64,000 bases of DNA from Draconibacterium sp. (GTDB lineage Bacteria > Bacteroidota > Bacteroidia > Bacteroidales > Prolixibacteraceae), in NCBI GenBank assembly GCA_041554075.1, contig JBFFMM010000001.1:816-64815 (forward strand), read 5' to 3'. The notes below the pieces were generated by a model. That model was not told the DNA's origin, did not search any database, and saw only the letters and a list, made by a program, of their open reading frames with translations. The position numbers and the translations under genes are program-made. Below are positions 1 through 64,000 of this stretch, piece after piece (position 1 is the stretch's first letter; each line of letters begins with the position of its first letter).

Positions 1-162
1 GGCGGTGGAAAAGAAGTAATAATAGAAAGTTCTAAATCTACTTTTGAGATGCTTCGACATACTCTTGGTACTCTAATTTCAGGAGAGAATACCGGAGGAA
101 ATGTTTGCCGTTTTTATTCAGTATTAGTGGAAAATGTTATTCAAATGATTTGGATTCTATAA
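1..162 (+). CDS. possible 3' end of an ORF running in from the window edge
   Basis: Frame 1 is open for 53 codons to TAA at 160-162; no recognisable motif. Confidence 0.2.
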   Translation, partial: GGGKEVIIESSKSTFEMLRHTLGTLISGENTGGNVCRFYSVLVENVIQMIWIL

Positions 163-304
163 TAGAAGCAATTGTTCATAACTATAGAGTTCAAATTTCA
201 TTTGCAGTTCTGAATAATGTATATTTATAATGCTAAAAATCAGAGATTCATATAGGTTTGATAAAATCTACTATGTGAAAAACAATATCAATAAACCCGT
301 AAAT

Positions 305-2410
305 ATGTATTTATCTCAGCTAAAACTGTGGAATTTTAGAAAATATGGAATAAAAGGAGATAGTATTGATTCCGCCGAGTCGGGCTTAACGGTGCAATTC
401 CAAAAAGGCGTAAATGTACTAGTTGGAGAAAATGATTCTGGAAAAACAGCAATTATTGATGCTATTCGTTACGTTCTAAAAACACAAAGTCAAGAATTTA
501 TACAACTCGATGAAAAAGATTTCTATAAAGAAGGAAATAATAGGGCTACTGAGTTGAAAATCGAATGTACCTTTTCTGGTTTTAATCCGGTTAATGCAGG
601 TCACTTTCTTGAATGGATTGGTTTTGACGAAAACAATAAATACCAACTAAAAGTTTGGCTTACTGCTAAACGAAAAGACAATAGTATTTATCCTAAGATT
701 AGTGCAGGAGCTGATTTAGATGGTGCCTATTTGGAAGGAGAAGCACGAAATCTTTTAAGGGTAATTTACTTGAAACCACTTCGTGATGCCTTGACAGAAA
801 TGACACATGGTAGAAAATCTAGATTAGCACAGATTTTAAAAAGCTTAAATGCATTTAAAGACAAAGCTGATGAAACAGGAACGAGAAAAAAACACGATTT
901 AGAAAATTACCACAATTCTTATGGTAAAAAGGTAAACAAATACTTCAACAAAGACGATAAAGGGAAACAAATAAGAAAAACGATTAATGAATTTCTAACG
1001 GAAGATTTTCTGTTTCGTGGAGAAGACCGTAAAGCAGGAATTAAAATAGAAGATTCAGAGCTTAGTGAGATTTTAAGAGAACTGGACTTGGTTCTTGAGG
1101 AAAATAAATCAGGCTTGGGTTCTCTCAATTTGTTATGTATGGCTGCTGAGCTATTGCATTTAAAAGAAAAGGTTACAGGATTAAAACTAACCCTAATTGA
1201 AGAGTTGGAGGCCCATTTACATCCTCAATATCAACTTACAGTAATTGATTTTATCGAGAAAAATCAGAATAAGTATGGTCAATTTATTTTAACGACTCAT
1301 AGCACTACACTTGCTTCCAAAATTGATTTAGAAAAACTTATTATTTGTCAAAGAAACAATGGTGTTTTTCCGATGGGGCATAAATTCACCCAGTTGGAAA
1401 GAGGAGATTATCAATTTTTACAGCGTTTTTTGGATGCAACAAAAGCGAATTTATTTTTTGCGCGGGGAGTAATTATTGTTGAGGGTGATGTCGAAAACTT
1501 ATTAATTCCAACAATTGCAAATATAATCGGAAGACCACTTCATACCTACGGAGTGTCAATTGTTAATGTAGGAAGTACTGCATTTAAAAGATATGCTCAG
1601 ATATTTTTACGGAAAAGTAAAAATGATAAAAAACATCAAGATGATTGGCTGGGAATGCCAGTCTCCATAATATCCGACTTAGACATTAAGAGTTTCGATT
1701 TTTACAAAGAAAAGGAGAAAAAAGACAGACCCAAATACATCTTTATATCAGATGAGATTGCTCAAAAACTAGCACAGTATCCTGACTACATTGATTTTAA
1801 TGGAATAGAAGGAAGTGTTTATTCTTCAATTAGTAATTTCTGGGAAAGAGAAAAACACAGAAAATTGGTATCTCGGTTTGCCACTGGAATAAAATCAGAA
1901 ATAGAATCCATTCTGGAAGATAGTACAGTTGAGATTACTGAAGAAATAATTACTGAAATTAGAACGATAACTAAAAAAGTTAAGACCAATGAATATCCAT
2001 TACAGAATGTAAATCTTTTTATATCTCCAAACTGGACTCTGGAATATGAAATAGCTTCTAGTGTTATTAAAGAAGACTTAATTAAAGCCGTTCAATGTGC
2101 TAAAATCCTAAAAAACGATGCAGCAACTTGTCTAGATGAGGAATTAATGGAAATGGCAACCAAACAAGCCAGTATTATTGATGAAAAATTGGCAGGCAAG
2201 GAGCCCAATGAGATTGCATATGCAATTTTCAAACCTATTAATGATGGAGAGGTATCTAAAGCAGTTACAGCGCAGTGCTTAGCGATGCTACTTGAAAAGG
2301 ACAAAGAGACCTATAAGACACTAATTGAAGAAGATAAATATCTCAGTTACATATGTAAAGCAATCTACTATGTAACTGAGCCTGCTGAAAAAGGAGGGAA
2401 TGATGACTAA
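305..2410 (+). CDS. gajA: OLD-family ATP-dependent endonuclease (ABC ATPase + TOPRIM), Gabija GajA-like
   Basis: MYLSQLKLWNFRK start (ATG 305, in frame with ORF 230), Walker A GENDSGKT, LIEELEAHLHP, TTHS, TOPRIM VEGDVE and SDLD; overlaps the downstream UvrD gene. Confidence 0.85.
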   Translation: MYLSQLKLWNFRKYGIKGDSIDSAESGLTVQFQKGVNVLVGENDSGKTAIIDAIRYVLKTQSQEFIQLDEKDFYKEGNNRATELKIECTFSGFNPVNAGHFLEWIGFDENNKYQLKVWLTAKRKDNSIYPKISAGADLDGAYLEGEARNLLRVIYLKPLRDALTEMTHGRKSRLAQILKSLNAFKDKADETGTRKKHDLENYHNSYGKKVNKYFNKDDKGKQIRKTINEFLTEDFLFRGEDRKAGIKIEDSELSEILRELDLVLEENKSGLGSLNLLCMAAELLHLKEKVTGLKLTLIEELEAHLHPQYQLTVIDFIEKNQNKYGQFILTTHSTTLASKIDLEKLIICQRNNGVFPMGHKFTQLERGDYQFLQRFLDATKANLFFARGVIIVEGDVENLLIPTIANIIGRPLHTYGVSIVNVGSTAFKRYAQIFLRKSKNDKKHQDDWLGMPVSIISDLDIKSFDFYKEKEKKDRPKYIFISDEIAQKLAQYPDYIDFNGIEGSVYSSISNFWEREKHRKLVSRFATGIKSEIESILEDSTVEITEEIITEIRTITKKVKTNEYPLQNVNLFISPNWTLEYEIASSVIKEDLIKAVQCAKILKNDAATCLDEELMEMATKQASIIDEKLAGKEPNEIAYAIFKPINDGEVSKAVTAQCLAMLLEKDKETYKTLIEEDKYLSYICKAIYYVTEPAEKGGNDD

Positions 2411-4475
2411 GAAGAGTTTTGCAACAGATAGTGAGATAATGCATGCTTCAGAGGTTTTACTTCCTGAGGGTTACTGCTTTTTAGATGATGCAGAAAAAGT
2501 AGAAATAATTAAGTGCAATGAATCTAAAGATATCGTTGCATGCCCTGGCAGTGGAAAAACAACAACTTTGCTCGCAAAGCTCCTGATTCTGGCAAACAGA
2601 ATGCCTCTCGATAAGAATAAAGGAATCTGTGTTCTCACTCATACTAATGTTGCAATTGATGAAATTAAAGATAAGTTAGGAAGCAAAGCAGATGTTCTTT
2701 TCCGATATCCAAATCACTTTGGAACAATACAATCTTTTGTAGATAAATATTTGGCAATACCCTATTACACAGATGTCAACAAAAAGAAAATTAACTCAAT
2801 TTCTAATGAATTGTATGGGCATGAAATTGTAACCATTTTCAAGTATGAAATATACAAGCTAAGACGGAACCAGTTATCCAAAAACATATGGTCAATCGTC
2901 AAAAGCTTTTCTTTCAATGGAGATGAGGATACTTTTTTATCAAACCTTAGAATTATAAGAGTAGGAGAAAATCAGGAAATAGCTAAAAATGATGGAAGAA
3001 TACTTTCATTTAATAAACCTAAAAGTAGGAATCAACGAAACTATACTGATTGGAAAGAAAGAGAAAAAGTTGAGCTGAAAGAATGGTTTATAAACCTGAT
3101 AAATATTGTTCATACTAAAAGAGGCACATTGTCATATGATGATGCATACACATATGCTGAGAATTATATTCAAACTTACCCAAAGACTATTAAAGCATTA
3201 TCTTCTAGATTTCATTATGTTTTTATTGATGAAATGCAAGACACTGCCTTACATCAAATAAAGTTATTAGATAAAACCTTTGATTTCAAAAAGACAATTA
3301 TCCAACGCTTTGGCGACCCTTTTCAATCAATTTATAACAAAGTAAGTATTGAGGAAATATGGAAACCCAGAGATTTTCTATCTATAAACACAAGTTGTAG
3401 ATTTGGTGAAACCATAACTTCTGTTTTAAAAACAGTATGCATTGGAAATAATTCCGATTTAAAGGCATCAGGAGATATTCAATCTCATCAGCCAATTATG
3501 ATTGTTTACGAAAATCCAGACGAAGTACTACCTAAATATTGTGAACTATTATTGAATAGAAATATAGATTATGATGGAGAGCAACTGTCTGTATTTGAAG
3601 TATCAAAAAGAGAACGCAGACCAATAAAAGCTGTTGGTTGGGTGGGCAAGGCGTTGGATGAAAAATACCCTGAAAGATTTAAGCTTAAATCTTATTTTGA
3701 GGATTATCATAAGGAAGTAAAGAAGAAAGATAAAGTAGATTACACATCATTGAAAAGTTTCTTAAGAAAGTTGGAAGGAGCAAAAGTTAAGGATTATAAA
3801 AATAAGATTATCGAAGCAATGCTGCATATTCTGCGAATCGAAGGGAAAACATATGCAAAAAATGGGCGCAATTATTTCTATACAAAGACAACTTTTCTTT
3901 CTGCTCTTGATGAAACTGAACGGCTTGAAAAATTCAATAAGTCATGTTCAAAATGGATTAGCAAACTGAACAAAACCAATTCGATTAATGAAAATACCGT
4001 TGATAAAGTCAGAAAACATTTCATTAAAAAGTTATTCCCGGTTTTTGGCATAAACTCAGCGAATCCTGAAGTAGTAAGTTTTTTAAATAATGAAATTAGT
4101 GACGAAGCTTTTAATGTAAAAACAATTGAATTAAGCAATATTTATAAGTATCCAGAAAATGGAGAAGTAAAAGTTGAAGTATCCAATATTCATCAAGTAA
4201 AAGGAGAAACACATACTGCTACACTTTATATGGAAACATGGTATCAGAGTAATTTTGAGAGTGAGTCAATTGCTCCTCAAATAATGGGAGAACCTTACGT
4301 ACAACCCAAGAACAAAAAAGACACGTACACAAAAGAAACTTTGAAAATGGCGTATGTTGGAATGAGCCGTCCAAGGTTTTTATTGTGTATGGCTATTCAT
4401 AAAGACCGATACGATGAAGCCTTTAATATTTACAAAGGAGGTTTGTGGGAAATAGTAAAAACATATAACAATTAA
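2400..4475 (+). CDS. gajB: UvrD/Rep SF1 helicase, Gabija GajB-like
   Basis: ACPGSGKTT, VLTHTN, FIDEMQD, FGDPFQSIY, IHQVKGETH, YVGMSR; overlaps the end of the OLD nuclease gene. Confidence 0.85.
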   Translation: MMTKKSFATDSEIMHASEVLLPEGYCFLDDAEKVEIIKCNESKDIVACPGSGKTTTLLAKLLILANRMPLDKNKGICVLTHTNVAIDEIKDKLGSKADVLFRYPNHFGTIQSFVDKYLAIPYYTDVNKKKINSISNELYGHEIVTIFKYEIYKLRRNQLSKNIWSIVKSFSFNGDEDTFLSNLRIIRVGENQEIAKNDGRILSFNKPKSRNQRNYTDWKEREKVELKEWFINLINIVHTKRGTLSYDDAYTYAENYIQTYPKTIKALSSRFHYVFIDEMQDTALHQIKLLDKTFDFKKTIIQRFGDPFQSIYNKVSIEEIWKPRDFLSINTSCRFGETITSVLKTVCIGNNSDLKASGDIQSHQPIMIVYENPDEVLPKYCELLLNRNIDYDGEQLSVFEVSKRERRPIKAVGWVGKALDEKYPERFKLKSYFEDYHKEVKKKDKVDYTSLKSFLRKLEGAKVKDYKNKIIEAMLHILRIEGKTYAKNGRNYFYTKTTFLSALDETERLEKFNKSCSKWISKLNKTNSINENTVDKVRKHFIKKLFPVFGINSANPEVVSFLNNEISDEAFNVKTIELSNIYKYPENGEVKVEVSNIHQVKGETHTATLYMETWYQSNFESESIAPQIMGEPYVQPKNKKDTYTKETLKMAYVGMSRPRFLLCMAIHKDRYDEAFNIYKGGLWEIVKTYNN

Positions 4476-4478
4476 GAT

Positions 4479-4868
4479 ATGCATCCAGAAGACAAAGAAA
4501 TTATAGAACTAAAAAAAGCCATTCCTAATGAAAAAGTTTTGCAAGTTCTTGAGAGATATAAAAAAGAATATGGCTTTGCTGATTATTATGGAGCGTTAGA
4601 TTCAATGGCTTATAAGCTAGGTATTAGTTGGGGAAACGAATTAATCGCTGATAATACAACGAATAAAGATGCTGGTTATATACCATTCGTAAATTATTCT
4701 GCTGAAAATGCTTTATACGAACCACCAGGAAAACGAGATTTAATCTCAGGTCCTTACAAGAAATTAGCAGATAGTAAGCGATTTGCGACTAAAGAAATCA
4801 TCTACAGGCTAATGAGAATTGAAAATATCGAAAAACTTGTATTCTCAGAACCCCACTTTCCCAAATAA
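4479..4868 (+). CDS. hypothetical protein (129 aa) in the Gabija operon
   Basis: ATG 3 nt after the gajB stop, same strand; no recognisable domain. Confidence 0.6.
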   Translation: MHPEDKEIIELKKAIPNEKVLQVLERYKKEYGFADYYGALDSMAYKLGISWGNELIADNTTNKDAGYIPFVNYSAENALYEPPGKRDLISGPYKKLADSKRFATKEIIYRLMRIENIEKLVFSEPHFPK

Positions 4869-4904
4869 GAAAAATTGCAAACCTTCATATTAACCAAACA
4901 GCAT

Positions 4905-5612
4905 ATGCCAATCAATTTTGAATCAATCAGACTCTATTGCAAAAAAAGAAAAAGGGCTAGGAACATCAAGAAAAACAGAGATAGTGTACCTCCATATCTC
5001 AAAAAGACATTTGTTGAAGAATTAAACTATAAACTTTGGATTACTAAATCAGCTCGTTTTGTCGCGGCAGACAGATGTAAAAGACTTCATCTACTGTCAA
5101 TGAAAACAATTGGTTATTTAACTGCATATATCATTCTTGTAAGTCTTATTCAAGTTTATCAATTTGAAATATTTACAAAAATTCCTGAAAACTATTTCGC
5201 ATTTACTATAACTGCGTTGTCAATCCTTATATTAATATTCAGCCAGTTTGAAAATGCATATAATTTTCAATATTTATCCATTCAGTATCATAACTGTGCT
5301 AGGGAAATTTCGTCCCTATATAATCAACACAGAATAATTAAAACATTTGAGAACCACACGGAAAAGGAGCGCGAGTTCGAGCAAATTTCTAAGGAATATG
5401 ATGTAGTATTATCTAGGTTTGAAAATCATGAAAAGCTCGATATGGAAAAAGCACAAATTGGCAAACCATATTTTCAGTTATCTAAATATCAGGCTTTTAT
5501 TATAAAACGGAAGTTCTACTTTAATTACTTTTTTAAATATCATTTTTTTATTTGGAGTCCATTGGTTGTTTTCATTTTATACCAGCTCTATTGCTTTTTA
5601 GGTAGTTCTTAA
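4905..5612 (+). CDS. SLATT-domain (SLATT_5-like) membrane effector
   Basis: KLWITKSARF..ADR, two hydrophobic helices, YHNCAREI, Y..VL..FENHEKLD, C-terminal TM; start uncertain (TTG 4875 or ATG 4905). Confidence 0.7.
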   Translation: MPINFESIRLYCKKRKRARNIKKNRDSVPPYLKKTFVEELNYKLWITKSARFVAADRCKRLHLLSMKTIGYLTAYIILVSLIQVYQFEIFTKIPENYFAFTITALSILILIFSQFENAYNFQYLSIQYHNCAREISSLYNQHRIIKTFENHTEKEREFEQISKEYDVVLSRFENHEKLDMEKAQIGKPYFQLSKYQAFIIKRKFYFNYFFKYHFFIWSPLVVFILYQLYCFLGSS

Positions 5613-5713
5613 AATCTTAAAAAGAACAGTCAGTCGCACTTCCAAGGATTCTAATTTTGTATTCTACAGTTGTTGATATAATTAATTGCTTTTGACAGAA
5701 CGGTTTGTAATCC

Positions 5714-5857
5714 TCAAAAATATTTTTCAACATCAAACTCGTCAACCTCTTCATCAGAAGTAGAAGCAATATTCAGCTCAAAACTCCCTAATTGCAAATC
5801 AATCAAACCTAAAATTCGCTTTTGGTAATTCTTGTAAGTTGCTGCCAGTTGCTCAAC
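5714..5857 (-). pseudogene. orphan 3' tail no. 1 of the TraD/DUF4122-like gene
   Basis: Minus strand reads VEQLAATYKNYQKRILGLIDLQLGSFELNIASTSDEEVDEFDVEKYF*, which aligns to the C-terminus of the gene ending at 63581; no start or 5' part. Confidence 0.75.
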
Positions 5858-5880
5858 ATTTATCTAGCCTCAATAGTGTG

Positions 5881-5896
5881 TAAACAAATTTGTTTA
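5881..5896. promoter_or_regulatory. perfect 16-bp palindrome, probable antitoxin autoregulatory operator
   Basis: TAAACAAATTTGTTTA ending 18 nt before the ATG (5915) of an XRE-HTH gene. Confidence 0.55.
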
Positions 5897-5914
5897 TATT
5901 GCGTAGAGTTAATT

Positions 5915-6433
5915 ATGAGCAGCTTAGATAAAAATATTGAACTGATAAAGGGAATTCATCCGGGAATTATCCTCGAGAGGGAGTTGAAAAAAAGAAAACT
6001 TCCTAAACGCCGCCTTGCAATTTTAATTGGTGAGTATCCTCAACTTTTAGGAGATATAACCAAAGGGAAGCGTCGCATTAATCCCTCTTTGTCAATAAGA
6101 CTGGGCAATACGCTTGGGGTAGATGAAAGTTTCTTTTTATTGTTGCAAGCCTATTCCGATATTGAGCAGGAAAAGAAAAAACGAGCACTTCAGAATAAAC
6201 CTGATTTATTGAAGCTTCGCCCGGCATTATTTTGGGATACAGATATTAATTCCATTAATTGGGAAAAGAATAAAGCAGCCATTATTAAGCGTATTTTTGA
6301 ACGGGGTAACGAGCAGGAGTTGGAGGAGATTATCGGCTTTTATGGGAAGAACGAAATTGAAAAAGTTTTAAGGAAACTAAAAGACAGTTCGCCAAATATT
6401 GCTAAAAAGATAAACAAAATCCTCTGTGAATAG
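5915..6433 (+). CDS. HigA-type XRE/HTH antitoxin fused to a DUF6922-like domain
   Basis: IHPGIILERELK..LAILIG..GKRRINPSLSIRL N-terminus; LFWDTD...IIKRIFERG...FYG C-terminus. Confidence 0.75.
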   Translation: MSSLDKNIELIKGIHPGIILERELKKRKLPKRRLAILIGEYPQLLGDITKGKRRINPSLSIRLGNTLGVDESFFLLLQAYSDIEQEKKKRALQNKPDLLKLRPALFWDTDINSINWEKNKAAIIKRIFERGNEQELEEIIGFYGKNEIEKVLRKLKDSSPNIAKKINKILCE

Positions 6434-6443
6434 TGTATAAACT

Positions 6444-6611
6444 TCAATACCCCACATACTCCCCAATATCAAATCCCATTAACTCATCACCACGCTTAAC
6501 ACCTGAAACTGGTTGCTCCAACCTCCCCAAATGCAAATCAATCAAAGCTGTAATCCGCTTGGCATTATTTTCGGAGGAAGATGCCAGTTGCTCCACCCAA
6601 TCGGTATTTTC
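6444..6611 (-). pseudogene. orphan 3' tail no. 2 of the TraD/DUF4122-like gene
   Basis: Reads ENTDWVEQLASSSENNAKRITALIDLHLGRLEQPVSGVKRGDELMGFDIGEYVGY*; 30 of 31 residues identical to the intact gene over NTDW..GRLE; direct DNA repeat of about 63600-63743. Confidence 0.9.
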
Positions 6612-6858
6612 AGAATGTAGTATTCCTGGTTCTAAAACGGACTCGGATTAGTAATATTCAACTTCATAATTTTATCAATCCTGAAAGGTTGATTTTAAAA
6701 GAAAGAGTAAGTTGACAAACTAATAATTCGGAGAATTTTTTGAACTCGATTATCTATCTATTTTCCACAAACTAAAGGCTTGTATAGACTAATAAAAATT
6801 ACTATCACAGCTTGAAGTATTAAAGAAATATTTTAGTGGTATTTGATATAATCTAGTA

Positions 6859-6878
6859 TTTGTAACATCTGTTACAAA
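6859..6878. promoter_or_regulatory. palindrome TTTGTAACA-TC-TGTTACAAA, candidate Crp/Fnr (HcpR-type) site
   Basis: Perfect 9-bp arms 60 nt upstream of the first narK; GTAAC-N4-GTTAC core. Confidence 0.55.
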
Positions 6879-6938
6879 ATACCGTTAAGATTAACAGTAT
6901 TTTCATACACTTATTCAACTACCATAAAACCATACTGA

Positions 6939-8435
6939 ATGGAACAAGTCGCCACTTTGAAATCCCACCGAATGCTCTTTTTTAATACCCTTGCTTTTAC
7001 CGTATGTTTTGCGGTTTGGATGCTAAATGGTGTATTGGTAACTTTTTTAGTTAACAACCAGGTTTTCGATTGGGGACCGGTAAAAATTGGCTGGTTAATG
7101 GGAATTCCAGTTTTAACCGGGGCAATCTTTCGTTTACCTGCCGGAATTCTTACCGATAAATTTGGGGGGAAATGGGTGTATGGAATTCTACTTCTTATCT
7201 GTTCAGTTCCACTGTTTTTGCTTTCAACAGCCAACACCTTTTTCTTTTTTGCTTTATATAGTTTTGGTTTTGGTTTAACCGGTGTAAGTTTTGCGATTGG
7301 CATTGCCTACACTTCGGTTTGGTACCCGAAACACAGGCAGGGAACCGCACTTGGTATTTTTGGTGCTGGTAATGCAGGTGCCGCCATTACAACACTTTTG
7401 GCTCCATCTATTTTAAATTGGTTAACGGATAACGGAGCGAATATTGAAGGCTGGAGAAAACTTCCATTAATTTATGGTGGCGCATTAATTATTATGGGAA
7501 TTATATTCTTGTTATTTACCGAAAACAAAAAACCAGCATCTACCAATAAGAATATGAAACAGATTTTAAGTCCGTTAAAAAATATACGGGTTTGGCGTTT
7601 TGGAATGTATTACTTTTTAGTGTTTGGTTGTTTTGTGGCTTTCTCGCAATGGCTGGTTCCTTATTTTGTAAATGTGTATTATTTGCCCCTGGTAACCGCC
7701 GGAATATTTGCCGCGTTGTTTAGTTTGCCTTCGGGTGTAATTCGAGCTATGGGTGGCTGGTTGTCAGACATTTACGGAGCACGAAAAATTATGTACTGGG
7801 TTTTGGGAGCTTCAGTAGCAATCAGTGCTTTGCTTTTTATTCCGAAAATGGAAATTATTTCGCCCGGACAAGGAATTATGGCGAAACAAGATGGTGTGGT
7901 AACCTTTGTTTCCGATAATATGGTTAAAGTAGGCGAAAAAGAATATCCGGTTAAAGTAAAAAGTGGGGAATCGGAAAATCTGGACGATAAACTTTTAGTA
8001 CTTCCCTCAAAAGTAGCCTGGCAGGAACCTGTTGTAAAAGTAGGCGATAAAGTGGTTCGGAAACAATTACTTGTAAAAGGAGTAACCAAAATATATTTTC
8101 AGGCGAACGTATGGATTTTTGCCGTTTTGGTAATATTAATTGGAAGTATTTGGGGCATTGGAAAAGCCGCAGTTTACAAACACATTCCCGATTATTTTCC
8201 CGAAGAAGTTGGAGTAGTTGGAGGAATGGTGGGAGTACTCGGTGGTCTCGGTGGTTTTTTCTGCCCAATTATTTTTGGATATCTTTTAAAAGGCACTGGT
8301 TTATGGACTTCGTGTTGGTTGTTTATGTTGTTCTTATCGGCGCTTTGTTTGATTTGGATGCACCGTACAATAACTAAAATGAACAGACAAAGTTCTCCTG
8401 AAATTGCATTAAATATTGAAGCTAAACAAAACTAA
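6939..8435 (+). CDS. narK: NarK/NasA-family nitrate/nitrite MFS transporter with an inserted soluble domain
   Basis: FRLPAGILTDKFGG, QGTALGIFGAGNAG, GGMVGVLGGLGGF nitrate signatures; about 85-aa hydrophilic insert. Confidence 0.9.
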   Translation: MEQVATLKSHRMLFFNTLAFTVCFAVWMLNGVLVTFLVNNQVFDWGPVKIGWLMGIPVLTGAIFRLPAGILTDKFGGKWVYGILLLICSVPLFLLSTANTFFFFALYSFGFGLTGVSFAIGIAYTSVWYPKHRQGTALGIFGAGNAGAAITTLLAPSILNWLTDNGANIEGWRKLPLIYGGALIIMGIIFLLFTENKKPASTNKNMKQILSPLKNIRVWRFGMYYFLVFGCFVAFSQWLVPYFVNVYYLPLVTAGIFAALFSLPSGVIRAMGGWLSDIYGARKIMYWVLGASVAISALLFIPKMEIISPGQGIMAKQDGVVTFVSDNMVKVGEKEYPVKVKSGESENLDDKLLVLPSKVAWQEPVVKVGDKVVRKQLLVKGVTKIYFQANVWIFAVLVILIGSIWGIGKAAVYKHIPDYFPEEVGVVGGMVGVLGGLGGFFCPIIFGYLLKGTGLWTSCWLFMLFLSALCLIWMHRTITKMNRQSSPEIALNIEAKQN

Positions 8436-8445
8436 TACCGCCACA

Positions 8446-10044
8446 ATGAAAATTAATATCGAGAACTGGAACGTTGAAGATTTAGCATTTTGGAAAAACA
8501 CCGGAAATAAAACCGCAACACGAAATCTTTGGATTTCAATTCCTGCACTTTTGCTGGCATTTTCGGTTTGGATGATGTGGAGCATCATTGCTACAAAAAT
8601 GAAAGCTTTTGGTTTTAATTTTGGCATGATATCATCCGATATGGACGCAGCACAAATTACCGAAAAGCTAAAGGAAATCAATAACCTATATTACACTTTG
8701 CCGGCAATTGCAGGACTTGCAGGAGCCACGCTTCGTATTCCCAATTCCTTTTTAATTTCGTTAAGTGGTGGACGAAATGTAATTTTCCTGACCACTATAT
8801 TATTACTTATTCCGGTTATAGGCGTTGGTTTTGCCTTGCAGAATGTAAATACACCTTACCTTACTTTTGCTTTGTTGGCGGCACTTTCCGGTTTTGGCGG
8901 AGGTAATTTTTCCTCTTCCATGAGTAATATCAGTTTCTTTTTCCCAAAACGTATGCAAGGAACCGCGCTTGGATTAAATGCCGGAATTGGCAACCTGGGT
9001 GTAGGCGTTATGCAAAAAATTATTCCATGGATTATCGGATTTTCGTTTTTTGGCGTTGTGGGTAGCGATGTAAACAATGCTTTTGGTGAACCCTTGTCGG
9101 GGTTTCAAAATGCTGGCTGGATTTGGGTTCCGGTTTTAACGCTGGCATCTGTTGCCGCTTTTTTAGGAATGAACAATGTGATTACCGGAACGCCCAAATT
9201 GCCAACAACTGTGCAGGGAATTGGCAAAACTTCGTACATGATTATTTTAGGCTTGCTTGCTACTTTCATCGGTACTTATCTTTTAATTGGTTTGAAACTG
9301 AATATGTGGATTGTTTTGCCAGTAGTTGTTATTCTTACGCTGGTGTTGATGAAATATGCCACACCGGGCGCTATGAAAGCCAACCTGAACAAACAATTTG
9401 CAATTTTCGGCAACAAACACACCTGGATAATGACCATTATTTATACCATGACTTTTGGTTCATTTATTGGTTTTTCAGCTGCTTTTCCAAAGTTAAGTCA
9501 GGATATTTTTGTGTTTAGCAACCCCAACGACCCCAGCTATCTTAATCCCAACGCCCCCGATTTTTTGATGTGGGTATTTTTGGGACCGGTTATCGGTGCA
9601 CTAATTCGTCCGGTAGGTGGTTGGTTATCGGATAAAATTAATAGTGGTGCAAAAGTTACTGCCATAAGTACTACTTTACAAATTCTGGCAACTGTGGCTG
9701 TAGCTTATTTTGTAATTCAAGCCCGCAATAGCACAACACCCGAAACTTATTGGTGGCCGTTTTTTGCCAGTTTTATGGTGCTGTTTTTAACAACCGGAAT
9801 TGGCAACGGCTCAACTTTCAGAAGTATTCCCTATATTTTTAATAAAGAGCAAGCGGGTCCAGTGTTGGGCTGGACTGCTGCCATTGCAGCGTATGGCGCA
9901 TTTATAATTCCTAAAGTTTTTGGGCAGCAAATTGAAATTGGGCATCCGGAATATGCACTCTACGGTTTTGCAGTTTATTACGCAATTTGCCTTGTTTTAA
10001 ACTGGTGGTATTACCAAAGAAAAAATTCGGGGATTGAGTGTTAA
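8446..10044 (+). CDS. narK: NarK2-type nitrate/nitrite antiporter
   Basis: W.VED..FW, RNLWISIPALLLAF, GGGNFSSSMSNISFFFPK, GIGNGSTF; ATG 8446 preferred over TTG 8416. Confidence 0.9.
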   Translation: MKINIENWNVEDLAFWKNTGNKTATRNLWISIPALLLAFSVWMMWSIIATKMKAFGFNFGMISSDMDAAQITEKLKEINNLYYTLPAIAGLAGATLRIPNSFLISLSGGRNVIFLTTILLLIPVIGVGFALQNVNTPYLTFALLAALSGFGGGNFSSSMSNISFFFPKRMQGTALGLNAGIGNLGVGVMQKIIPWIIGFSFFGVVGSDVNNAFGEPLSGFQNAGWIWVPVLTLASVAAFLGMNNVITGTPKLPTTVQGIGKTSYMIILGLLATFIGTYLLIGLKLNMWIVLPVVVILTLVLMKYATPGAMKANLNKQFAIFGNKHTWIMTIIYTMTFGSFIGFSAAFPKLSQDIFVFSNPNDPSYLNPNAPDFLMWVFLGPVIGALIRPVGGWLSDKINSGAKVTAISTTLQILATVAVAYFVIQARNSTTPETYWWPFFASFMVLFLTTGIGNGSTFRSIPYIFNKEQAGPVLGWTAAIAAYGAFIIPKVFGQQIEIGHPEYALYGFAVYYAICLVLNWWYYQRKNSGIEC

Positions 10045-10053
10045 TTGAAAAAT

Positions 10054-10530
10054 ATGACAGACAAAGAATTCGAAATATTCGTAAAAGAACAAGATTTTAT
10101 TGGGAGTGATTTTTTTGAAGAGTCGTTTAAATTTTGGTTTGAAGACAATGAACACATCCGAACTCCATTTCCTGAAAATATTCAGGAGGACTTGAAAGAA
10201 AAAGCTTTTCGGGTATTTATGGAATGGGTTTATGAATTGAGTGAACCCGAAAAATCGAAATTGGAAAGCGAGGAAATTGTTGAGACTTTTGAAATGATAC
10301 TTTTTAACCAGGCAATGGGATTGGTTGATGACGAAGACCAGAAAATAACTATTTGTTACCCTTTTTTGCCACGATTGGGAGATGTGGTTGACGATAAGGA
10401 AAAAGGCGCCAGCAAAGTGGTTGGGAGAAAAGTTGGTACAAACAAAGACGAGAAAAAGTATTTGAAAGTGAAACTAAAATCGGAAACTGTAAAGCAGGAG
10501 TGGGAAACCGAATTTGAGTTGCCTGCGTAA
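10054..10530 (+). CDS. acidic hypothetical protein inside the nar cluster
   Basis: ORF 9 nt after the second narK, same strand. Confidence 0.65.
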   Translation: MTDKEFEIFVKEQDFIGSDFFEESFKFWFEDNEHIRTPFPENIQEDLKEKAFRVFMEWVYELSEPEKSKLESEEIVETFEMILFNQAMGLVDDEDQKITICYPFLPRLGDVVDDKEKGASKVVGRKVGTNKDEKKYLKVKLKSETVKQEWETEFELPA

Positions 10531-10552
10531 CTTTTAGGTCTGTTTTCAGATA

Positions 10553-10593
10553 TCGACTACGCTCAGTCTGACAGTCACAGTAAGCGAAGTCGA
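10553..10593. repeat. intergenic palindromic (REP-like) element
   Basis: TCGACTACGCT...AGCGAAGTCGA hairpin; related copy at 55647-55680. Confidence 0.55.
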
Positions 10594-10651
10594 ACTGTTG
10601 TTGTGGATAAAGAAATATAACGAGAATGAAAAAAATATCAAGGAATAAAAC

Positions 10652-11545
10652 ATGAATATAAATTTGAAAACAACAATTACAAACAGCAGTTTTGCAATCC
10701 TGGTAATCCTTCTGGTTTTTCTTGTGAATTCAGTTAAAGCTCAGGATGGCGAACAACTATTCCAACAGTGTAAAGCATGCCACACCATTGGGCAGGGCAA
10801 GTTATTGGGACCCGATTTGTTGGACGTTAGTAAAAAGCGCGACGCAGTCTGGCTGAAAAACTTTATAAAATCTTCGCAAACGATGGTAAAAAGTGGTGAT
10901 GCTGATGCCGTTGCTCTTTTTGAAGAATTTAATAAACTTCCGATGATGGATTACAATCTTCCCGATGCTGATATTAATGCCATTATTAAATACATCGATA
11001 GTTTTAGTACTTCAGATGCTGAAGGTGGAGAAACAAACGCTTCTGCATCCGATTCGCTGGCAGCAGTTAAAGCTGCCGAATTTTTGGCAAGTATCGACAC
11101 CGATGAGAATCGAATAAAAGGGAAGGAACTTTTTCATGGTGAAAGAAAATTTAAAAATGGTGGTGCCTCGTGTGTTTCCTGTCACCATGTAAATACAAAA
11201 GATGCCGTTCAGGGTGGTTTGCTGGCAGCCGATTTAACCAAAAGTTTTTCACGAAACGGTGGATTTCCAGGTATTAAAGGAATCATCGAATTTCCACCTT
11301 TCCCGGCAATGAAAGATGCTTATCAACACGCTGCTTTAACCGAAGACGAAAGCATTAAATTACAGGTGTTTTTAATGCATGCCGATGAAGAAAATGTGGT
11401 TTCTGAAACTTCAATTGCTGATTTTATAAAACACGGAATTATTGGAATGGTAATATTGCTGGTGTTAATTTCGGTAGTTTGGTTTAAACGCAAAAAACGT
11501 AGTGTTAATTACGAAATAATAAAACGGCAGAGAAGGTTTAACTAA
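10652..11545 (+). CDS. membrane-anchored diheme c-type cytochrome (NarC-like)
   Basis: Signal peptide, CKACH and CVSCH heme motifs, GPDL, C-terminal TM followed by KRKKR; directly upstream of narG. Confidence 0.85.
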   Translation: MNINLKTTITNSSFAILVILLVFLVNSVKAQDGEQLFQQCKACHTIGQGKLLGPDLLDVSKKRDAVWLKNFIKSSQTMVKSGDADAVALFEEFNKLPMMDYNLPDADINAIIKYIDSFSTSDAEGGETNASASDSLAAVKAAEFLASIDTDENRIKGKELFHGERKFKNGGASCVSCHHVNTKDAVQGGLLAADLTKSFSRNGGFPGIKGIIEFPPFPAMKDAYQHAALTEDESIKLQVFLMHADEENVVSETSIADFIKHGIIGMVILLVLISVVWFKRKKRSVNYEIIKRQRRFN

Positions 11546-11546
11546 A

Positions 11547-11608
11547 GCCCCTCTCAATCTCCCCAAAGGGGAGAGGTTTTCCCCCTTTGGGGGAATTTAA
11601 AGGGGGTC
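11547..11608. repeat. GC-rich double-hairpin REP-like element
   Basis: CTCCCC-AAA-GGGGAG and TTCCCCC-TTT-GGGGGAA nested inside CCCCT...AGGGGG. Confidence 0.55.
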
Positions 11609-11687
11609 ACAGAATATAGCAGATGAGAAATCATCAATAATAGAAAATAACACAAAAGGATGACTAATTTTCGGGCAGCACGGACAA

Positions 11688-11719
11688 ACTTCGGTCTTCC
11701 GACTTCAGTCTTCCAACTT
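11688..11719. repeat. heptamer tandem repeat (WCTTCNN)n
   Basis: ACTTCGG TCTTCCG ACTTCAG TCTTCCA; same family at 39122-39156. Confidence 0.6.
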
Positions 11720-11746
11720 TTTTAACAAGTCGCAAAATATAATCGT

Positions 11747-14700
11747 ATGAGTTGGATAAAAGATTTAATTTCTCCCAAAACAAGAAAGTGGGAAGATTTC
11801 TATCGGAACAGATGGCAATTCGATAAAGTTGTCAGAAGTACTCATGGAGCAAACTGTACCGGAGGCTGTAGTTGGATGATTCACATAAAGAATGGTGTGG
11901 TGGTTTGGGAAACGCAAGCACTCGATTATCCAATTATCGATAAAAATTTGCCTCCCTACGAACCGCGTGGTTGTCAGCGTGGAATCTCAGCATCGTGGTA
12001 TTTATACAGCCCCATTCGGGTAAAATATCCCTTGGTACGTGGTGCTTTGCTCGATATGTTTCGGGAAGAAAAAAACCGACACGGCGATGCAATGACTGCG
12101 TGGAAAAATATTCAAACCGACCCCGAAAAAAGGAAGCGGTATTTGAATGCACGAGGAAAAGGTGGATTTAGAAGGGTTACCTGGGACGAAGCTTTGGAAC
12201 TGATTTCAATTGCCAATATTTCAACCGTAAAAAAATATGGTCCCGACCGTTTGGTGGGATTTTCTCCAATTCCGGCAATGTCGATGCTTTCCTACGCAGG
12301 CGGTTCCCGGTTTTTACAATTAATGGGTGGTGTCAACTTAAGTTTCTACGATTGGTATTGCGATTTACCACCTTCGTTTCCTGAAACCTGGGGAGAACAA
12401 ACCGATGTTGCTGAAAGTGCCGACTGGTATAATTCGAAATTTATTGCGGCAGTTGGCTCAAACGTGGCACAAACACGAACTCCCGATGTACATTATTTTG
12501 CCGAAGCTCGTCACAACGGAACTAAAACCGTAGTTTTTTCACCCGATTTAAATGCTTCGGGGAAGTATGCCGACGAGTGGATTCCAATTCATGGCGGACA
12601 GGATGGTGCTTTTTGGATGGCAGTTACACATATTATTTTAAAGGAATATCATCACGAAAAGCAAATTCCTTATTTTATTGATTACGTAAAACGTTATACC
12701 GACAGTCCGTTTTTGGTTCAACTGAATAAAGAAGATGGAGTTTACAAGCCAGGAAAATTGTTACGTGCGAACAAAATCAGCAAATACAAAGACGCTGAAA
12801 ATGGCGATTGGAAATTCCTGAATATCGATAAAGATACAGGCGAATTTGTTTGTCCGGGCGGAAGTTCAGGTCACCGTTGGGACGACCGCGATGGAAACTG
12901 GAACATGAAATATGTGGATGCCGAGATTGGTGGTGACTACGACCCGCTATTGACTTTATTAGATAAAAGCGACGACACTTTACAGGTTGAGTTCACCGAG
13001 TTTGGTCTCGATAAAAAACGATTGCGTGGCGTTCCTGTAAAAAAAATAAAAACCGTTGATGGGTCAGTAATCGTAACAACCGTTTACGACTTAATAATGG
13101 CGCAATATGGTGTAAGTCGCGGATTGGAAGGCGATTACCCAAAGTCGTACGACGAAACCGACCAGGCTTACACACCTGCCTGGCAGGAAATATTTACTGG
13201 AATTGCAGCTAAAAATGTAATCAAGTTTACCCACGAGTGGTCGATTACCGCTGAAAAAACCAATGGTAAATGTATGATTATTATTGGCGCCGGAGTAAAT
13301 CACTGGTACCACTGTAATTTGATATACAAAGCGGGTACAATGGCGTTGATGTTAACGGGTTGTATTGGTAAAAATGGCGGCGGATTAAATCATTATGTAG
13401 GTCAGGAAAAAGCAGCAGTTGTAGATTCCTGGGGGCTGATTATGTCGGGAAAAGACTGGCAGGGTCCTACTCGTTTGCAGCAAGGTCCAATCTGGCATTA
13501 CATGAATTCCGACCAGTGGCGTTACGATGGACACCACAAACATTACAATACCGTTCCTAAAAATGAATTGAGTGGTTTACACACCGCCGACATGATTGTG
13601 AAATCGGTACGAAACGGTTGGATGCCTTTTTATCCGCAATACAATAAACCCAATTTCGAAATTGTTAGCGATGCCCGAAATGCCGGTGCGAAATCGGATG
13701 ACGAAATTCGGAATTACTTATTGGAACAATTAAAAGAAGAGGAAATTGTGCACTCGGTTGCGCAACCCGATGAAGAAATAAATTTCCCAAGAGTTTGGTA
13801 CATCTGGCGAGGAAATGCATTGATGTCGAGTGCAAAAGGCGAAGAGTTTTTCAAAAAGCACTATTTGGGAACACACCATAATTCGGTTGCCAGCGAATTG
13901 GCAAAAGGTCTGGTTGACGATGTGGAGTGGAAAGAAGAAGCACCGCGTGGAAAAATGGATTTAATTATCGACCTGAATTTCAGGATGGATACTTCGGCGC
14001 TCTACTCCGATATTGTTTTGCCGGCTGCGTCGTGGTACGAAAAGTCGGATATAAATTCTACCGACATGCACTCTTTTATTCACCCGCTAACCGCTGCTGT
14101 GCCTCCGGTTTGGGAAGCCAAAAGCGACTGGGCTATTTTCAGGGAGATTGCAAAAGTAACTTCCGAGGTGGCAAAAACACACTTCCCGCATACCATGAAA
14201 GATATTGTAAATCTTTCGCTGATGCACGATTCGAAAGCTGAAATTGCACAGACTGATGTAAAAGACTGGAGTAAGGGCGAATGTGAAATGATTCCGGGAA
14301 AAACCATGCACAACATTGCCTTTGTTGACCGCGATTACACAGAAATTTATAACAAGTTTATTACGCTCGGCAGAAATACAAAAAACGGTCTGGGTGCACA
14401 CGGAAATAGTTATGAAACAGCTGACTTTTACGATAAATTATTGGAGGACAAAAGTCATCTTCAAAAAATAAAAGGTGAAGTTTATCCGTCGTTGAAAGAA
14501 GATGAGGAGGCGATAAATGCAATTCTGCACCTTTCGTCGGTTACCAATGGCGAATTGGCGCACCGGGCATATAAAAATGCGGAGAAAAGAACAGGTATGA
14601 AATTGACTGATATTTCAGCTGATTTCAGAAATGTAAAACTCGATTTTAATGATTTGCAGAGTAAACCACAGCGATATATTAGTTCGCCGGTTTGGTCGGG

Positions 14701-15361
14701 AATTATGGCAAATGAACGAGCTTACGCAGGATTTACTTACAATATTGAGCGATTGGTTCCGTGGAGAACGCTAACCGGAAGGCAGCATTTTTATCTCGAC
14801 CACGAACTGTACATTAAATATGGCGAGAATTTGCCAACCTACAAACCATCGCCAAAACCAAATGTATTGGGCGATTTGGAAAATTCGGTAGCAACCGGAA
14901 AAGCAAAAGTTTTAAATGTGTTAACGCCACACGGGAAATGGCAAATGCACACCACTTACAGTGACACAGCACGAATGCTTACACTTTCACGAGGAATGGT
15001 TCCGTGCTGGATGAGTGAGGAAGATGCCGAGGAAATTGGCGTAAAAGACAACGACTGGGTAGAAGTCTTTAACGATTACGGTGTTTATGGTGCGCGAGCA
15101 GTTGTAAGTGCGCGAATTCCTAAGGGAATCTGTATTGTTTATCACGCTACCGAAAGTACGTACTCTTCGCCAAAACCGGAGGTGCGTGGTTACGAAAGGG
15201 GAGGCGGGCACAACAGTTTTACACGCGTTCGCTTAAAACCAAATTTACTGGCAGGTGGTTACGGACAATTCACCTACCATTTTAATTATTGGGGACCGGT
15301 TGGAGTGAATCGTGATTCACACGTTTTGGTGCAAAAAATGAAAAGAGTGGAACTGGGCTAA
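11747..15361 (+). CDS. narG: respiratory nitrate reductase alpha subunit
   Basis: [48 protein letters not shown]; no Tat signal. Confidence 0.97.
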
Positions 15362-15388
15362 GAATTTCAAAAGATTAAAAAAAACAAA

Positions 15389-16879
15389 ATGGATGTAAGA
15401 AGTCAAATATCAATGGTCTTTCACCTCGACAAATGTATCGGGTGCCATACTTGTTCAATTGCATGTAAAAATACCTGGACCGACCGAAAAGGTGCCGAAT
15501 ACATGTGGTGGAACAATGTGGAAACAAAGCCGGGAACAGGTTATCCAACAAAATGGGAAGACCAGGAGATTTATAAAGGTGGTTGGGAGAAGAAAGAACA
15601 CTTTTTGAATTTGAAGGGAGCCGGTAAATTTAAGGGAATAAAAAATATATTCCATAACCCGAACATGCCCGAAATGGATGATTACTACGAACCATGGACT
15701 TACGAATACAGTAATCTTTTTGATGCTCCGGAAGGAAACGACCAACCCACAGCACGCCCTATTTCTTTGCTAACCGGCGAGCCAATGGATGTAAAAGGTG
15801 GACCAAACTGGGATGACGATTTAAGTGGCACCCCTGATTATGCACGAAAAGATGTAAACATGAAAAATGTTTCGCGTGCCGAACAGGAAGCCATGTTTCA
15901 GTTGGAGCAAATGACCATGCATTATTTACCTCGTATTTGTAATCATTGTTTGAACCCGGCGTGTGTGGCGGCTTGCCCGTCGGGGGCAATTTACAAACGT
16001 GGCGAAGATGGTATTGTTTTGGTGAACCAGGACAAATGCCGCGGATGGCGAATGTGTGTAACTGCTTGTCCGTACAAAAAAACATATTACAACTGGAATA
16101 CCGGAAAATCGGAAAAATGTATTCTTTGTTTTCCGCGTATGGAAACCGGGCAAGTACCGGCTTGCATGCATACTTGCGTGGGGCGAATCAGGTATTTGGG
16201 TGTTTTGCTGTACGATGCCGATTTAATTAAAAACGTTGCTATTTCCGATGAGGCGGATTTGGTTTCCAATCAAATGGAAATCTATCTCGACCCCAATGAC
16301 CCGAAAATTATAAAAGCTGCCAAAGCCAATGGAATTTCTGATGATACCTTGGAAGCTGCACAAAAATCACCGGTGTATAAATTTGTAAAAGAATGGGGGC
16401 TTGCATTGCCACTTCACCCTGAATTCAGAACGGTTCCTAACCTATTTTATGTTCCACCGCTACTTCCTACAATGGGGAAAATAGAGGATGGCAATTACCA
16501 TAATTCTGCTGAAGAACTTTTTGGTGGAATTGAAAATACAAGGTTGCCGATTTCGTACATGGCAAGTTTATTTTCAGCAGGAAACGAGGAAACCATTAAA
16601 ACGGTGCTAAAAAAATTAATGGCGGTGCGCTGGTTCCGCCGCGAAGAAACAGTTGGCGACCAAAGCAAAGAAAAGTTGGTGGAAATTTTAAAAGAGGTTG
16701 GCGTTAGCCGCGAAGTTGCCGACGACATTTATCGTTTAACATCGTTGCCAACTGTAAAAGAACGTTATGTAATTCCACCGGCTCACCGCGAAGAAGCGTT
16801 GGAAATGATTGAAGATTCGGGTGATGTAAAAGGAAATACTGGCTTTGGATTTCATCATAAACCAGAAAGAGGATTGTAA
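15389..16879 (+). CDS. narH: nitrate reductase beta subunit
   Basis: LDKCIGCHTCSIACK, YLPRICNHCLNPACVAACP, KCRGWRMC, EKCILCFPR. Confidence 0.97.
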   Translation: MDVRSQISMVFHLDKCIGCHTCSIACKNTWTDRKGAEYMWWNNVETKPGTGYPTKWEDQEIYKGGWEKKEHFLNLKGAGKFKGIKNIFHNPNMPEMDDYYEPWTYEYSNLFDAPEGNDQPTARPISLLTGEPMDVKGGPNWDDDLSGTPDYARKDVNMKNVSRAEQEAMFQLEQMTMHYLPRICNHCLNPACVAACPSGAIYKRGEDGIVLVNQDKCRGWRMCVTACPYKKTYYNWNTGKSEKCILCFPRMETGQVPACMHTCVGRIRYLGVLLYDADLIKNVAISDEADLVSNQMEIYLDPNDPKIIKAAKANGISDDTLEAAQKSPVYKFVKEWGLALPLHPEFRTVPNLFYVPPLLPTMGKIEDGNYHNSAEELFGGIENTRLPISYMASLFSAGNEETIKTVLKKLMAVRWFRREETVGDQSKEKLVEILKEVGVSREVADDIYRLTSLPTVKERYVIPPAHREEALEMIEDSGDVKGNTGFGFHHKPERGL

Positions 16880-17503
16880 ATGAAGATTTATAAATATATC
16901 GCCGATTTGTTTCGTTATCCCACAGCTGAAACTTTAAAAAGTATTCAGCGTGTATCGGAAATTCTGGCTGAAAAAGAGGTAGTGCTGGCTGCTAAATTTG
17001 TGCCTTTTATTGAATTTCATAGCAATAAAGAAATTACCAGTTTAGAAGAACATTACATTAAAACTTTTGATGTTCAGGCAACTTGTCATTTAGATATTGG
17101 CTACATTATTTTTGGCGACGATTCGAAAAGAGGGCGGTTTTTATACCATGTAAAAGAAGAGCAGGAAAAAATTGATAACGATTGTGGAAGCGACCTTGCC
17201 GATTTTCTGCCAAACATGTTAACGCTGATTTCAAAAACCGCGGACAAGGATTTAGCAGAAGAATTATCGGTAAGTATTCTTTTGCCGGCACTTCTTAAAA
17301 TGAATCAGAAATTAGAGAGCGAGAATAGCATTTTTAATATTCCGATTGAAATTCTGATTGCACTGCTTGAGATGGATTTTAATAACTCGGAATACGAAGC
17401 GGTTAAAATTGGGTCGAAGGAAAAACCAGATTTCCTGAACCATTATATTACCGGCATCGACAAATCATTATTCGAACGGAAAAAATTTAAAGGAAAGAAA
17501 TAA
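16880..17503 (+). CDS. narJ: nitrate reductase maturation chaperone
   Basis: LFRYP, Y..TFD, GDDSKRG, DLADFLP; lies between narH and narI. Confidence 0.85.
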   Translation: MKIYKYIADLFRYPTAETLKSIQRVSEILAEKEVVLAAKFVPFIEFHSNKEITSLEEHYIKTFDVQATCHLDIGYIIFGDDSKRGRFLYHVKEEQEKIDNDCGSDLADFLPNMLTLISKTADKDLAEELSVSILLPALLKMNQKLESENSIFNIPIEILIALLEMDFNNSEYEAVKIGSKEKPDFLNHYITGIDKSLFERKKFKGKK

Positions 17504-18225
17504 TGTATAATAATTTCATTTTTATAGGATTGCCCTACGCGGCATTGTTGATATTTTTAGTGGGTTCAATTTTTCGCTATCGAAGTCAACCCTTTTCGGT
17601 GTCGTCGCTTTCGTCACAAATTCTCGAAAGCCGCATTTTGTATTGGGGAAGTCACGCTTTTCATATCGGAATTGTCGCCCTGTTTTTCGGGCATTTAATC
17701 GGGTTCCTGTTTCCAAAAGCAGTCATTTCGTTTACGGGGCAACCCACTCGTTTGTTAATAATTGAAATATCGGCATTTGCTTTTGGTCTGCTTTCATTAT
17801 TTGGAATAGCCACATTAATTTACCGCAGAATTGCAGTAGCCAAATTAAAAACGGTTACCTCAAAAATGGATATGGTGGTTTATGCATTAATTCTTATTCA
17901 GGTTCTTTCGGGTTTGTGGATTGCCTATTTCGACCGCTGGGGTTCGGCTTGGTTTGCTATTTCCTTGGCGCCTTACTTAAAATCGGTATTCTTATTCACC
18001 CCAAATTACGAAGCTGTGGCTGCTATGCCGCTGAGTATTAAACTGCATGTTGCAAGTGCATTTGTGTTTATTGCAATGGTTCCGTTCACCCGTTTAATGC
18101 ACTTTCTGGTATTTCCGTTTGTGTATATCACCCGTGCCTACCAATATGTAATTTGGAACTGGGACAGAAAGAAAAGAAGGAGTTCAACTAAATTTAATGA
18201 GGGGGTTAAGGCGAAGAACAATTGA
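17503..18225 (+). CDS. narI: nitrate reductase gamma subunit (cytochrome b)
   Basis: SSLSSQ.LE, FHIGI..LFFGH, KLH, PFTRLMH; five TM helices. Confidence 0.95.
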   Translation: MYNNFIFIGLPYAALLIFLVGSIFRYRSQPFSVSSLSSQILESRILYWGSHAFHIGIVALFFGHLIGFLFPKAVISFTGQPTRLLIIEISAFAFGLLSLFGIATLIYRRIAVAKLKTVTSKMDMVVYALILIQVLSGLWIAYFDRWGSAWFAISLAPYLKSVFLFTPNYEAVAAMPLSIKLHVASAFVFIAMVPFTRLMHFLVFPFVYITRAYQYVIWNWDRKKRRSSTKFNEGVKAKNN

Positions 18226-18231
18226 GATTAC

Positions 18232-18318
18232 TTATTTCATTTTGAAATACACAAAAGAAATCTCATCCTTTTCTTAGTTCACCCAATGTTCAAATCCAAA
18301 GATGGTAGCTTTGGTAAT
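18232..18318 (-). pseudogene. short orphan 3' tail of the DUF1858 gene
   Basis: Reads KATIFGFEHWVN*EKDEISFVYFKMK* versus KATSLDFKHWVSQKNDEEFWVYFKQK* of 55090..55614; one internal stop. Confidence 0.75.
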
Positions 18319-18377
18319 GTAGTGGCAATTGCATTGATTAATTGCACTAATTTTTCTGTTATTTTGCAACACAAAGT

Positions 18378-18755
18378 TCAAAATACTTTCTCAATTTTTA
18401 ACAATTCTATTATACGGTTTTGTTTTGTACTCCAGTCGGCGGGGTACAGTTCATTAAGTATTTTCTCAAAAAGCGTTTGATTATTGTATATTTCGGTATA
18501 AAGAAACCACTTCACTTTCAAATTTTCTTCTCGTAAATTTTCATCCATCAAATCAGCCGATTCTATATACAAAATAATTTTTCTCAGAATTTCTTTATAT
18601 AACTTTTCTTTTGTCCTGAAATAATAATGAATAACCGATTTATTGACTTTGGCGATTTCAGCAATTTGTTGAAGTTTAGTGCCATGAAAACCAAAGCGAA
18701 GGAAAGTTGACTGGGCGGCTTTAAGTATTCTTTGTTCTGTCGTAATAATATCCAT
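18378..18755 (-). CDS. short TetR/AcrR-family regulator
   Basis: ILKAA..F...GFHGT...IAEIAKVNKSVIHYYFRTKEKLY. Confidence 0.85.
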   Translation of the reverse strand: MDIITTEQRILKAAQSTFLRFGFHGTKLQQIAEIAKVNKSVIHYYFRTKEKLYKEILRKIILYIESADLMDENLREENLKVKWFLYTEIYNNQTLFEKILNELYPADWSTKQNRIIELLKIEKVF

Positions 18756-18777
18756 TTTAGTTGAGTTTTTTACATTT

Positions 18778-19674
18778 CTAAAATCTTAGTTTTTCAGTCA
18801 TTATTCCAAACCGTAATACATCTAATCGATGGTCGAAATACATATTGTAATAATCCGAACCGTGATAATATTGAACAAAAAGTCCGATGTCTTCTAAAAA
18901 TTTTGGATGATAATAAAAAGTCAGGCTTAGGTTTAAATGGTCGGCTGACAAAGCATTGAGTTGATTGTAATCGCCAAACATCCAGGTGGTTTCACCTTTT
19001 AATGAAATTGCTGGTTTTTTGGCAGCATTTGATTCATCGTTTGAAGCAAGTTTAAAAATCGAAAATGTGTTGTGCCACCGGTACCGGCTGTAAATTCCCA
19101 TTAATTCTTCCTGAATAAATCTCGCTGGATGAATTTCAAATGATGTTTTAAAAAACGGGTAGGCATTAAAACGGGTATTTACATTGGTCGCAATTACACC
19201 AAATTCCAAAAAGTTAGTAGCAAAATTTCCCGATTTTAAATTAATGTTGCCATCTTCCAAAAAGAAAATCCCATCCTGTCCGTTTGAATGGTGTCCGACC
19301 CGCCCAAATAAATTCAGGCTTCTGTCTTTTTCAAAATCAGTGAGTCGGTAGTAAATGCTAATTTGCGGCTTGTAACTTGGCGTGCGCACCGGAAACGATT
19401 CCTCCTTGTACATTCTAATGATTATCTGCGGAGTAAGTACTCCCATCAAACGGGAGTTCTTACTTCTTCGCAAATAAAAATTCGGTATTATATTTCCTTC
19501 AAACCAAAGTGTTTCAATATTTCCAATGTCGGTCGGGAAAGTAATGTAACTATTCCCTTGGTTTGCCTGAGCAATTGTAGTCAATCCAATTCCTAACATT
19601 GATTCCTCCCCTTGCCCAAAAACAGAAATTGACAAAACGGAGATGAGAAGAAATATATAAACTTGTCTTTTCAT
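18778..19674 (-). CDS. outer-membrane phospholipase A (OMPLA/PldA)-like beta-barrel
   Basis: Signal peptide, SFPVRTPSYKP, catalytic-type HHSNG, terminal QYYHG..Y...RFGI and C-terminal F. Confidence 0.6.
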   Translation of the reverse strand: MKRQVYIFLLISVLSISVFGQGEESMLGIGLTTIAQANQGNSYITFPTDIGNIETLWFEGNIIPNFYLRRSKNSRLMGVLTPQIIIRMYKEESFPVRTPSYKPQISIYYRLTDFEKDRSLNLFGRVGHHSNGQDGIFFLEDGNINLKSGNFATNFLEFGVIATNVNTRFNAYPFFKTSFEIHPARFIQEELMGIYSRYRWHNTFSIFKLASNDESNAAKKPAISLKGETTWMFGDYNQLNALSADHLNLSLTFYYHPKFLEDIGLFVQYYHGSDYYNMYFDHRLDVLRFGIMTEKLRF

Positions 19675-19786
19675 TTTTGAAGTTTATAAAGGGAAATAGT
19701 ATCGTATCTTATTCAGAACCATGGGCTTGTAACCCGGCGTTTCAGACCTTAGAATTATTTGTTACGCCATTATTATCATCCTTTTT

Positions 19787-20248
19787 TTAGAGATAAATAA
19801 TCTTAATTTTTATTTTTTTATCAGCTACCAATTCAAATGAAGCATTCTGAAATGTAGGTCGGTTAGTAATTCCAATGGAATGATAATTTGAAAAACCAAT
19901 TCCTTCTTTCGGGAGGATTAGATCTTTTTTAATTTTTCCATTTGAATCTTCATCATGCAAAATATTTACAGCGTATTTCCCTTCAGGGAGATTTTCGAAA
20001 GTAATTTTTGAAGCACCGTTTACAATTTTTGCAGTAAGTTTCCGGTAGTATTTTTTGTAATGTTCGTCAGGAAATGAATCTGGCTCATTATACAAAGCAA
20101 ACTGTACAACTCCGTTTGAATTTTGCAAATTGTTTACCTCAACCGTTAACGGATAAATCGGGGTGGTTTGCAAGCTTTTGCTTTCGGTCGTGGACGAAAT
20201 TAACAGAAAAGCCAATTGCAGTAGTATAATTATCAGTGCTTTCTTCAT
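19787..20248 (-). CDS. DUF2141-family exported protein
   Basis: G.VQFALYN, GKYAVNILHDEDSNGK, PKEGIGFSN. Confidence 0.85.
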   Translation of the reverse strand: MKKALIIILLQLAFLLISSTTESKSLQTTPIYPLTVEVNNLQNSNGVVQFALYNEPDSFPDEHYKKYYRKLTAKIVNGASKITFENLPEGKYAVNILHDEDSNGKIKKDLILPKEGIGFSNYHSIGITNRPTFQNASFELVADKKIKIKIIYL

Positions 20249-20249
20249 C

Positions 20250-23200
20250 TTATTTTTCTTTCTTTTTGCTGAATTTTTCTTTTACCGAGTCTACGGCATA
20301 ATATACCACGGGCACCAAAAACACGGTGAGAATTAAGGACGAAAGAACTCCGCCTATAATCACCCAGGCTAAACCATTTTTCCACTCGGCAGCTGTACCT
20401 GTAGCCATTGCAATGGGTAGCATTCCAATAGCCATTGATAAAGTGGTCATAAGTATTGGGCGCATACGACCTTTACCAGCGATGATAAGTGCCTTTTTGA
20501 AATGTTCGCCCTGAGCTTTTAGTTGGTTGGTAAAGTCAACAATCAGAATGGCATTTTTTGTTACCAAGCCCATTAGCATTATTAAACCTAAAAGTGCAAA
20601 TAGGGTGATATCATTGCTCGATAAATTCAATGCCAGAAAAGCGCCGATGGCAGCTACCGGAATTCCAAACAAGGCAACAAACGGATAAATATAACTATCG
20701 TACAAAGCCACCATGATTAAATAAATCAGAATAAAAGAAATCATCAAAACCGAGCCGAGCGCACCAAAACTATCATTCTGGGTTTTGATATCTGCTCCCC
20801 ATGTTAATTTTACATTTTCAGGAAGTGGCTGCGATTTTAGATAAGCAATTACATCGTCGGCTAATGTACCCGATGGTCTGCCAAACGATTCTGCAGTGAG
20901 AGTTACCGAAGCCTGACGGTCGAGTCGTTCCAGCAGCGAAGGCGAATTATCCTGTTTTACTTCGGCAAACTGAGAAACAGAAATGGGCAGGTTCATCGGA
21001 TTTATTATGGATAGATTTTGCACATCCTCAAAATTTTGGCGATTAAAATCGTCCAGCCAAATGCGTACCGGATATTCGGTGCCGTTTTCAGTTAAGGTGG
21101 CATCATCGTTTCCGGTAAAAGCAGTTCGTAAATTCATGCCAACATAAGCTGTTGTTAAACCCAGTCGTTGCATTTTATCTTTGTCAGGAATCACTTTGTA
21201 TTCGGGATTTCCTTCCACAACCGAAAGTTGCACATTATCGGCGCCGGGAATGTTTTCAACTGCAGCCTGCAATTTTGCGGCTGTCTCCATCACTTCCGAA
21301 AGATTGGCTCCACTCAGTGTAATTTTAATAGGCGCCGACTTGGGCAGCAATCCAATAAAAGCCATTGAAAAATTGATTCCCGAGAATTCCGATTCCAACT
21401 CGTTTCGCAACGATTTCATAAAAGCCTCCGTTTTTATATCGCGTTCATTTTCGGGTTTTAATTGAATGGTGAATTCTGATTTATTGGCAGAACTTACGCC
21501 AAGACTTCCAATTCCGGTACTGGGACCCGCAATATTGCTGAAAAGTGTGGCTACTTCATTGTGCTGAAGAATATAATTTTCTACCTGTTGCGAAACAATG
21601 TTGTTTTGCTGCACCGTAATGGTTTTATCAAATTCAAGATTTAAGCGGAATTTTCCCTGGTCGCCAGTCGACATCATTTCTTTTCCGATAATCCCCTGCT
21701 TCATCATTCCGGCAGTTAGAACAAACAATAAAATAACGAAGCCAATGAAAATTAGTTTATGACTAAGTACCCATTTGAGCTGTTTGCCATACCAATCAAT
21801 AAATAAATCCAGTTGGTGCTCGAACCAAAGCAAAAAGCGGTTAAAAAAGTTGCTGGGTTGCAATTCTTCCTTTTTGCCAATTCGTGACATCATCCATGGA
21901 GTAATTGTAAAACCTACCAATAAACTTGTTAATGTAGATGTTATAACAACTATTGAGAATTGTTTGAGCATATCGGCAATAAAGACCTGTAAGAAAAGGA
22001 TGGGTAAAAACACAACTACATCAACCAAAGTGATTGAAACCGCGGAGAACCCTATTTCCATTCGTCCATCCATCGCAGCGGTTCGTTTATCTTTGCCCAT
22101 GTCCAGATGCCGTTGAATATTTTCCAAAACAACCGTGGCATCATCTACCAGAATTCCAATAATCAGCGACATAGCGAGCAAGGTCATCAGGTTTAGGGTA
22201 AATCCCATTAACCACATTACTGCGAAGGCAGTTATCAATGATGTGGGAATTGCAACAATTACAATTAATGCGTTTCGGTAACTCTTTAAAAATAAAAGCA
22301 TGACCAGCGAAACCAAGATAACCGCCAAAATCAAATCATAAACAACGGAATCAACAGCCGCAATTGTAATGTCGGTTGAATCATCTGCAATAATAAATTT
22401 TATACCTGCTTCTTTGTTTTGTTCTTCAATAACATTCAACTTTTCGTGAACCAACTTCGAAACATCCACCGCATTGGCATCGCCTTGCTTTTTCAGCAAC
22501 AATCCAATTCCGTTTATCCCGTTGTAACGACTTACCGATTCAATTTCTTTAACCCCATCAATTACACTGGCTACATCTTTTACATACACCGGGCTTCCAG
22601 GAAAAGGCATGGCAAGCTGCACATTCATAATGTCGTCAACAGTGGCAAACTTCCCGGTTAAACGCACAGAGTTATTTGTTTTATCCGATTGTACTTTTCC
22701 GGCTGGCAAATCTAATCCCGACATATTAATGGCTTCCACAACCTGCAACAAGGATATTTTGTGCAATTTGAGTTTCTCCTGGTCAACCTTTACTTGTATT
22801 TCGCGTTCTTCGCCACCCAGCAGGGTAATTTCGGCTACCCCTTTTATTTGCTGAATTTGAGGAAGAAAATCATCCTGCATTTTCTGATAAAATTCCGTTT
22901 CGGATAGCTTGCTGGTGGCACTGATGGAAATAATGGGTAAATCGTTGGGCGAAATTTTACTCATCACCGGTGCCTGAATATCGGCTGGTAAATCGGTGCT
23001 GATGTTGTCGATATAACGTTGCGCATCCTGCATGGCATTGTCCACGTTGGTACCATATTTCAGGTTGGCAATAATAACCGAAGCATTGGGCATCGACTTG
23101 GTTTCTAAATAATCAACACCCTCTAAATTCGAAAGCGCATCTTCAATTTTTCGCGAAACCGAGGTTTCCACTTCCTGAGGTTCGGCGCCGGGATAAATGG

Positions 23201-23345
23201 TTTTAATTACCACAACCGGCTGGTTAAAATCGGGAAGCAATTCGTAACTCAGGTTTTGATAACCAATAATTCCCAAGAGTGCAAATACGCTGAAAAGCAC
23301 AATAATCAGGGAAGGTCGTTTTATGGATATTTCTGTAATATTCAT
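20250..23345 (-). CDS. RND efflux permease (AcrB family)
   Basis: 1031 aa, YPGAEP.EVE, GILVDDA.VV.ENI, GLVTKNAILIVDF, RMRPILMT. Confidence 0.95.
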   Translation of the reverse strand: MNITEISIKRPSLIIVLFSVFALLGIIGYQNLSYELLPDFNQPVVVIKTIYPGAEPQEVETSVSRKIEDALSNLEGVDYLETKSMPNASVIIANLKYGTNVDNAMQDAQRYIDNISTDLPADIQAPVMSKISPNDLPIISISATSKLSETEFYQKMQDDFLPQIQQIKGVAEITLLGGEEREIQVKVDQEKLKLHKISLLQVVEAINMSGLDLPAGKVQSDKTNNSVRLTGKFATVDDIMNVQLAMPFPGSPVYVKDVASVIDGVKEIESVSRYNGINGIGLLLKKQGDANAVDVSKLVHEKLNVIEEQNKEAGIKFIIADDSTDITIAAVDSVVYDLILAVILVSLVMLLFLKSYRNALIVIVAIPTSLITAFAVMWLMGFTLNLMTLLAMSLIIGILVDDATVVLENIQRHLDMGKDKRTAAMDGRMEIGFSAVSITLVDVVVFLPILFLQVFIADMLKQFSIVVITSTLTSLLVGFTITPWMMSRIGKKEELQPSNFFNRFLLWFEHQLDLFIDWYGKQLKWVLSHKLIFIGFVILLFVLTAGMMKQGIIGKEMMSTGDQGKFRLNLEFDKTITVQQNNIVSQQVENYILQHNEVATLFSNIAGPSTGIGSLGVSSANKSEFTIQLKPENERDIKTEAFMKSLRNELESEFSGINFSMAFIGLLPKSAPIKITLSGANLSEVMETAAKLQAAVENIPGADNVQLSVVEGNPEYKVIPDKDKMQRLGLTTAYVGMNLRTAFTGNDDATLTENGTEYPVRIWLDDFNRQNFEDVQNLSIINPMNLPISVSQFAEVKQDNSPSLLERLDRQASVTLTAESFGRPSGTLADDVIAYLKSQPLPENVKLTWGADIKTQNDSFGALGSVLMISFILIYLIMVALYDSYIYPFVALFGIPVAAIGAFLALNLSSNDITLFALLGLIMLMGLVTKNAILIVDFTNQLKAQGEHFKKALIIAGKGRMRPILMTTLSMAIGMLPIAMATGTAAEWKNGLAWVIIGGVLSSLILTVFLVPVVYYAVDSVKEKFSKKKEK

Positions 23346-23353
23346 GATTCAGC

Positions 23354-24406
23354 TTATTTAAGGGTGACTTTTGCGCCATCGAAAAGATTGATAAAACCGT
23401 TGGAAATAACTTGGTCTCCTTCCGCTAATCCTTTTGAAACGACCACTTTATCTTTCAATCTTTCGGCAATCGTGATATTTTGCAACACTGCACTTCCGTT
23501 TTTAACAACATAAACTTGTGGTTGAATTGTGGTGCCAACCATTACGAATGCAGGAATAATTATTCGGTTTGTGTTGCTGCCACTTTTTACGGTCACTTTT
23601 CCAAACATTCCCGATTTAATTTTTAAATCAGCAGTGTTCTTTAAATTTAACTGCACCGGGTAACTGTTGCCTATATTTGCCTTGCTTCCTACCATTGTTA
23701 CTTTTCCTTCGAGCAAAAGTTCAGGATAGATATCAGCCGACACGGCACAAATTTGTCCCTTGTTAAATTTGGATAATTCATTCTCCGGTACGTTCACCGT
23801 AAACTTTAAATGTGAAATTTTGGTGAGTTGAAGCAGCGGCATTCCGGGAGCGGCAAACGCTCCTTCTTCGGTGAATTTTGTAGTTATAATTCCGTTAAAT
23901 GGTGCACGAATAGTGGTTTTATCAATTTGTTTCAACAAAGTGGCTTTTTGCACTTTTGCCGTTTTTAAACCCAGTTCTGCTTTTTCCAACTGAACGCCCT
24001 GAATTGCATCTGCCTTTGCCAAAACAGTAAAACGTTGCACGTCGGTTTCCAAACCTTCAATTTGTATTTCAACGCTTTGTAGTTGAAGTTTAAGGAGCGA
24101 ATTATCTAACTGAATAAGTGTTTGTCCTTTTTGAACCTGGCTTCCCAAATCAACTAAAACGGCGCTTACTTTGCCTTGGATATCAGCGCTTAATTTGCTC
24201 TCTTTATCAGGTTCGAATGTTCCTGAAAAAAGGTGCTCATTTTCTGAATTTTCAGTACTTATGTTTAGAACCTGAACGCTAATCGGTTTCTCTTTATCGT
24301 ACTGATAAACACGTTTCTCGGTAATTTCTTTATTGCTTTTCAGTTTGAAAATGGTAAAAGCAATGAGTGCAAGTATAACAACGGTATAGATTATTTTTTT
24401 TAACAT
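23354..24406 (-). CDS. RND periplasmic adaptor (MFP)
   Basis: G.V..V.VD.G..V.KGQ.L, IRAPFNG, SGMFG. Confidence 0.93.
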   Translation of the reverse strand: MLKKIIYTVVILALIAFTIFKLKSNKEITEKRVYQYDKEKPISVQVLNISTENSENEHLFSGTFEPDKESKLSADIQGKVSAVLVDLGSQVQKGQTLIQLDNSLLKLQLQSVEIQIEGLETDVQRFTVLAKADAIQGVQLEKAELGLKTAKVQKATLLKQIDKTTIRAPFNGIITTKFTEEGAFAAPGMPLLQLTKISHLKFTVNVPENELSKFNKGQICAVSADIYPELLLEGKVTMVGSKANIGNSYPVQLNLKNTADLKIKSGMFGKVTVKSGSNTNRIIIPAFVMVGTTIQPQVYVVKNGSAVLQNITIAERLKDKVVVSKGLAEGDQVISNGFINLFDGAKVTLK

Positions 24407-24417
24407 GGCTGTTTTTT

Positions 24418-25773
24418 TTAGTTTTTTGATGAAATATTTCCGCTTAATTTTTTCAATTCCAAATCGGCTTTTAAAAAGTCAACTACTGCCGTTAAGTAGT
24501 TTTGTTGCGCTTCACGAACCGCGTTATCGGCAAGTAAAATATCGGTAAGATTGGCTGTTCCTTCTTTTTGCTGCAAAACCATTTCATCGTAAACGGTGCT
24601 GGCTAATTTTATTTGCCCTGTGGTATTTTCAATGGTTTGTTGGGTTACTAATCTTTTTTGCGATGCATTTTCTATCAACATCTGGTTTTGTTCTGCTACC
24701 AAACTTATTTGAAGTTCATTGTTTTGAATTTCCAACTTTTTCTGGTTGATTTTACGTTTGGTCACCGTTCCATTAAAAAGGGGAACTGACAATTGCAAAC
24801 CGGCAAAACTAGTTGGGTAGAAGTTCAGAAAATTATTTGGTTTTTCGTCGTAACCAAATCCGGTCTGTCCGTAACTGCCAAACAGTGAAACAGATGGGAG
24901 CCTAGAATCTTTTAATGTGCTCAACTCATTAGAAAGCAGCTTGTTGTGGGTGTACGAAATTTGTAGGTCAAGTGGTGTTAAAACAGAATATTCGGTTGCG
25001 GTTTTGTTTGAGATTTCCGTGTCAATTTCAATTTTTTGCTGAAAAGAAATCCCCATCGAAAATTTCAAAGCATTCAATACCTGCTCAAAATTGTTCACTA
25101 TAAGCTCGCGCTGCGTAAGGAGTTGCTCTTGTTGCAATTCTACTTTTGTAACATCGCTTTTCTTAATCATTTGTTGGGCGTAAAGCAGTTCTAAATTTTG
25201 AAGCAGTTTTGTGGTGTTCACTAAATTATTTTCGATAAACTCCTGCTGATGCGCTAAAATTTGAGCGTTATAATACAGGTTCGAAATTTCAAAATATACC
25301 TGCTCTTCTGTTTTTTTATATTGAAGTTCACTTAATTCGGAAGCGATTTTTGTGGTTTGAATTGCTCCGTAAACCTGAGGATTGTATAAAGGCATTGCAA
25401 GCTGGATACTTGTGCCAATGTTATGTGGCACACCCATTTGTATTTCTTTAAACAGACCCTCTTGCCCTCCAAATGCTGATTGTGGCATTACTTGATATGG
25501 TAAATCCATGAAATATTTATAATCCGCATTCAGGCTAACTTTTGGAATTAAATTGGCTTTCGCTTCTTTTTGTCTTTCGGCACCAATTTCAATGTTGTTT
25601 CTACTCATTTGCAGGTTTTTATTGTTTACCTGCGCCGTGTCGATACACTGTTGTAAAGTCCAGTTTTGTGCATTCCCTGTTGTAAAAGCAGTTATTCCAG
25701 CTGCCATTAAGATGAATATTCTTAATATGTGAATATTCACAAACCTGAAGTGTGAAATTTTTTTAGCTTTCAT
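24418..25773 (-). CDS. tolC: TolC-family outer membrane channel
   Basis: WTLQQCI, GLQLSVPLFNG, EG....DIL.A; first structural gene of the efflux operon. Confidence 0.9.
   Translation of the reverse strand: MKAKKISHFRFVNIHILRIFILMAAGITAFTTGNAQNWTLQQCIDTAQVNNKNLQMSRNNIEIGAERQKEAKANLIPKVSLNADYKYFMDLPYQVMPQSAFGGQEGLFKEIQMGVPHNIGTSIQLAMPLYNPQVYGAIQTTKIASELSELQYKKTEEQVYFEISNLYYNAQILAHQQEFIENNLVNTTKLLQNLELLYAQQMIKKSDVTKVELQQEQLLTQRELIVNNFEQVLNALKFSMGISFQQKIEIDTEISNKTATEYSVLTPLDLQISYTHNKLLSNELSTLKDSRLPSVSLFGSYGQTGFGYDEKPNNFLNFYPTSFAGLQLSVPLFNGTVTKRKINQKKLEIQNNELQISLVAEQNQMLIENASQKRLVTQQTIENTTGQIKLASTVYDEMVLQQKEGTANLTDILLADNAVREAQQNYLTAVVDFLKADLELKKLSGNISSKN
25729..25740. promoter_or_regulatory. GTGAATATTCAC palindrome inside the tolC 5' coding region
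   Basis: Identical to the palindrome at 27379-27390. Confidence 0.5.
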
Positions 25774-25779
25774 TTTATA

Positions 25780-26331
25780 CTAATCTTTTAATGTTCTCAA
25801 TGTTTTTAATTCAAGTATCATTTCATGAATCCGTTGCTCATCTTTCATATATAAACGAAACCCGGATAATATTTTGCCAACCAGAATTTTGGTCGATTCT
25901 TTTGTTTTGAAAGTATTTTCTTTTTTTCCTTTATTAATTATCGAGCTCAAATAGTTTTCAGCGGTATTCCGAATTCGCAAAATTGAATTTCTTATACTTT
26001 CATCCCTCTTTTCCAGGTTTTTATCGAAAATTATATCGAGGTAATACGGTTTTTGCAAAAACAAGAAATAAAGCTTTTTGAAAAGGATTTTGAGTTCAGC
26101 TTCCGGGGTTTCAGTAGCTTGTACAAATTCTGATCTAAACTCATTTATATCTGTTTCGAAACCCAACAGGAGCATCAGTAAAATATCGTCGTCTTTTGTA
26201 AGTTGCTTATAAAGTTGGCTTTCTTCTACGTTTAGCTTGTCGGCTAAATTATGAATGGTAAGTTCCTGTACACCTGAATTCATAATTATTTTAGCAGCTT
26301 TTTCAATTATTTCATTTTTTTGTGTTTCCAT
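25780..26331 (-). CDS. TetR-family regulator (diverged paralogue of 26769..27356)
   Basis: EII..A..II...G.Q.LTI.NLA.KL; recognition helix diverged (QLYKQLTK). Confidence 0.8.
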   Translation of the reverse strand: METQKNEIIEKAAKIIMNSGVQELTIHNLADKLNVEESQLYKQLTKDDDILLMLLLGFETDINEFRSEFVQATETPEAELKILFKKLYFLFLQKPYYLDIIFDKNLEKRDESIRNSILRIRNTAENYLSSIINKGKKENTFKTKESTKILVGKILSGFRLYMKDEQRIHEMILELKTLRTLKD

Positions 26332-26344
26332 GATATTAGAGTAA

Positions 26345-26356
26345 GTGAATATTAAC
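26345..26356. promoter_or_regulatory. candidate TetR operator GTGAATATTAAC
   Basis: One mismatch to GTGAATATTCAC, 13 nt upstream of a tetR start. Confidence 0.5.
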
Positions 26357-26418
26357 TAACCTACATGCGTCAAAAAAAACTCACCATCAAGTTGTGAGCT
26401 TTTATAATTCGTAACTTT

Positions 26419-26757
26419 TTACAACAATTTTGTCTGCGTGGTTGGTTTAGGTGCTTTCACCACCAATATGCGCGCAACATTTATTGAGTTGTTGTATAAA
26501 CAATGAACGATGCCTTTTGGGCTTTCTACCAAACTATCGGACTGCACTTCCACTTTTTCTTTTCCCACAAGAATTTCGGGAGTTCCTTCCAAAACATAGA
26601 AAAAAACATCAACCGGAGTGATGTGTGGTTTTAGCGCTTCGCCTGGTTGCAAAGTAATGTGCATGGCTTGTGCCGAATCTTTGTCATATAATTTGCGAAC
26701 ATCCACTTTGTGTGCAGTTTCTTGAATTTTAGTTTCGCCTACTTTACTTATTTCCAT
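26419..26757 (-). CDS. cupin-domain protein
   Basis: LQPGE.LKPHITP.DVFFYVLEG...P.GIVH. Confidence 0.88.
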   Translation of the reverse strand: MEISKVGETKIQETAHKVDVRKLYDKDSAQAMHITLQPGEALKPHITPVDVFFYVLEGTPEILVGKEKVEVQSDSLVESPKGIVHCLYNNSINVARILVVKAPKPTTQTKLL

Positions 26758-26768
26758 TTTCTGATGTT

Positions 26769-27356
26769 TTACTTTGTTACTAATATTTTTATTGAATTCG
26801 AAAGTTCACTACCTTTTTCTGTCAGATTAAAAGCGTAGTTCGACATTTGCCATTGTTTTACAAACAAACGGAGTGTTCCCATTACCACTACCGACAAATG
26901 TTCAGCTTCAACATCGGCTCTGAGTTCGCCTTTTTTCTGTCCGGTTGAAATTATTGTAGTTAGTGTATTGAAATTATTATTCATTATTTCCGACACTTTC
27001 TCCACCAAAATTGTTTCGTTCCGAAAAAGTTCTTCCGAAAATATAACCGCTACCAATGAGGGCGAAGCTGAAAATATTTTAAACTGATTGAAAAACAAAT
27101 GATTTATTTTTGTCAATGCGTCTCCTTCAGCATTTAACTCGTAGGTAAAAAGACGTTCGGTATTTTCTTTGAAGAAATTAAGAATTGCCACTAAAATTTG
27201 AATTTTATTTTCGTAGTGACGATAAATTGCCGATTCAGAGAAACCAATCTTTTTTGCCAGGTTCTTTATAGTCAGTCCCTGGATTCCGTTTTCCGCAATT
27301 AAATCAAGCGAAACATCTATTATTTCTTTTTGTCTGTCAGATAATTCTTCAGTCAT
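26769..27356 (-). CDS. TetR-family regulator
   Basis: RQKEII..SL.LIA..GIQGLTIKNLAKKIGFSESAIYRHY. Confidence 0.92.
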   Translation of the reverse strand: MTEELSDRQKEIIDVSLDLIAENGIQGLTIKNLAKKIGFSESAIYRHYENKIQILVAILNFFKENTERLFTYELNAEGDALTKINHLFFNQFKIFSASPSLVAVIFSEELFRNETILVEKVSEIMNNNFNTLTTIISTGQKKGELRADVEAEHLSVVVMGTLRLFVKQWQMSNYAFNLTEKGSELSNSIKILVTK

Positions 27357-27378
27357 TTACTATTTTCTTACAAGGTTG

Positions 27379-27402
27379 GTGAATATTCACTTTGCAAATA
27401 TA
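27379..27402 (-). promoter_or_regulatory. Bacteroidota -7 element (TATATTTG) followed by TetR operator GTGAATATTCAC
   Basis: CAAATATA (minus-strand TATATTTG) directly beside a perfect 12-bp palindrome at 27379-27390, upstream of tetR. Confidence 0.65.
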
Positions 27403-27697
27403 ATACATTCATTATGAACATTCAAAAAAAAATTAAATTTTGGTAAATGCTTGGTTATCTTTCTATCATCTGCTTATCTTCCTTTGCAAACGAGGAGGAT
27501 AATTAAGTAGTGTTCGTCAAGAAAGTCTGACTGCTTCGTTACGCTCGCCCTATAATTGGTCATTTACAAGAGTAAACTCAAAACTATAGGACTTCACAAG
27601 CCTCGAATTTGAACTTTCTGAATCAAACACTCAACTTTATGGACAGACACTAAGTAGTATTATTTTTATAGATTTGTTTGATTATTAAAAACAATTT

Positions 27698-28261
27698 ATG
27701 AGTGAGTTAAAAGAGTTTCAAAAATTAGTTGTTGCTAATGCGCAAGATGTTAAAGGATTAGAAATTGGGGAAAAGGCTCCTGATTTTACTTTACCAAATG
27801 CAACAGGCAAATTAATTTCGTTAAGTCAATGTTTGAAATCGGGACCGGTTATTCTAAAATTTTACAGGGGAGAATGGTGTCCGATTTGTAATCTTGATTT
27901 GCGCGAAATACAACAAAATATACATCATTATAATTCTTTTGGAGCTCAGATACTTGCTGTTAGTCCGCAAAACCCTGACAATGCGCTTACTGCCAAACAA
28001 AAAAATAACCTCGATTTTGAAGTTTTAAGTGATAGTTATCAAGAGGTAATAAAAGCATACAATTTACAATTCGACCCAGGACCCGATTATCACAGCCGAA
28101 GGGATTTAACAATGAAAAACGGAGATGGTTCCAAAATGCTTCCGGTTCCTGCTACTTTTATTATTAATCAGGATTTTACAATTGTAGCTGCACATGTTGA
28201 AGCCAATTATACTAAAAGAATGTCGGCTCAAGATATTCTGGAAGTTTTAAGAATACTTTGA
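27698..28261 (+). CDS. AhpC/TSA peroxiredoxin-like protein
   Basis: GEKAPDFTLP, FYRGEWCPICN, LPVPATFII. Confidence 0.88.
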   Translation: MSELKEFQKLVVANAQDVKGLEIGEKAPDFTLPNATGKLISLSQCLKSGPVILKFYRGEWCPICNLDLREIQQNIHHYNSFGAQILAVSPQNPDNALTAKQKNNLDFEVLSDSYQEVIKAYNLQFDPGPDYHSRRDLTMKNGDGSKMLPVPATFIINQDFTIVAAHVEANYTKRMSAQDILEVLRIL

Positions 28262-28715
28262 TTGTGAGTCGTTCTATAAAACTAGGAATTTAGGGTGAAA
28301 GAGATTGTCCTCCGCCCGACATTGCGAGAGACCACCCATTTTTTGAATGGGCATAATAAGGTGATGATGGATCAGGATCTTTAAAAACAATTAATGATAA
28401 ACTTATTGAATTTCAATACATTAAATGAATCTGTCATTGATAGGGAGGAACGATTGTGGCAATCTCTTTTTTCTTTTTGTTTCTGGACAAGCCAGCATGA
28501 CAAACAAAAATTTAGAGTCCGGCGAGCCAGTTTTGATATTTTTTATCGGAAATTTGTTTTCAAAAAGTAACTCAAAGTAACACAAGTTTGTAACAAGCGC
28601 TTTGTTGTCCTCAAATTTGCAATTCATCTTTTGTCGTTAAAACCAATCAGCAGTTTATGCCTTGTTACAAACGAATAGTGCAGAAGATTATATGCTTACT
28701 GAAAGGCAATTGTTA

Positions 28716-29060
28716 TTATTTCTTCTTAAAATATACCAAATATTTCTCGTCTTTTTGTTGGTCCACCCAATGTTCAAAACCAAGACTGGTGGCTTTGTCG
28801 ATTAGTGGATCTGGAATAAAGAGGGCACTTATTTTATAAATAGACCCTTCGGGCAAACTTCGCAGGTCGGCAATTACTTGGTTTACGGGGTGCTCGCCAA
28901 CTGCCAGCATTTCACGAATATCGAGTTCTTTACTGGTTTTCGATTCATCAAACCAAATGGGTTTTTGGTTATTGTAAGTGGTATCGCTATCCAACGAAAG
29001 AGAGTATTGCCCGACTTCTTTTCGCAATACTTTAATCAGTTTTTTCTCATTAACATTTCC
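28716..29060 (-). pseudogene. 5'-truncated copy of the DUF1858 gene
   Basis: RKEVGQ...KELDIREMLA.GEHPVNQVIADLRSLP...PLIDKATSL.F.HWV, near-identical to the C-terminal part of 55090..55614; N-terminal DUF1858 part missing. Confidence 0.9.
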
Positions 29061-29062
29061 TG

Positions 29063-29357
29063 TTTCGACTGCTGGGGTTCGGCTTGGTTTGCCATTTCGT
29101 TGGTGCCTTACCTAAAATCGATATTTTTATTTTCAACAAATTAAGAAACCGTTGCTTCTATGCCACTGAGTATAAAACTCCATGTTGCATCAGCATTTGT
29201 TTTTGTAGTACTGTCACCTTTTTCGCGTTTAATGCACTTTCTGGTATTTCCATTTGTGTATATCACCCATGCTTACCAATATGTAATTTTGAATTGGTAT
29301 AGGAAAAAATGGCGGACTTCTACTAAGTTTAATCAAGGAGTGAAAGCGAAGAATAAC
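29063..29357 (+). pseudogene. narI: 5'-truncated copy of the narI 3' region
   Basis: Direct repeat of about 17928-18222 (WGSAWFAISL.PYLKS...MPLSIKLHVASAFVF...KAKNN) with a TAC>TAA nonsense change at 29142-29144. Confidence 0.92.
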
Positions 29358-29564
29358 CACATACTTTATTGCAAAACAATATTTATAAAATATGAAGCTA
29401 GTTCTTATCTGTTTATAAGCTGTTGTTCTCGTTTACTTTTTAATATGTAACTAGAATCAAATATCCTGTGAAGTTTATTATATAATCCTAAGAATAAGCA
29501 AGGTTTTGTCCGTCATTTACTTGCATGAGAAGACAAAGGAGTGTTAAAAACTGTGACTGATTAT

Positions 29565-30266
29565 TTATTCAAACAAGCGATTAAAATGATTATCCAAGTG
29601 CTTTCGCATAGCATTTCTAAATTTATTGGCGTTCCCAGTTTTTAATATTTCCACCAAGCCTTTATGAGATACGTATTTCTTTTTGGATATCGGTCTGTCA
29701 ATTAATCCACTATCGTAGGCATAATTAAATATGGGAAGTAATATTTTTTGAAAATTAATTAATGTTTTGTTTTTAGTTATTTCATATAATTTTCCATGAA
29801 ATAAAATTTCGTGTTTGATATCAAATAGTAACGATTCCGAAGATTCGGGTTCTTTTTCAACTATTTCGGTTAACTCTACAATATCCTTTTCAGTTATATG
29901 ATTGTAAATTGAATCAGCCATTCCTATTTCAAGTACAAGTCTTAGTTCAAAAATATCTTTTAGGGTTGTATTATCCAATATGCTTGGAATCATAGATTTT
30001 TTAAGGATATTTGAAAAATCAGGACTTTTAATAATGGTGCCTTTGTGTTTTATTGATTCTATAATTCCCATTGTTTTCAATCGGTTTAGGGATTCTCTTA
30101 TAACCGTTCTGCTTACCTGCATTGTTGAAGCTAATTCGACTTCTTTCGGAATTAAATCTCCCGGATGTAGCTTTTTCTCTTCAAAATATTTTAAAAGATT
30201 AAATTCAACTTTATCAACCAAACTCCTTGTGTCTATTACAGATAGCATGCTTTCTTCGTTATTCAT
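29565..30266 (-). CDS. FadR/GntR-family regulator, likely repressor of the sialic-acid PUL
   Basis: L.PGD.IPKE.ELA....VSRTVIRE.L..L, FCD domain; divergent from susC. Confidence 0.9.
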   Translation of the reverse strand: MNNEESMLSVIDTRSLVDKVEFNLLKYFEEKKLHPGDLIPKEVELASTMQVSRTVIRESLNRLKTMGIIESIKHKGTIIKSPDFSNILKKSMIPSILDNTTLKDIFELRLVLEIGMADSIYNHITEKDIVELTEIVEKEPESSESLLFDIKHEILFHGKLYEITKNKTLINFQKILLPIFNYAYDSGLIDRPISKKKYVSHKGLVEILKTGNANKFRNAMRKHLDNHFNRLFE

Positions 30267-30285
30267 TTCTATGAAATTTATTTAT

Positions 30286-30379
30286 CATTATGTATGACTT
30301 AATACGCAAATATGGTAAAATAATTTTGAAATATAAAAATAATAAATACATTTGTCGTGTCTTATGTCATACATAAGAC
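30286..30379. promoter_or_regulatory. divergent promoter region with two FadR-type operator candidates
   Basis: Perfect GTCTTATGT-CAT-ACATAAGAC at 30359-30379 just after TACATTTG (30347-30354); related inverted copy at 30286-30305. Confidence 0.65.
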
Positions 30380-30407
30380 TTATGGGATTAATCAAATTTT
30401 AAATTTT

Positions 30408-33400
30408 ATGAAAAACAACAAAAAAGACAGATTGCAATTAAACAGAAGTATTTCCCTGAGTATGGGAGTACTTCTTACAATGCTTTGCCTGGTGTTTTTT
30501 CAGGCAGTAGTATTTGGACAGACCAGAGCTATAACTGGTAAGGTAACGGATGACACCGGGGAAACTTTGCCAGGTGTTTCAATTGTTATTGAAGGAACGA
30601 CACAGGGAACAGTTACCAATATTGATGGTGAATATTCGTTAAGTACCGAAGAGGGAAATGTGTTGGTTTTCTCTTTTATTGGTTTCGAAAAACAGTTTGT
30701 AACATTGGGAGGCTCCGATGTTATTAATGTTCAATTGAAAACAGAAACAACTGCTTTAGACGAAGTTGTTGTAACGGGTTATAGCACACAATCGCGCGCT
30801 GAAATGACAACTTCAATTTCGAAACTGGATACAAAAGTTCTAGAAAGTGCACCCCGTTCGAATGCCGCTACCGCACTTCAAGGTACAATTGCCGGATTAA
30901 AAGTAACCCAAACAAGTGGGCAACCAGGTACAACCCCGAGCATGGTGGTGCGCGGAGGAACAAGCTTTGATGGCACAGGTAGCCCGCTAATACTTGTTGA
31001 TGGAGTTCCGGGATCGTTCTATGCTTTGAACTCCGATGATATTGAGTCGATGGAAGTCTTAAAAGATGCCGCATCAACTGCAATTTATGGTGCCAGGGCT
31101 GCCAACGGTGTAATTTTGGTAACCACAAAAAAGGGGAAAGTTGGAAAATCGAATATTAATTTCAAAGCCAAATTTACCACGAACCAACGTCGCGAAGATC
31201 CGATGGAATATTTGAATGCTGCCGATTATGTGAAATTTAATCGTTTAGGCGTAAAACAAGCACAAGATGTGATGGGCTATGCATGGTTGAACCAGTTTTT
31301 AACAGGTGGTCATGCAGCTGGAACAGGAAACAATGCAACAAATTCGATTTATACGACAATGGTATTGTCGGATGATAATCGCTATTTATTGGATTACGAG
31401 GGGTGGCAAACCATTGAAGACCCTGTAAATCCCGGTACAATGCTACTATTTCAGGAAAACCAAATGAACGAGTTGTTTTACCAGGACAGTTACGCACAAG
31501 ATTACAGCCTGTCGTTTGATGGTGGGAATGATAAAGGAACCTATTATTTAGGACTTGGCTATCTTGACGATAAGGGATTGGTTTTTGGTTCTGCATTTAA
31601 AAGATACTCGGGAACGTTTAATGCTTCGTATAAGTTAACCGAAAACCTAAAGGTTTCTTCAAACATTATTTATGCTCATTCCAATCAAAACTTACCTTAT
31701 GATAGTGAGTATAATTTGTTCCAAAGAACAGCTGGTTTAGCACCAACATCGCGTATTTATAACAATAATCCTGATGGAAGTTTGTCGGATGAATACCAGC
31801 CAGGAACATATCTTGGTTTTGGTAACCCACTGTATTATCAAGACAAATTTGTGCGCTATAATTTGGAACAGCGGCTTACAGGCTCGGTTCAATTGGATTA
31901 CAACTTCTTAAACGATTTTACGTTTACAGTACGGGGTAGTCATTTTGCCATTAATAATTCAAACGAATCATTCAATAAAGCCTACTTAAACTCAGGACGT
32001 TTAAACACTGAAAGATTAGCTGCTGCTTCTCATAGAAGAACTTTACGCAACCAGTTAACATCTATGTTAAATTACAAAAAATCTTTTCAGGACAAACACA
32101 ATGTAAATGCATTGCTTGGTGCAGAGTACTTTGTTGAGAAGTATTTTACATTAAGCGCTGCCACCCGCCTTTCTCCTACCGATTTAATTTATACCATGAA
32201 TGTAGGTTCTGAAGCTTCGGGAGTTCCAAGTTCTTTTAGAACGGGGTACGAAATTGCATCCGTTTTTGGTCAGGTAAATTATGATTTTGATTATAAATAT
32301 TTGTTGGGATTTACATTTCGACATGATGGAACATCGCGCTTGGGAAATAATAAATATGGATTTTTTCCTGGAGTATCTGTTGGTTGGAATGCTCACAATG
32401 AAGACTTTTTTAAACGTTCGAACCTGAAATCGACAATTAATAAAATTAAACCAAGGTTAAGTTACGGAGTAAATGGTAACATCGATATATTAAGCAATTT
32501 TGGAGTATTCGGAAAGTATGGAACAACTGATATTTATGATACGCAGACAGGATATGCCAATAATCAATTGCCTTTGCTCGATTTAAAATGGGAACGTTCG
32601 ACAACCCTGAATATGGGATTGGATGTGGGATTGTTTGATAGCAAAATAACCATAATTGGAGACTATTTTATCCGCGATGTTCAGGATAAACTGGCAAATC
32701 TTACCTTGCCGCTTTGGACCGGATTTTCATCTATTACAACAAACAACGGAACGCTCCAAAACAAAGGATTAGAATTACAGGTAAACGCAAATGTAGTAGA
32801 AACGAATTCGCTGAAATGGAATTTAGGGCTGATTTACTACTCGGTTAAAAATTATGCAAAAGATCTTCCTGAAAACGGCGTGGATAAAAACAGGCAGGGT
32901 GGTACAGAAATTTATGACCCGGCAACTGGCGATTCGAAATATGTTGGAGGATTACAAGAAGGCGAACGAATTGGCTATGATTTAATTACTGCTTATGTTT
33001 TTGATGGTGTTTACCAAACACAAGCCGACATTGATGAACACGCAGGCAGGGTGGTTGAATTTGCAACTAAAAAAGATACCCGGTTTTTGGGCGATACCCG
33101 TTGGAAAGACCTGAATGGTGATAATGTAATTAACTATTTAGACCGTCAGGTTATTGGAAGAAGGACACCTGATTTTACCGGAGGTTTTACTTCTGATTTA
33201 AGCTATAAGAATTTTAATCTTTTTGTGAAAACCGACTTTGCAGTGGGGCATTACATTATAAATGGACGAAGGGTAAAAGGAATTGCGCAAACACAGGGTA
33301 ACCAAAACGGACCCGCTGAAATTGCCGATTCGTGGACACCGGAAAATCCAACATCAAATGTGCCAATTTTTACTTTGGTAGACAGACAAAGAAACCATTT

Positions 33401-33680
33401 GGCAGCAGGTGGCGACCAAGGTTCTATGGATAACAGCAGTTCAAGAATGTGGGAAAAAGGAGATTATTTTGCACTTCGCGAAGTAACACTTAGTTACGAC
33501 CTCGATGGAAAAATCGCAAATAATACCTTTCAAAATATTAGACTTTATGTAACCGGTTCAAATTTAGCCTACTTTAATGGATTTTCAGGCAGTACACCCG
33601 AAGAATCGGGGAGCGGTATAGACACAGGAAGGTTCCCTTTACCAAGAACAATGACTTTGGGAGTTAACGTAACTTTTTAA
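30408..33680 (+). CDS. susC: SusC/RagA TonB-dependent transporter (NanO-like)
   Basis: LDEVVVTGY, DIESMEVLKDAASTAIYGARAANGVILVTTKKG, LKWE, C-terminal GVNVTF. Confidence 0.95.
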   Translation: MKNNKKDRLQLNRSISLSMGVLLTMLCLVFFQAVVFGQTRAITGKVTDDTGETLPGVSIVIEGTTQGTVTNIDGEYSLSTEEGNVLVFSFIGFEKQFVTLGGSDVINVQLKTETTALDEVVVTGYSTQSRAEMTTSISKLDTKVLESAPRSNAATALQGTIAGLKVTQTSGQPGTTPSMVVRGGTSFDGTGSPLILVDGVPGSFYALNSDDIESMEVLKDAASTAIYGARAANGVILVTTKKGKVGKSNINFKAKFTTNQRREDPMEYLNAADYVKFNRLGVKQAQDVMGYAWLNQFLTGGHAAGTGNNATNSIYTTMVLSDDNRYLLDYEGWQTIEDPVNPGTMLLFQENQMNELFYQDSYAQDYSLSFDGGNDKGTYYLGLGYLDDKGLVFGSAFKRYSGTFNASYKLTENLKVSSNIIYAHSNQNLPYDSEYNLFQRTAGLAPTSRIYNNNPDGSLSDEYQPGTYLGFGNPLYYQDKFVRYNLEQRLTGSVQLDYNFLNDFTFTVRGSHFAINNSNESFNKAYLNSGRLNTERLAAASHRRTLRNQLTSMLNYKKSFQDKHNVNALLGAEYFVEKYFTLSAATRLSPTDLIYTMNVGSEASGVPSSFRTGYEIASVFGQVNYDFDYKYLLGFTFRHDGTSRLGNNKYGFFPGVSVGWNAHNEDFFKRSNLKSTINKIKPRLSYGVNGNIDILSNFGVFGKYGTTDIYDTQTGYANNQLPLLDLKWERSTTLNMGLDVGLFDSKITIIGDYFIRDVQDKLANLTLPLWTGFSSITTNNGTLQNKGLELQVNANVVETNSLKWNLGLIYYSVKNYAKDLPENGVDKNRQGGTEIYDPATGDSKYVGGLQEGERIGYDLITAYVFDGVYQTQADIDEHAGRVVEFATKKDTRFLGDTRWKDLNGDNVINYLDRQVIGRRTPDFTGGFTSDLSYKNFNLFVKTDFAVGHYIINGRRVKGIAQTQGNQNGPAEIADSWTPENPTSNVPIFTLVDRQRNHLAAGGDQGSMDNSSSRMWEKGDYFALREVTLSYDLDGKIANNTFQNIRLYVTGSNLAYFNGFSGSTPEESGSGIDTGRFPLPRTMTLGVNVTF

Positions 33681-33692
33681 TCCTTAATTATT

Positions 33693-35171
33693 ATGAAGAA
33701 ATATATAATATTATTTATGGCAATTGCATTTCTGGGCTCATGCGACCTCGATATGCAGCCCGAAAGCGAATTAACATACAATGGTTTTTGGGACACAGAA
33801 GAAGCTGCAAGGGCAGCACACACCGGCATTTATGCCAGCTACAGAAATTATGCCTACACTATATGGCAAATGGGCGAATTACGCTCCGATATTTGGGGTG
33901 GAAATACAATTGAATCACCATCAGGAATTGATTTAATAGATAATAACATCAGTTCATCTGTTGTACACTTCAATAACTGGGCGAATTTTTATGGGCTTTT
34001 ACATTATATAAACGATTTTATAATGAATGCACCCGAAGTGCCTTTTGCCAGCGAAGAAGATAAAAACCAAATGCTTGGGCAAATTTATGGGATACGTGCC
34101 CAGGTTTATTACACAATGATAAAAGCATGGGGCGATGTACCTATTTCAACCGAGCCTTTATTAGAAGTTAATCTTGAAGAACTTAAAAAACCCAGGTCTC
34201 CTAAAAGTGAAGTGATGACGCAAATAAAAAACGACATTGCAAAATCGCTTGAATATTTTGGAAGCGATAATAGTTTTTGGCAAGGAAAAAATATTTATTG
34301 GTCGAAAGCAGCTACCCTTGCACTTAAAGGCGATGTTTATTTATGGTCAGGAAATGTACTTGGCGGAGGAAATCCAGATTTTACCGAAGCAAAAGCTGCA
34401 CTTGGTCAAATAAACGGATTCGAGTTGGTTGACTACAGTAATTTATGGGGGCAGGGAAATGAAAATAACAATGAGTTTATTTTTGCCTTCGATTATGAAC
34501 AAGACCAAGCAAGTAATTATTACGGTTCTTTTACCGGTAGGGCAGTTGATTTTGCTGAACTTTTTGATGATGAAGGAAATTCCATGGCAGATTTTGTTGT
34601 TAACGGAGCAAGTAGATTTGGTCCATCAGATAAAGTACTCTTGAAATTGGACGATATAAATGATTTACGCAGAAGTAACTTTGTTCGCCTGTACAACAAT
34701 GCCGATGGACATATTCCTTACCAGGCAGGTTCCGAAAATTACAAAGGAGCAGTTTTGGCAAAATTTTTAGGGATTATTGGAGACGATGGTTCACGAAAAA
34801 ACTACAACAATATTCCATTGTACCGTTATGCCGATGTACTTTTAATGTTGGCAGAGGCTAAAAATAATTTAGGCGAAGACCCGTCGACTGAAATTAATGC
34901 TGTAAGAGCAAGAGCCTATGGCGATAATTTTGCAGGCAATGAGTATTCAAACGGTTCTGCAGCAGAAAATAAAAATGCAATTTTAGAAGAACGATTAAAA
35001 GAATTTGTTGGAGAAGGAAAAAGGTGGTGGGATTTAGTGCGTGCCGGCGACGGAATTGTTTTCGTCGAGGTAGAAACCTTGAGTGAGGATGAAGCGTATA
35101 AAATTTACTACTCCATATCGCAAGATATGCTTGCCAATGATTCGGAACTCGTACAAACAGAAGGATATTAG
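33693..35171 (+). CDS. susD: SusD-family lipoprotein (NanU-like)
   Basis: Lipobox FLGSC, WGDVP, YRYADVLLMLAEA, ILEER.KEF.GEG.RWWDL.R. Confidence 0.95.
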   Translation: MKKYIILFMAIAFLGSCDLDMQPESELTYNGFWDTEEAARAAHTGIYASYRNYAYTIWQMGELRSDIWGGNTIESPSGIDLIDNNISSSVVHFNNWANFYGLLHYINDFIMNAPEVPFASEEDKNQMLGQIYGIRAQVYYTMIKAWGDVPISTEPLLEVNLEELKKPRSPKSEVMTQIKNDIAKSLEYFGSDNSFWQGKNIYWSKAATLALKGDVYLWSGNVLGGGNPDFTEAKAALGQINGFELVDYSNLWGQGNENNNEFIFAFDYEQDQASNYYGSFTGRAVDFAELFDDEGNSMADFVVNGASRFGPSDKVLLKLDDINDLRRSNFVRLYNNADGHIPYQAGSENYKGAVLAKFLGIIGDDGSRKNYNNIPLYRYADVLLMLAEAKNNLGEDPSTEINAVRARAYGDNFAGNEYSNGSAAENKNAILEERLKEFVGEGKRWWDLVRAGDGIVFVEVETLSEDEAYKIYYSISQDMLANDSELVQTEGY

Positions 35172-35238
35172 TTTTGAATGTTTTAATTGGGCGAATAAGA
35201 TTACCCTTTTTCATAGATTTAGTTTGATTTGTTAGAAA

Positions 35239-35264
35239 AATTAGGGAGCCTTGGCTCCCTGATT
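35239..35264 (+). terminator. hairpin after susD (terminator/attenuator)
   Basis: AGGGAGCC-TT-GGCTCCCT; short T tail. Confidence 0.5.
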
Positions 35265-35377
35265 TCGATATTCGCCTTCTCAATTTCGGCACTATTCTCT
35301 AAAGAATTACTTGAATGTTACAACCTTTAAATTTTGAAATATATACTTTAGATAGTTTCAATTTGAAATGAATCAAT

Positions 35378-37402
35378 ATGTACAAACCATCAACCATTTT
35401 AGTCCTTCTTACTTTTTTCTTCTTGTCTTGTCAAGTTAAAGAAGATATAAAACCCGCATTAATACCATTTCCTCACGAAATTGAATGGGGAGAAAAAGAA
35501 TTGTCTTTTAGTGGAATTGTAATTGATTCAAAAAGCAGCTTCGAAAAGCAACAACAAGTATTAGAAAAGCACTTTAGAAAAGAAGACAAAAGCAAGCCAA
35601 TAACCATAAAACTAATTAAAACCGAAGTTAAAAACCCGCATGGTTTCCCTGGTGCGTATGAGCTTCGGGTTGATAATGAAATTGAAATAAAAGCCTCCGA
35701 TGCCTCCGGAATTTTTTACGGCATACAAACGTTAAAGCAATTAATTACTACTGAAGGAGAAACTTTTACTATACCAAAATGTGTTATTAACGATTGGCCA
35801 GCCTTTCAAATCCGTGGCTTTATGCACGATGTGGGGCGCAATTACCAAACACCAGAATTATTAAAAGAACAAATTGATGTTTTAGCGGCCTACAAATACA
35901 ATGTGTTTCATATGCACATTACCGACGATCCGGGGTGGCGCCTGGAAAGCAAAATATACCCGCAACTGCAATCGGCAGAAGCAACAAGCCGCAAACCTGG
36001 GAAATTTTATACCCAGCAAGAATTTAAACACCTTGTTGAATATTGCCGCCAACGCCACATTACCTTAATTCCTGAAATTGATGTGCCTGGGCACACCGCA
36101 GCTTTTCGTAAAGCATTGGGCATTAAATCAATGAACAGTTCTGAAGTTCAGCAAATTATTATGGATTTAGTAGATGAATTGTGTACACTGGCACCACCAG
36201 AAATAATGCCGTACATTCATTTGGGCACCGATGAAGTACGCGAACCATCGGAAATGGTAGATGAGGATTTTTTAGTTCCCATCATCCAAAAGATCCATGA
36301 CAATAAGCGCGAATATATTTCGTGGTGGCACGGCATACGAACGCCCGGCGACAGTACTTCCATAAAACAACTTTGGGCGCAACACGAGCCATTGGCAGGT
36401 CATCCGTTCATTGATTCGCGTGCCAATTACATTAACCACCTCGACCCACTGGCGGGTATCGGTTGTTTGTTTTTTCAGCAACCTTGTCGCGCCGAACATG
36501 GCGACTCACTTCGCCTGGGAGGAATTCTGTGTTGCTGGCCCGACGACCGCGTTGAGGAAGAAAGAAATATACTTTTGCAAAATTCGGTTTATCCTTTTAT
36601 GCTCACCTACAGCGAAGCAATTTGGCGAGGTGTAAAATCAACCGGCGACAAATACTGGGCACAGTTGCCTCCGGTAAATTCACCGGAATATCTGGCATAC
36701 CACGAATTTGAAAACAGGCTGGTCGTTCACCGTAACAACTATTTTCAGGAAAAAGAATTTCCTTTCGTGAAAAACAGTCATATTCCGTGGAAAATTATTG
36801 GCCCGTTTAATCACAACGGAGATTTTGAACAAACTTTTGAACCCGAAAAAGAAATTAAAAACAGCTATACTATTGATGGCAAAACCTACCAATGGAACGA
36901 AACCGATTTATACGGCGGAACCGTTCATCTCAACCATTTCTTTGGATTTCCATCTCCCATTCAGCAGAAAGAAGGAACTGTTTATGCCCTCAATTATATC
37001 TTTGTTGAAAAAGAACAGGAAATGGATTTCTGGATTGGTTTTCAAAACTGGTCGCGTTCGGGTGGCAGACGTGGTGGACCAACGGCTGATATGGGAGAAT
37101 GGCATTATACCAAGCCAAAAATTTGGGTGAACGACAACGAAATTCAGCCTCCAAAATGGAAACAACCCGGGTTAGAATCGAATACGCCGGAAATACCTTT
37201 TGTGGACGAAGATTATTATTACCGCGAGCCAACAAAAATCCAACTTCAAAAAGGTTGGAACAAGTTTTTGTTGAAAATTCCGCAGGGAGGTAATTCCTGG
37301 AAATGGATGTTTACCTGTGTTCCGGTTGATATTCAGGAAAACGGAGTTAGGGAAATAGAAAATTTGCAATATTCTACCGATATAAATATTCAAAAAAAAT
37401 AA
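35378..37402 (+). CDS. GH20 beta-N-acetylhexosaminidase lipoprotein
   Basis: D.P.F..RGFMHDVGRNY, PEIDVPGH, HLGTDE. Confidence 0.92.
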   Translation: MYKPSTILVLLTFFFLSCQVKEDIKPALIPFPHEIEWGEKELSFSGIVIDSKSSFEKQQQVLEKHFRKEDKSKPITIKLIKTEVKNPHGFPGAYELRVDNEIEIKASDASGIFYGIQTLKQLITTEGETFTIPKCVINDWPAFQIRGFMHDVGRNYQTPELLKEQIDVLAAYKYNVFHMHITDDPGWRLESKIYPQLQSAEATSRKPGKFYTQQEFKHLVEYCRQRHITLIPEIDVPGHTAAFRKALGIKSMNSSEVQQIIMDLVDELCTLAPPEIMPYIHLGTDEVREPSEMVDEDFLVPIIQKIHDNKREYISWWHGIRTPGDSTSIKQLWAQHEPLAGHPFIDSRANYINHLDPLAGIGCLFFQQPCRAEHGDSLRLGGILCCWPDDRVEEERNILLQNSVYPFMLTYSEAIWRGVKSTGDKYWAQLPPVNSPEYLAYHEFENRLVVHRNNYFQEKEFPFVKNSHIPWKIIGPFNHNGDFEQTFEPEKEIKNSYTIDGKTYQWNETDLYGGTVHLNHFFGFPSPIQQKEGTVYALNYIFVEKEQEMDFWIGFQNWSRSGGRRGGPTADMGEWHYTKPKIWVNDNEIQPPKWKQPGLESNTPEIPFVDEDYYYREPTKIQLQKGWNKFLLKIPQGGNSWKWMFTCVPVDIQENGVREIENLQYSTDINIQKK

Positions 37403-37422
37403 AACTCAAAAAAACAAAAAAT

Positions 37423-38550
37423 ATGAAGATTTCATTTTTAGTACTAATTCTACTGGCAGGTACTTTACTTTCCTGCAATCAGAAAGAAAAATCACAGAAG
37501 GTAAGTGAGAAATTAGAATTTGTGGATTTGTTCGATACATCAATGAATCCGGATGTTTCGTGCTATCGGATTCCGGCCATTGTAACCGCGCCAAATGGCG
37601 ATTTAATTGCTGCCATCGACGAACGCGTTCCTTCGTGTGGCGATTTAAAATGGAGCGACGATATAAATATTGTAATTCGCCGAAGTTCCGACAACGGAGT
37701 AACATGGACTGAAATCGAAAAGATTATTGACTTCCCTCTTGGAAAATCAGCATCGGACCCATCGATGATTGTGGATGAAAAAACCAATGAAATTTTCATG
37801 TTTTACAATTACATGGATTTAGACAAGGAAAAAGATGTATACTATCTGCACGTAACAAAAAGTGCCGACAACGGAAAGACATGGAGCGAACCCGAAGATA
37901 TTACCTCACAAATTGCCAAACCCGAATGGCACAACGATTTTAAGTTTATTACATCGGGACGCGGAATTTATACAAGCACGGATAAATTACTGCATTGTAT
38001 GGTAAATCTAAAAAGCGGACTACATGTATTTGGGAGCGACGACCATGGAAAATCGTGGTATTTTATCGATACCCCAATTTTGCCGGGCGACGAATCGAAA
38101 ATAGTAGAATTGGTTGATGGAACCTGGATGATTAACAGCCGCGTAAATGGAAGTGGAGTTCGCTACATTCATACTTCGAATAATGAAGGTCTTACCTGGG
38201 AAACAAAAGCCGATTCGGCGCTAATCGACCCCAGTTGTAACGCAAGTATTATTCGTTATACATCGGTAAAAAATGGAGACGACAAAAACCGACTTCTTTT
38301 TTCGAATGCAAAAACGGAAAAAGAACGCGAAAACATGTCTGTTCGGGTGAGTTACGACGAAGGACTAACGTGGACAGAAGGAAAAACAATTTATGCCGGA
38401 GGCTCAGCATATTCGTCGTTAACCGTTTTGGAAAATGGCGAGATTGGGCTGTTTTTTGAAAAGGATGAGTATACAAAAAATCCATTTGTGAGTTTTTCTT
38501 TAGAATGGTTAACGGATGGTGAAGACCGTTACAAAAAATCTCAAAAATAA
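37423..38550 (+). CDS. nanH: GH33 sialidase lipoprotein
   Basis: YRIP motif and five Asp-boxes (SSDNGVTW, SADNGKTW, SDDHGKSW, SNNEGLTW, SYDEGLTW). Confidence 0.92.
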   Translation: MKISFLVLILLAGTLLSCNQKEKSQKVSEKLEFVDLFDTSMNPDVSCYRIPAIVTAPNGDLIAAIDERVPSCGDLKWSDDINIVIRRSSDNGVTWTEIEKIIDFPLGKSASDPSMIVDEKTNEIFMFYNYMDLDKEKDVYYLHVTKSADNGKTWSEPEDITSQIAKPEWHNDFKFITSGRGIYTSTDKLLHCMVNLKSGLHVFGSDDHGKSWYFIDTPILPGDESKIVELVDGTWMINSRVNGSGVRYIHTSNNEGLTWETKADSALIDPSCNASIIRYTSVKNGDDKNRLLFSNAKTEKERENMSVRVSYDEGLTWTEGKTIYAGGSAYSSLTVLENGEIGLFFEKDEYTKNPFVSFSLEWLTDGEDRYKKSQK

Positions 38551-38555
38551 ATACA

Positions 38556-39035
38556 ATGGCAGTCTTTGGAAAATTAGACGATGTTTTAAAAATGCGTCTT
38601 CAAGGTGATAGGATTCGTAAAGGACTACTCTATTTAAAAGAAGCCAATCATAACGATATTTTCTCAGCACTCGAAACAGAAAAGGGAAGCAAAATTATTA
38701 ACATTGAAGATAAGAATCTGTTCGCTATTTATTCCATATATAATCCTTTGAATGATGAACCTGTAAAGTTTGAAAGACATAAAAAATACATTGATATTCA
38801 ATATTTATTTGAAGGAGAAGAGTTGATTTTGGTGGCTTTTGACCATATGCAAAAAGTAACAGATTTTAGTGATGAAAATGATTGTCAAATAGCTGAAAAT
38901 AGTGCTTATTCATCTGTTTATATGAAACAAGGCTATGTCTCCCTTTTATTTCCGGAAGATTGGCATGCTCCGGGTAGACGAGCCAATCAATCGGATAAAG
39001 TAAAAAAAATAGTTTTAAAGGTGGTTTTAGAATAG
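38556..39035 (+). CDS. YhcH/YjgK/YiaL (NanQ-like) protein
   Basis: FERHKKYIDIQY...GEE, LFPEDWHAP, VKKIVLKV. Confidence 0.9.
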   Translation: MAVFGKLDDVLKMRLQGDRIRKGLLYLKEANHNDIFSALETEKGSKIINIEDKNLFAIYSIYNPLNDEPVKFERHKKYIDIQYLFEGEELILVAFDHMQKVTDFSDENDCQIAENSAYSSVYMKQGYVSLLFPEDWHAPGRRANQSDKVKKIVLKVVLE

Positions 39036-39121
39036 AATTAAGGCAGTGTTAAGAAAAAAAATAAACAGATATAACAAATTTAAATAATGTGGAAGATGAA
39101 ACATACGGTTTGCACGGATTT

Positions 39122-39156
39122 ACTTCCGACTTCTAACTTCGGTCTTCCCACTTATC
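39122..39156. repeat. heptamer tandem repeat (WCTTCNN)n
   Basis: ACTTCCG ACTTCTA ACTTCGG TCTTCCC. Confidence 0.55.
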
Positions 39157-39164
39157 TTTAAAAT

Positions 39165-40076
39165 ATGAAAAAAATTAACGGATACGTTGCAGCACCTTTC
39201 ACACCAATGAAAGAAAACGGGGATTTAAACCTTGATTTAATTCCAAAATATGCTGACTTTTTAGTGCGAAATGGCGTTGACGGCGCTTTTGTTTGCGGAA
39301 GTACCGGCGAAGGAGCTTTGCTTTTGCGTGAAGAAAGAATGGCAGTTGCCGAAAAGTGGGTCAAAGCCAGTGGCGACAGACTGAAAGTGGTGGTTCACAC
39401 AGGTGGAGTAAATGTAAGTGAACAACAATTATTAGCTGCCCACGCACAGAAAATTGGTGCATTTGCAATCTCCGCGATGGCACCCACATTCCTCGCTCCA
39501 AAACGAACAGAAGAGTTTGTTGCGTATTGTAAAGCAGTTGCTTCGGCGGCTCCTGAATTGCCTTTTTACTATTATCACATTCCCCCATTAAATAATTTCC
39601 GCCTACCGATTAAAGATTTTTTAATTGCGGCAGAAAACGAAATTCCAACATTAGCCGGAGTAAAATATACCGATTTTAACATTTTCGAATTTGAATTGTG
39701 CCGAAAAGTTGCAAACGGAAAATACGAAATGTTGTGGGGCTTAGACGAAATGTTTCTTGATAGTCTTGCATTTGGGAACAACGGTGGAGTTGGAGGGACA
39801 TACAATCATTGCTATAGTTTGTACAAAGATATGTGTACATTTTACGCTGAAAAAGACATGGAAAAATGTGCTGCATTGCAACATAAATCGCACGAATTTT
39901 GCGAAATTCTTGGGAAGTACCGTGGTAACCTCTCGGGCGGAAAACGTATGATGAAATTTTTAGGATTAGACTGTGGCCCAAATCGTTTGCCGCTACAAAC
40001 CATTTCTGATGCTGAAGAAATAGCGATGAAAAATGATTTGGAAGCAATCGGCTTTTTTGAGTTTTGTAATCGATAA
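39165..40076 (+). CDS. nanA: N-acetylneuraminate lyase (NanL/NanA type)
   Basis: CGSTGEG, FYYYHIP, GVKYT, GG.GGTYN; PUL context. Confidence 0.88.
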   Translation: MKKINGYVAAPFTPMKENGDLNLDLIPKYADFLVRNGVDGAFVCGSTGEGALLLREERMAVAEKWVKASGDRLKVVVHTGGVNVSEQQLLAAHAQKIGAFAISAMAPTFLAPKRTEEFVAYCKAVASAAPELPFYYYHIPPLNNFRLPIKDFLIAAENEIPTLAGVKYTDFNIFEFELCRKVANGKYEMLWGLDEMFLDSLAFGNNGGVGGTYNHCYSLYKDMCTFYAEKDMEKCAALQHKSHEFCEILGKYRGNLSGGKRMMKFLGLDCGPNRLPLQTISDAEEIAMKNDLEAIGFFEFCNR

Positions 40077-40191
40077 TCAATGTCATTTAGTTAACGCTGA
40101 CAGGTCCAAGGACGCTGTCGGGTTAGTGCTAACAAGGACTTGTCAGCGTGCGAAGCTCCTGACAACGTCAACCAATACTAATTTTTAAATA

Positions 40192-42870
40192 ATGAACAAA
40201 CTAAAGCTAATCGCAATCCTTTTTTTTATATCCATTTTGGGTTTTGCTCAATCGGATTATAAAAACGATTTCAAGTGGTCGGAGAGTATCGAAATACCAC
40301 CCGGCGAAGGACAGGAAATACAACATGGACTTGCCTCGCCTTTTGCCGGAAATTCCGGCGATGTGGTAATTGTAGCCGGTGGTTGCAATTTTCCGGATAT
40401 TCCAGTTGTTGATGGTGGCGCGAAAAAGTATTACAACGATGCATTTGTTCTGGTTGAAAAAGACGGAAAACCACGCTGGTTATTCGGAATGAAAATTCCA
40501 AATGAAACGGCATACGGAGCTTCGGTAAATTTACCCGATGGATTGTTGTGTATTGGTGGAAACAATAACGACGAAACCTACAGTTCTACTTATCTTTTAA
40601 AATGGAACAAAAACAACTCGGAACTCGAAATTGAAAACTACCCCGAATTACCATTTCCTGTAACGCAAATGGGGGCGGCATTAGTCGATAATATTGTTTA
40701 TGTGGTGGGTGGTTTAGCCGATGGTAAATTGGCAAACACCTTTCTATCGCTCGATATTTCGAAAAAAGGAACCGATGAATTTAAGTGGGAAATATTGGCC
40801 GACTTTCCTGGAGTGGCACGATTGCAACCCGTTGTTGTAGCTCAAAATGGCTCCGAAGAGAAGCACCTTTATCTTTTTAGTGGTTCGAGTTTTTCTGAAA
40901 ATCAGAAAGAACCGGATGTTACAACTGATGGTTTGGAGTACAATCCAAAAACAGCGAAGTGGACTAAAATTTCAGAAATTGCGCCAAATGGTTACGAGCC
41001 ATTTTCCTTACACGGAGCTTCTGGATTTCCTTTGGGTATGAATCACATCCTATTTGTTGGAGGTGTAAATTATTATGTTTTTAACGATGCATGGCGTAAG
41101 GAACGCGAAGGAAAATTGGCAATCGAAAGTCGAGACACGGCAAGAATAAACCAATTTAAAAGTTGGAAGAGAGATTATCTTTCGCAAGAGCCGGCTTGGT
41201 ATAATTTCAATAAAGAAGTGCTGGTTTACCACACAATTACAAACAGTTGGACCGTTGGCGACGAATATCCATTTCCGGCACCGGCTGGTGCAAAAGTTGT
41301 TGCGTGGAACAACGGCTGGTTACTTATTAATGGCGAAACGATGCCCGGAATTCGTACACCAAAAGTTTATTATGGTGAATTAAAAGCCGATCCAAAGTTT
41401 GGCTGGCTAAATTGGTGTTTGCTAATTTCCTATTTAGGCGGAATGCTTTATTTGGGTTACTTTTTTATGAAAAAGGAAAACAGTACCGACGATTTCTTCA
41501 AAGGGGGAGGTCGGATTCCATGGTGGGCTGCCGGAATAAGTATATTCGCTACAATGCTTAGTGCCATTACTTTTATGGCAATTCCTGCAAAAGCCTTTGC
41601 CACAGACTGGCGCTTGTATCCCTTGGCATTTACCATATTTTTGCTGGTATTCCCGGTAATAAAATATTACCTGCCATTTTTCCGCAGACTAAAAGTAACA
41701 ACAGCGTATGAATATTTGGAAAAGCGATTTAATTATAGCGTGAGGTTATTAGCCAGTTTGCTGTTTATTATTTTTATGGTTGCACGAATGGCAATTGTCC
41801 TTTATCTCCCTTCGTTGGCATTAGCTGCTGTAACAGGAATTGACATTTTCATATGTATTGGGTTAATGGGAGTAATTACCGTTATTTATTGTACAATGGG
41901 AGGAATTGAAGCGGTGGTTTGGGGCGATGTAATTCAAGGGTTTGTATTGTTGGGTGGAGCTATTCTTTCCGCAATTTTTCTGGTTATGGGAACAGAAGGA
42001 GGTTTCTCAGGTGTTATAGATATTAGTGCTCAATATCATAAAATGAAAATTTTTGACTTTGCTTTTGATTTTACACAAGCAACCATTTGGGTGATTATTA
42101 TTGGTGGATTAGCGAATAATCTAATTTCATATAGTTCAGATCAGGCGGTTATTCAAAGATATCTAACAACAAAGGACGAAAAATCGGCCAGAAAAAGTAT
42201 TTTATTGAATGGTGTGATGAGCATTGTAGTTTTGGTTCTTTTTTATTTTATAGGAACGGCCCTTTTTGCCTATTATAAAACAAATCCGGGCGAAATGAAT
42301 TTTGCAATGGAGAAAACAGATTCTATTTTTCCGCATTTTATTATGTCGAAAATGCCTGTTGGTATTGCTGGGATTTTGATTGCAGCAATTTTTTCCGCTA
42401 CCATGTCAACTGTTTCGTCCAGTGTAAATTCAATTTCTACTTCGTTTACAGCCGATATATATAACCGCCTGTTTCCCAAAGCAGATGATAAAAAGCAACT
42501 GTGGGTTGCACGCTGGTCTGGAATTATTTTTGGAAGTGCCGGAATTACTTTTGCTCTTTTGCTGGCAACCTGGAATATATTATCACTTTTCGACTATTTT
42601 AATTTTGTGCTGGGCTTATTAACCAGCGGATTGGGAGGATTATTTGTAATGGGAATTTTCTTCCAGAGAATTGATGGGAGAAGTGCTCTTTTAGGATTTA
42701 TTTTGGGAACAACATTTTTATTTTATGTAAATCTGAATACCAATATTTCGTTTTGGTTGTACGGAGCCATCGGAATTGTCTCTACTGTTTTAGTAGCATA
42801 TTTATCAAGTTTTATTTTTTCAAACAAAAAAGAAATTAAAGGTTTAACCTGGAAAACAATAGAGAAATAA
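40192..42870 (+). CDS. fusion of NanM-like Kelch mutarotase and sodium:solute (SiaT-like) symporter
   Basis: Signal peptide, Kelch repeats (AGGCNFP, IGG, VGG, GETMPGIRT), then SSS motifs SIFATMLSAITF, TAYEYLEKRF, DQAVIQRYL, ATMSTVSS. Confidence 0.9.
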   Translation: MNKLKLIAILFFISILGFAQSDYKNDFKWSESIEIPPGEGQEIQHGLASPFAGNSGDVVIVAGGCNFPDIPVVDGGAKKYYNDAFVLVEKDGKPRWLFGMKIPNETAYGASVNLPDGLLCIGGNNNDETYSSTYLLKWNKNNSELEIENYPELPFPVTQMGAALVDNIVYVVGGLADGKLANTFLSLDISKKGTDEFKWEILADFPGVARLQPVVVAQNGSEEKHLYLFSGSSFSENQKEPDVTTDGLEYNPKTAKWTKISEIAPNGYEPFSLHGASGFPLGMNHILFVGGVNYYVFNDAWRKEREGKLAIESRDTARINQFKSWKRDYLSQEPAWYNFNKEVLVYHTITNSWTVGDEYPFPAPAGAKVVAWNNGWLLINGETMPGIRTPKVYYGELKADPKFGWLNWCLLISYLGGMLYLGYFFMKKENSTDDFFKGGGRIPWWAAGISIFATMLSAITFMAIPAKAFATDWRLYPLAFTIFLLVFPVIKYYLPFFRRLKVTTAYEYLEKRFNYSVRLLASLLFIIFMVARMAIVLYLPSLALAAVTGIDIFICIGLMGVITVIYCTMGGIEAVVWGDVIQGFVLLGGAILSAIFLVMGTEGGFSGVIDISAQYHKMKIFDFAFDFTQATIWVIIIGGLANNLISYSSDQAVIQRYLTTKDEKSARKSILLNGVMSIVVLVLFYFIGTALFAYYKTNPGEMNFAMEKTDSIFPHFIMSKMPVGIAGILIAAIFSATMSTVSSSVNSISTSFTADIYNRLFPKADDKKQLWVARWSGIIFGSAGITFALLLATWNILSLFDYFNFVLGLLTSGLGGLFVMGIFFQRIDGRSALLGFILGTTFLFYVNLNTNISFWLYGAIGIVSTVLVAYLSSFIFSNKKEIKGLTWKTIEK

Positions 42871-42880
42871 AGTGTTTGTT

Positions 42881-42935
42881 ACCCCCAGTTTGAGCAGGAA
42901 GCCCGCTTGACGGGCTGAAGCGAGAACGGGGGGTA
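42881..42935. repeat. intergenic palindromic element
   Basis: ACCCCC...AGCCCG-CTTGA-CGGGCT...GGGGGGTA. Confidence 0.45.
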
Positions 42936-42962
42936 AATACAAAATATAATAAACTACATATC

Positions 42963-44135
42963 ATGAATAAACAAACCATACAAAATTACCTTGAAACTTA
43001 TAAAACAGGTTTACTTGAAAATATTATCCCTTTCTGGACAAAACACTGTATCGATTGGGAAGATGGTGGTTTTACTTTCTGTCTTAACCGCGATGGTTCG
43101 GTAATCGACACTGACAAAGGTGTGTGGCAAACCGGTCGTTTTACGTGGATGATTTTGACCATGTATAACGAAGTGGAGAAAAAAGAGGAATGGCTGAAAA
43201 TTGGCAAACACGGCATCGATTTCCTCGAGAAACAATGCTACGACGAAAACGGTAAAATGTATTTTATTGTTGACAAAAAAGGCGACCCAATTCGTATGCG
43301 TCGTTATGTTTTTTCTGAATCGTTTGCTGCAATTGCGTACGCCGCTTATTATAAGGCTACCGGAATTGAGAGGTATAAAACCAAAGCAAAAGAAGCTTTC
43401 GATACCTTTTTACGCTACAATACCATGCCGGGATTAATTCTTCCAAAATTCACCGAAAACCGTAAAATGCGGGGAATGGGTGGTCCAATGATTGGAATTG
43501 TTACGGCACAGGAATTACGTAAAAATTTGGGTGATGAATCGTACACCGAGCAAATTACCAACTGGATTTATGAAATTCAAAAGTACTTTTTGAACCAAGA
43601 GTACAAAGCAGTAATGGAAGTAGTTGGTCCAAACGGCGAATTCATCGACCATTTTGATGGGCGCTGTTTAAACCCCGGACATGCCATTGAAGGTGCCTGG
43701 TTTATTTTGCAAGAAGCCAGACGGCGCAACAACGACCCGAAATTAATTAAGCTTGGAACTACCATGCTCGACTGGATGTGGGAAATTGGCTGGGACAAAG
43801 AATACGGTGGAATGCTTTATTTCAAAGATGTGAAAGGTTTGCCGGTGCAGGAATACTGGCACGACATGAAATTTTGGTGGCCCCACAACGAAACCGTAAT
43901 TGCAACAATAATGGCTTACGAACTTACCGGCGATGAAAAATACGCCGAAATGCACAAACAAGTCCACGACTGGACATTCAAACACTTCCCCGACAAAGAG
44001 CACGGCGAATGGTACGGCTACCTCCACCGCGATGGCCGCATTTCTGTGTCTTTAAAAGGAAACATCTGGAAGGGGCCATTCCACATTCCAAGAATGTATT
44101 TAATGGCTTGGAAGAGCTGCGAAAGAATGTTGTAA
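42963..44135 (+). CDS. nanE: AGE-family N-acylglucosamine 2-epimerase (Bacteroides-type NanE)
   Basis: GGFTFCL.RDG...DTDK.VWQ.GR, NPGHAIEGAWF, KFWWPHNE, KGPFHIPR. Confidence 0.9.
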   Translation: MNKQTIQNYLETYKTGLLENIIPFWTKHCIDWEDGGFTFCLNRDGSVIDTDKGVWQTGRFTWMILTMYNEVEKKEEWLKIGKHGIDFLEKQCYDENGKMYFIVDKKGDPIRMRRYVFSESFAAIAYAAYYKATGIERYKTKAKEAFDTFLRYNTMPGLILPKFTENRKMRGMGGPMIGIVTAQELRKNLGDESYTEQITNWIYEIQKYFLNQEYKAVMEVVGPNGEFIDHFDGRCLNPGHAIEGAWFILQEARRRNNDPKLIKLGTTMLDWMWEIGWDKEYGGMLYFKDVKGLPVQEYWHDMKFWWPHNETVIATIMAYELTGDEKYAEMHKQVHDWTFKHFPDKEHGEWYGYLHRDGRISVSLKGNIWKGPFHIPRMYLMAWKSCERML

Positions 44136-44478
44136 AAATAAATCTAAATGATGAAAGGCATAAGAGTAGGTGCAATTTTTATGCTGTTAACGAATTATAA
44201 CGAGAACCTTCTATTCCATTAATAGAACTTATGAACTTCTTAAAAATATAGATTGCCTTCGTATGAAAGTAAATAGGAATGCTATTTCTTACGCAAAGCC
44301 TGGTAGCCGGGCATAGAATTCTTACTTAATTCACGAACACGGATACTTATATCCTGCTGAATGGCTTTTTCTTTTGAAAATAAATTGTATTGATTATTGA
44401 TTATTGATAAAACGTATATTAATAGAAAGAAAAAATGAAGGCTAAAAACAACAATCAATTTAACGAAAAAACAGACAT

Positions 44479-46317
44479 ATGGCAGCTGTAGGAAAGATTA
44501 AGAAACAGGAGAAAGAGGAAGTGGTTAAATGTACTAAGCTTTTCGAAATTGCATGGGAAGTTTGTAACCAGGTGGGCGGAATTTATACCGTTATTCGTTC
44601 GAAAGTTCCTTCGGTGATTAAAAAATGGGGGGTAAACGATTATTGTCTTATTGGTCCTTACATTGAAGATCAGGTAGCTGCACATTTCGATCCGGCGAGG
44701 GATTATTCAACTCCAACAGGTAAAGCAGTTTTAGAAATGCAATCGCGCGGTTTCGATGTGCATTATGGTCAGTGGATTGTTTCGGGTAGGCCCAATGTGG
44801 TACTTTTTAATCCGTATTCAGTATACGATAAATTAGGCGATATTAAATACGAGTTATTTAACGATTATCATATTTCGATTCCTGAAGGTGACGAATTGTT
44901 GGACAAGGTAGTAGCATTTGGTTTTCAAGTAAAAGAATTTTTCCATTATTTATGTACAGGTGGTTTTTGCGAAAATAATATTATTGCGCATTTTCACGAG
45001 TGGATGGCAGGTCTTCCTATTCCAGGAATACGCAAATCGAACCTAAATGTAAAAACGGTTTTTACTACGCACGCTACTATACTTGGTCGTTATTTGGCCA
45101 TGAATGATACGGCGTTTTACGAGCACCTTCCATTTTACGAATGGGAAAAGGAAGCCGATAGGTTTAATGTTCGGCCAATTGCCGAAATTGAACGTGCAGC
45201 GGCACATGGAGCACATGTATTTACAACCGTAAGTGAGGTCACTGCTCAGGAATGTACACATTTGCTTGGGCGCACGCCTGATATGCTTTTGCCAAACGGG
45301 CTAAACATTAAACGATTTGAGGCTTTGCACCAAATACAAAATCAACATGTTGAGGTAAAAGATAAAATTCACGAATTTGTAATGGGCCACTTTTTCCAAA
45401 GTTACCCGTTTGATTTGGATAAAACACTCTACTTTTTCACATCGGGGAGGTACGAATATCAGAATAAAGGTTACGATTTAACGCTTGAGGCTTTGGCCCG
45501 TTTAAATTGGAAATTGCAACAAACAGGTTCAGATATGACAGTGGTTATGTTTTTTATTACCAAACGACCCTTTCATTCATTTAATCCCGAGGTGCTTGAG
45601 TCACGCGTTGATATTGAAGATGTACACCGTGCAGTTAATGAAATAAAAGAACAGGTTGGAAAACGTTTGTACACCGAAATTACATCAGCAGCTGATGGCT
45701 ATGAATTTCCTAAATTACGTGATATGGTGGATGACTATTTGCGTTTGAAATTGCGCAGAAATGTGCAATGTTGGAAAACAAAGAATTTGCCCAAAGTAGT
45801 TACTCATATATTAGTTGACGATGCCAAAGATGAGATTTTAACTTTTCTTCGCTCGTCGAACTTGGTAAATAATCAGCACGATAAAGTGAAGATTGTATAT
45901 CACCCCGACTTTATTTCTACAACCAATCCGCTGTTTAAAATGGATTATACGCATTTTGTGCGTGGTTGCCATTTGGGAATATTCCCAAGTATGTACGAAC
46001 CTTGGGGATATACTCCATTGGAATGTTTGGCTAGCGGATTGCCTTCGGTAACAAGTAATTTGGCGGGTTTTGGCGATTATGTAGTAAATAATATACCCGA
46101 TCACGAAGAGAAGGGAATGTACATTATCGAACGTAATAATGGTAATTTTAACAGTGCTGCCGAAGAATTGGCAAACATCATGTTTAAATGTGTACAGATG
46201 ACAGGACGCGACCGTATTTCTTTACGCTACAAGTGCGAAGAAGCTTCCTTGCATTTCGACTGGTCGAATTTGGGGAGATTCTACGACGAGGCTTACAAAG
46301 CTGCTCTCGAACGTTAA
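44479..46317 (+). CDS. GT3-family glycogen synthase
   Basis: FEIAWEVCNQVGGIYTV, HFHEW, GRYEY.NKG.D, RGCHLGIFPS.YEPWGYTP.EC. Confidence 0.95.
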   Translation: MAAVGKIKKQEKEEVVKCTKLFEIAWEVCNQVGGIYTVIRSKVPSVIKKWGVNDYCLIGPYIEDQVAAHFDPARDYSTPTGKAVLEMQSRGFDVHYGQWIVSGRPNVVLFNPYSVYDKLGDIKYELFNDYHISIPEGDELLDKVVAFGFQVKEFFHYLCTGGFCENNIIAHFHEWMAGLPIPGIRKSNLNVKTVFTTHATILGRYLAMNDTAFYEHLPFYEWEKEADRFNVRPIAEIERAAAHGAHVFTTVSEVTAQECTHLLGRTPDMLLPNGLNIKRFEALHQIQNQHVEVKDKIHEFVMGHFFQSYPFDLDKTLYFFTSGRYEYQNKGYDLTLEALARLNWKLQQTGSDMTVVMFFITKRPFHSFNPEVLESRVDIEDVHRAVNEIKEQVGKRLYTEITSAADGYEFPKLRDMVDDYLRLKLRRNVQCWKTKNLPKVVTHILVDDAKDEILTFLRSSNLVNNQHDKVKIVYHPDFISTTNPLFKMDYTHFVRGCHLGIFPSMYEPWGYTPLECLASGLPSVTSNLAGFGDYVVNNIPDHEEKGMYIIERNNGNFNSAAEELANIMFKCVQMTGRDRISLRYKCEEASLHFDWSNLGRFYDEAYKAALER

Positions 46318-46520
46318 TCACCCACTCACAGCGATAAAGAAACCGGGCTTATAGATGCGAACCATCTAAAATTAAGTAACTTTATAAACAAGACTTCTAA
46401 GAGTGCATTAGCGCTATTAACTCCATTAGTTTATTAATTAATGGAGAAGAAAAGTTCAAAACACTGATTGAGATCTTAAGTCAGGCTTAACATCATATCC
46501 ACCTTTATTAACCACATGTA

Positions 46521-47798
46521 ATGACCGAAAAAGAAACTAATTTTGCCAAATTCCTTGAAGATTGGCTACTGAACCATCTCCAGATCGATTCGAATCAGGC
46601 CCAGTTACTGAAAATGGTAATTCTGATTTTAGTTGCCGGGCTTATTGCAGTCTTCCTATGGAAAATAGCCCAACTTATAATCAATAAATTCATTCGTAGG
46701 GTGGAAAGATGTGTATCTGCCCAATGGAGCAATGTACTCTTAAAAGGTGCTTTTGCAAAGTTGCCGCACATTATTCCAGCAATCTACATTACAGGTGCTT
46801 TACCGTTTATTTTTTCAGATTACCCAACTTGGGTTCCCGCTATTAATGCCCTTAGTTCGGCTTACATATCATTGGTTGTGATTCGGATCATTAGTTCTGC
46901 AATTTCAGCTTCTTACGTTTACTTTAGTACATCCAGCAAATTTAAAGATAGGCCCATTGCCAGTTTTACGCAGCTTGCCAAAATCATTGTTTGGACAATA
47001 GGTACTATTTTCATACTTTCTATTTTCATTGATAGTAACCCACTGGCGCTTTTTGGGGCGCTTGGTGCTGTATCCGCTGTAATACTTTTTATCTTTAAGG
47101 ATACCATCCTTGGATTTATTGCCAGTGTACAGCTTACTGTTAATGATATGGTCCGAATTGGCGATTGGGTTTCAGTTCCCAAGTATGGTGCCGATGGAGA
47201 TGTAATAGGGATTTCTCTCACTACAATTAAAGTTAGTAATTGGGATAAAACCATAACTACAGTTCCAACATACTCTTTTGTAAGCGATAGTTTCAAAAAT
47301 TGGCGAGGAATGCAGGAAAGCGGGGGGAGAAGGATAAAACGGTCCATAAATATAAAGATATCTTCGGTACGATTTTGTGACGACGAGATGCTCGAACGCT
47401 ATGCCAAAATCGAACTGGTCAGGGAACATATCGAACAAAGAAGTGATGACATCTTGACCTACAATACTGAAAAGAACGTAAATACAGAGACGTCCATCGT
47501 AAACGGCCGCAGGATGACCAACATAGGTATATTTCGAACATATATTTTAAATATGCTCAAAAACAATCCAAATATCAATCATGATATGACACACATGACC
47601 AGACAGTTAGAACCCACTGAAACAGGCATCCCCATCGAAATATACTGTTTCTCCCGCATTAAAACATGGATAGAGTACGAGGGGATTCAATCCGACATTT
47701 TTGATCATATAATGGCAGCCGCTAGGCATTTTGATCTTGAAATATTTGAAAGTCCGACTGGTTCAGATTTGCAGAGATTGGTTTTTAAAAGTACATAA
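46521..47798 (+). CDS. MscS-family mechanosensitive channel (YbdG-like)
   Basis: FKDTILGFIAS, MVRIGDW, K..NWDKTI, SFKNWRGM..SGGRRIKR, TNIG.FR.Y. Confidence 0.93.
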   Translation: MTEKETNFAKFLEDWLLNHLQIDSNQAQLLKMVILILVAGLIAVFLWKIAQLIINKFIRRVERCVSAQWSNVLLKGAFAKLPHIIPAIYITGALPFIFSDYPTWVPAINALSSAYISLVVIRIISSAISASYVYFSTSSKFKDRPIASFTQLAKIIVWTIGTIFILSIFIDSNPLALFGALGAVSAVILFIFKDTILGFIASVQLTVNDMVRIGDWVSVPKYGADGDVIGISLTTIKVSNWDKTITTVPTYSFVSDSFKNWRGMQESGGRRIKRSINIKISSVRFCDDEMLERYAKIELVREHIEQRSDDILTYNTEKNVNTETSIVNGRRMTNIGIFRTYILNMLKNNPNINHDMTHMTRQLEPTETGIPIEIYCFSRIKTWIEYEGIQSDIFDHIMAAARHFDLEIFESPTGSDLQRLVFKST

Positions 47799-48173
47799 TG
47801 ATACCTATTGTGCCCTAACAAGAGGGGATACTTGTGCCTTGTTGAAGACGGTTTGATACGATGCAAGGCACTGCAACATAAATATCATTGTGTAAATCGT
47901 CTCTGAATGAATAAGTGAATAAACCATTTTTATAAATAGTAGTGGTGATCAGACTCTTGGTTAAGAATAACCTAAAAAAATAACAAAAAAATGTACTAAG
48001 TCTTTTATCTTTCAGTTGTAAAAGGTAAGAAATGGGTTTCAAATTCGATCCAACAAAGCAGATTGTAAAATCACTGAAAATTAAGCTACTCGAACATAAA
48101 ATATGCTGTTCCCAAATTGGCTTTCATTGAATCATTTGCTAATTTTATCTATTAATAGTCTTAAAATAAAAAT

Positions 48174-49313
48174 ATGAAAAAACTAGAAAAAATATTGGTC
48201 CCCGTTGATGTCAACACAGGATTTAAAGAGCAGCTAAATACAGCAATTAAAATTGCACAGTCGTATAATTCCGAAATAGTACTCTTGTACGTAATTTCAG
48301 CAGAAGTTAAGAATGATGAATTAAAAGAGATATTATTTAACGCCATTTCTGTTTCGTTGAACAAGGCTAGAGAAACAGTCAATAAAATGGGGGTAATAAC
48401 CAACAAACCGATAATTGAATATGGCAAACCAGTTGATAAAATACTTAAAATAGCCATTAAGGAGGATGTTAGCCTAATTGTTATGGGTGCGGGAAACCGG
48501 ACAGGAAAAGAAAAATGCAAATTGGGAAACAACATCGAGAAACTAATCAGGCACTCGGATATACCTGTGTGGGGCGTTAAAGCAAACGAGGAGGTGAGAA
48601 TAACAAATATTCTGTGCCCGGTTGATTTTTCCAACCCTTCGCGGCACGCACTTAAAAATGCCATTTTGTTGTCAAAACAATTTAAGGCTTCATTAAGGAT
48701 TTTAGGAGTTGTTGAACCCCTTTCAAGTAATTCGCCAAGATTGAAAGTGGACTGGGAAAAGGAAAATACTTATTTATTAAGGCAGCTTGAGAAAGAAATG
48801 GGAGAATTTGTCGAGGAATTTGATTTAAAGGAGGTAAACCACAAAATAGAGTTCCAAACCGGAATTGTTCATGAAAAAATATTAAGCACAATTAAAGCAC
48901 ACACCCACGATTTATTGATAATGGGCACAACCGGGCGTTCGGGATTACAACGGGTGCTGTTGGGAAGTGTTGCTGAAAAAGTAACCCGCGAAATACCGTG
49001 TTCCTTTATAACGGTAAAATCACGAGATATTATTCAGTTACGATTCGATAATGAAGTCAAGGAGATAGAATACCATTTTAAAAATGCCAACGAATTGGTT
49101 GATAAAGGAATTTATGAAGAAGCAATTAACCAGTATAAGATTTGCGTTCAAATTAACAATATGTATATACCCGCAATTTATAAACTTGCAGAAGTACACC
49201 GAAAAATTGATAATAGTGCAAAAGCAAACTATTACGACAACATGGCCAAAAAATTACTTGCTAGGCTGTGGGATGAAAAAATTGAGCAAGAAATCAGAAA
49301 TTATTATAAATAA
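48174..49313 (+). CDS. tandem universal stress protein with C-terminal TPR-like extension
   Basis: ILVPVD, ILCPVDFS, MGTTGRSG...LLGSVAEKV; tail ANELVDKGIYEEAINQYK. Confidence 0.88.
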   Translation: MKKLEKILVPVDVNTGFKEQLNTAIKIAQSYNSEIVLLYVISAEVKNDELKEILFNAISVSLNKARETVNKMGVITNKPIIEYGKPVDKILKIAIKEDVSLIVMGAGNRTGKEKCKLGNNIEKLIRHSDIPVWGVKANEEVRITNILCPVDFSNPSRHALKNAILLSKQFKASLRILGVVEPLSSNSPRLKVDWEKENTYLLRQLEKEMGEFVEEFDLKEVNHKIEFQTGIVHEKILSTIKAHTHDLLIMGTTGRSGLQRVLLGSVAEKVTREIPCSFITVKSRDIIQLRFDNEVKEIEYHFKNANELVDKGIYEEAINQYKICVQINNMYIPAIYKLAEVHRKIDNSAKANYYDNMAKKLLARLWDEKIEQEIRNYYK

Positions 49314-49370
49314 TGCGAAATACCGGATTAAATGTTAGAGTGATCATTTTGCTCTCCTCTACGTTTAATC

Positions 49371-50090
49371 CTATTGTTTAAAAGTGTTTTTCTTCCTATT
49401 TATACCTTCGGTGAGAATTGCGTTATTATACAATTTCTGCATTCTCACATCGACATCAGAAATAACATCAGCACATTCTTTTAATTCCAGCGTGATAGCT
49501 TCAATTTTATTTGCGGTTAGCTTGTACGACAATTCATGTTCCAGCGAAGCCCAAAAATCCATTGCAATAGTTCTGATCTGAATCTCAACATTTACAATTT
49601 CTTTGCTCGTTGACAAAAAAACGGGAACAGTTACAATCATATGCAGGCTCCGATAACCATTGGGTTTCGGGTTTTTAATATAATCAGATTTTCGTATTAT
49701 TCCGACATCATCCTGTGCTGTAAGCAGGTCGGCAATAACATAAATATCATCAATATGAGAACAAATTACCCGAACTCCTGCAATGTCGGTGAGGTGTTTT
49801 CTTGCAGACTCAACACTGAGTTCGCATCCACGTCTGTTTAGCTTATCCATGATACTTTTAGGCGTTTTAATTCTGTATTTTATATCATGGATCGGGTTGC
49901 GATCTTTTACATATTTAAATTCATCATTCAGATTTTCCAACTTTGTTGTAATTTCCCTAGCCGCAGAAGAATACAGGTTTTGGGTCACAACAAAAGAGTT
50001 TATCACTTTTGCTTTATCCTCAGGTAAAACATAGCCATTTAGCCCATCAATAAGATAAGCAACTTTTAAATGTTCAATATTTTTTTCCAT
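49371..50090 (-). CDS. small alarmone synthetase (RelP/RelQ-like GTP pyrophosphokinase)
   Basis: RIKTPKSI..K, DIAGVRVIC, DYI.NPK.NGYRSLH, VEIQIRTIAMDFWASLEH; ATG 50090 preferred. Confidence 0.92.
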   Translation of the reverse strand: MEKNIEHLKVAYLIDGLNGYVLPEDKAKVINSFVVTQNLYSSAAREITTKLENLNDEFKYVKDRNPIHDIKYRIKTPKSIMDKLNRRGCELSVESARKHLTDIAGVRVICSHIDDIYVIADLLTAQDDVGIIRKSDYIKNPKPNGYRSLHMIVTVPVFLSTSKEIVNVEIQIRTIAMDFWASLEHELSYKLTANKIEAITLELKECADVISDVDVRMQKLYNNAILTEGINRKKNTFKQ

Positions 50091-50609
50091 TTCTGCATTT
50101 TTTGTTTTATTAAAACCAGTTTCATAACAATGTAGCCTTCCATTACCTATTCTCAATTTGCCTTTGTAACAGTTTATAATAGTGTTTAGATGGATGTCGC
50201 TCTTTTACTTTTTCGATGCGTAGGCTAGGTGTTGGGTTAAAGACAATTTGCAAGATTCGCGACCGCTTTTAATTTCTCTTTTCTTGCAAGTCGGCAAAAA
50301 AATATGTCATTTTCTTTCATGGTCAATACAATTTTTATTCTCAAACCATTTTGTAGTCCTTTTCTTTGTCACTGTGGCTTGAAGGTTTTGTTGGCAACTC
50401 TGTTTTCGCAATATCTTCCAAACACCAGTTAGGTTTTGAAGTATTTGCAGAGATATCCTTTATTGGTCTCAATAATAGTTAAGGATATAAGGATGGTATC
50501 GACATATATAGTAAAATTATAAGGCACCGTTACAATTTATTTATTATGGAATTATAAGGAAGACCAACAAATACATTAATGGTACATATAAAATTCAATT
50601 TGTAAAAAG

Positions 50610-50870
50610 CTAAAAAGCTTTCGTTTTCCGTATTTGCTGCCAGGGAACAATAAATAAATGCCTTTCAGAATTGACCTGATTTGTTAAGGACATTCCTTTC
50701 TCACTATTTCTGCTTTCAGTAGAATAATTCTGTTCCATTCTAAAAATATTCCTGGGTTGAAATAATTTTTTATCTTCTGTTTTTTTAATAAGAGCCATGG
50801 GTAATTGCTTTAAATTGTTTAATGACTTCGTGGGCATAATGAGCAGTACGCCTAAACTAATCTTGCTCAT
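50610..50870 (-). CDS. possible small hypothetical protein
   Basis: 86-aa ORF co-directional with its neighbours; no motif. Confidence 0.25.
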   Translation of the reverse strand: MSKISLGVLLIMPTKSLNNLKQLPMALIKKTEDKKLFQPRNIFRMEQNYSTESRNSEKGMSLTNQVNSERHLFIVPWQQIRKTKAF

Positions 50871-50973
50871 TTTGTAGACAACTAAGCAGAATTTTTTCGA
50901 TAAATTATGCTTTTACATTAGATGTTTTTGTGGGAAAATATGACTAAGACCTTCTCTCAATTAATTTATCTGT

Positions 50974-51123
50974 TTACATATATTCTTCACAATAATTAAC
51001 AGCCTTGTTCTTAAGTGCGTACATACAATCTTTACGATTCTCACAATTCATACATAAGCCTTTAAAGACTTCTTTTGTTGTATTTTGTGTAATCGACATT
51101 TTCTCCTTTTTCATTGTTTTCAT
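50974..51123 (-). CDS. 49-aa four-cysteine microprotein (absent from the ORF track)
   Basis: MKTMKKEKMSITQNTTKEVFKGLCMNCENRKDCMYALKNKAVNYCEEYM*, starting 11 nt after the rnk stop; Cx2Cx5Cx11C pattern. Confidence 0.75.
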   Translation of the reverse strand: MKTMKKEKMSITQNTTKEVFKGLCMNCENRKDCMYALKNKAVNYCEEYM

Positions 51124-51134
51124 AATTCCAATAT

Positions 51135-51548
51135 TTATAATGTGTATTTACCATCTGCTTCAGGCTGATATTCAATGCTTTGAATTGTAATGTCAACTTC
51201 TCCTTTTGGCGCCTCAAATTTTACGGTATCACCAATTTTGTAGCCCAGCAAAGCACAACCTAAGGGAGAAAATACCGAAACATTTCTTTTTTTAAAATCA
51301 GCCTCATGTGGGTACACCACCTTTACAATCATTTGCGCTTTTGTTTCCTCATTTATTACCTGAACAACTGAATTCATTGTCACAAACTCAGGCTCAATGG
51401 ATTTGGAATCTACTTTTTCAGCACGATTTATTTCATGTGCCAGAACTTCAAGGTTTTTGATTTCAATTTTTTTGTCGTTTCGTGCGGCTTGAATGAGTTT
51501 ACTTAACCTCATAAAGTCAAGTTCTGTAATTTTTATTTTTTCTTTCAT
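51135..51548 (-). CDS. rnk: Rnk (GreA/GreB C-terminal family) RNA polymerase-binding protein
   Basis: ITELDF.RL, VTMNS, VYP.EAD, SV.SPLG.ALLG, YQPEA.G.Y.L. Confidence 0.9.
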   Translation of the reverse strand: MKEKIKITELDFMRLSKLIQAARNDKKIEIKNLEVLAHEINRAEKVDSKSIEPEFVTMNSVVQVINEETKAQMIVKVVYPHEADFKKRNVSVFSPLGCALLGYKIGDTVKFEAPKGEVDITIQSIEYQPEADGKYTL

Positions 51549-51554
51549 CTTTTT

Positions 51555-52034
51555 TTAGTTTAGGTACGAGTTCACTAATAGTGCATCTACATTTTTTTTT
51601 GTCATTATTCCCGGTTGCGTAACTAACTTTTCGATGTATAACTTCTGTTGAAAACCTTTGTACAGAAATGAAACCTGATTACCTTCCTTAGCACCTAAAC
51701 AGGCAATGGCAATAGGATTATAAATAGATATGTCGTAATTGTTTTGAATATTCTGAGGCAATACAATTTTAACCAGTTGCTTTTTCTTATGCTCTGTTAC
51801 AAGAATAAATTCAGCATTTAGTGTAATTACATTTCTCGGGAGTTTCATTGAATTATATTTCTTTGAAAATGAGATAAGCATAAACAATTTATGAAAATAA
51901 ACAGGTGCAATGTGCAGTTTTCCAACATCATCGCTCAAAAGCTCTAATAGCTGATAATAATCGCTAAATGTAACAGCCCTATCAAACCATTCATAAGACC
52001 GAACATCTTTTTTTAATGTAATATTGTTCACCAT
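51555..52034 (-). CDS. divergent Rnk-like protein
   Basis: VITLNAE, KIVLP, ISIYNPIAIACLG.KEG, QP: degenerate versions of Rnk motifs. Confidence 0.7.
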   Translation of the reverse strand: MVNNITLKKDVRSYEWFDRAVTFSDYYQLLELLSDDVGKLHIAPVYFHKLFMLISFSKKYNSMKLPRNVITLNAEFILVTEHKKKQLVKIVLPQNIQNNYDISIYNPIAIACLGAKEGNQVSFLYKGFQQKLYIEKLVTQPGIMTKKNVDALLVNSYLN

Positions 52035-52059
52035 TTCGACAAAAAATTTAATTTAACTA

Positions 52060-52103
52060 AAGTCGCATACGATTTATACAATGTCGTATACGATTCAAAT
52101 GTA
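52060..52103 (-). promoter_or_regulatory. -7 element TACATTTG plus two tandem operators (AAGTCGCATACGAT, ATGTCGTATACGAT)
   Basis: CAAATGTA at 52096-52103; boxes at 52081-52094 and 52060-52073, 21 bp apart. Confidence 0.7.
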
Positions 52104-52164
52104 TAAATGTTTAAGTTCAAATTATATGATATAAATAAGCAATATACAAATACTGCAAAACGGG

Positions 52165-52890
52165 TTACGCTCTTAGCCTACTTTTAATTTTAACCCATAC
52201 AGCTCTTATCGTTTTCCCCTGTTCATTTTGGTCATCAATTTCCAAAAAAACTTTATTTCTAATTGTTGCATTTTGAATTATCAGATTGTATGGGAGTACC
52301 CCCAACGGTTCAATCTGTAACGACTCCAATTCGGTAAAATGTGCGTAGGCATTGTCGGCCTTTGTACGAACAAGTCCTACACAGTTTTCTTTTTCGGGCA
52401 AAGTATTAATATGCTGTACCAGTTCAGCTTCAATTTCGGGTGTGCCATCCGAAAAAACAACAGCATAATCAGAATTTGAAATAATTTGTTGTATTGCATT
52501 CAAATCATCGCAAAATGGAAAATAAACAAGTAGATATTTACAGTTTTTAAGAGAGTTTTGTGTTTTAATATAGGTTGCCAGGTTATTCACATGTTCAACA
52601 TCGGGCTTTTCGGAAAATTGTACGCTTCGACCATATAAATTATGAAATCGACAAAAGAAAATTTCCATATCGTAAATGTTGTCGTTGTTGCAATACTCAT
52701 ATTTTGCAAACCTATTGGTTTTTACTGATGCATCCGTAATTCCCATCAGTTCTTCTAAAACCGAATATTGGTTGGTGTCGAGAATCATTAAGTTTTCTCG
52801 TTCAATCATAGCAAACGAACTCAAGTACTGGCAAATACCTGTGCCTCTGGTGAGCTCAATTAGTGATAATATTTTCATATCTGAATACAT
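52165..52890 (-). CDS. degenerate MinD/COG1149-type P-loop ATPase homologue
   Basis: N-terminal strand + ELTRGTGIC where GKGGTGKT is expected; SDYAVVF, LGVLPYN, GKTIRAVW.KI match the family's C-terminal pattern. Confidence 0.55.
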   Translation of the reverse strand: MYSDMKILSLIELTRGTGICQYLSSFAMIERENLMILDTNQYSVLEELMGITDASVKTNRFAKYEYCNNDNIYDMEIFFCRFHNLYGRSVQFSEKPDVEHVNNLATYIKTQNSLKNCKYLLVYFPFCDDLNAIQQIISNSDYAVVFSDGTPEIEAELVQHINTLPEKENCVGLVRTKADNAYAHFTELESLQIEPLGVLPYNLIIQNATIRNKVFLEIDDQNEQGKTIRAVWVKIKSRLRA

Positions 52891-52914
52891 ATAATTTTCT
52901 CTTATATTTGTATT

Positions 52915-52929
52915 ACAAAGAGCGTGCCA
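52915..52929 (-). promoter_or_regulatory. candidate sigma-54 promoter
   Basis: Minus strand TGGCACG-CTCT-TTGT, correct -24/-12 spacing, one mismatch to TTGC. Confidence 0.5.
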
Positions 52930-52930
52930 T

Positions 52931-52944
52931 ATGTCGGATACGAT
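52931..52944. promoter_or_regulatory. operator copy ATGTCGGATACGAT in the divergent marR promoter region
   Basis: Same motif as at 52081; TATATTTG at 52903-52910 lies upstream on the plus strand. Confidence 0.7.
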
Positions 52945-53006
52945 ATATTATAGTTCGCAATAGATGTAATTAAGCAAAAAGGGTTGATGACATTCGATAA
53001 AAAACT

Positions 53007-53708
53007 ATGGATAGTAAATACAAAGCAATAAAGCAGCTTATTGATTTTTGGGCTTTATATGAAACCGAAGAAAAAGGTGAACACACCTTATTAAATTTTT
53101 CGCAGTGGATAATAGGACAAATTGAACGGGAAACAATTGTTAATACGAAAATTAGAACCAGGCATGAAAATAAATCCCGCTCAGAAGGTATGGAATATTT
53201 AAATAAGCTAGATCCTGTTTCGCGATTTCAGGAACACATTCTTCGAATTGCTCGTTTAGAGGACTTTTATATTCGAAAATACCTTGCGGATTTACCTTTA
53301 AACTCCCGATTGGAATACCTTTTTTTATTCACTGTTGATGGATTAGAGAAAGCAAAAAAAACAGACCTCATTAATATTCATTTGGTTGAATACACCACCG
53401 GAATGGATACAATACGACGATTAATCAAGAATAATTTATTGTATGAACTACCCGATGTGCAGGATAAACGTGCAAAATTACTGATACTAACAAAAGAAGG
53501 TGATGGGGTATTAAAAAAAGCCAATCGGCGAATGGATGTAGCCCGAAGCAAATTTTTATCTTGCATTAGCACCAACAAATGGAAAAAGGCATTACCGGTA
53601 CTGAATGAAATTGATGCGTTCCATAGCGACATTTATCTTAATCATTACGATAAGCCATTTGCCGAAATCTCAAACTTAATGGATTCGTTAAAGCATTTAA
53701 ATAAATAG
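53007..53708 (+). CDS. MarR-family winged-helix regulator (Bacteroidota long form)
   Basis: K.DLI.......TTG.D.IRRL....L...PD..DKRAK.L.LT.EG. Confidence 0.85.
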   Translation: MDSKYKAIKQLIDFWALYETEEKGEHTLLNFSQWIIGQIERETIVNTKIRTRHENKSRSEGMEYLNKLDPVSRFQEHILRIARLEDFYIRKYLADLPLNSRLEYLFLFTVDGLEKAKKTDLINIHLVEYTTGMDTIRRLIKNNLLYELPDVQDKRAKLLILTKEGDGVLKKANRRMDVARSKFLSCISTNKWKKALPVLNEIDAFHSDIYLNHYDKPFAEISNLMDSLKHLNK

Positions 53709-53901
53709 TTATTCTAGTTTTAAAATTGTCGTTTTACTATTTGAAATAATGCATTTATCCCCAACTTTTCCCTTCGTATTACCTTTTGGAGATAAACTAA
53801 TCTAGCCCAGGTGTTATACACTGCAGGTATAGTACCGAGAATTCAGTATCAGTCCCCATTTTCATCACATTACATTTTTTTGGAAGTTTCAAAAAATCTT
53901 C

Positions 53902-53924
53902 TAAGTTTGCATCGGATACGACAT
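53902..53924 (+). promoter_or_regulatory. -7 element TAAGTTTG plus operator copy ATCGGATACGACAT
   Basis: Reverse complement ATGTCGTATCCGAT at 53911-53924, immediately after TAnnTTTG, upstream of the third rnk. Confidence 0.7.
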
Positions 53925-54078
53925 AATTAACGACGACGTCGATTTTACAGTGGCAATTGAATTAGCTGAAATGATTGTTTAACAAAAAACATCTGCACAA
54001 AGCTGTTTTCTGGCTTTTATTAATGCACCGTTGCTTAACAGTAAACCATCGAAAACTTAAACAATTATACTTTATGCA

Positions 54079-54489
54079 ATGAAAACAATAGAAATTACAA
54101 AACTTGATTTTACACGAATAACAAGTACGATATATAGTTTTCAGCAGTTTAATAAAAATGATTTCAGTGAAATTGCGGAACTGAAAAAAAAAATTAAACT
54201 CGCCAATAAACGAGATTCTTCCGAGATTGGTTCTAACTATTTAACAATGAATTCTATTGTTGAGGTAACGCAAAAAGACACAGGTAAAACCATGCAAATT
54301 GAGTTGGTTTATCCCAAAGACGTTAATTCAAAGGCAGGCAAAATTTCTATTCTTTCGCCTCTTGGTAATGCAATTATTGGGAAAAGAGTAGGAACTAGAA
54401 TTTGTTATAATACACCCAAGGGTAAAATAAGTTTAAAAGTCAATCAAATTATTTATCAGCCAGAGGCCAACGGCGATTATCATTTATGA
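54079..54489 (+). CDS. rnk: Rnk-family protein (third paralogue)
   Basis: ITKLDF.RI, LTMNS, LVYP, ISILSPLGNAIIG, IYQPEANGDYHL. Confidence 0.88.
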   Translation: MKTIEITKLDFTRITSTIYSFQQFNKNDFSEIAELKKKIKLANKRDSSEIGSNYLTMNSIVEVTQKDTGKTMQIELVYPKDVNSKAGKISILSPLGNAIIGKRVGTRICYNTPKGKISLKVNQIIYQPEANGDYHL

Positions 54490-54750
54490 TTTGTGTGGAT
54501 GAGCTCTTTAGGTGTTGTAAATAAATAGTTATTTCATTGATGCTTATTGTTGAACGGATTGGGCTTGTGTGTTGCTAATCTTCTATGGTTAATGTAGGTG
54601 CTTTTATTAAAGTTGCCGATGCGGTGTAGCACATGGAGTTGTTTAAATTTCCTTAATCAGATTGACCTAAAAATAAAGCGTTAACCAACTAAATAAAAAA
54701 AGAATGGGGCACCAATTCATCAATTTCCCTTGATGATTTGTAAGTATCTG

Positions 54751-55050
54751 CTACTTACTGGCTCCATTCTTTAATTCCTTACAATTTTCCATTTCAACAA
54801 TATAATAACCTTTCGTTTCAATCGCCTCAATAATCTCTTCCGAAGCTTCCTCAATATGGCAAAACTCACATTCTTTCGAACTTAATTTATCTAATTTAAC
54901 ATTTTTACCCCTGAGGTAATCCTGTCCAAAACGATAAATAACATTTGCATCTTTTTCGTGCTCTGGCACTAAAATATCAAAATGCATTTTCTTCCCATCG
55001 CTCCGTTCCACATAAGTATCCCAAACTGCTACGTTCATTTTTTTATTCAA
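54751..55050 (-). CDS. DUF2024-family protein
   Basis: VAVWDTYV.R.DG..MHFDILVP, ECEFCHIE, GY.I.EMENC. Confidence 0.85.
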   Translation of the reverse strand: MNKKMNVAVWDTYVERSDGKKMHFDILVPEHEKDANVIYRFGQDYLRGKNVKLDKLSSKECEFCHIEEASEEIIEAIETKGYYIVEMENCKELKNGASK

Positions 55051-55089
55051 TTTTAAATCTTCCTATCAGACAGCTTTTTGCAGCTTCAT

Positions 55090-55614
55090 TTATTTCTGCT
55101 TAAAATACACCCAAAACTCCTCATCGTTTTTTTGTGACACCCAATGTTTAAAATCAAGGCTGGTGGCTTTATCGATTAATGGTGCCGGAATAAAAGGAGC
55201 GATAATTTTATAAATCGAATTCGCAGGCAAACTTCGCAGGTCGGCAATTACCTGGTTTACGGGATGCTCGCCAGCTGCCAGCATTTCACGAATATCCAAT
55301 TCTTTGTTCACCTTTGTTTCATCAAACCACTCCGGCTTTTGAGAATTGTATGTTGTATCTCCTTCAAGCGAAAGAATGTCCTGCCCCACTTCTTTTCGCA
55401 GTACGTTAATTAAATCTTCCACTTTAACACCTCCCACAGCGGCGGCTTGTTGTAAAGTTGCAATTTTGGCAACCGTATTGCGCAGCACAGGGTTTTTTAG
55501 TTTTTTAAAGGCCGGTACATAATCAATTAACACATCTTCGAGTTTCGGGTACGCTTCAATTAACTGAAGCACTTTTGTTTTTGGGGTGATTATTAATAGT
55601 TCTTTTGCTTTCAT
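55090..55614 (-). CDS. DUF1858-domain protein
   Basis: ITP.TKV..L...YP.L...L....P.FKKL.NP.LR.TV....TL.QAA; C-terminal LD.R.ML..GEHP..V domain. Confidence 0.85.
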   Translation of the reverse strand: MKAKELLIITPKTKVLQLIEAYPKLEDVLIDYVPAFKKLKNPVLRNTVAKIATLQQAAAVGGVKVEDLINVLRKEVGQDILSLEGDTTYNSQKPEWFDETKVNKELDIREMLAAGEHPVNQVIADLRSLPANSIYKIIAPFIPAPLIDKATSLDFKHWVSQKNDEEFWVYFKQK

Positions 55615-55646
55615 TTTTCTGATTATTACTAGTTGTGTTTTTAGGC

Positions 55647-55680
55647 TTCGACTTCGCTAATCCTGACTGTTAAGGTAAGC
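55647..55680. repeat. partial copy of the REP-like element at 10553
   Basis: TTCGACTTCGCTAATCCTGACTGTTAAGGTAAGC aligns with ATCGACTACGCTCAGTCTGACAGTCACAGTAAGC. Confidence 0.5.
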
Positions 55681-55689
55681 TTATCCCAA

Positions 55690-56919
55690 TTATTCGTATG
55701 ATAATATTCGTTGTTCACCTTCCAGTTTACGGTCGTTTGTTAAATCTCTTGAAACTTCGAGCGTACCAAGGTATTCACCCTGTTCGTTGCGCAAGGCAAA
55801 ATATTCGATATGAATAAATTTGCCGCCCATGTTTATCCAGAACGGGGCGCGGGTTTGTTTCCCACTCTTAAAATCGTCGAGTATTTTATCTACAATGTGT
55901 GCACTTGCCGGTGGGTGGCAATGGCGTACATCGCGATTGAGAATGGCACGGTTCCGCTGAAAAATGCGATCTTTGCTTTGTGTAAAGTATTTCACTTTAT
56001 CGTTTTTATCCACAAAGGTCATGTCAACCGGAATGGAGTTTAAGATGGCGAAAAGTTCTTCAACCATAAAACTTCCGGTTGGTAACTGAATATTTCCTCC
56101 GGCGGTTTGTACTTCATTAATATTTTCGGGTTCAATACCTTCGGGCTGCCACTCTTTTGGCGGGTCGTATAAGCAGTAACCAATTTCGAGCGACTGTTTC
56201 TGAATTTCGTACCAGTCGGCATCTGCAAGTGTGTCCATCATCATTGGATAAAGAATTTCTTCTTCTTTGATGGTCATTTCGTAAACCCCTTTTAAGGCGG
56301 GCAACAATACAATTTCTGCTGATGCTTCCAAGTCTTCCTTCGACAAATCATTAATTTGCAGAATTTCAATACTTCCTTTTAGCTGTTCACGAATTTCGTC
56401 GTGCTTGCCCCACATCACTTTTGGTGGCCCGGTAATTCCTGATTTTTCGAGGTAGGGAAACAATAAATATTCTTTTCGTTGGTAGTGTTTATCAACGTCC
56501 ATTAGCTGGTTAAATGCCCCGCGTATTTTCAAAACAGCCTGTTTAAAATCTTCTCCTTTTCGATATTTTATGGCCAGCAGATCTTCGGTGGTATTATCCG
56601 ATAAACGTTTTAGCATTTTGTTTTCCTGCAACATTACATCAATCGGGTGGCCTTCGGGAATAGATTTTGATGCCGACAAATCAACCGCCCCATGTAAAAC
56701 TGCCGAGTGGGCATCGCACAATTTTAACACATCTTCTTCGGGCAAACCTTCGGCAATTAATTCCTGCTCCACTTCCACCACTTCGCCATACGGAATATTG
56801 CTCAAGCTTTGTAGCAATTCTTGCCTCACGTTTTCTTGCGAACCGCCTTCGTGAAGTTTCAAAATCAGCTCTTTTAATTTTGTTTTTCTAAATTTCGAAT
56901 TGTCAATGTTTTCACTCAT
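55690..56919 (-). CDS. DUF438 - hemerythrin - PAS domain protein
   Basis: EQELI.EG....V..LCD.H, GHP......EN, HY.RKE..LFP, PP.VMW..HDEIR, KEE.IL.P, D.TFVD..D.V.YF, CHPP. Confidence 0.9.
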   Translation of the reverse strand: MSENIDNSKFRKTKLKELILKLHEGGSQENVRQELLQSLSNIPYGEVVEVEQELIAEGLPEEDVLKLCDAHSAVLHGAVDLSASKSIPEGHPIDVMLQENKMLKRLSDNTTEDLLAIKYRKGEDFKQAVLKIRGAFNQLMDVDKHYQRKEYLLFPYLEKSGITGPPKVMWGKHDEIREQLKGSIEILQINDLSKEDLEASAEIVLLPALKGVYEMTIKEEEILYPMMMDTLADADWYEIQKQSLEIGYCLYDPPKEWQPEGIEPENINEVQTAGGNIQLPTGSFMVEELFAILNSIPVDMTFVDKNDKVKYFTQSKDRIFQRNRAILNRDVRHCHPPASAHIVDKILDDFKSGKQTRAPFWINMGGKFIHIEYFALRNEQGEYLGTLEVSRDLTNDRKLEGEQRILSYE

Positions 56920-57069
56920 ACTATTTTACTTTAATTTATGATGCTACTAAAACTGATAACCCTTAGTTACAAATATTGTTTGAAATATATCAAAAAAAAC
57001 GAAGTGCCATCACCCAAAATAACCGGGGAGGCAAATTCGTTTGCAACCAAAAAAACCAATTCTTTAATT

Positions 57070-57552
57070 TTAGTATTTTTTATTTTTTACTGAAGTTTTA
57101 TGCAGTTTACCTCCTAAAACAATTCCAGCGGCCAATAGAACAAGATTTTTAATGATATACTGACCTTCCAAGGTTGGTGCATACGGAAAATGTGTAAAAA
57201 CTTCATCGGGGAATAGAAATACCGGAGCAAAAGTTCCAGCCATTTGAAGAAATAACAACAAAAGTGTTTCGCGCATAAACTTACCGGAAATAAGTCCAAT
57301 GCTGATAAGCACTTCCCAAAATGCCAAACCGTTAATGATTACAACATCTGGTATGAGTTCGAAACTTAGTATTGAAATGGTTCTGACAGCCAAGTCCTGT
57401 GCAGGACTTAAACCTGGGAAAAACTTCAGAAATCCGAACCAAAAAAAGATAATCCCAATAGATATTCTTACCAAAAGAAAACCATTACGAGACATCCATT
57501 TTGTAATAACCGGGTCTATTTTTACAAACCATTTCCCTCTAAAAATACTCAT
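57070..57552 (-). CDS. DoxX-like membrane protein
   Basis: R.SIG.IF.WFG.LKF...SPA..L, TLEGQYIIKN. Confidence 0.8.
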   Translation of the reverse strand: MSIFRGKWFVKIDPVITKWMSRNGFLLVRISIGIIFFWFGFLKFFPGLSPAQDLAVRTISILSFELIPDVVIINGLAFWEVLISIGLISGKFMRETLLLLFLQMAGTFAPVFLFPDEVFTHFPYAPTLEGQYIIKNLVLLAAGIVLGGKLHKTSVKNKKY

Positions 57553-57583
57553 TTTATCTATCTCACTTTTGTTAATTGCAATT

Positions 57584-57764
57584 GAAGTTGTTTTAAGTAA
57601 ATCTGAAAAACTACGAGCAACACCTTGATTCCACTGGCTGCAGCTAATTTTTCTTACGTCCCGAGCATTCGGGATGCAAGAAAAATGGAGCTTTGCTATT
57701 GATGATCAAGCAAGCTGTTCTCACAGCTCGCTCTCGAAATTCCCCATTTACTTTAAACAACTTC
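57584..57764. mobile_element. 181-bp MITE-like element
   Basis: 19-bp terminal inverted repeats GAAGTTGTTTTAAGTAAAT / ATTTACTTTAAACAACTTC (18/19 complementary) and an internal hairpin TCCCGA-GCAT-TCGGGA. Confidence 0.7.
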
Positions 57765-57769
57765 GTTAT

Positions 57770-57811
57770 AAAAACCGGCACACCATTTTATAAATTAATG
57801 GTGTAACCGGT
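57770..57811 (-). terminator. probable intrinsic terminator of the nor operon
   Basis: ACCGG..ACACCATT / AATGGTGT.CCGGT stem followed by a T run on the minus strand, about 30 nt after the qNor stop. Confidence 0.55.
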
Positions 57812-57842
57812 AAAATTTTACAAAATTGGCGTATTAACAGGC

Positions 57843-60095
57843 TCAGTTATTTTCAGTATTCTTGGGTTTTAAACTCCATCCAAATTTAAGCCCAAAAACA
57901 AACCAGGCCAATGCGATTGTACCAAATGCAAAAATAGTATCGCCAATTACCCGCAGCCATTTAAAGGTTACCAAATAAGGTTGCTGCATAAATTCTGCCG
58001 AGCGTGCCCACCACAATCCTTCTTTTACACTGGCAACGGTTTGCGCCAAACCAATAGGAAGCACGCTGATTAAAACCATGGCAGCCAATCCGATATTAAT
58101 ACTCCAAAAGGCAAATTTTATCCAACCTTCTTTCCAGACTACGTCTTTGTTCATATCGCGCAAAACAAAAAGCATTAAGCCAATTCCCAGCATTCCGTAA
58201 ACACCAAATAGTGCGGTATGTCCGTGAACGGCTGTGGTATTTAAACCTTGCATGTAGTACAATGCAGTGGGTGGATTAATTAAAAATCCGAAAATTCCGG
58301 CACCCACTAAATTCCAAAATGCTACGGCAATAAAACTATAAATGGGCCATTTGTAGGCTTTTATCCATTCACTGCTGCGGCTTACTTTTAAGTTGTCGAA
58401 TGCTTCGAAACCCATTAGTACAAGTGGCACCACTTCAAGGGCACTAAACGTTGCCCCCAGCGCCATAACCGCCGTTGGCGTTCCAGTAAAATACAGGTGA
58501 TGAAATGTTCCCAGAATTCCACCCGATAAGAAAACAATGGTGGTAAAAAGTACGGCCAGTGTTGCGGTCGTAACTTTTACAATTTCTAAACGAACAAAAA
58601 GGAAAGCCACAACTACGGCAGCAAATACTTCGAAAAATCCTTCTACCCAAAGGTGAACCACCCACCAGCGCCAGTATTCGGCAATGGCTAAATTGGTTTG
58701 TCTGCCCCACATTAACCCTGCTCCGTAAAAGGCAGCAATGGCAATACAAGAAATCAAAAATAAAATCAACAAATTCCGATTGGCGGTTTTTTGTTTTAAA
58801 GCCGGATAAATGGCACGCCCCATTAAAAGCAGCCAAATAATTAATCCAACAAAAAGGAATATTTGCCAAAAACGGCCCAAATCAACATATTCGTAACCTT
58901 GATGTCCGAACCAGAAATTGTTAACCAAACCTAATTTTTGCATTACGCCCATCCATTGCCCGGCGAGCGAACCAACTACAATTACCAGCAGTGCGAGAAA
59001 CAAAAAGTTTACACCCAGTTTCTGAAATTTAGGTTCGACACCTGAAATGGCCGGGGCATAATACAAACCGGTTGCCAGCCACGATGTGGCAATCCAGAAA
59101 ATAGCAATTTGAACGTGCCAGGTACGCGAAATAGAATAGGGCAGCCAGTCGGAAAGCGGCAGCCCATAAAAAGCCTGGCCTTCAACACCATAATGTGCGG
59201 TAATAACTCCCATGATAACCTGAACCAGAAGAAGTGCCGAAACCGTCCAGAAATATTTTACGGTTGCTTTTTGCGACGGAGTTTGTATTTCGTTGCGCAG
59301 CGGAAATAGTTTTGGAGCCACATCTTCTTCGTTACGGCGGCGTGCATAATAAAGGGCCATTAAACCAATTCCGGCCAATAAAATAATTACACTAAAACCG
59401 GTCCATAAATGCAGCTCCCCAGCCGGTTCGTTTCCAACCAATTTTTCGGCTGGCCAGTTGTTTGTGTAGGTAATATCTTCGCCGGGGCGTTCGGTTACAC
59501 AGGCCCACGATGCCCAAAAGAAAAAAGCATTCATTAAACGAACACGTTCTTCGGTTTTTAAGGAATTTAAAGGAATACTGTACGAATCGCGCAAATCTTC
59601 CAAGGCCGGGTCATCGGTAAATAAACCGCCATAAAATTTGCTGTTGCTTGCAATCGCTTTGGCACGTACATTCGATACGGTTAATGTTTTTGTTACTTTA
59701 TTAAAGGTATTTTTTCGCACATCTTTTTGCAAAGAAATTTTTAGCGAGGCCTGTTTTTCTTCGCTTAATTGCGCGTAGGGTACACCCTCGTTTTGCTTTG
59801 CCAGTTCGTCTAAAATAAATACAGCCTCTTTGTGCAACCAATCGGCAGTCCAATCGGGAGCCTGGTATGCACCGTGCCCCCAAATTGAGCCTAATTGTTG
59901 CCCTCCAACCGATTGCCACACATTCTGGCCATCTTTAATGTCTTGCCCGGTAAAAAGTACCGTCCCATCTTCTGTTACAACTTTCTCGGGAATTGGCGGT
60001 GCCTCGCGATATATTTCTCTACCATAATACAATAAAACACCAAAGGAAAACACCATAACGGCAATAAATCCCCACCATAATTTTTTTGATTTCAT
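57843..60095 (-). CDS. norB: quinol-dependent nitric oxide reductase (qNor/NorZ)
   Basis: GSIWGHGAY.APDWTADWLH, YT.NWP, WWVVHLWVEGFFE, GTFHHLYF, VHGHTALFG; 750-aa single subunit. Confidence 0.96.
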   Translation of the reverse strand: MKSKKLWWGFIAVMVFSFGVLLYYGREIYREAPPIPEKVVTEDGTVLFTGQDIKDGQNVWQSVGGQQLGSIWGHGAYQAPDWTADWLHKEAVFILDELAKQNEGVPYAQLSEEKQASLKISLQKDVRKNTFNKVTKTLTVSNVRAKAIASNSKFYGGLFTDDPALEDLRDSYSIPLNSLKTEERVRLMNAFFFWASWACVTERPGEDITYTNNWPAEKLVGNEPAGELHLWTGFSVIILLAGIGLMALYYARRRNEEDVAPKLFPLRNEIQTPSQKATVKYFWTVSALLLVQVIMGVITAHYGVEGQAFYGLPLSDWLPYSISRTWHVQIAIFWIATSWLATGLYYAPAISGVEPKFQKLGVNFLFLALLVIVVGSLAGQWMGVMQKLGLVNNFWFGHQGYEYVDLGRFWQIFLFVGLIIWLLLMGRAIYPALKQKTANRNLLILFLISCIAIAAFYGAGLMWGRQTNLAIAEYWRWWVVHLWVEGFFEVFAAVVVAFLFVRLEIVKVTTATLAVLFTTIVFLSGGILGTFHHLYFTGTPTAVMALGATFSALEVVPLVLMGFEAFDNLKVSRSSEWIKAYKWPIYSFIAVAFWNLVGAGIFGFLINPPTALYYMQGLNTTAVHGHTALFGVYGMLGIGLMLFVLRDMNKDVVWKEGWIKFAFWSINIGLAAMVLISVLPIGLAQTVASVKEGLWWARSAEFMQQPYLVTFKWLRVIGDTIFAFGTIALAWFVFGLKFGWSLKPKNTENN

Positions 60096-60151
60096 TTTTA
60101 ATAAGTTTAATTTTTAGTATGAAATAGTTTACTGGATTTTGATTAATGGAC

Positions 60152-60490
60152 CTAAACCATAATGGTTTTTGTTACTGGTTTTGGTGCTTTTACCACAAGA
60201 ATGCGTGCCACCTTATCCGATTTATTTGCGATACAATGCACAATATCTTTTGGACTTTCAACCAAACTATCTTTTTCAACGGTACGCGTTTCGTCGCCAA
60301 CCTGAATTTGGGGTGTTCCTTCCAGTACATAGAAAAATACATCAACCGGGGTAATGTGCGGAATCAATCCCTCACCTGGCTGAAGTGTAATGTGCATGGC
60401 TTGTGCATTGTCGTGGTCGTATAAACGGCGAACTTCAACTTTGTGCGGGTTTTTCTGCAATGGTGCATCTTTTACCAATGTAATAATCAT
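60152..60490 (-). CDS. cupin-domain protein (close paralogue of 26419..26757)
   Basis: AQAMHITLQPGE.L.PHITPVDVFFYVLEGTP shared by both copies. Confidence 0.88.
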   Translation of the reverse strand: MIITLVKDAPLQKNPHKVEVRRLYDHDNAQAMHITLQPGEGLIPHITPVDVFFYVLEGTPQIQVGDETRTVEKDSLVESPKDIVHCIANKSDKVARILVVKAPKPVTKTIMV

Positions 60491-60513
60491 AAGAATAATT
60501 TTTTTTGTTTTAA

Positions 60514-61056
60514 TTAGAGGTAAATAGCTGCCAGTTCTTTAATTCTCTGAATAGAATTTTCAGGGCTAAATGCTGCTTGTGCATTATTTTCGACCTTAGT
60601 AAACTCCGCCAATAAGTTTTGTTGTTCATCGTTGGTAAATGCATTGTCTGCCATTCGAAACAGAATATTGTTTTCCTTGTCGATATGAGCTTGTAGAAGC
60701 TGTGCATATCCTACCATATTTGCATAAATAGTTTGCAAGGCATGGACATTCCCATTTTTAAATTCCTGAATCCCTTCGTCGGCACCTCTTACATAATTCC
60801 GTCCTTCCTCGTGGTCGTGTAACATAACTGCCACAGGTCCACTCTCCGGCGAAAAACCTTTTTCTCCCATCAAAGGGAAAAGCAAATCTTCCTCTTTTGC
60901 ATGGTGCGTTCCATCGGCAAAATTGCGAATCAGATTTATTACCAATTCAAAATGACTGGTGTTATCGCTTTGTTTTTCTACCATCGCCAACATTACATCG
61001 CATAAGCGAAGAATATAAACATGGTCGTTTTCTAAATTTTGTGTTGCTGTATTCAT
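60514..61056 (-). CDS. hemerythrin-domain protein
   Basis: L..DH, HHAKEE..LFP, GP.AVML.DH, HIDKEN..LF. Confidence 0.9.
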   Translation of the reverse strand: MNTATQNLENDHVYILRLCDVMLAMVEKQSDNTSHFELVINLIRNFADGTHHAKEEDLLFPLMGEKGFSPESGPVAVMLHDHEEGRNYVRGADEGIQEFKNGNVHALQTIYANMVGYAQLLQAHIDKENNILFRMADNAFTNDEQQNLLAEFTKVENNAQAAFSPENSIQRIKELAAIYL

Positions 61057-61068
61057 CTGCTTAAAATT

Positions 61069-61773
61069 TTAGTTTTCTGCCAGTTTTAGTGCTTTCGGAA
61101 AAAGTATATTATTTTCAAGATGCACGTGAACATGAATGTCGTCTTCGAATTGTTTTAGGATTTTAAACGCAACCTCGTAGGTATTACACGCATCGTCTGG
61201 TGTTTTGTAGCCATCTGTAATTCGGTTTATTTCATCCAAAGTTCCGCCTGCAAAATCGTGTTCGCCCAACATTCGTTTAATTTCCGAATTGATTGTAGCT
61301 TTTGTTTCATTGGTAGGATTAGCAAGAATTGATTTTATGGCAGGAAAAAGAACTTCCTCTTCCATTTTTAAATGTTGTGTTAATTCGGTATTAACAGCTG
61401 CAATATCTTTTGCAATACCAATTAATTCAGGGTGGGTTTCGCCATGAACCTCTGCAATTTTAGCGGTATAAAATATCAACTCGGGTAAGGTTTTAACTAC
61501 ATATTTATGATGCGTGTTTACAATGTAGTCGATTAAAAATGGCAAATCCCATTCTTTGAAATTCAAGGATTGATTAATGGGTTGAGATTTTAGTTCTGCT
61601 ATTTTTTGTTCAAACTCTGCAACATCTAAATTTAAATCTTTGCAGGCTTCTCCAACCGATTGTTTTCCTCCGCAACAAAAGTCAATTCCAACATCTGTAA
61701 ATACTTTCGATGTTCTGAAATCATCGGCTACTATTTCTCCAATTTGTATGTCTTTAAATTCTACAGTACTCAT
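61069..61773 (-). CDS. ric: iron-sulfur cluster repair di-iron protein
   Basis: GIDFCCGG, YIVNTHH.Y, VHGE.HPE, HLKMEE.VLFP, EH, H.HVHLENNILFP. Confidence 0.95.
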   Translation of the reverse strand: MSTVEFKDIQIGEIVADDFRTSKVFTDVGIDFCCGGKQSVGEACKDLNLDVAEFEQKIAELKSQPINQSLNFKEWDLPFLIDYIVNTHHKYVVKTLPELIFYTAKIAEVHGETHPELIGIAKDIAAVNTELTQHLKMEEEVLFPAIKSILANPTNETKATINSEIKRMLGEHDFAGGTLDEINRITDGYKTPDDACNTYEVAFKILKQFEDDIHVHVHLENNILFPKALKLAEN

Positions 61774-61796
61774 CTTCTTTACTTTTAAATTTAGGG

Positions 61797-61867
61797 CAAA
61801 TATAAAACTATTTTTTTTAATGTGGACTAAAAGGTCTATTAATCAATTGCGATTTTATGTATTTTTG
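61797..61867. promoter_or_regulatory. divergent ric/rrf2 promoters with a candidate Rrf2 operator
   Basis: CAAATATA (minus -7, 61797-61804), TATTTTTG (plus -7, 61860-61867) and imperfect palindrome TGGAC-TAAAAG-GTCTA between them. Confidence 0.45.
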
Positions 61868-61884
61868 CAAAAAACAAAATAACC

Positions 61885-62322
61885 GTGTTTAAAAAAGAAA
61901 CAGAATATGCATTAAGAGGTCTGGTTTACATTAAGATACAAAACCAGAATGGGCGCAGTCCGGGTATTTCGGAGATTTCGACCGAAATTGAAACGCCACA
62001 ACATTACATGGCTAAAATACTGCAACGACTTGTTCGGATGGGTTTTATACAATCGGTAAAAGGCAAAAATGGGGGTTACTCTTTTAACACCGAAAAACCT
62101 GACTTAACCTTGAAAGAAGTAATTGTATCGATAGAAGGCGATGAATTGTTTGAAGGCTGTGGGTTTGGCTTAAAACATTGCGACGAAAAAAATCCTTGCC
62201 CGCTCCATTCTTCTTACGCACCCATACGCGATGCCATTAACAAGTTAGTTGACGACGAAACAATACAAAGCTTGGCAGGAAAAAATTTAAATGAATTTGA
62301 CTTTGTGTTGAACAGAAAATAA
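61885..62322 (+). CDS. Rrf2-family regulator with three C-terminal Cys (NsrR-like)
   Basis: EYALR, KILQ.L...G...S.KG..GG, C.FG...C....PCPLH. Confidence 0.9.
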   Translation: MFKKETEYALRGLVYIKIQNQNGRSPGISEISTEIETPQHYMAKILQRLVRMGFIQSVKGKNGGYSFNTEKPDLTLKEVIVSIEGDELFEGCGFGLKHCDEKNPCPLHSSYAPIRDAINKLVDDETIQSLAGKNLNEFDFVLNRK

Positions 62323-62327
62323 GGATT

Positions 62328-63524
62328 ATGTCAGAATTTACCAATCACAGAACAGAACGAATTAAAAAGCTTACTACACTTTTTCAGGCCATTTTAATCA
62401 ATGAAAACGTAAAAGAGCTTTACGAAGAATATCGTGAAATTATTGATTTATGCATTCCGTCGGATGTGGTTTACCTTGTTGATGAACTGGTAAAAACCGA
62501 TGTACCGATGCCTGAAATGAAAAAGGGAATCAATAAGATACTGAATTTGTTGTACAAAACAATTGCTAATTATCCTTATACACCGCCCCGTGAAAACAGC
62601 TATTTATGGGTTTTGTTGGAAAACAACCGCTTGATGCACGAAAAGCTAACCGAACTCAAACCTTTTATAAAAGAGCTAAATAAAAATCAAGATTCGTTGG
62701 AGTCAAAACAAAAGGCGCTGGAGGTTTTAAGCGGACTCGAAAAATTTATAAACTACTACGTTATAAAAGAAAATCTTTTGTTTCCGGTAATCGAAAAATA
62801 CATTGCCGAATTTCGTTGTTTGTCGGTTATGTGGTCGTTTCACGACGATATAAAACGTAACCTTAAAAAGGCAATTCAAATATTGAATGAAGAAAGTTTT
62901 GAGTTAAAAGAATTTAACCGTTTAAGTGGCGATTTGTTTTTTAATATGAATGCCATAAAATTTCGTGAAGAACGAATTTTGTACCCCTTGGTTGGTGATG
63001 TTATTCCCGAAAAAGAGCTTCAAAATTTATTTACCCAAAGTTTGGAACTTGGCTTCCCATTTTATACCCCCGATATGGAATTTAAGGGAAATGAAGTGAT
63101 CGAAACCGAGGCAGGTAAAGTAAATTTAGAAACAGGCATTTTAAGTGTGGAGCAAATAAAACTGGTTTTTAATCACTTGCCGGTGGATATTACTTTTGTT
63201 GATGAATTTGGTAAAGTGCAATATTTCTCGACTCCCAAAAAACGTATTTTCCCACGAACCAAAGCTATAATTGGGCGCGATGTTCATAATTGCCATCCCA
63301 AAGAAAGTGTGCATGTGGTAGAAAAAATAGTGGAAGCTTTTAAAGCCGGCACAAAAGACTCGGCAAGTTTTTGGATTGATATGAAAGGCATGCGTTTATT
63401 GATTCAATACTTTGCTATTCGCGATGAAGCTGGCAGATACAAAGGAGTTGTAGAAGTATCGCAGGAAATTAGCGAAATTCAAAGTTTAAAAGGCGAAAAC
63501 CGCTTACTGGATTGGGAGGAGTAA
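62328..63524 (+). CDS. second DUF438-like - hemerythrin - PAS protein
   Basis: KEN.LFP, VMW..HDDI, REE.IL.P, PVDITFVD, IFPR....IGR.V.NCHP. Confidence 0.88.
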   Translation: MSEFTNHRTERIKKLTTLFQAILINENVKELYEEYREIIDLCIPSDVVYLVDELVKTDVPMPEMKKGINKILNLLYKTIANYPYTPPRENSYLWVLLENNRLMHEKLTELKPFIKELNKNQDSLESKQKALEVLSGLEKFINYYVIKENLLFPVIEKYIAEFRCLSVMWSFHDDIKRNLKKAIQILNEESFELKEFNRLSGDLFFNMNAIKFREERILYPLVGDVIPEKELQNLFTQSLELGFPFYTPDMEFKGNEVIETEAGKVNLETGILSVEQIKLVFNHLPVDITFVDEFGKVQYFSTPKKRIFPRTKAIIGRDVHNCHPKESVHVVEKIVEAFKAGTKDSASFWIDMKGMRLLIQYFAIRDEAGRYKGVVEVSQEISEIQSLKGENRLLDWEE

Positions 63525-63580
63525 TTTATCCAATTGCTTTGTTGACATAACTATATCTCCAATTTAGATAGTCTCACATA

Positions 63581-64000
63581 TCAACCAATAAACTTATGAA
63601 TATCAAACCCCGTCAATCCAATATTTAGCTTAACATCCGAATTTGGTCGCTCCAATCTTCCCAAATGCAAATCAATTAAAGCTGTAATCCGCTTGGCATT
63701 GTTTTCGGAGGTAGATGCCAGTTGCTCTACCCAATCGGTATTTCCGTTTTCGTAAAGAAGTTTTCCGGTTTCGGGAGTGGATTGGGCTTGGTGGTTCCCG
63801 ACTTCATTGACCACAGCCATCATTTCTTCAAACGTTATATTTTGGGAATAATCATTGTGCAAACCGAGCATTTCTAATTCCTCCTGTTCTTCCTGATTAT
63901 TGGCTTCTTCCGTTTCATAATCGAGCGGTATTTCAATGTCCATTTTACCAGATGTATCAGAACTTGGCTCTGAGATTCCCTTTTGATTTTTGCTTTCACT
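63581..64000 (-). CDS. TraD/DUF4122-like protein of a Bacteroidota conjugative or mobilisable element (5' end outside the window)
   Basis: Frame stays open from 63943 to the window edge; acidic DIEIPLDYE...EQEELE, ITFEEM, TDWVEQL, LID.H, GFDI..F pattern resembles this family (from memory). Confidence 0.55.
   Translation of the reverse strand, partial: SESKNQKGISEPSSDTSGKMDIEIPLDYETEEANNQEEQEELEMLGLHNDYSQNITFEEMMAVVNEVGNHQAQSTPETGKLLYENGNTDWVEQLASTSENNAKRITALIDLHLGRLERPNSDVKLNIGLTGFDIHKFIG

Follow-up and report, generated by a model that had tools for sequence, protein, structure and literature searches.

Truncated 3' Copies of a traD-like Gene in the Cargo Hotspot of a CTnDOT-Type ICE of Draconibacterium

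Introduction

ICEs of the SXT/R391 family consist of a conserved backbone with fixed intergenic hotspots that accommodate unrelated cargo, defence genes included, and recombination between such ICEs makes them mosaic. To our knowledge, SXT hotspots have not been described as leaving repeated gene tails. Another well-known form of growth is accretion: in streptococci, ICESt1/ICESt3 and cis-mobilizable elements accumulate at the 3' end of fda, and islands are arranged in tandem at tRNA genes.

Repeated gene ends are also characteristic of the rhs, cdiA, and Vibrio cholerae T6SS loci, where, as in the locus presented here, an intact gene is followed by 5'-truncated 3' fragments on the same strand (PMC2935791; PMC5361080). 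The routes proposed for the generation of such arrays are homologous recombination with circles (PMC2935791) and homology-facilitated illegitimate recombination (PMC5361080). Yet another relevant case is that of the type II ICEs of Elizabethkingia (Flavobacteriia), which contain a gene between traD and traE of their traABDEFG... module; this is a single RadC gene, and neither tails nor multi-block accretion were reported (bioRxiv 10.1101/402107). ICE hotspots and displacement arrays are each already known; in the literature searched, no earlier account was met of a conjugation-module gene whose displaced tails mark stacked cargo blocks as large as 57 kb.

The locus described below belongs to a 70%-complete MAG of 325 contigs. 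The window, i.e., the whole stretch of 64,000 nt that was analysed, corresponds to C1:816-64815 of the 71-kb contig C1; unless preceded by C1, coordinates refer to the window.

The Conjugative Element and Its Cargo Hotspot

The window is almost wholly the cargo hotspot of a CTnDOT-type ICE of Draconibacterium (Prolixibacteraceae). Just to the left of it, on the same strand, Pfam recognizes DUF4134 (TraE, C1:264-572) and DUF4133 (TraF, C1:1-327), and all 63.5 kb therefore form a single interval between neighbouring backbone genes. The right-hand backbone comprises genes for ParA (254 aa, traA-like) and a DUF3408 protein (124 aa, traB-like), then the 192-aa traD-like gene; this run is divergent from the genes for MobC_2, a MobA/VirD2 relaxase, a YWFCY/TraG coupling protein, and RteC, and the mobilisation module of a CTnDOT-type ICE is present (PF03432, PF02534/PF14293, PF19514, PF09357; Pfam, locus L001). 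The tra gene order, ParA, DUF3408, ..., DUF4134, DUF4133, all in one orientation, is identical in 15 relatives; relatives were gathered by a genome search and with ParA as a query.

Contig C1 stops inside traF on one side and after RteC on the other, the remaining parts of the ICE presumably being located on other contigs. No match to PF00589, PF00239, or PF00665, i.e., no tyrosine or serine recombinase and no rve transposase, was found on the 71 kb of C1. A sequence-only reading of this DNA had noted the lack of an integrase between the tails, which holds for the whole contig, and had suggested looking for a tyrosine recombinase elsewhere on the element; six are encoded in the MAG, all on contigs other than C1.

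On the traE side, the hotspot border falls within window positions 1-8: the backbone upstream of traE stops at C1:818-823 (window 3-8), ~250 bp upstream of traE, and this border is common to 12 related elements within 6 bp. On the traD-like side, sequence divergence starts right after the stop codon. The same interval in 15 related elements of the genus ranges in size from 2.3 to >19 kb and is of unrelated content; here it reaches 63.5 kb. The traD-like/traE interval is a cargo hotspot with sharp conserved borders. A pair of border repeats was also considered and rejected, the traE-side border being without similarity to the traD patch described below.

The traD-like Gene

The intact traD-like gene lies at 63581-64000 on the minus strand, with its 3' 139 codons in the window, and extends past it to C1:64974. 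Its 192-aa product has no match in Pfam or NCBIfam, and all 256 database homologues are hypothetical or unnamed; "traD-like" is therefore a positional label for the third gene after traA and traB. The protein is not recognizable by sequence as a TraD-family member, and in Bacteroides loci a weak 244-aa relative (E ~1e-6) occupies the same position. The related-locus search with the 192-aa protein as the query gave no match.

The segment of the gene that is repeated in the tails, delimited by alignment, is located at 63599-63743 (minus strand). It is composed of a conserved 89-nt patch (TDWVEQLAS...LIDLHLGRL), a variable linker of ~20 codons, and an end of the GFDIGEYV type. The N-terminal part of the gene is variable too, and at the nucleotide level the 89-nt patch is not more conserved than the segment preceding it; the C-terminal alignment of the family is too variable for pattern scanning.

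The Two Orphan Tails and Their Neighbourhoods

Apart from the intact gene, two tails are the only matches on the 71-kb contig to a profile of 15 C-termini of the family (E 8e-28 for tail 2 and 1.8e-13 for tail 1). Both are oriented as the intact gene and terminated by a stop codon, and blastn together with the profile confirmed the earlier claim of two such 3' ends. The order proposed along the minus strand, that is, intact gene, 57-kb cargo, tail 2, HTH antitoxin, tail 1, and SLATT/Gabija, is also correct.

Tail 2, the one nearer to the intact gene in this order, is a 5'-truncated pseudogene copy of residues ~117-190 at 6454-6670 (minus strand), recognized by blastn, the profile, and a shuffle test. 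Its positions 6465-6609 are 85% identical to 63599-63743 over 145 nt (blastn, E 4e-43), and its protein core, as claimed earlier, is identical to that of the intact gene in 30 of 31 residues. The 5' third is decayed, with one in-frame stop, a 6-nt deletion, and an identity of 63%, and reaches ~6670; the score of this extension was attained by 0 of 2000 shuffles. The sequence-only reading had placed the tail at 6444-6611, and while the tail itself is real, these ends are wrong, since the homology runs from 6454 to ~6670. As the decayed homology extends that far, the 5' breakpoints of the two tails, thought to differ by ~4 codons, are about 27 codons apart (residue ~117 in tail 2 and 144 in tail 1). 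Identity between tail 2 and the intact gene changes from 63% in the 5' third to 93% in the 89-nt patch and back to 63% in the 3' 70 nt. The match in the patch exceeds the best match of either sequence with any other family member (<=86.5%); the longest exact match, as read off the alignment, is 23 nt.

The final two codons (GY*) do not belong to the original end of tail 2. At 6453|6454 the tail is joined to a remnant of a deleted AbiEii-type toxin gene, its first ~7 codons (6433-6453, plus strand), identified by homology to L034:3773-3812, where the toxin belongs to PF08843. A contig from another study (run X3) departs exactly at 6454 and retains the family-typical end GEYVR*. The 6453|6454 junction is, by all appearances, an illegitimate deletion joint. 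Such a toxin gene normally comes after the antitoxin gene, and here the remnant stands behind an orphan HigA-like HTH/DUF6922 antitoxin gene (5915-6433, plus strand; Pfam, NCBIfam, blastn), the block of which begins at a palindromic operator (5879) and adjoins traE in L028 and L034 (blastn). An AbiE-like type IV pair is hence incomplete in the window, with the antitoxin present and the toxin reduced to ~7 codons; in L034 the toxin is intact. On the other side of tail 2, the ~190 nt separating it from the narK promoter region (6671-6858) have no homologue in the fetched loci or the MAG, and homology to other nar clusters starts at 6859. Exact-pattern scans of metagenome and genome contigs for the tail-2-specific 3' sequence gave no match.

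Tail 1, located at 5714-5857 (minus strand; blastn, profile), is a 5'-truncated copy of residues 144-192 with a 48-codon open frame. Its positions 5776-5857 are 72% identical to 63649-63730 over 82 nt (blastn, E 3e-7), so that, in agreement with the sequence-only reading, the farther tail is the more diverged one (72% vs. 85% at the nucleotide level). Its nucleotide identity is <=70% to the 39 full-length family members compared and 74% to tail 2, and the longest exact match, estimated by eye from the alignment, is about 14 nt. A 21-nt filler, 5858-5878, forms the seam between tail 1 and the antitoxin block. The traE-proximal cargo block (230-5612, plus strand) encodes, according to Pfam, GajA-like (AAA_15/AAA_21 + OLD-TOPRIM) and GajB-like (UvrD) proteins, a 129-aa ORF, and SLATT_5. 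Close SLATT homologues (P0004, P0006) have only the gene body in common with it, not the flanks, and neither a tail nor an ICE accompanies them. Among the compared loci none provided the native partner context of tail 1, and a word-index search detected no longer proteins matching this tail.

The closest relatives of the three copies differ. Those of the intact gene are P0037/P0038, for its 5' and 3' parts alike; P0059/P0063 are nearest to the 3' part of tail 2, and the clade of 184-185-aa YQKRI proteins (P0139/P0140) to the tail 1 protein. On these affinities, the three copies come from three gene lineages. The tails are accordingly not local duplicates, their closest relatives not being those of the intact gene, and the earlier view that they stem from related elements was upheld.

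The 57-kb Cargo

The composite cargo of 57 kb spans 6939-63524; its ORFs were assigned by eye, with Pfam used for narK, DUF1858, and DUF438 only. It contains narK-narK-narGHJI, an RND efflux system, SusC/D with a sialidase and Neu5Ac lyase, and glycogen synthase, as well as NO reductase, RIC, NsrR, and the Pfam-supported DUF438. Seams are present within it at 18232-18313 and 28716-29356. The internal repeats of the window are all direct and 72-85% identical: the narI 3' end, two DUF1858 3' fragments, a cupin pair, and the tails; those internal to the cargo are 72-81% identical. With these repeats, the deletion joint in the toxin gene, and the filler of 21 nt (5858-5878), the region looks like a succession of junctions at which DNA of related yet distinct elements meets. 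It is also worth mentioning that nar and efflux blocks homologous to this cargo lie upstream of the traE gene of a different ICE, in G030:C29, which makes the metabolic genes plausible as ICE cargo.

Tails in Other Genomes and in Metagenomes

The 335 Prolixibacteraceae genomes contain ~42 full-length traD-like genes and five orphan tails, the latter in 3 of the 335 genomes: two in the contig described here, two in G101:C21, and one in G093:C4. Downstream of the ~40 other full-length elements no tails were found in the up to 10-20 kb examined. The sequence-only reading had made repeated tails in related genomes a point to be checked, and G101:C21 has two, in which 13 kb separate tail A from tail B and a further 4 kb separate tail B from traE. 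Tail B and the 3.65 kb next to it are collinear (83%) with the end of the full gene and the whole hotspot of L035, indicating that tails can move together with the cargo that originally lay downstream of them. The backbone beside tail B is 90% identical to L024/L026 and 76% to L035. Within 20 kb of the orphan tail of G093:C4 no homologue of a contig-C1 ORF was detected by tblastn, and no DUF4134 is present on that contig. The earlier proposal that each tail keeps its own downstream cargo is thus borne out by tail B of G101; the antitoxin beside tail 2 was joined to it by deletion, and for tail 1 the native context was not found.

A profile search of 1.84 billion representatives gave 41 matches, among which about ten clusters represent short decayed C-terminal fragments. 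Four metagenome fragments were checked, all of them contig-internal with foreign DNA upstream, and one joint, composed of an unknown gene, the tail, and a STAND NTPase, is common to two samples. The 5' ends of the tails, read off translations and profile coordinates, fall at residues ~117 (tail 2) and 144 (tail 1) in this contig, at ~120, 122, 146, and 155 in the metagenome fragments, and at ~136 or earlier and ~156 in G101.

Contigs from public runs bridge the SLATT-tail 1-HTH stretch (5209-5964), and the junction of tail 2 with narK is bridged in three studies (6493-6959; 6556-7151; 6552-6746). For 6451-6493 no bridging contig was present among the matches listed. A possible hybrid contig from run X1, with a loose end at 6609 and a depth of ~5x, was set aside, as it is most simply an intact-gene contig cross-mapped onto tail 2.

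Possible Origin of the Array

The reading that is favoured, and that can be called probable though by no means firmly so, is that the three blocks were stacked by recombination between related ICEs that was one-sided and anchored by homology, or else by the formation of cointegrates and subsequent deletion. The sequence of events, and the kind of recombination behind them, may be inferred as follows. The two tails would be displaced 3' ends of traD-like genes from two other ICE lineages. Incoming DNA of a related ICE would be anchored on one side by backbone homology, including the 89-nt patch, and joined illegitimately on the other; alternatively, a cointegrate would be trimmed by deletion. 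A new gene end with its cargo would in this way be added rather than swapped, the old gene end being pushed downstream together with its own cargo, and repeats of such events would stack the intact gene with 57 kb, tail 2 with the toxin-antitoxin remnant, and tail 1 with SLATT/Gabija, a dedicated recombinase not being involved. This reading is preferred because the intact gene is of a single lineage, tail 1 is too diverged for homologous crossover, the boundaries scatter, and deletion joints abound. Most elements with different cargo are tail-free, as would be expected if double homologous exchange were common and one-sided events rare; for the Vibrio T6SS arrays, clean homologous replacement was argued to be far commoner than displacement (PMC5361080).

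Several observations speak against the favoured reading. That tail 2 is 63/93/63% identical to the intact gene, and more decayed in its 5' part, needs additional gene conversion or a crossover in the patch, and the backbone beside tail B of G101, being of another lineage, calls for one more exchange. For tail 1, no native context came to light. Moreover, the MAG is 70% complete, with traG-Q, the integrase, and the ends of the element presumably on other contigs.

The layout is accounted for equally well by homology-anchored illegitimate recombination, or a cointegrate with deletion, and by circles consisting of a tail and its cargo and devoid of a recombinase, which would integrate by RecA-type single crossover in the patch and excise by recombination between tails, leaving the newest unit nearest the gene. 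The latter possibility is considered rather unlikely. It agrees with the rhs tip arrays, which have the same layout and for which homologous recombination via circular intermediates was proposed (PMC2935791), and with a study on E. coli conjugation, according to which incoming linear DNA is usually circularised and integrated by a single crossover, with HFIR at only 3e-10 per recipient (PMC3240628). The 63/93/63% profile, with a decayed 5' third and an intact-looking 3' part, is the trace expected of a crossover in the patch; run X3 has the narK-tail 2 joint followed by different DNA after the tail, and L141 and L145 have a common joint of gene X with the tail and differ more in the 3' part of the latter. 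However, the intact gene is of one lineage in both halves and the 3' part of tail 2 is of another, so that the predicted reciprocal hybrid is not seen. Tail 1 is <=74% identical to any copy, far below the RecA requirement, and, with a longest match of ~14 nt, the present sequences would be unable to recombine homologously. Furthermore, only 3 of the 335 genomes of the family have tails, none were found in the up to 10-20 kb examined downstream of the ~40 other elements, no circle, excision product, or empty-site junction was observed, and each circle would still require a first illegitimate event. An argument for patch crossover from reciprocal mosaicism was weakened when the 3' end of the intact gene turned out to be of the same lineage as its 5' part. 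As for the gene 3' end being a landing pad, as claimed in the sequence-only reading, it does border a true hotspot and the layout fits; integration of circles by single crossover is possible but unproven. That the patch serves as a homology-based landing pad, allowing modules made up of an orphan tail and as much as 57 kb of cargo to pass without a recombinase from one Bacteroidota ICE to another in the same host, is doubtful.

Direct repeats of a 3' end between integrase-less units are a signature of CIME/ICE accretion, and the MAG encodes six tyrosine recombinases elsewhere. Tandem site-specific integration at the 3' end of the traD-like gene, with an attP carrying a replacement end and a tyrosine recombinase acting in trans, is nevertheless improbable: the 71-kb contig has no integrase, the units lack an identical core, their repeats being 72-85% identical with no exact match longer than 23 nt, tail boundaries are spread over about 40 codons, and the units end in deletion joints that contain unrelated filler. 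Even less credence is given to an assembly artefact, that is, a chimera of strain variants with mis-joined tails. The 70% completeness and 325 contigs of the MAG, the at least third variant of the gene segment in run X1, and the 6451-6493 stretch, unbridged among the contigs listed, would be compatible with it; the tails, however, differ by 15-28% from the intact gene, and with a longest match of 23 nt and no 31-mers in common a de Bruijn misjoin is unlikely. The SLATT-tail 1-HTH stretch is spanned by independent contigs, as is the tail 2-narK junction in three studies, and comparable tails are present in other genomes and metagenomes.

Significance

As the evidence stands, the locus is a case study in ICE mosaic evolution and not a new system. 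A sharply bordered cargo hotspot has been pinned down in a widespread family of marine Bacteroidota ICEs, and its readable seams indicate that 63 kb of cargo, comprising denitrification genes, a sialic-acid utilisation locus, an efflux pump, and Gabija/SLATT defence, were gained block by block from three lineages rather than swapped. The displacement-array pattern, known from polymorphic toxin loci, thereby comes to include a gene of a conjugation module and cargo of very large size. If the gene end were indeed a landing pad, it would offer a testable, recombinase-free flow of cargo between ICEs that stacks defence and metabolic islands, and a recombinase-free counterpart of cassette capture.

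Comparison with Known Systems

The SXT/R391 hotspots belong to another ICE family with another type of T4SS, the element described here being a CTnDOT-like one of Bacteroidota. The accretion at fda resembles the present locus in that direct 3'-end repeats delimit units, some of which lack an integrase of their own. However, the fda repeats are att sites with an identical core served by a tyrosine integrase, whereas here there is no integrase and no common core, and the boundaries are variable.

The likeness to an integron is limited to an ordered array of acquired units beside a fixed point. There is no IntI, attI, or attC and there are no promoterless cassettes, the units having their own promoters and reaching 57 kb. 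Judged from the repeats and seams, no attC-like site occurs at every border; all repeats in the window are gene fragments, 72-85% identical, and the seams hold unrelated filler. The term integron-like array, used in the sequence-only reading, was therefore abandoned, as neither an integrase nor an attC-like shared core is present.

The displacement arrays are the closest parallel. In them, as here, the fragments derive from other lineages, having been acquired horizontally without a recombinase. In them, each fragment also precedes the genes that once stood behind its own full gene, an arrangement observed in the traD-like family for tail B of G101. Such arrays are also, likewise as here, much rarer than clean replacements. 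Unlike in the rhs, CDI, and T6SS loci, the gene concerned, part of the conjugation module of an ICE, encodes a small hypothetical protein and not a polymorphic toxin, and cargo blocks of 0.6 kb to 57 kb are dragged along instead of an immunity gene. The array is short (two tails), and a selective reason such as immunity retention is not evident. As regards the conserved core and variable tip, here the conserved patch is followed by a variable linker of ~20 residues, and the N-terminal part is variable too. With these differences, the best reading of the pattern, resting on sequence comparison, is that it is of the C-terminal displacement array type and not an integron.

Tails and 3' ends of the traD-like gene in related elements

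A decayed ICE, covered by loci L066-L068, is located at G101:C21:69751-92213 in a Prolixibacteraceae genome with orphan tails. Its RteC gene is followed by two small HTH genes and then directly by tail A; the mob genes are absent, as are traA and traB, and traD is without its 5' part. A candidate IS1595-type transposase gene, recognized by appearance and not typed by Pfam (G101:C21:76367-77308), precedes tail B, after which comes traE; the traE backbone differs in lineage from the tail B block. Another such genome carries an isolated decayed tail at G093:C4:346996-347112, spanning profile positions 9-47 and containing one TAG. No homologues of the contig C1 ORFs were found within 20 kb of this tail, and DUF4134 is absent from the whole contig. 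Two metagenome contigs of different sources (L141:1-2941 and L145:1-665) have one joint in common, at which the end of an unknown 135-aa gene (...FYYW.QTV..L..G.E*) precedes a decayed traD-like tail; the gene next after the tail in L141 encodes an 842-aa NACHT/STAND NTPase. A third variant of the conserved traD-like patch is present in the public sequencing run X1.

Directly 3' of the traD-like stop codon, about 90 nt are conserved and non-coding in five loci of one sub-lineage (L028, L029, L030, L036, and L113). This stretch comprises two copies of AATCTAATATTTGCCAA and an inverted repeat, TGCCA...TGGCA, and may be an operator or promoter for the first cargo gene. In locus L034 the traD-like gene is devoid of its last ~15 codons, terminating in ...SSSDV*, and is adjoined by an IS3-family element with OrfA and an rve OrfB (L034:4550-6131); the far side of this element did not yield the lost end.

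Cargo adjacent to the tails

The same locus, L034, contains an intact antitoxin-toxin pair (3226-4426). At 5915-6453 of the window, the HigA-like/DUF6922 antitoxin is an orphan, and a deletion has left only ~7 codons of the AbiEii toxin gene; the toxin-less antitoxin may have an anti-addiction or anti-defence role. The Gabija/SLATT block (230-5612) consists of genes for GajA-like and GajB-like proteins, a 129-aa ORF with no family match, and SLATT_5, in that order. Since close SLATT homologues elsewhere have a 202-aa gene upstream in place of the 129-aa ORF, the SLATT gene moves as a module of one gene.

Other ICEs and seams within the cargo

A second DUF4134 copy in the source MAG (G000:C162:634-900) belongs either to another ICE or to a strain variant. 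A second, more distant ICE (L094, L095; G030:C29:40898-70445), with TraE 62% identical, has its efflux cluster immediately upstream of narK-narGHJI, in reversed gene order relative to the window. One gene of contig G030:C29 is similar to both 112-aa cupin-like genes of the window (26443-26712 and 60176-60445), which are directly oriented, 72% identical, and located in different cargo blocks.

Fragments of the narI and DUF1858 3' ends form direct repeats, 78-81% identical, at 17920-18313, 28716-29356, and 55090-55429, bordering the efflux and sialic-acid/glycogen blocks. At 29055 two such 5'-truncated fragments meet back to back, a tandem-type or circle-type junction. These seams are the same in kind as those at the traD-like tails.

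Follow-up and report, generated by a model that had tools for sequence, protein, structure and literature searches.

The window analysed here, a stretch of 64,000 nucleotides from a marine Draconibacterium, contains between 50.6 and 54.5 kb a self-contained regulatory module, in which, on balance probably, a local repressor sets Rnk paralogues free to compete at RNA polymerase's secondary channel. The module comprises a long MarR-type regulator, three Rnk-type proteins (RnkA and RnkC canonical, RnkB divergent), a pseudo-ATPase and two peptides. The six features reported in the first-pass annotation are all present at the coordinates given there, and a 62-aa ORF is added to them as a seventh conserved ORF and as part of the rnkB operon. 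That annotation knew of no described system with this composition, and no description of the module was found in the literature searched.

MarR homologues with at least 44% identity were compared at 24 loci of Draconibacterium and other Bacteroidales; all of them adjoin one to four Rnk genes, and paired operators 20-21 bp apart accompany both. Twelve loci with more distant MarR homologues (24-38% identity) have no adjacent Rnk genes. The order marR<>parA-like>rnkB>rnkA is found in 10 loci, with a pseudo-ATPase identity as low as 30%, and the pseudo-ATPase gene is missing from 14 of the 24 loci. The co-conservation proposed for the whole gene set is therefore borne out as a recurring order, and its fixed part narrows to MarR and one or two Rnk proteins (24 of 24 loci). 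MarR and Rnk are the core of the module; its variably present accessories are the pseudo-ATPase, the peptides and RnkC. Purifying selection acts on every module gene (dN/dS 0.04-0.24), which means that the members previously described as degenerate, for which neutral decay had been considered, are not decaying.

The gene of the MarR-type regulator (53007-53708, + strand) encodes 233 residues, comprising an N-terminal extension of about 65-95 residues and a MarR core. The protein matches HTH_27 with 26.8 bits, above the cut-off of 22.2, and its residues 82-203 match the PDB entries 2a61 (9e-5) and 7l1i, TM0710, a MarR pump regulator, SlyA and HpaR. No other module member is a DNA-binding protein, and none is as conserved as this regulator, which is 70-89% identical across loci with a dN/dS of about 0.04 and carries one conserved cysteine. 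As in the MarR/SlyA/OhrR local repressors, a MarR-type winged helix is combined with a divergent, putatively autoregulated layout and with palindromic candidate operators overlapping promoters. In contrast to these repressors, the N-terminal extension is conserved, a sigma-54-type -24 element directly adjoins one operator, and the apparent regulon consists of transcription-factor paralogues only and includes neither efflux pumps nor enzymes or detoxification genes.

The palindrome with consensus ACATCGnATnCGATGT is present in four copies; these are the only ones in the window, and each falls within one of the three promoter regions. The pattern TCGNATACGA occurs at 52063, 52084, 52934 and 53912, which is four sites against 0.28 expected in the window, and none of 100 shuffles reached this number. 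The earlier proposal of one operator at every promoter agrees with these positions: all four sites fall within the cassette's three intergenic regions, and the operator is conserved across loci. Paired sites recur in every related locus examined, and their spacing of 20-21 bp places the paired palindromes on one helix face. The O1/O2 pair (52060-52096), which consists of AAGTCGCATACGATTT and ATGTCGTATACGATTC, 21 bp apart from start to start, precedes rnkB, and a similar pair is found at the same position in four other loci (L015, L017, L019 and L020). O3 (52931-52946; ATGTCGGATACGATAT; PWM score 20.2) lies in the divergent intergenic region between marR and the pseudo-ATPase gene. O4 (53909-53945) consists of GCATCGGATACGACAT and a degenerate partner, ACGACGTCGA, 21 bp downstream; L015 has two good sites upstream of rnkC, at 10500 and 10520. 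A genome-wide PWM and pair scan of the 70%-complete genome revealed no other paired intergenic operator. The regulon appears local, and distant members could be missed because only 70% of the genome is represented.

Candidate promoters of rnkB and rnkC were read from the sequence on the basis of the Bacteroidota -33/-7 consensus. For rnkB (52096-52150, - strand), a box TACATTTG (52103-52096) is located 2 nt upstream of O2, and a further candidate is TTTG (52150-52147)-N20-TATAATTTG (52126-52118). A TAnnTTT-like box immediately precedes the operator in L015, L016, L017 and L020. The rnkC candidate (53879-53909, + strand) reads TTTG (53879-53882)-N19-TAAGTTTG (53902-53909). For marR, a candidate -7 box TATATTTG (52903-52910, + strand) is found 20 nt upstream of O3, and its reverse complement, CAAATATA, is kept in seven of the nine loci examined; L019 has AAATGTA, and none was seen in L021.

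RnkA (51135-51548, - strand; 137 aa) is a canonical homologue of the Rnk-type secondary-channel factors. It matches the GreA_GreB C-domain with an E-value of 3.8e-21 (75.3 bits, cut-off 26.9) and Rnk_N, the short Rnk-type N-terminal coiled coil, with 3.3e-6 (27.9 bits, cut-off 23.7). RnkC (54079-54489, + strand; 136 aa), encoded by the second canonical gene, matches GreA_GreB with 7.7e-20 (71.1 bits, same cut-off), and its residues 3-135 align to NF004396, with no separate Rnk_N match. Both align end to end with solved Rnk proteins, RnkA matching 2pn0 with 7e-18 and 3bmb with 6e-14 over its full length. With E. coli Rnk (3BMB) and the Nitrosomonas homologue 2PN0 they share the length of 136-137 aa, a Rnk_N short coiled coil followed by the C-terminal domain of Gre factors, and the tail YQPEAxGxY. 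RnkB (51555-52034, - strand; 159 aa) is a divergent paralogue with its own conserved signature. Its GreA_GreB match (9e-5, 22.8 bits) falls under the Pfam cut-off and its NF004396 match has an E-value of 1.3e-8; its orthologues in L017, L019 and L020 have precomputed GreA_GreB matches, unmarked. Its alignment retains the T-x-x-D-Y N-helix and the S/N-P-[IL]-[AG]-x-A-C-[LI]-G motifs, with 15 invariant columns among 11 orthologues, the distant ones of which retain a C-terminal FQPEKEK..L. As the NF004396 scores of RnkA, RnkC and RnkB (105.3, 92.5 and 34.7 bits) are all lower than the equivalog cut-off of 109, the three proteins are Rnk-type homologues and not certified equivalogs. The dN/dS is about 0.1 for rnkA, 0.16-0.19 for rnkB and 0.16 for rnkC, whose orthologue at the same place is found in G030 only (65% identical).

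E. coli Rnk binds RNA polymerase and is a competitor of Gre factors and of DksA, which is its one known biochemical activity; it has no known phenotype, and its gene stands alone with no known regulation (PMC4598747). In contrast, the module has two to three paralogues, one of them strongly diverged, together with a dedicated putative repressor. Inhibitory Gre homologues, namely Gfh1 in Thermus and Rv3788 in Mycobacterium, are known (PMC4598747), and these are likewise extra Gre-fold paralogues competing for the secondary channel; the structure match of Gfh1 with RnkA is 1e-7 to 9e-9. However, the coiled coil of Gfh1 and Rv3788 is full-length, and acidic residues at its tip extend to the active site, whereas the module proteins have a short Rnk-type N-domain (137 aa in RnkA, 156-158 in GreA and Gfh1). 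The short coiled coil of Rnk cannot reach the active site (PMC4598747), and that of the module proteins, being equally short, probably cannot reach the catalytic centre. The host genome encodes GreA and a DksA/TraR-type gene, which are possible competitors.

From these features, we infer the binding of the MarR-type regulator to its operators, the repression, the binding of the Rnk paralogues to RNA polymerase and the signal. The long repressor would bind, as dimers, the pairs of 16-bp palindromes. These coincide with the start points of three putative housekeeping-sigma promoters (rnkB-rnkA-cysP-orf62, rnkC and marR) or follow shortly downstream of them, and one palindrome abuts the -24 element of the sigma-54-type promoter of the pseudo-ATPase gene. 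A cue, most plausibly redox or NO-related, would release the repressor and allow the Rnk paralogues to accumulate. On the model of E. coli Rnk, the paralogues would then occupy the secondary channel's rim in place of GreA and the DksA-type factor, and pausing or initiation would change across the genome. Tuning or sensing is the probable role of the lineage-specific accessories, namely the MinD-fold protein without P-loop lysines, the Cys4 peptide and the VPWQQ peptide. Since no phenotype is known for E. coli Rnk, the output of the module may be subtle or different. The module offers a testable handle on the purpose of Rnk.

An unlikely alternative to the competition at the polymerase is that the module is an ordinary stress operon, autoregulated by its MarR protein. 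The Rnk-fold proteins would then act away from RNA polymerase, either FKBP-like on another partner (for example in nucleotide metabolism, to which the historical name of Rnk, "regulator of nucleoside diphosphate kinase", points) or as partners of MarR. The function of Rnk is not established and its coiled coil stops short of the active site (PMC4598747), and the RnkB of Draconibacterium lacks the C-terminal YQPEAxGxY signature, all of which would fit such an operon. Nevertheless, the end-to-end alignment of RnkA and RnkC with solved Rnk proteins, for which polymerase binding and Gre/DksA competition are the known activity (PMC4598747), argues against it, and nucleotide-metabolism genes are present in none of the 24 loci.

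The neighbourhood of the module had been described as an NO-stress cluster and an alarmone synthetase. The former recurs in three lineages, where DUF1858/DUF438 genes adjoin the module (the window, L018 and the clade of L020, L025 and L026), and the latter is found in the window only. Most loci have no adjoining NO cluster, and where the adjacency exists it may be left over from common descent. Near the module copy in G030, a qNor fragment was also observed. A more specific form of the secondary-channel mechanism, which we regard as doubtful, is a switch responding to NO or redox state. In this form, MarR or the Cys4 protein would sense the signal, the Rnk proteins would replace GreA/DksA in nitrosative stress, and the MinD-fold protein, made through sigma-54, would be a nucleotide-independent adaptor. 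If true, this would be the first physiological role for Rnk. The Cys4 micro-protein would then be one of two candidate sensors, with a C-x2-C-x5-C-type metal or Fe-S site. It is encoded by cysP (50974-51123, - strand; 49 aa), which starts 11 nt after rnkA, and exhibits the motif GLC-x-NC-x5-C-x11-CEEY. Seven homologues have G22, L23, C24, N26, C27, C33, C45, E47 and Y48 invariant, including all four cysteines, and the dN/dS is 0.15.

The sigma-54-type -24/-12 element (52915-52929, - strand) reads TGGCAC-GCTCT-TTGT and lies before the pseudo-ATPase gene, 4 nt downstream of the operator. Canonical sigma-54 promoters read TGGCAC-N5-TTGC, with GG at -24 and GC at -12, and the TTGT of the window departs from this at the -12 element. 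The pattern TGGCAY-N5-TTG(T/C/A) is kept in all nine loci examined that have the pseudo-ATPase (the window, L008, L015-L020 and L025), with a constant GG and TTG at a fixed distance from each other (one extra base in L019) and a -12 C that varies (T, C, A). Loci that lack the pseudo-ATPase gene also lack the element. The pattern has 33 occurrences genome-wide on both strands, and TGG(C/T)AY-N5-TTG(C/A/T) precedes operons adjoining sigma-54 activator genes in L063-L067, which come from related genomes. The host genome encodes rpoN (one Sigma54_DBD gene) and at least four bEBPs (Sigma54_activat); no sigma-54 activator gene is located in or adjoining the module.

The pseudo-ATPase (52165-52890, - strand; 241 aa) probably has its conserved start at M5 (52878) and has no match in Pfam or NCBIfam. 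An AF2 model built from a 10-sequence alignment (pLDDT 80, pTM 0.84) predicts a MinD/ParA/NifH (SIMIBI) fold, which is also that of FleN/FlhG, MinD and the inserted-ferredoxin MinD-like ATPases of the COG1149 type. The best Foldseek matches are FleN, NifH, MinD and FlhG (E 5e-8 to 1e-6, probability 1.0, TM 0.6-0.65), FleQ-FleN complexes being among them, and the Atlas matches are CbiA/ParA (TM 0.69-0.73) and Fer4+CbiA clusters (TM about 0.7). The reported absence of the Walker A lysines holds for the whole family: no member has GK[ST], the loop being (T/S/I/L)(R/K/L/I)GTG(I/A), and the beta1-loop-alpha1 segment of the window protein is LTRGTGI. In contrast to FleN and MinD ATPases, the window protein and its closest relatives lack both GK[ST] and the signature lysine. 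The Walker B aspartate is probably also missing, as strand 119-124 (YLLVYF-P), aligned by eye to hhhhDxP, has a tyrosine at the expected position (Asn/Ser in two members). The 10 family members have no match to the Pfam ATPase models CbiA, AAA_31, ParA and MipZ at E-values up to 1. The most distant one, P0009, matches Fer4 models only and exhibits a 2x[4Fe-4S] insert where the inserted-ferredoxin MinD-like proteins carry theirs. The family is rare (about 8 relatives among 1.84e9 representatives), with a dN/dS of 0.12-0.24, and unlike in the MinD, FleN and ParA systems, no MinC/MinE, FleQ or ParB partner is encoded nearby.

FleN requires ATP and acts on FleQ. The pseudo-ATPase could be the key player of the module, as a FleN-like anti-activator of a distant sigma-54 activator with feedback on its own promoter, the Rnk genes merely sharing the repressor. 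The FleN and FleQ-FleN matches, the restriction of the conserved sigma-54-type promoter to the pseudo-ATPase gene, and the rpoN and activator genes of the host would be consistent with this role. We consider it improbable, since FleN, NifH and MinD score alike, so that the fold search gives FleN no preference, the ATP-binding residues that FleN needs are absent (Walker A) or probably absent (Walker B), and most loci lack the gene. The least probable reading takes the module for a mobile cassette serving defence or addiction, in which one or more Rnk paralogues would inhibit host or phage transcription like Gfh1 or Rv3788, the other small proteins would neutralise them and MarR would silence the set: its patchy distribution (3 of the 37 Draconibacterium genomes searched have the pseudo-ATPase form, and 14 of 81 the MarR gene), flanking genes that differ in every genome, an IS21 insertion in L008, a transposase in L018 and the known inhibitory Gre homologues speak for it, but most copies have no flanking integrase or phage genes, PADLOC gave no match above noise on the module, selection is strongly purifying, the module recurs beside NO-stress genes and not in defence islands, and the coiled coil is Rnk-short.

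The last gene of the rnkB operon (50610-50798, - strand) encodes the 62-aa micro-protein, which has no match in Pfam and exhibits a C-terminal [FIV][IV]VPWQQ motif (..FIVPWQQ.. in the window). Its start and this motif are kept in six other loci (L008, L015, L018, L020, L025 and L026), and its middle part diverges. Elsewhere, the domain of the other micro-protein, CysP, occurs as tandem copies and as a fusion with a NuoE-type 2Fe-2S subunit.

With regard to gene content, RnkA (51135-51548, minus strand) and RnkC (54079-54489, plus strand) are clearly Rnk-type proteins. In the family scans, they match GreA_GreB with E-values of 3.8e-21 and 7.7e-20, respectively, and narrowly miss the NCBIfam equivalog cut-off of 109 bits (105 and 92 bits). 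RnkA additionally matches Rnk_N, and its alignment with the solved Rnk structures 2pn0 (7e-18) and 3bmb (6e-14) covers the full length. RnkB (51555-52034, minus strand), recovered by the ORF listing and the family scans, scores 22.8 bits against GreA_GreB, which is under the Pfam cut-off, and is judged from its sequence to be a diverged Rnk paralogue. The MarR-like regulator of 233 aa (53007-53708, plus strand), identified by family scans, scores above the cut-off for HTH_27 and thus has a winged helix of the MarR type; its residues 82-203 match MarR/SlyA structures, and this core is preceded by a conserved extension. The 241-aa protein (52165-52890, minus strand) has no family match. Two small genes on the minus strand come from the ORF listing: cysP, a 49-aa Cys4 ORF (50974-51123), and a 62-aa ORF (50610-50798), which is shorter than routine gene calling takes. 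The contig belongs to a Draconibacterium genome that is 70% complete and exhibits five Gre-fold genes. Genomes G030 (L015:14787-15803) and G003 (L045:7856-8911) have extra Rnk-like gene pairs at a distance of a few kb from the module, so the Rnk family has expanded in some Draconibacterium species.

The first-pass annotation had described a motif shared by the promoter regions, and this was borne out. Four copies of TCGNATACGA are present in the 64-kb window, all within the three intergenic regions of the cassette, against 0.28 expected, a count that no shuffle reached. The sites extend to the 16-bp palindrome ACATCGnATnCGATGT. In front of rnkB, they form a pair at 52060 and 52081, 21 bp apart, and in front of rnkC one good site is accompanied by a degenerate partner. 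Elsewhere in the genome, the operator 10-mer occurs at the control rate, and a PWM scan of the 70%-complete genome gave no other paired intergenic operator. The module itself thus seems to make up the whole regulon, as far as the incomplete genome shows. Several candidates from the genome-wide 10-mer, paired-pattern and PWM searches were rejected as regulon members: the five top high-scoring single sites examined are intragenic, an intergenic single site before a RecQ-like gene is unpaired, and a pair at a glutathione peroxidase gene has a different spacing and is followed by a different, ordinary MarR. This last pair, upstream of the gene on contig C40 (10004-10035), consists of two TCGnnnACGA sites 14 bp apart, and is probably the own operator of the 159-aa MarR encoded after that gene, unrelated to the module.

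The order marR<>241-aa gene>rnkB>rnkA is found in every relative of the 241-aa gene with sufficient flanking DNA, namely in two further Draconibacterium species (G030 and G018, the latter being D. orientale DSM 25947), in Plebeiibacterium sediminum, in a Saccharicrinis MAG and in four metagenome contigs, and is kept even at 30% identity of the 241-aa protein. Identity to the window proteins is about 70-89% for MarR, 64-86% for RnkA, 45-73% for RnkB and 30-60% for the 241-aa protein. Using MarR as a query against 300 genomes of the GTDB order and 81 genomes of the genus, we found 14 further loci with a MarR at 44-75% identity. One to four Rnk genes adjoin it in all of them, and all exhibit paired TCGnATnCGA sites 20-21 bp apart; the 241-aa gene is absent from all 14. 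At 12 loci with distant MarR homologues (24-38%), there is no Rnk and the neighbours are others. Based on these two sets of loci, the conserved unit is MarR, Rnk and the operator, with the 241-aa gene, the two peptides and RnkC as accessories. The gene set first proposed as a whole thus recurs in its MarR/Rnk/operator part, whereas its other members are not constant. Accessories can disappear while the core persists: in one metagenome copy, L008, the 241-aa gene is split by an IS21 element (transposase and IstB; 2393-4685) and the Cys4 ORF carries an apparent frameshift (1-nt deletion; 6250-6392), with marR, rnkB and rnkA intact. Genes for winged-helix-like DUF2582 proteins of 67-73 aa follow rnkA at three loci (L018:7683-8424, L027:9204-9407, L029:6110-6313) and are a further variable accessory of the module.

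Pairwise Nei-Gojobori estimates of dN/dS are about 0.04 for marR, about 0.1 for rnkA, 0.15 for cysP, 0.16 for rnkC, 0.16-0.19 for rnkB and 0.12-0.24 for the 241-aa gene, these ratios being rough, as most pairs are close to dS saturation. None of these six genes is near neutrality, and RnkB has 15 invariant columns of its own, so the neutral decay of the degenerate members considered in the first-pass annotation was not seen. Distant RnkB orthologues also retain an FQPEKEK..L tail, which resembles the YQPEAxGxY tail of Rnk.

The module has no fixed surroundings, its flanks differing from genome to genome (G030 has sialic-acid genes there, G018 genes for SusD, esterases and a sulfatase). To its right in the window are genes for qNor, DoxX, two DUF438-hemerythrin-PAS proteins, DUF1858, DUF2024, a cupin, a hemerythrin, RIC and Rrf2, which form a bona fide NO-response cluster. 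L018 and the L020/L025/L026 clade also have DUF1858/DUF438 genes next to the module, and in the clade its orientation relative to the NO cluster is opposite. The proposed association with an NO-stress cluster thus holds for the window and these loci, but the cluster is absent at the remaining related loci. A fragment of about 100 codons, 58% identical to the window qNor and located 2 kb beyond rnkC in G030 (L015:13144-13446), may be the remnant of a past NO cluster beside the module, and marR of G309 has a DoxX gene as its direct neighbour. Genes for an alarmone synthetase of the RelQ type and for Usp adjoin the module solely in the window; this suggested link was dropped, as it is not conserved in related loci.

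On the best-supported reading, a local MarR repressor controls Rnk paralogues and a few accessories and nothing else. Rnk was shown in 2008 to bind RNA polymerase and has no known function or phenotype (PMC4598747), and Gre factors and DksA matter in E. coli under NO stress (PMC11498084). As the window's genome encodes GreA and a DksA/TraR-type gene, an inducible anti-Gre/anti-DksA switch would be plausible by analogy; one rival reading, to be set against the reported polymerase binding, is that Rnk in this module acts off the polymerase. In the literature searched, we found no link of Rnk with a MarR regulator and no description of Rnk in Bacteroidota. The parts are of known kinds (MarR repressor, Rnk, MinD fold); what is new is how they are combined, together with the pseudo-ATPase family and the Cys4 domain. 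Under the local-repressor reading, Rnk paralogues stand under a dedicated autoregulated repressor with an operator readable from sequence, NO-stress genes adjoining in several lineages. The Rnk question becomes testable, since the signal releasing the repressor would tell when cells want Rnk, and the cultured type strain Draconibacterium orientale DSM 25947 carries the four-gene core, on record NZ_FOHT01000052 (L016/L024). Three uncharacterised protein families are also defined: a MinD-fold family without P-loop lysines, the Cys4 domain and the VPWQQ peptide.

The 241-aa family is very rare, with eight proteins in an exhaustive HMMER search of 1.84 billion representatives. As its profile gave only weak NifH matches among PDB sequences (E 0.11), a fold search was needed to place it. 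Single-sequence AlphaFold2 prediction was unusable (pLDDT 35), and a model based on a 10-sequence alignment was used instead (pLDDT 80, pTM 0.84). Foldseek matched this model to FleN, NifH, MinD and FlhG (E 5e-8 to 1e-6, TM about 0.6), and an ESM-Atlas search to CbiA/ParA and ferredoxin-inserted MinD-like clusters (TM about 0.7), so that the modelled fold is of the MinD/ParA/NifH type. Between strand 1 and helix 1, the loop sequence is LTRGTGI, with a GTG that is invariant in the family; the GK[ST] lysine is found in no member, and the expected Walker B aspartate at the strand end is replaced by a tyrosine in an alignment made by eye. The most distant member, P0009, exhibits a 2x[4Fe-4S] insert, and its locus also encodes a diverged MarR homologue and, further downstream, a short ORF that is RnkB-like in appearance. 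We read the family as a conserved pseudo-ATPase derived from ferredoxin-inserted MinD-like proteins. The FleN matches would also suit a rival role as a FleN-like anti-activator. A further rival reading, a defence or addiction cassette, is unlikely, its PADLOC matches being at noise level only.

Upstream of the 241-aa gene, 4 nt past the operator, is the element TGGCAC-GCTCT-TTGT. Its general form, TGGCAY-N5-TTG(T/C/A), is present at fixed spacing in all nine 241-aa loci examined (with one extra base in L019), is missing from loci without this gene, and has only 33 occurrences genome-wide on both strands. A sigma-54-type promoter is somewhat favoured, since the same form precedes operons of other Bacteroidales whose immediate neighbours are genes for a histidine kinase and a sigma-54 response regulator, and since rpoN and at least four activators are encoded in the window's genome. 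This would be an example of a MarR-type operator abutting a predicted sigma-54-type promoter. The Bacteroidota promoter consensus (Bacteroides sigma-A) is TTTG at -33 and TAnnTTTG at -7, and candidate boxes resembling it occur in the three other promoter regions of the module. For rnkC, this is TTTG-N19-TAAGTTTG, with 2 nt between its end and the operator; for rnkB, it is TACATTTG, likewise 2 nt upstream of the operator pair; and on the marR side, it is TATATTTG, 20 nt upstream of the operator. The last of these explains the conservation of the CAAATATA block in seven of nine loci, as this block is the reverse complement of the marR box. The operators would lie at or just past the transcription start, a position compatible with simple repression. 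A sigma-70-type promoter scan found 16 promoters against 22 expected by shuffling, this model not being applicable to Bacteroidota.

With regard to the micro-proteins, the 62-aa ORF is found after rnkA in six other loci, with its start and a C-terminal [FIV][IV]VPWQQ motif conserved. The Cys4 peptide has seven homologues, one of them in a locus without the pseudo-ATPase, with invariant G22, L23, C24, N26, C27, C33, C45, E47 and Y48. The domain has no Pfam model; a word-based homologue search (two matches), a cysP profile against the PDB and an atlas search were uninformative. In a profile search of 300 genomes, the pattern C-x2-C-x5-C-x10-13-C-E-E-[FY] was found in other settings, including tandem copies in proteins of 93-134 aa and one fusion to the N-terminus of a NuoE-type [2Fe-2S] subunit. 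Cys4 proteins of other Bacteroidales (L063:6282-6886, L064:5916-6320, L066:6063-6446, L067:4798-6220) head NuoE/NuoF-GltD/glutamate-synthase-like operons, one Cys4-headed NuoE/NuoF operon adjoining Rrf2, DUF438 and DUF1858 genes. Together, the cysteine pattern, the NuoE fusion and the operon settings point to a putative metal or Fe-S redox domain. Each of these operons has TGG(C/T)AY-N5-TTG(C/A/T) upstream and adjoins genes for a sigma-54 response regulator and a histidine kinase, and the operons are predicted to be controlled by sigma-54 two-component systems. A 316-aa protein without a Pfam match adjoins marR in L020 (4215-5165), and also in L025, L026 and L028. Its domain (..IPSAWQYPE..), of which no homologue was found in the window's genome, is shared with the sensor part of the L063 and L067 histidine kinases that are paired with sigma-54 regulators.
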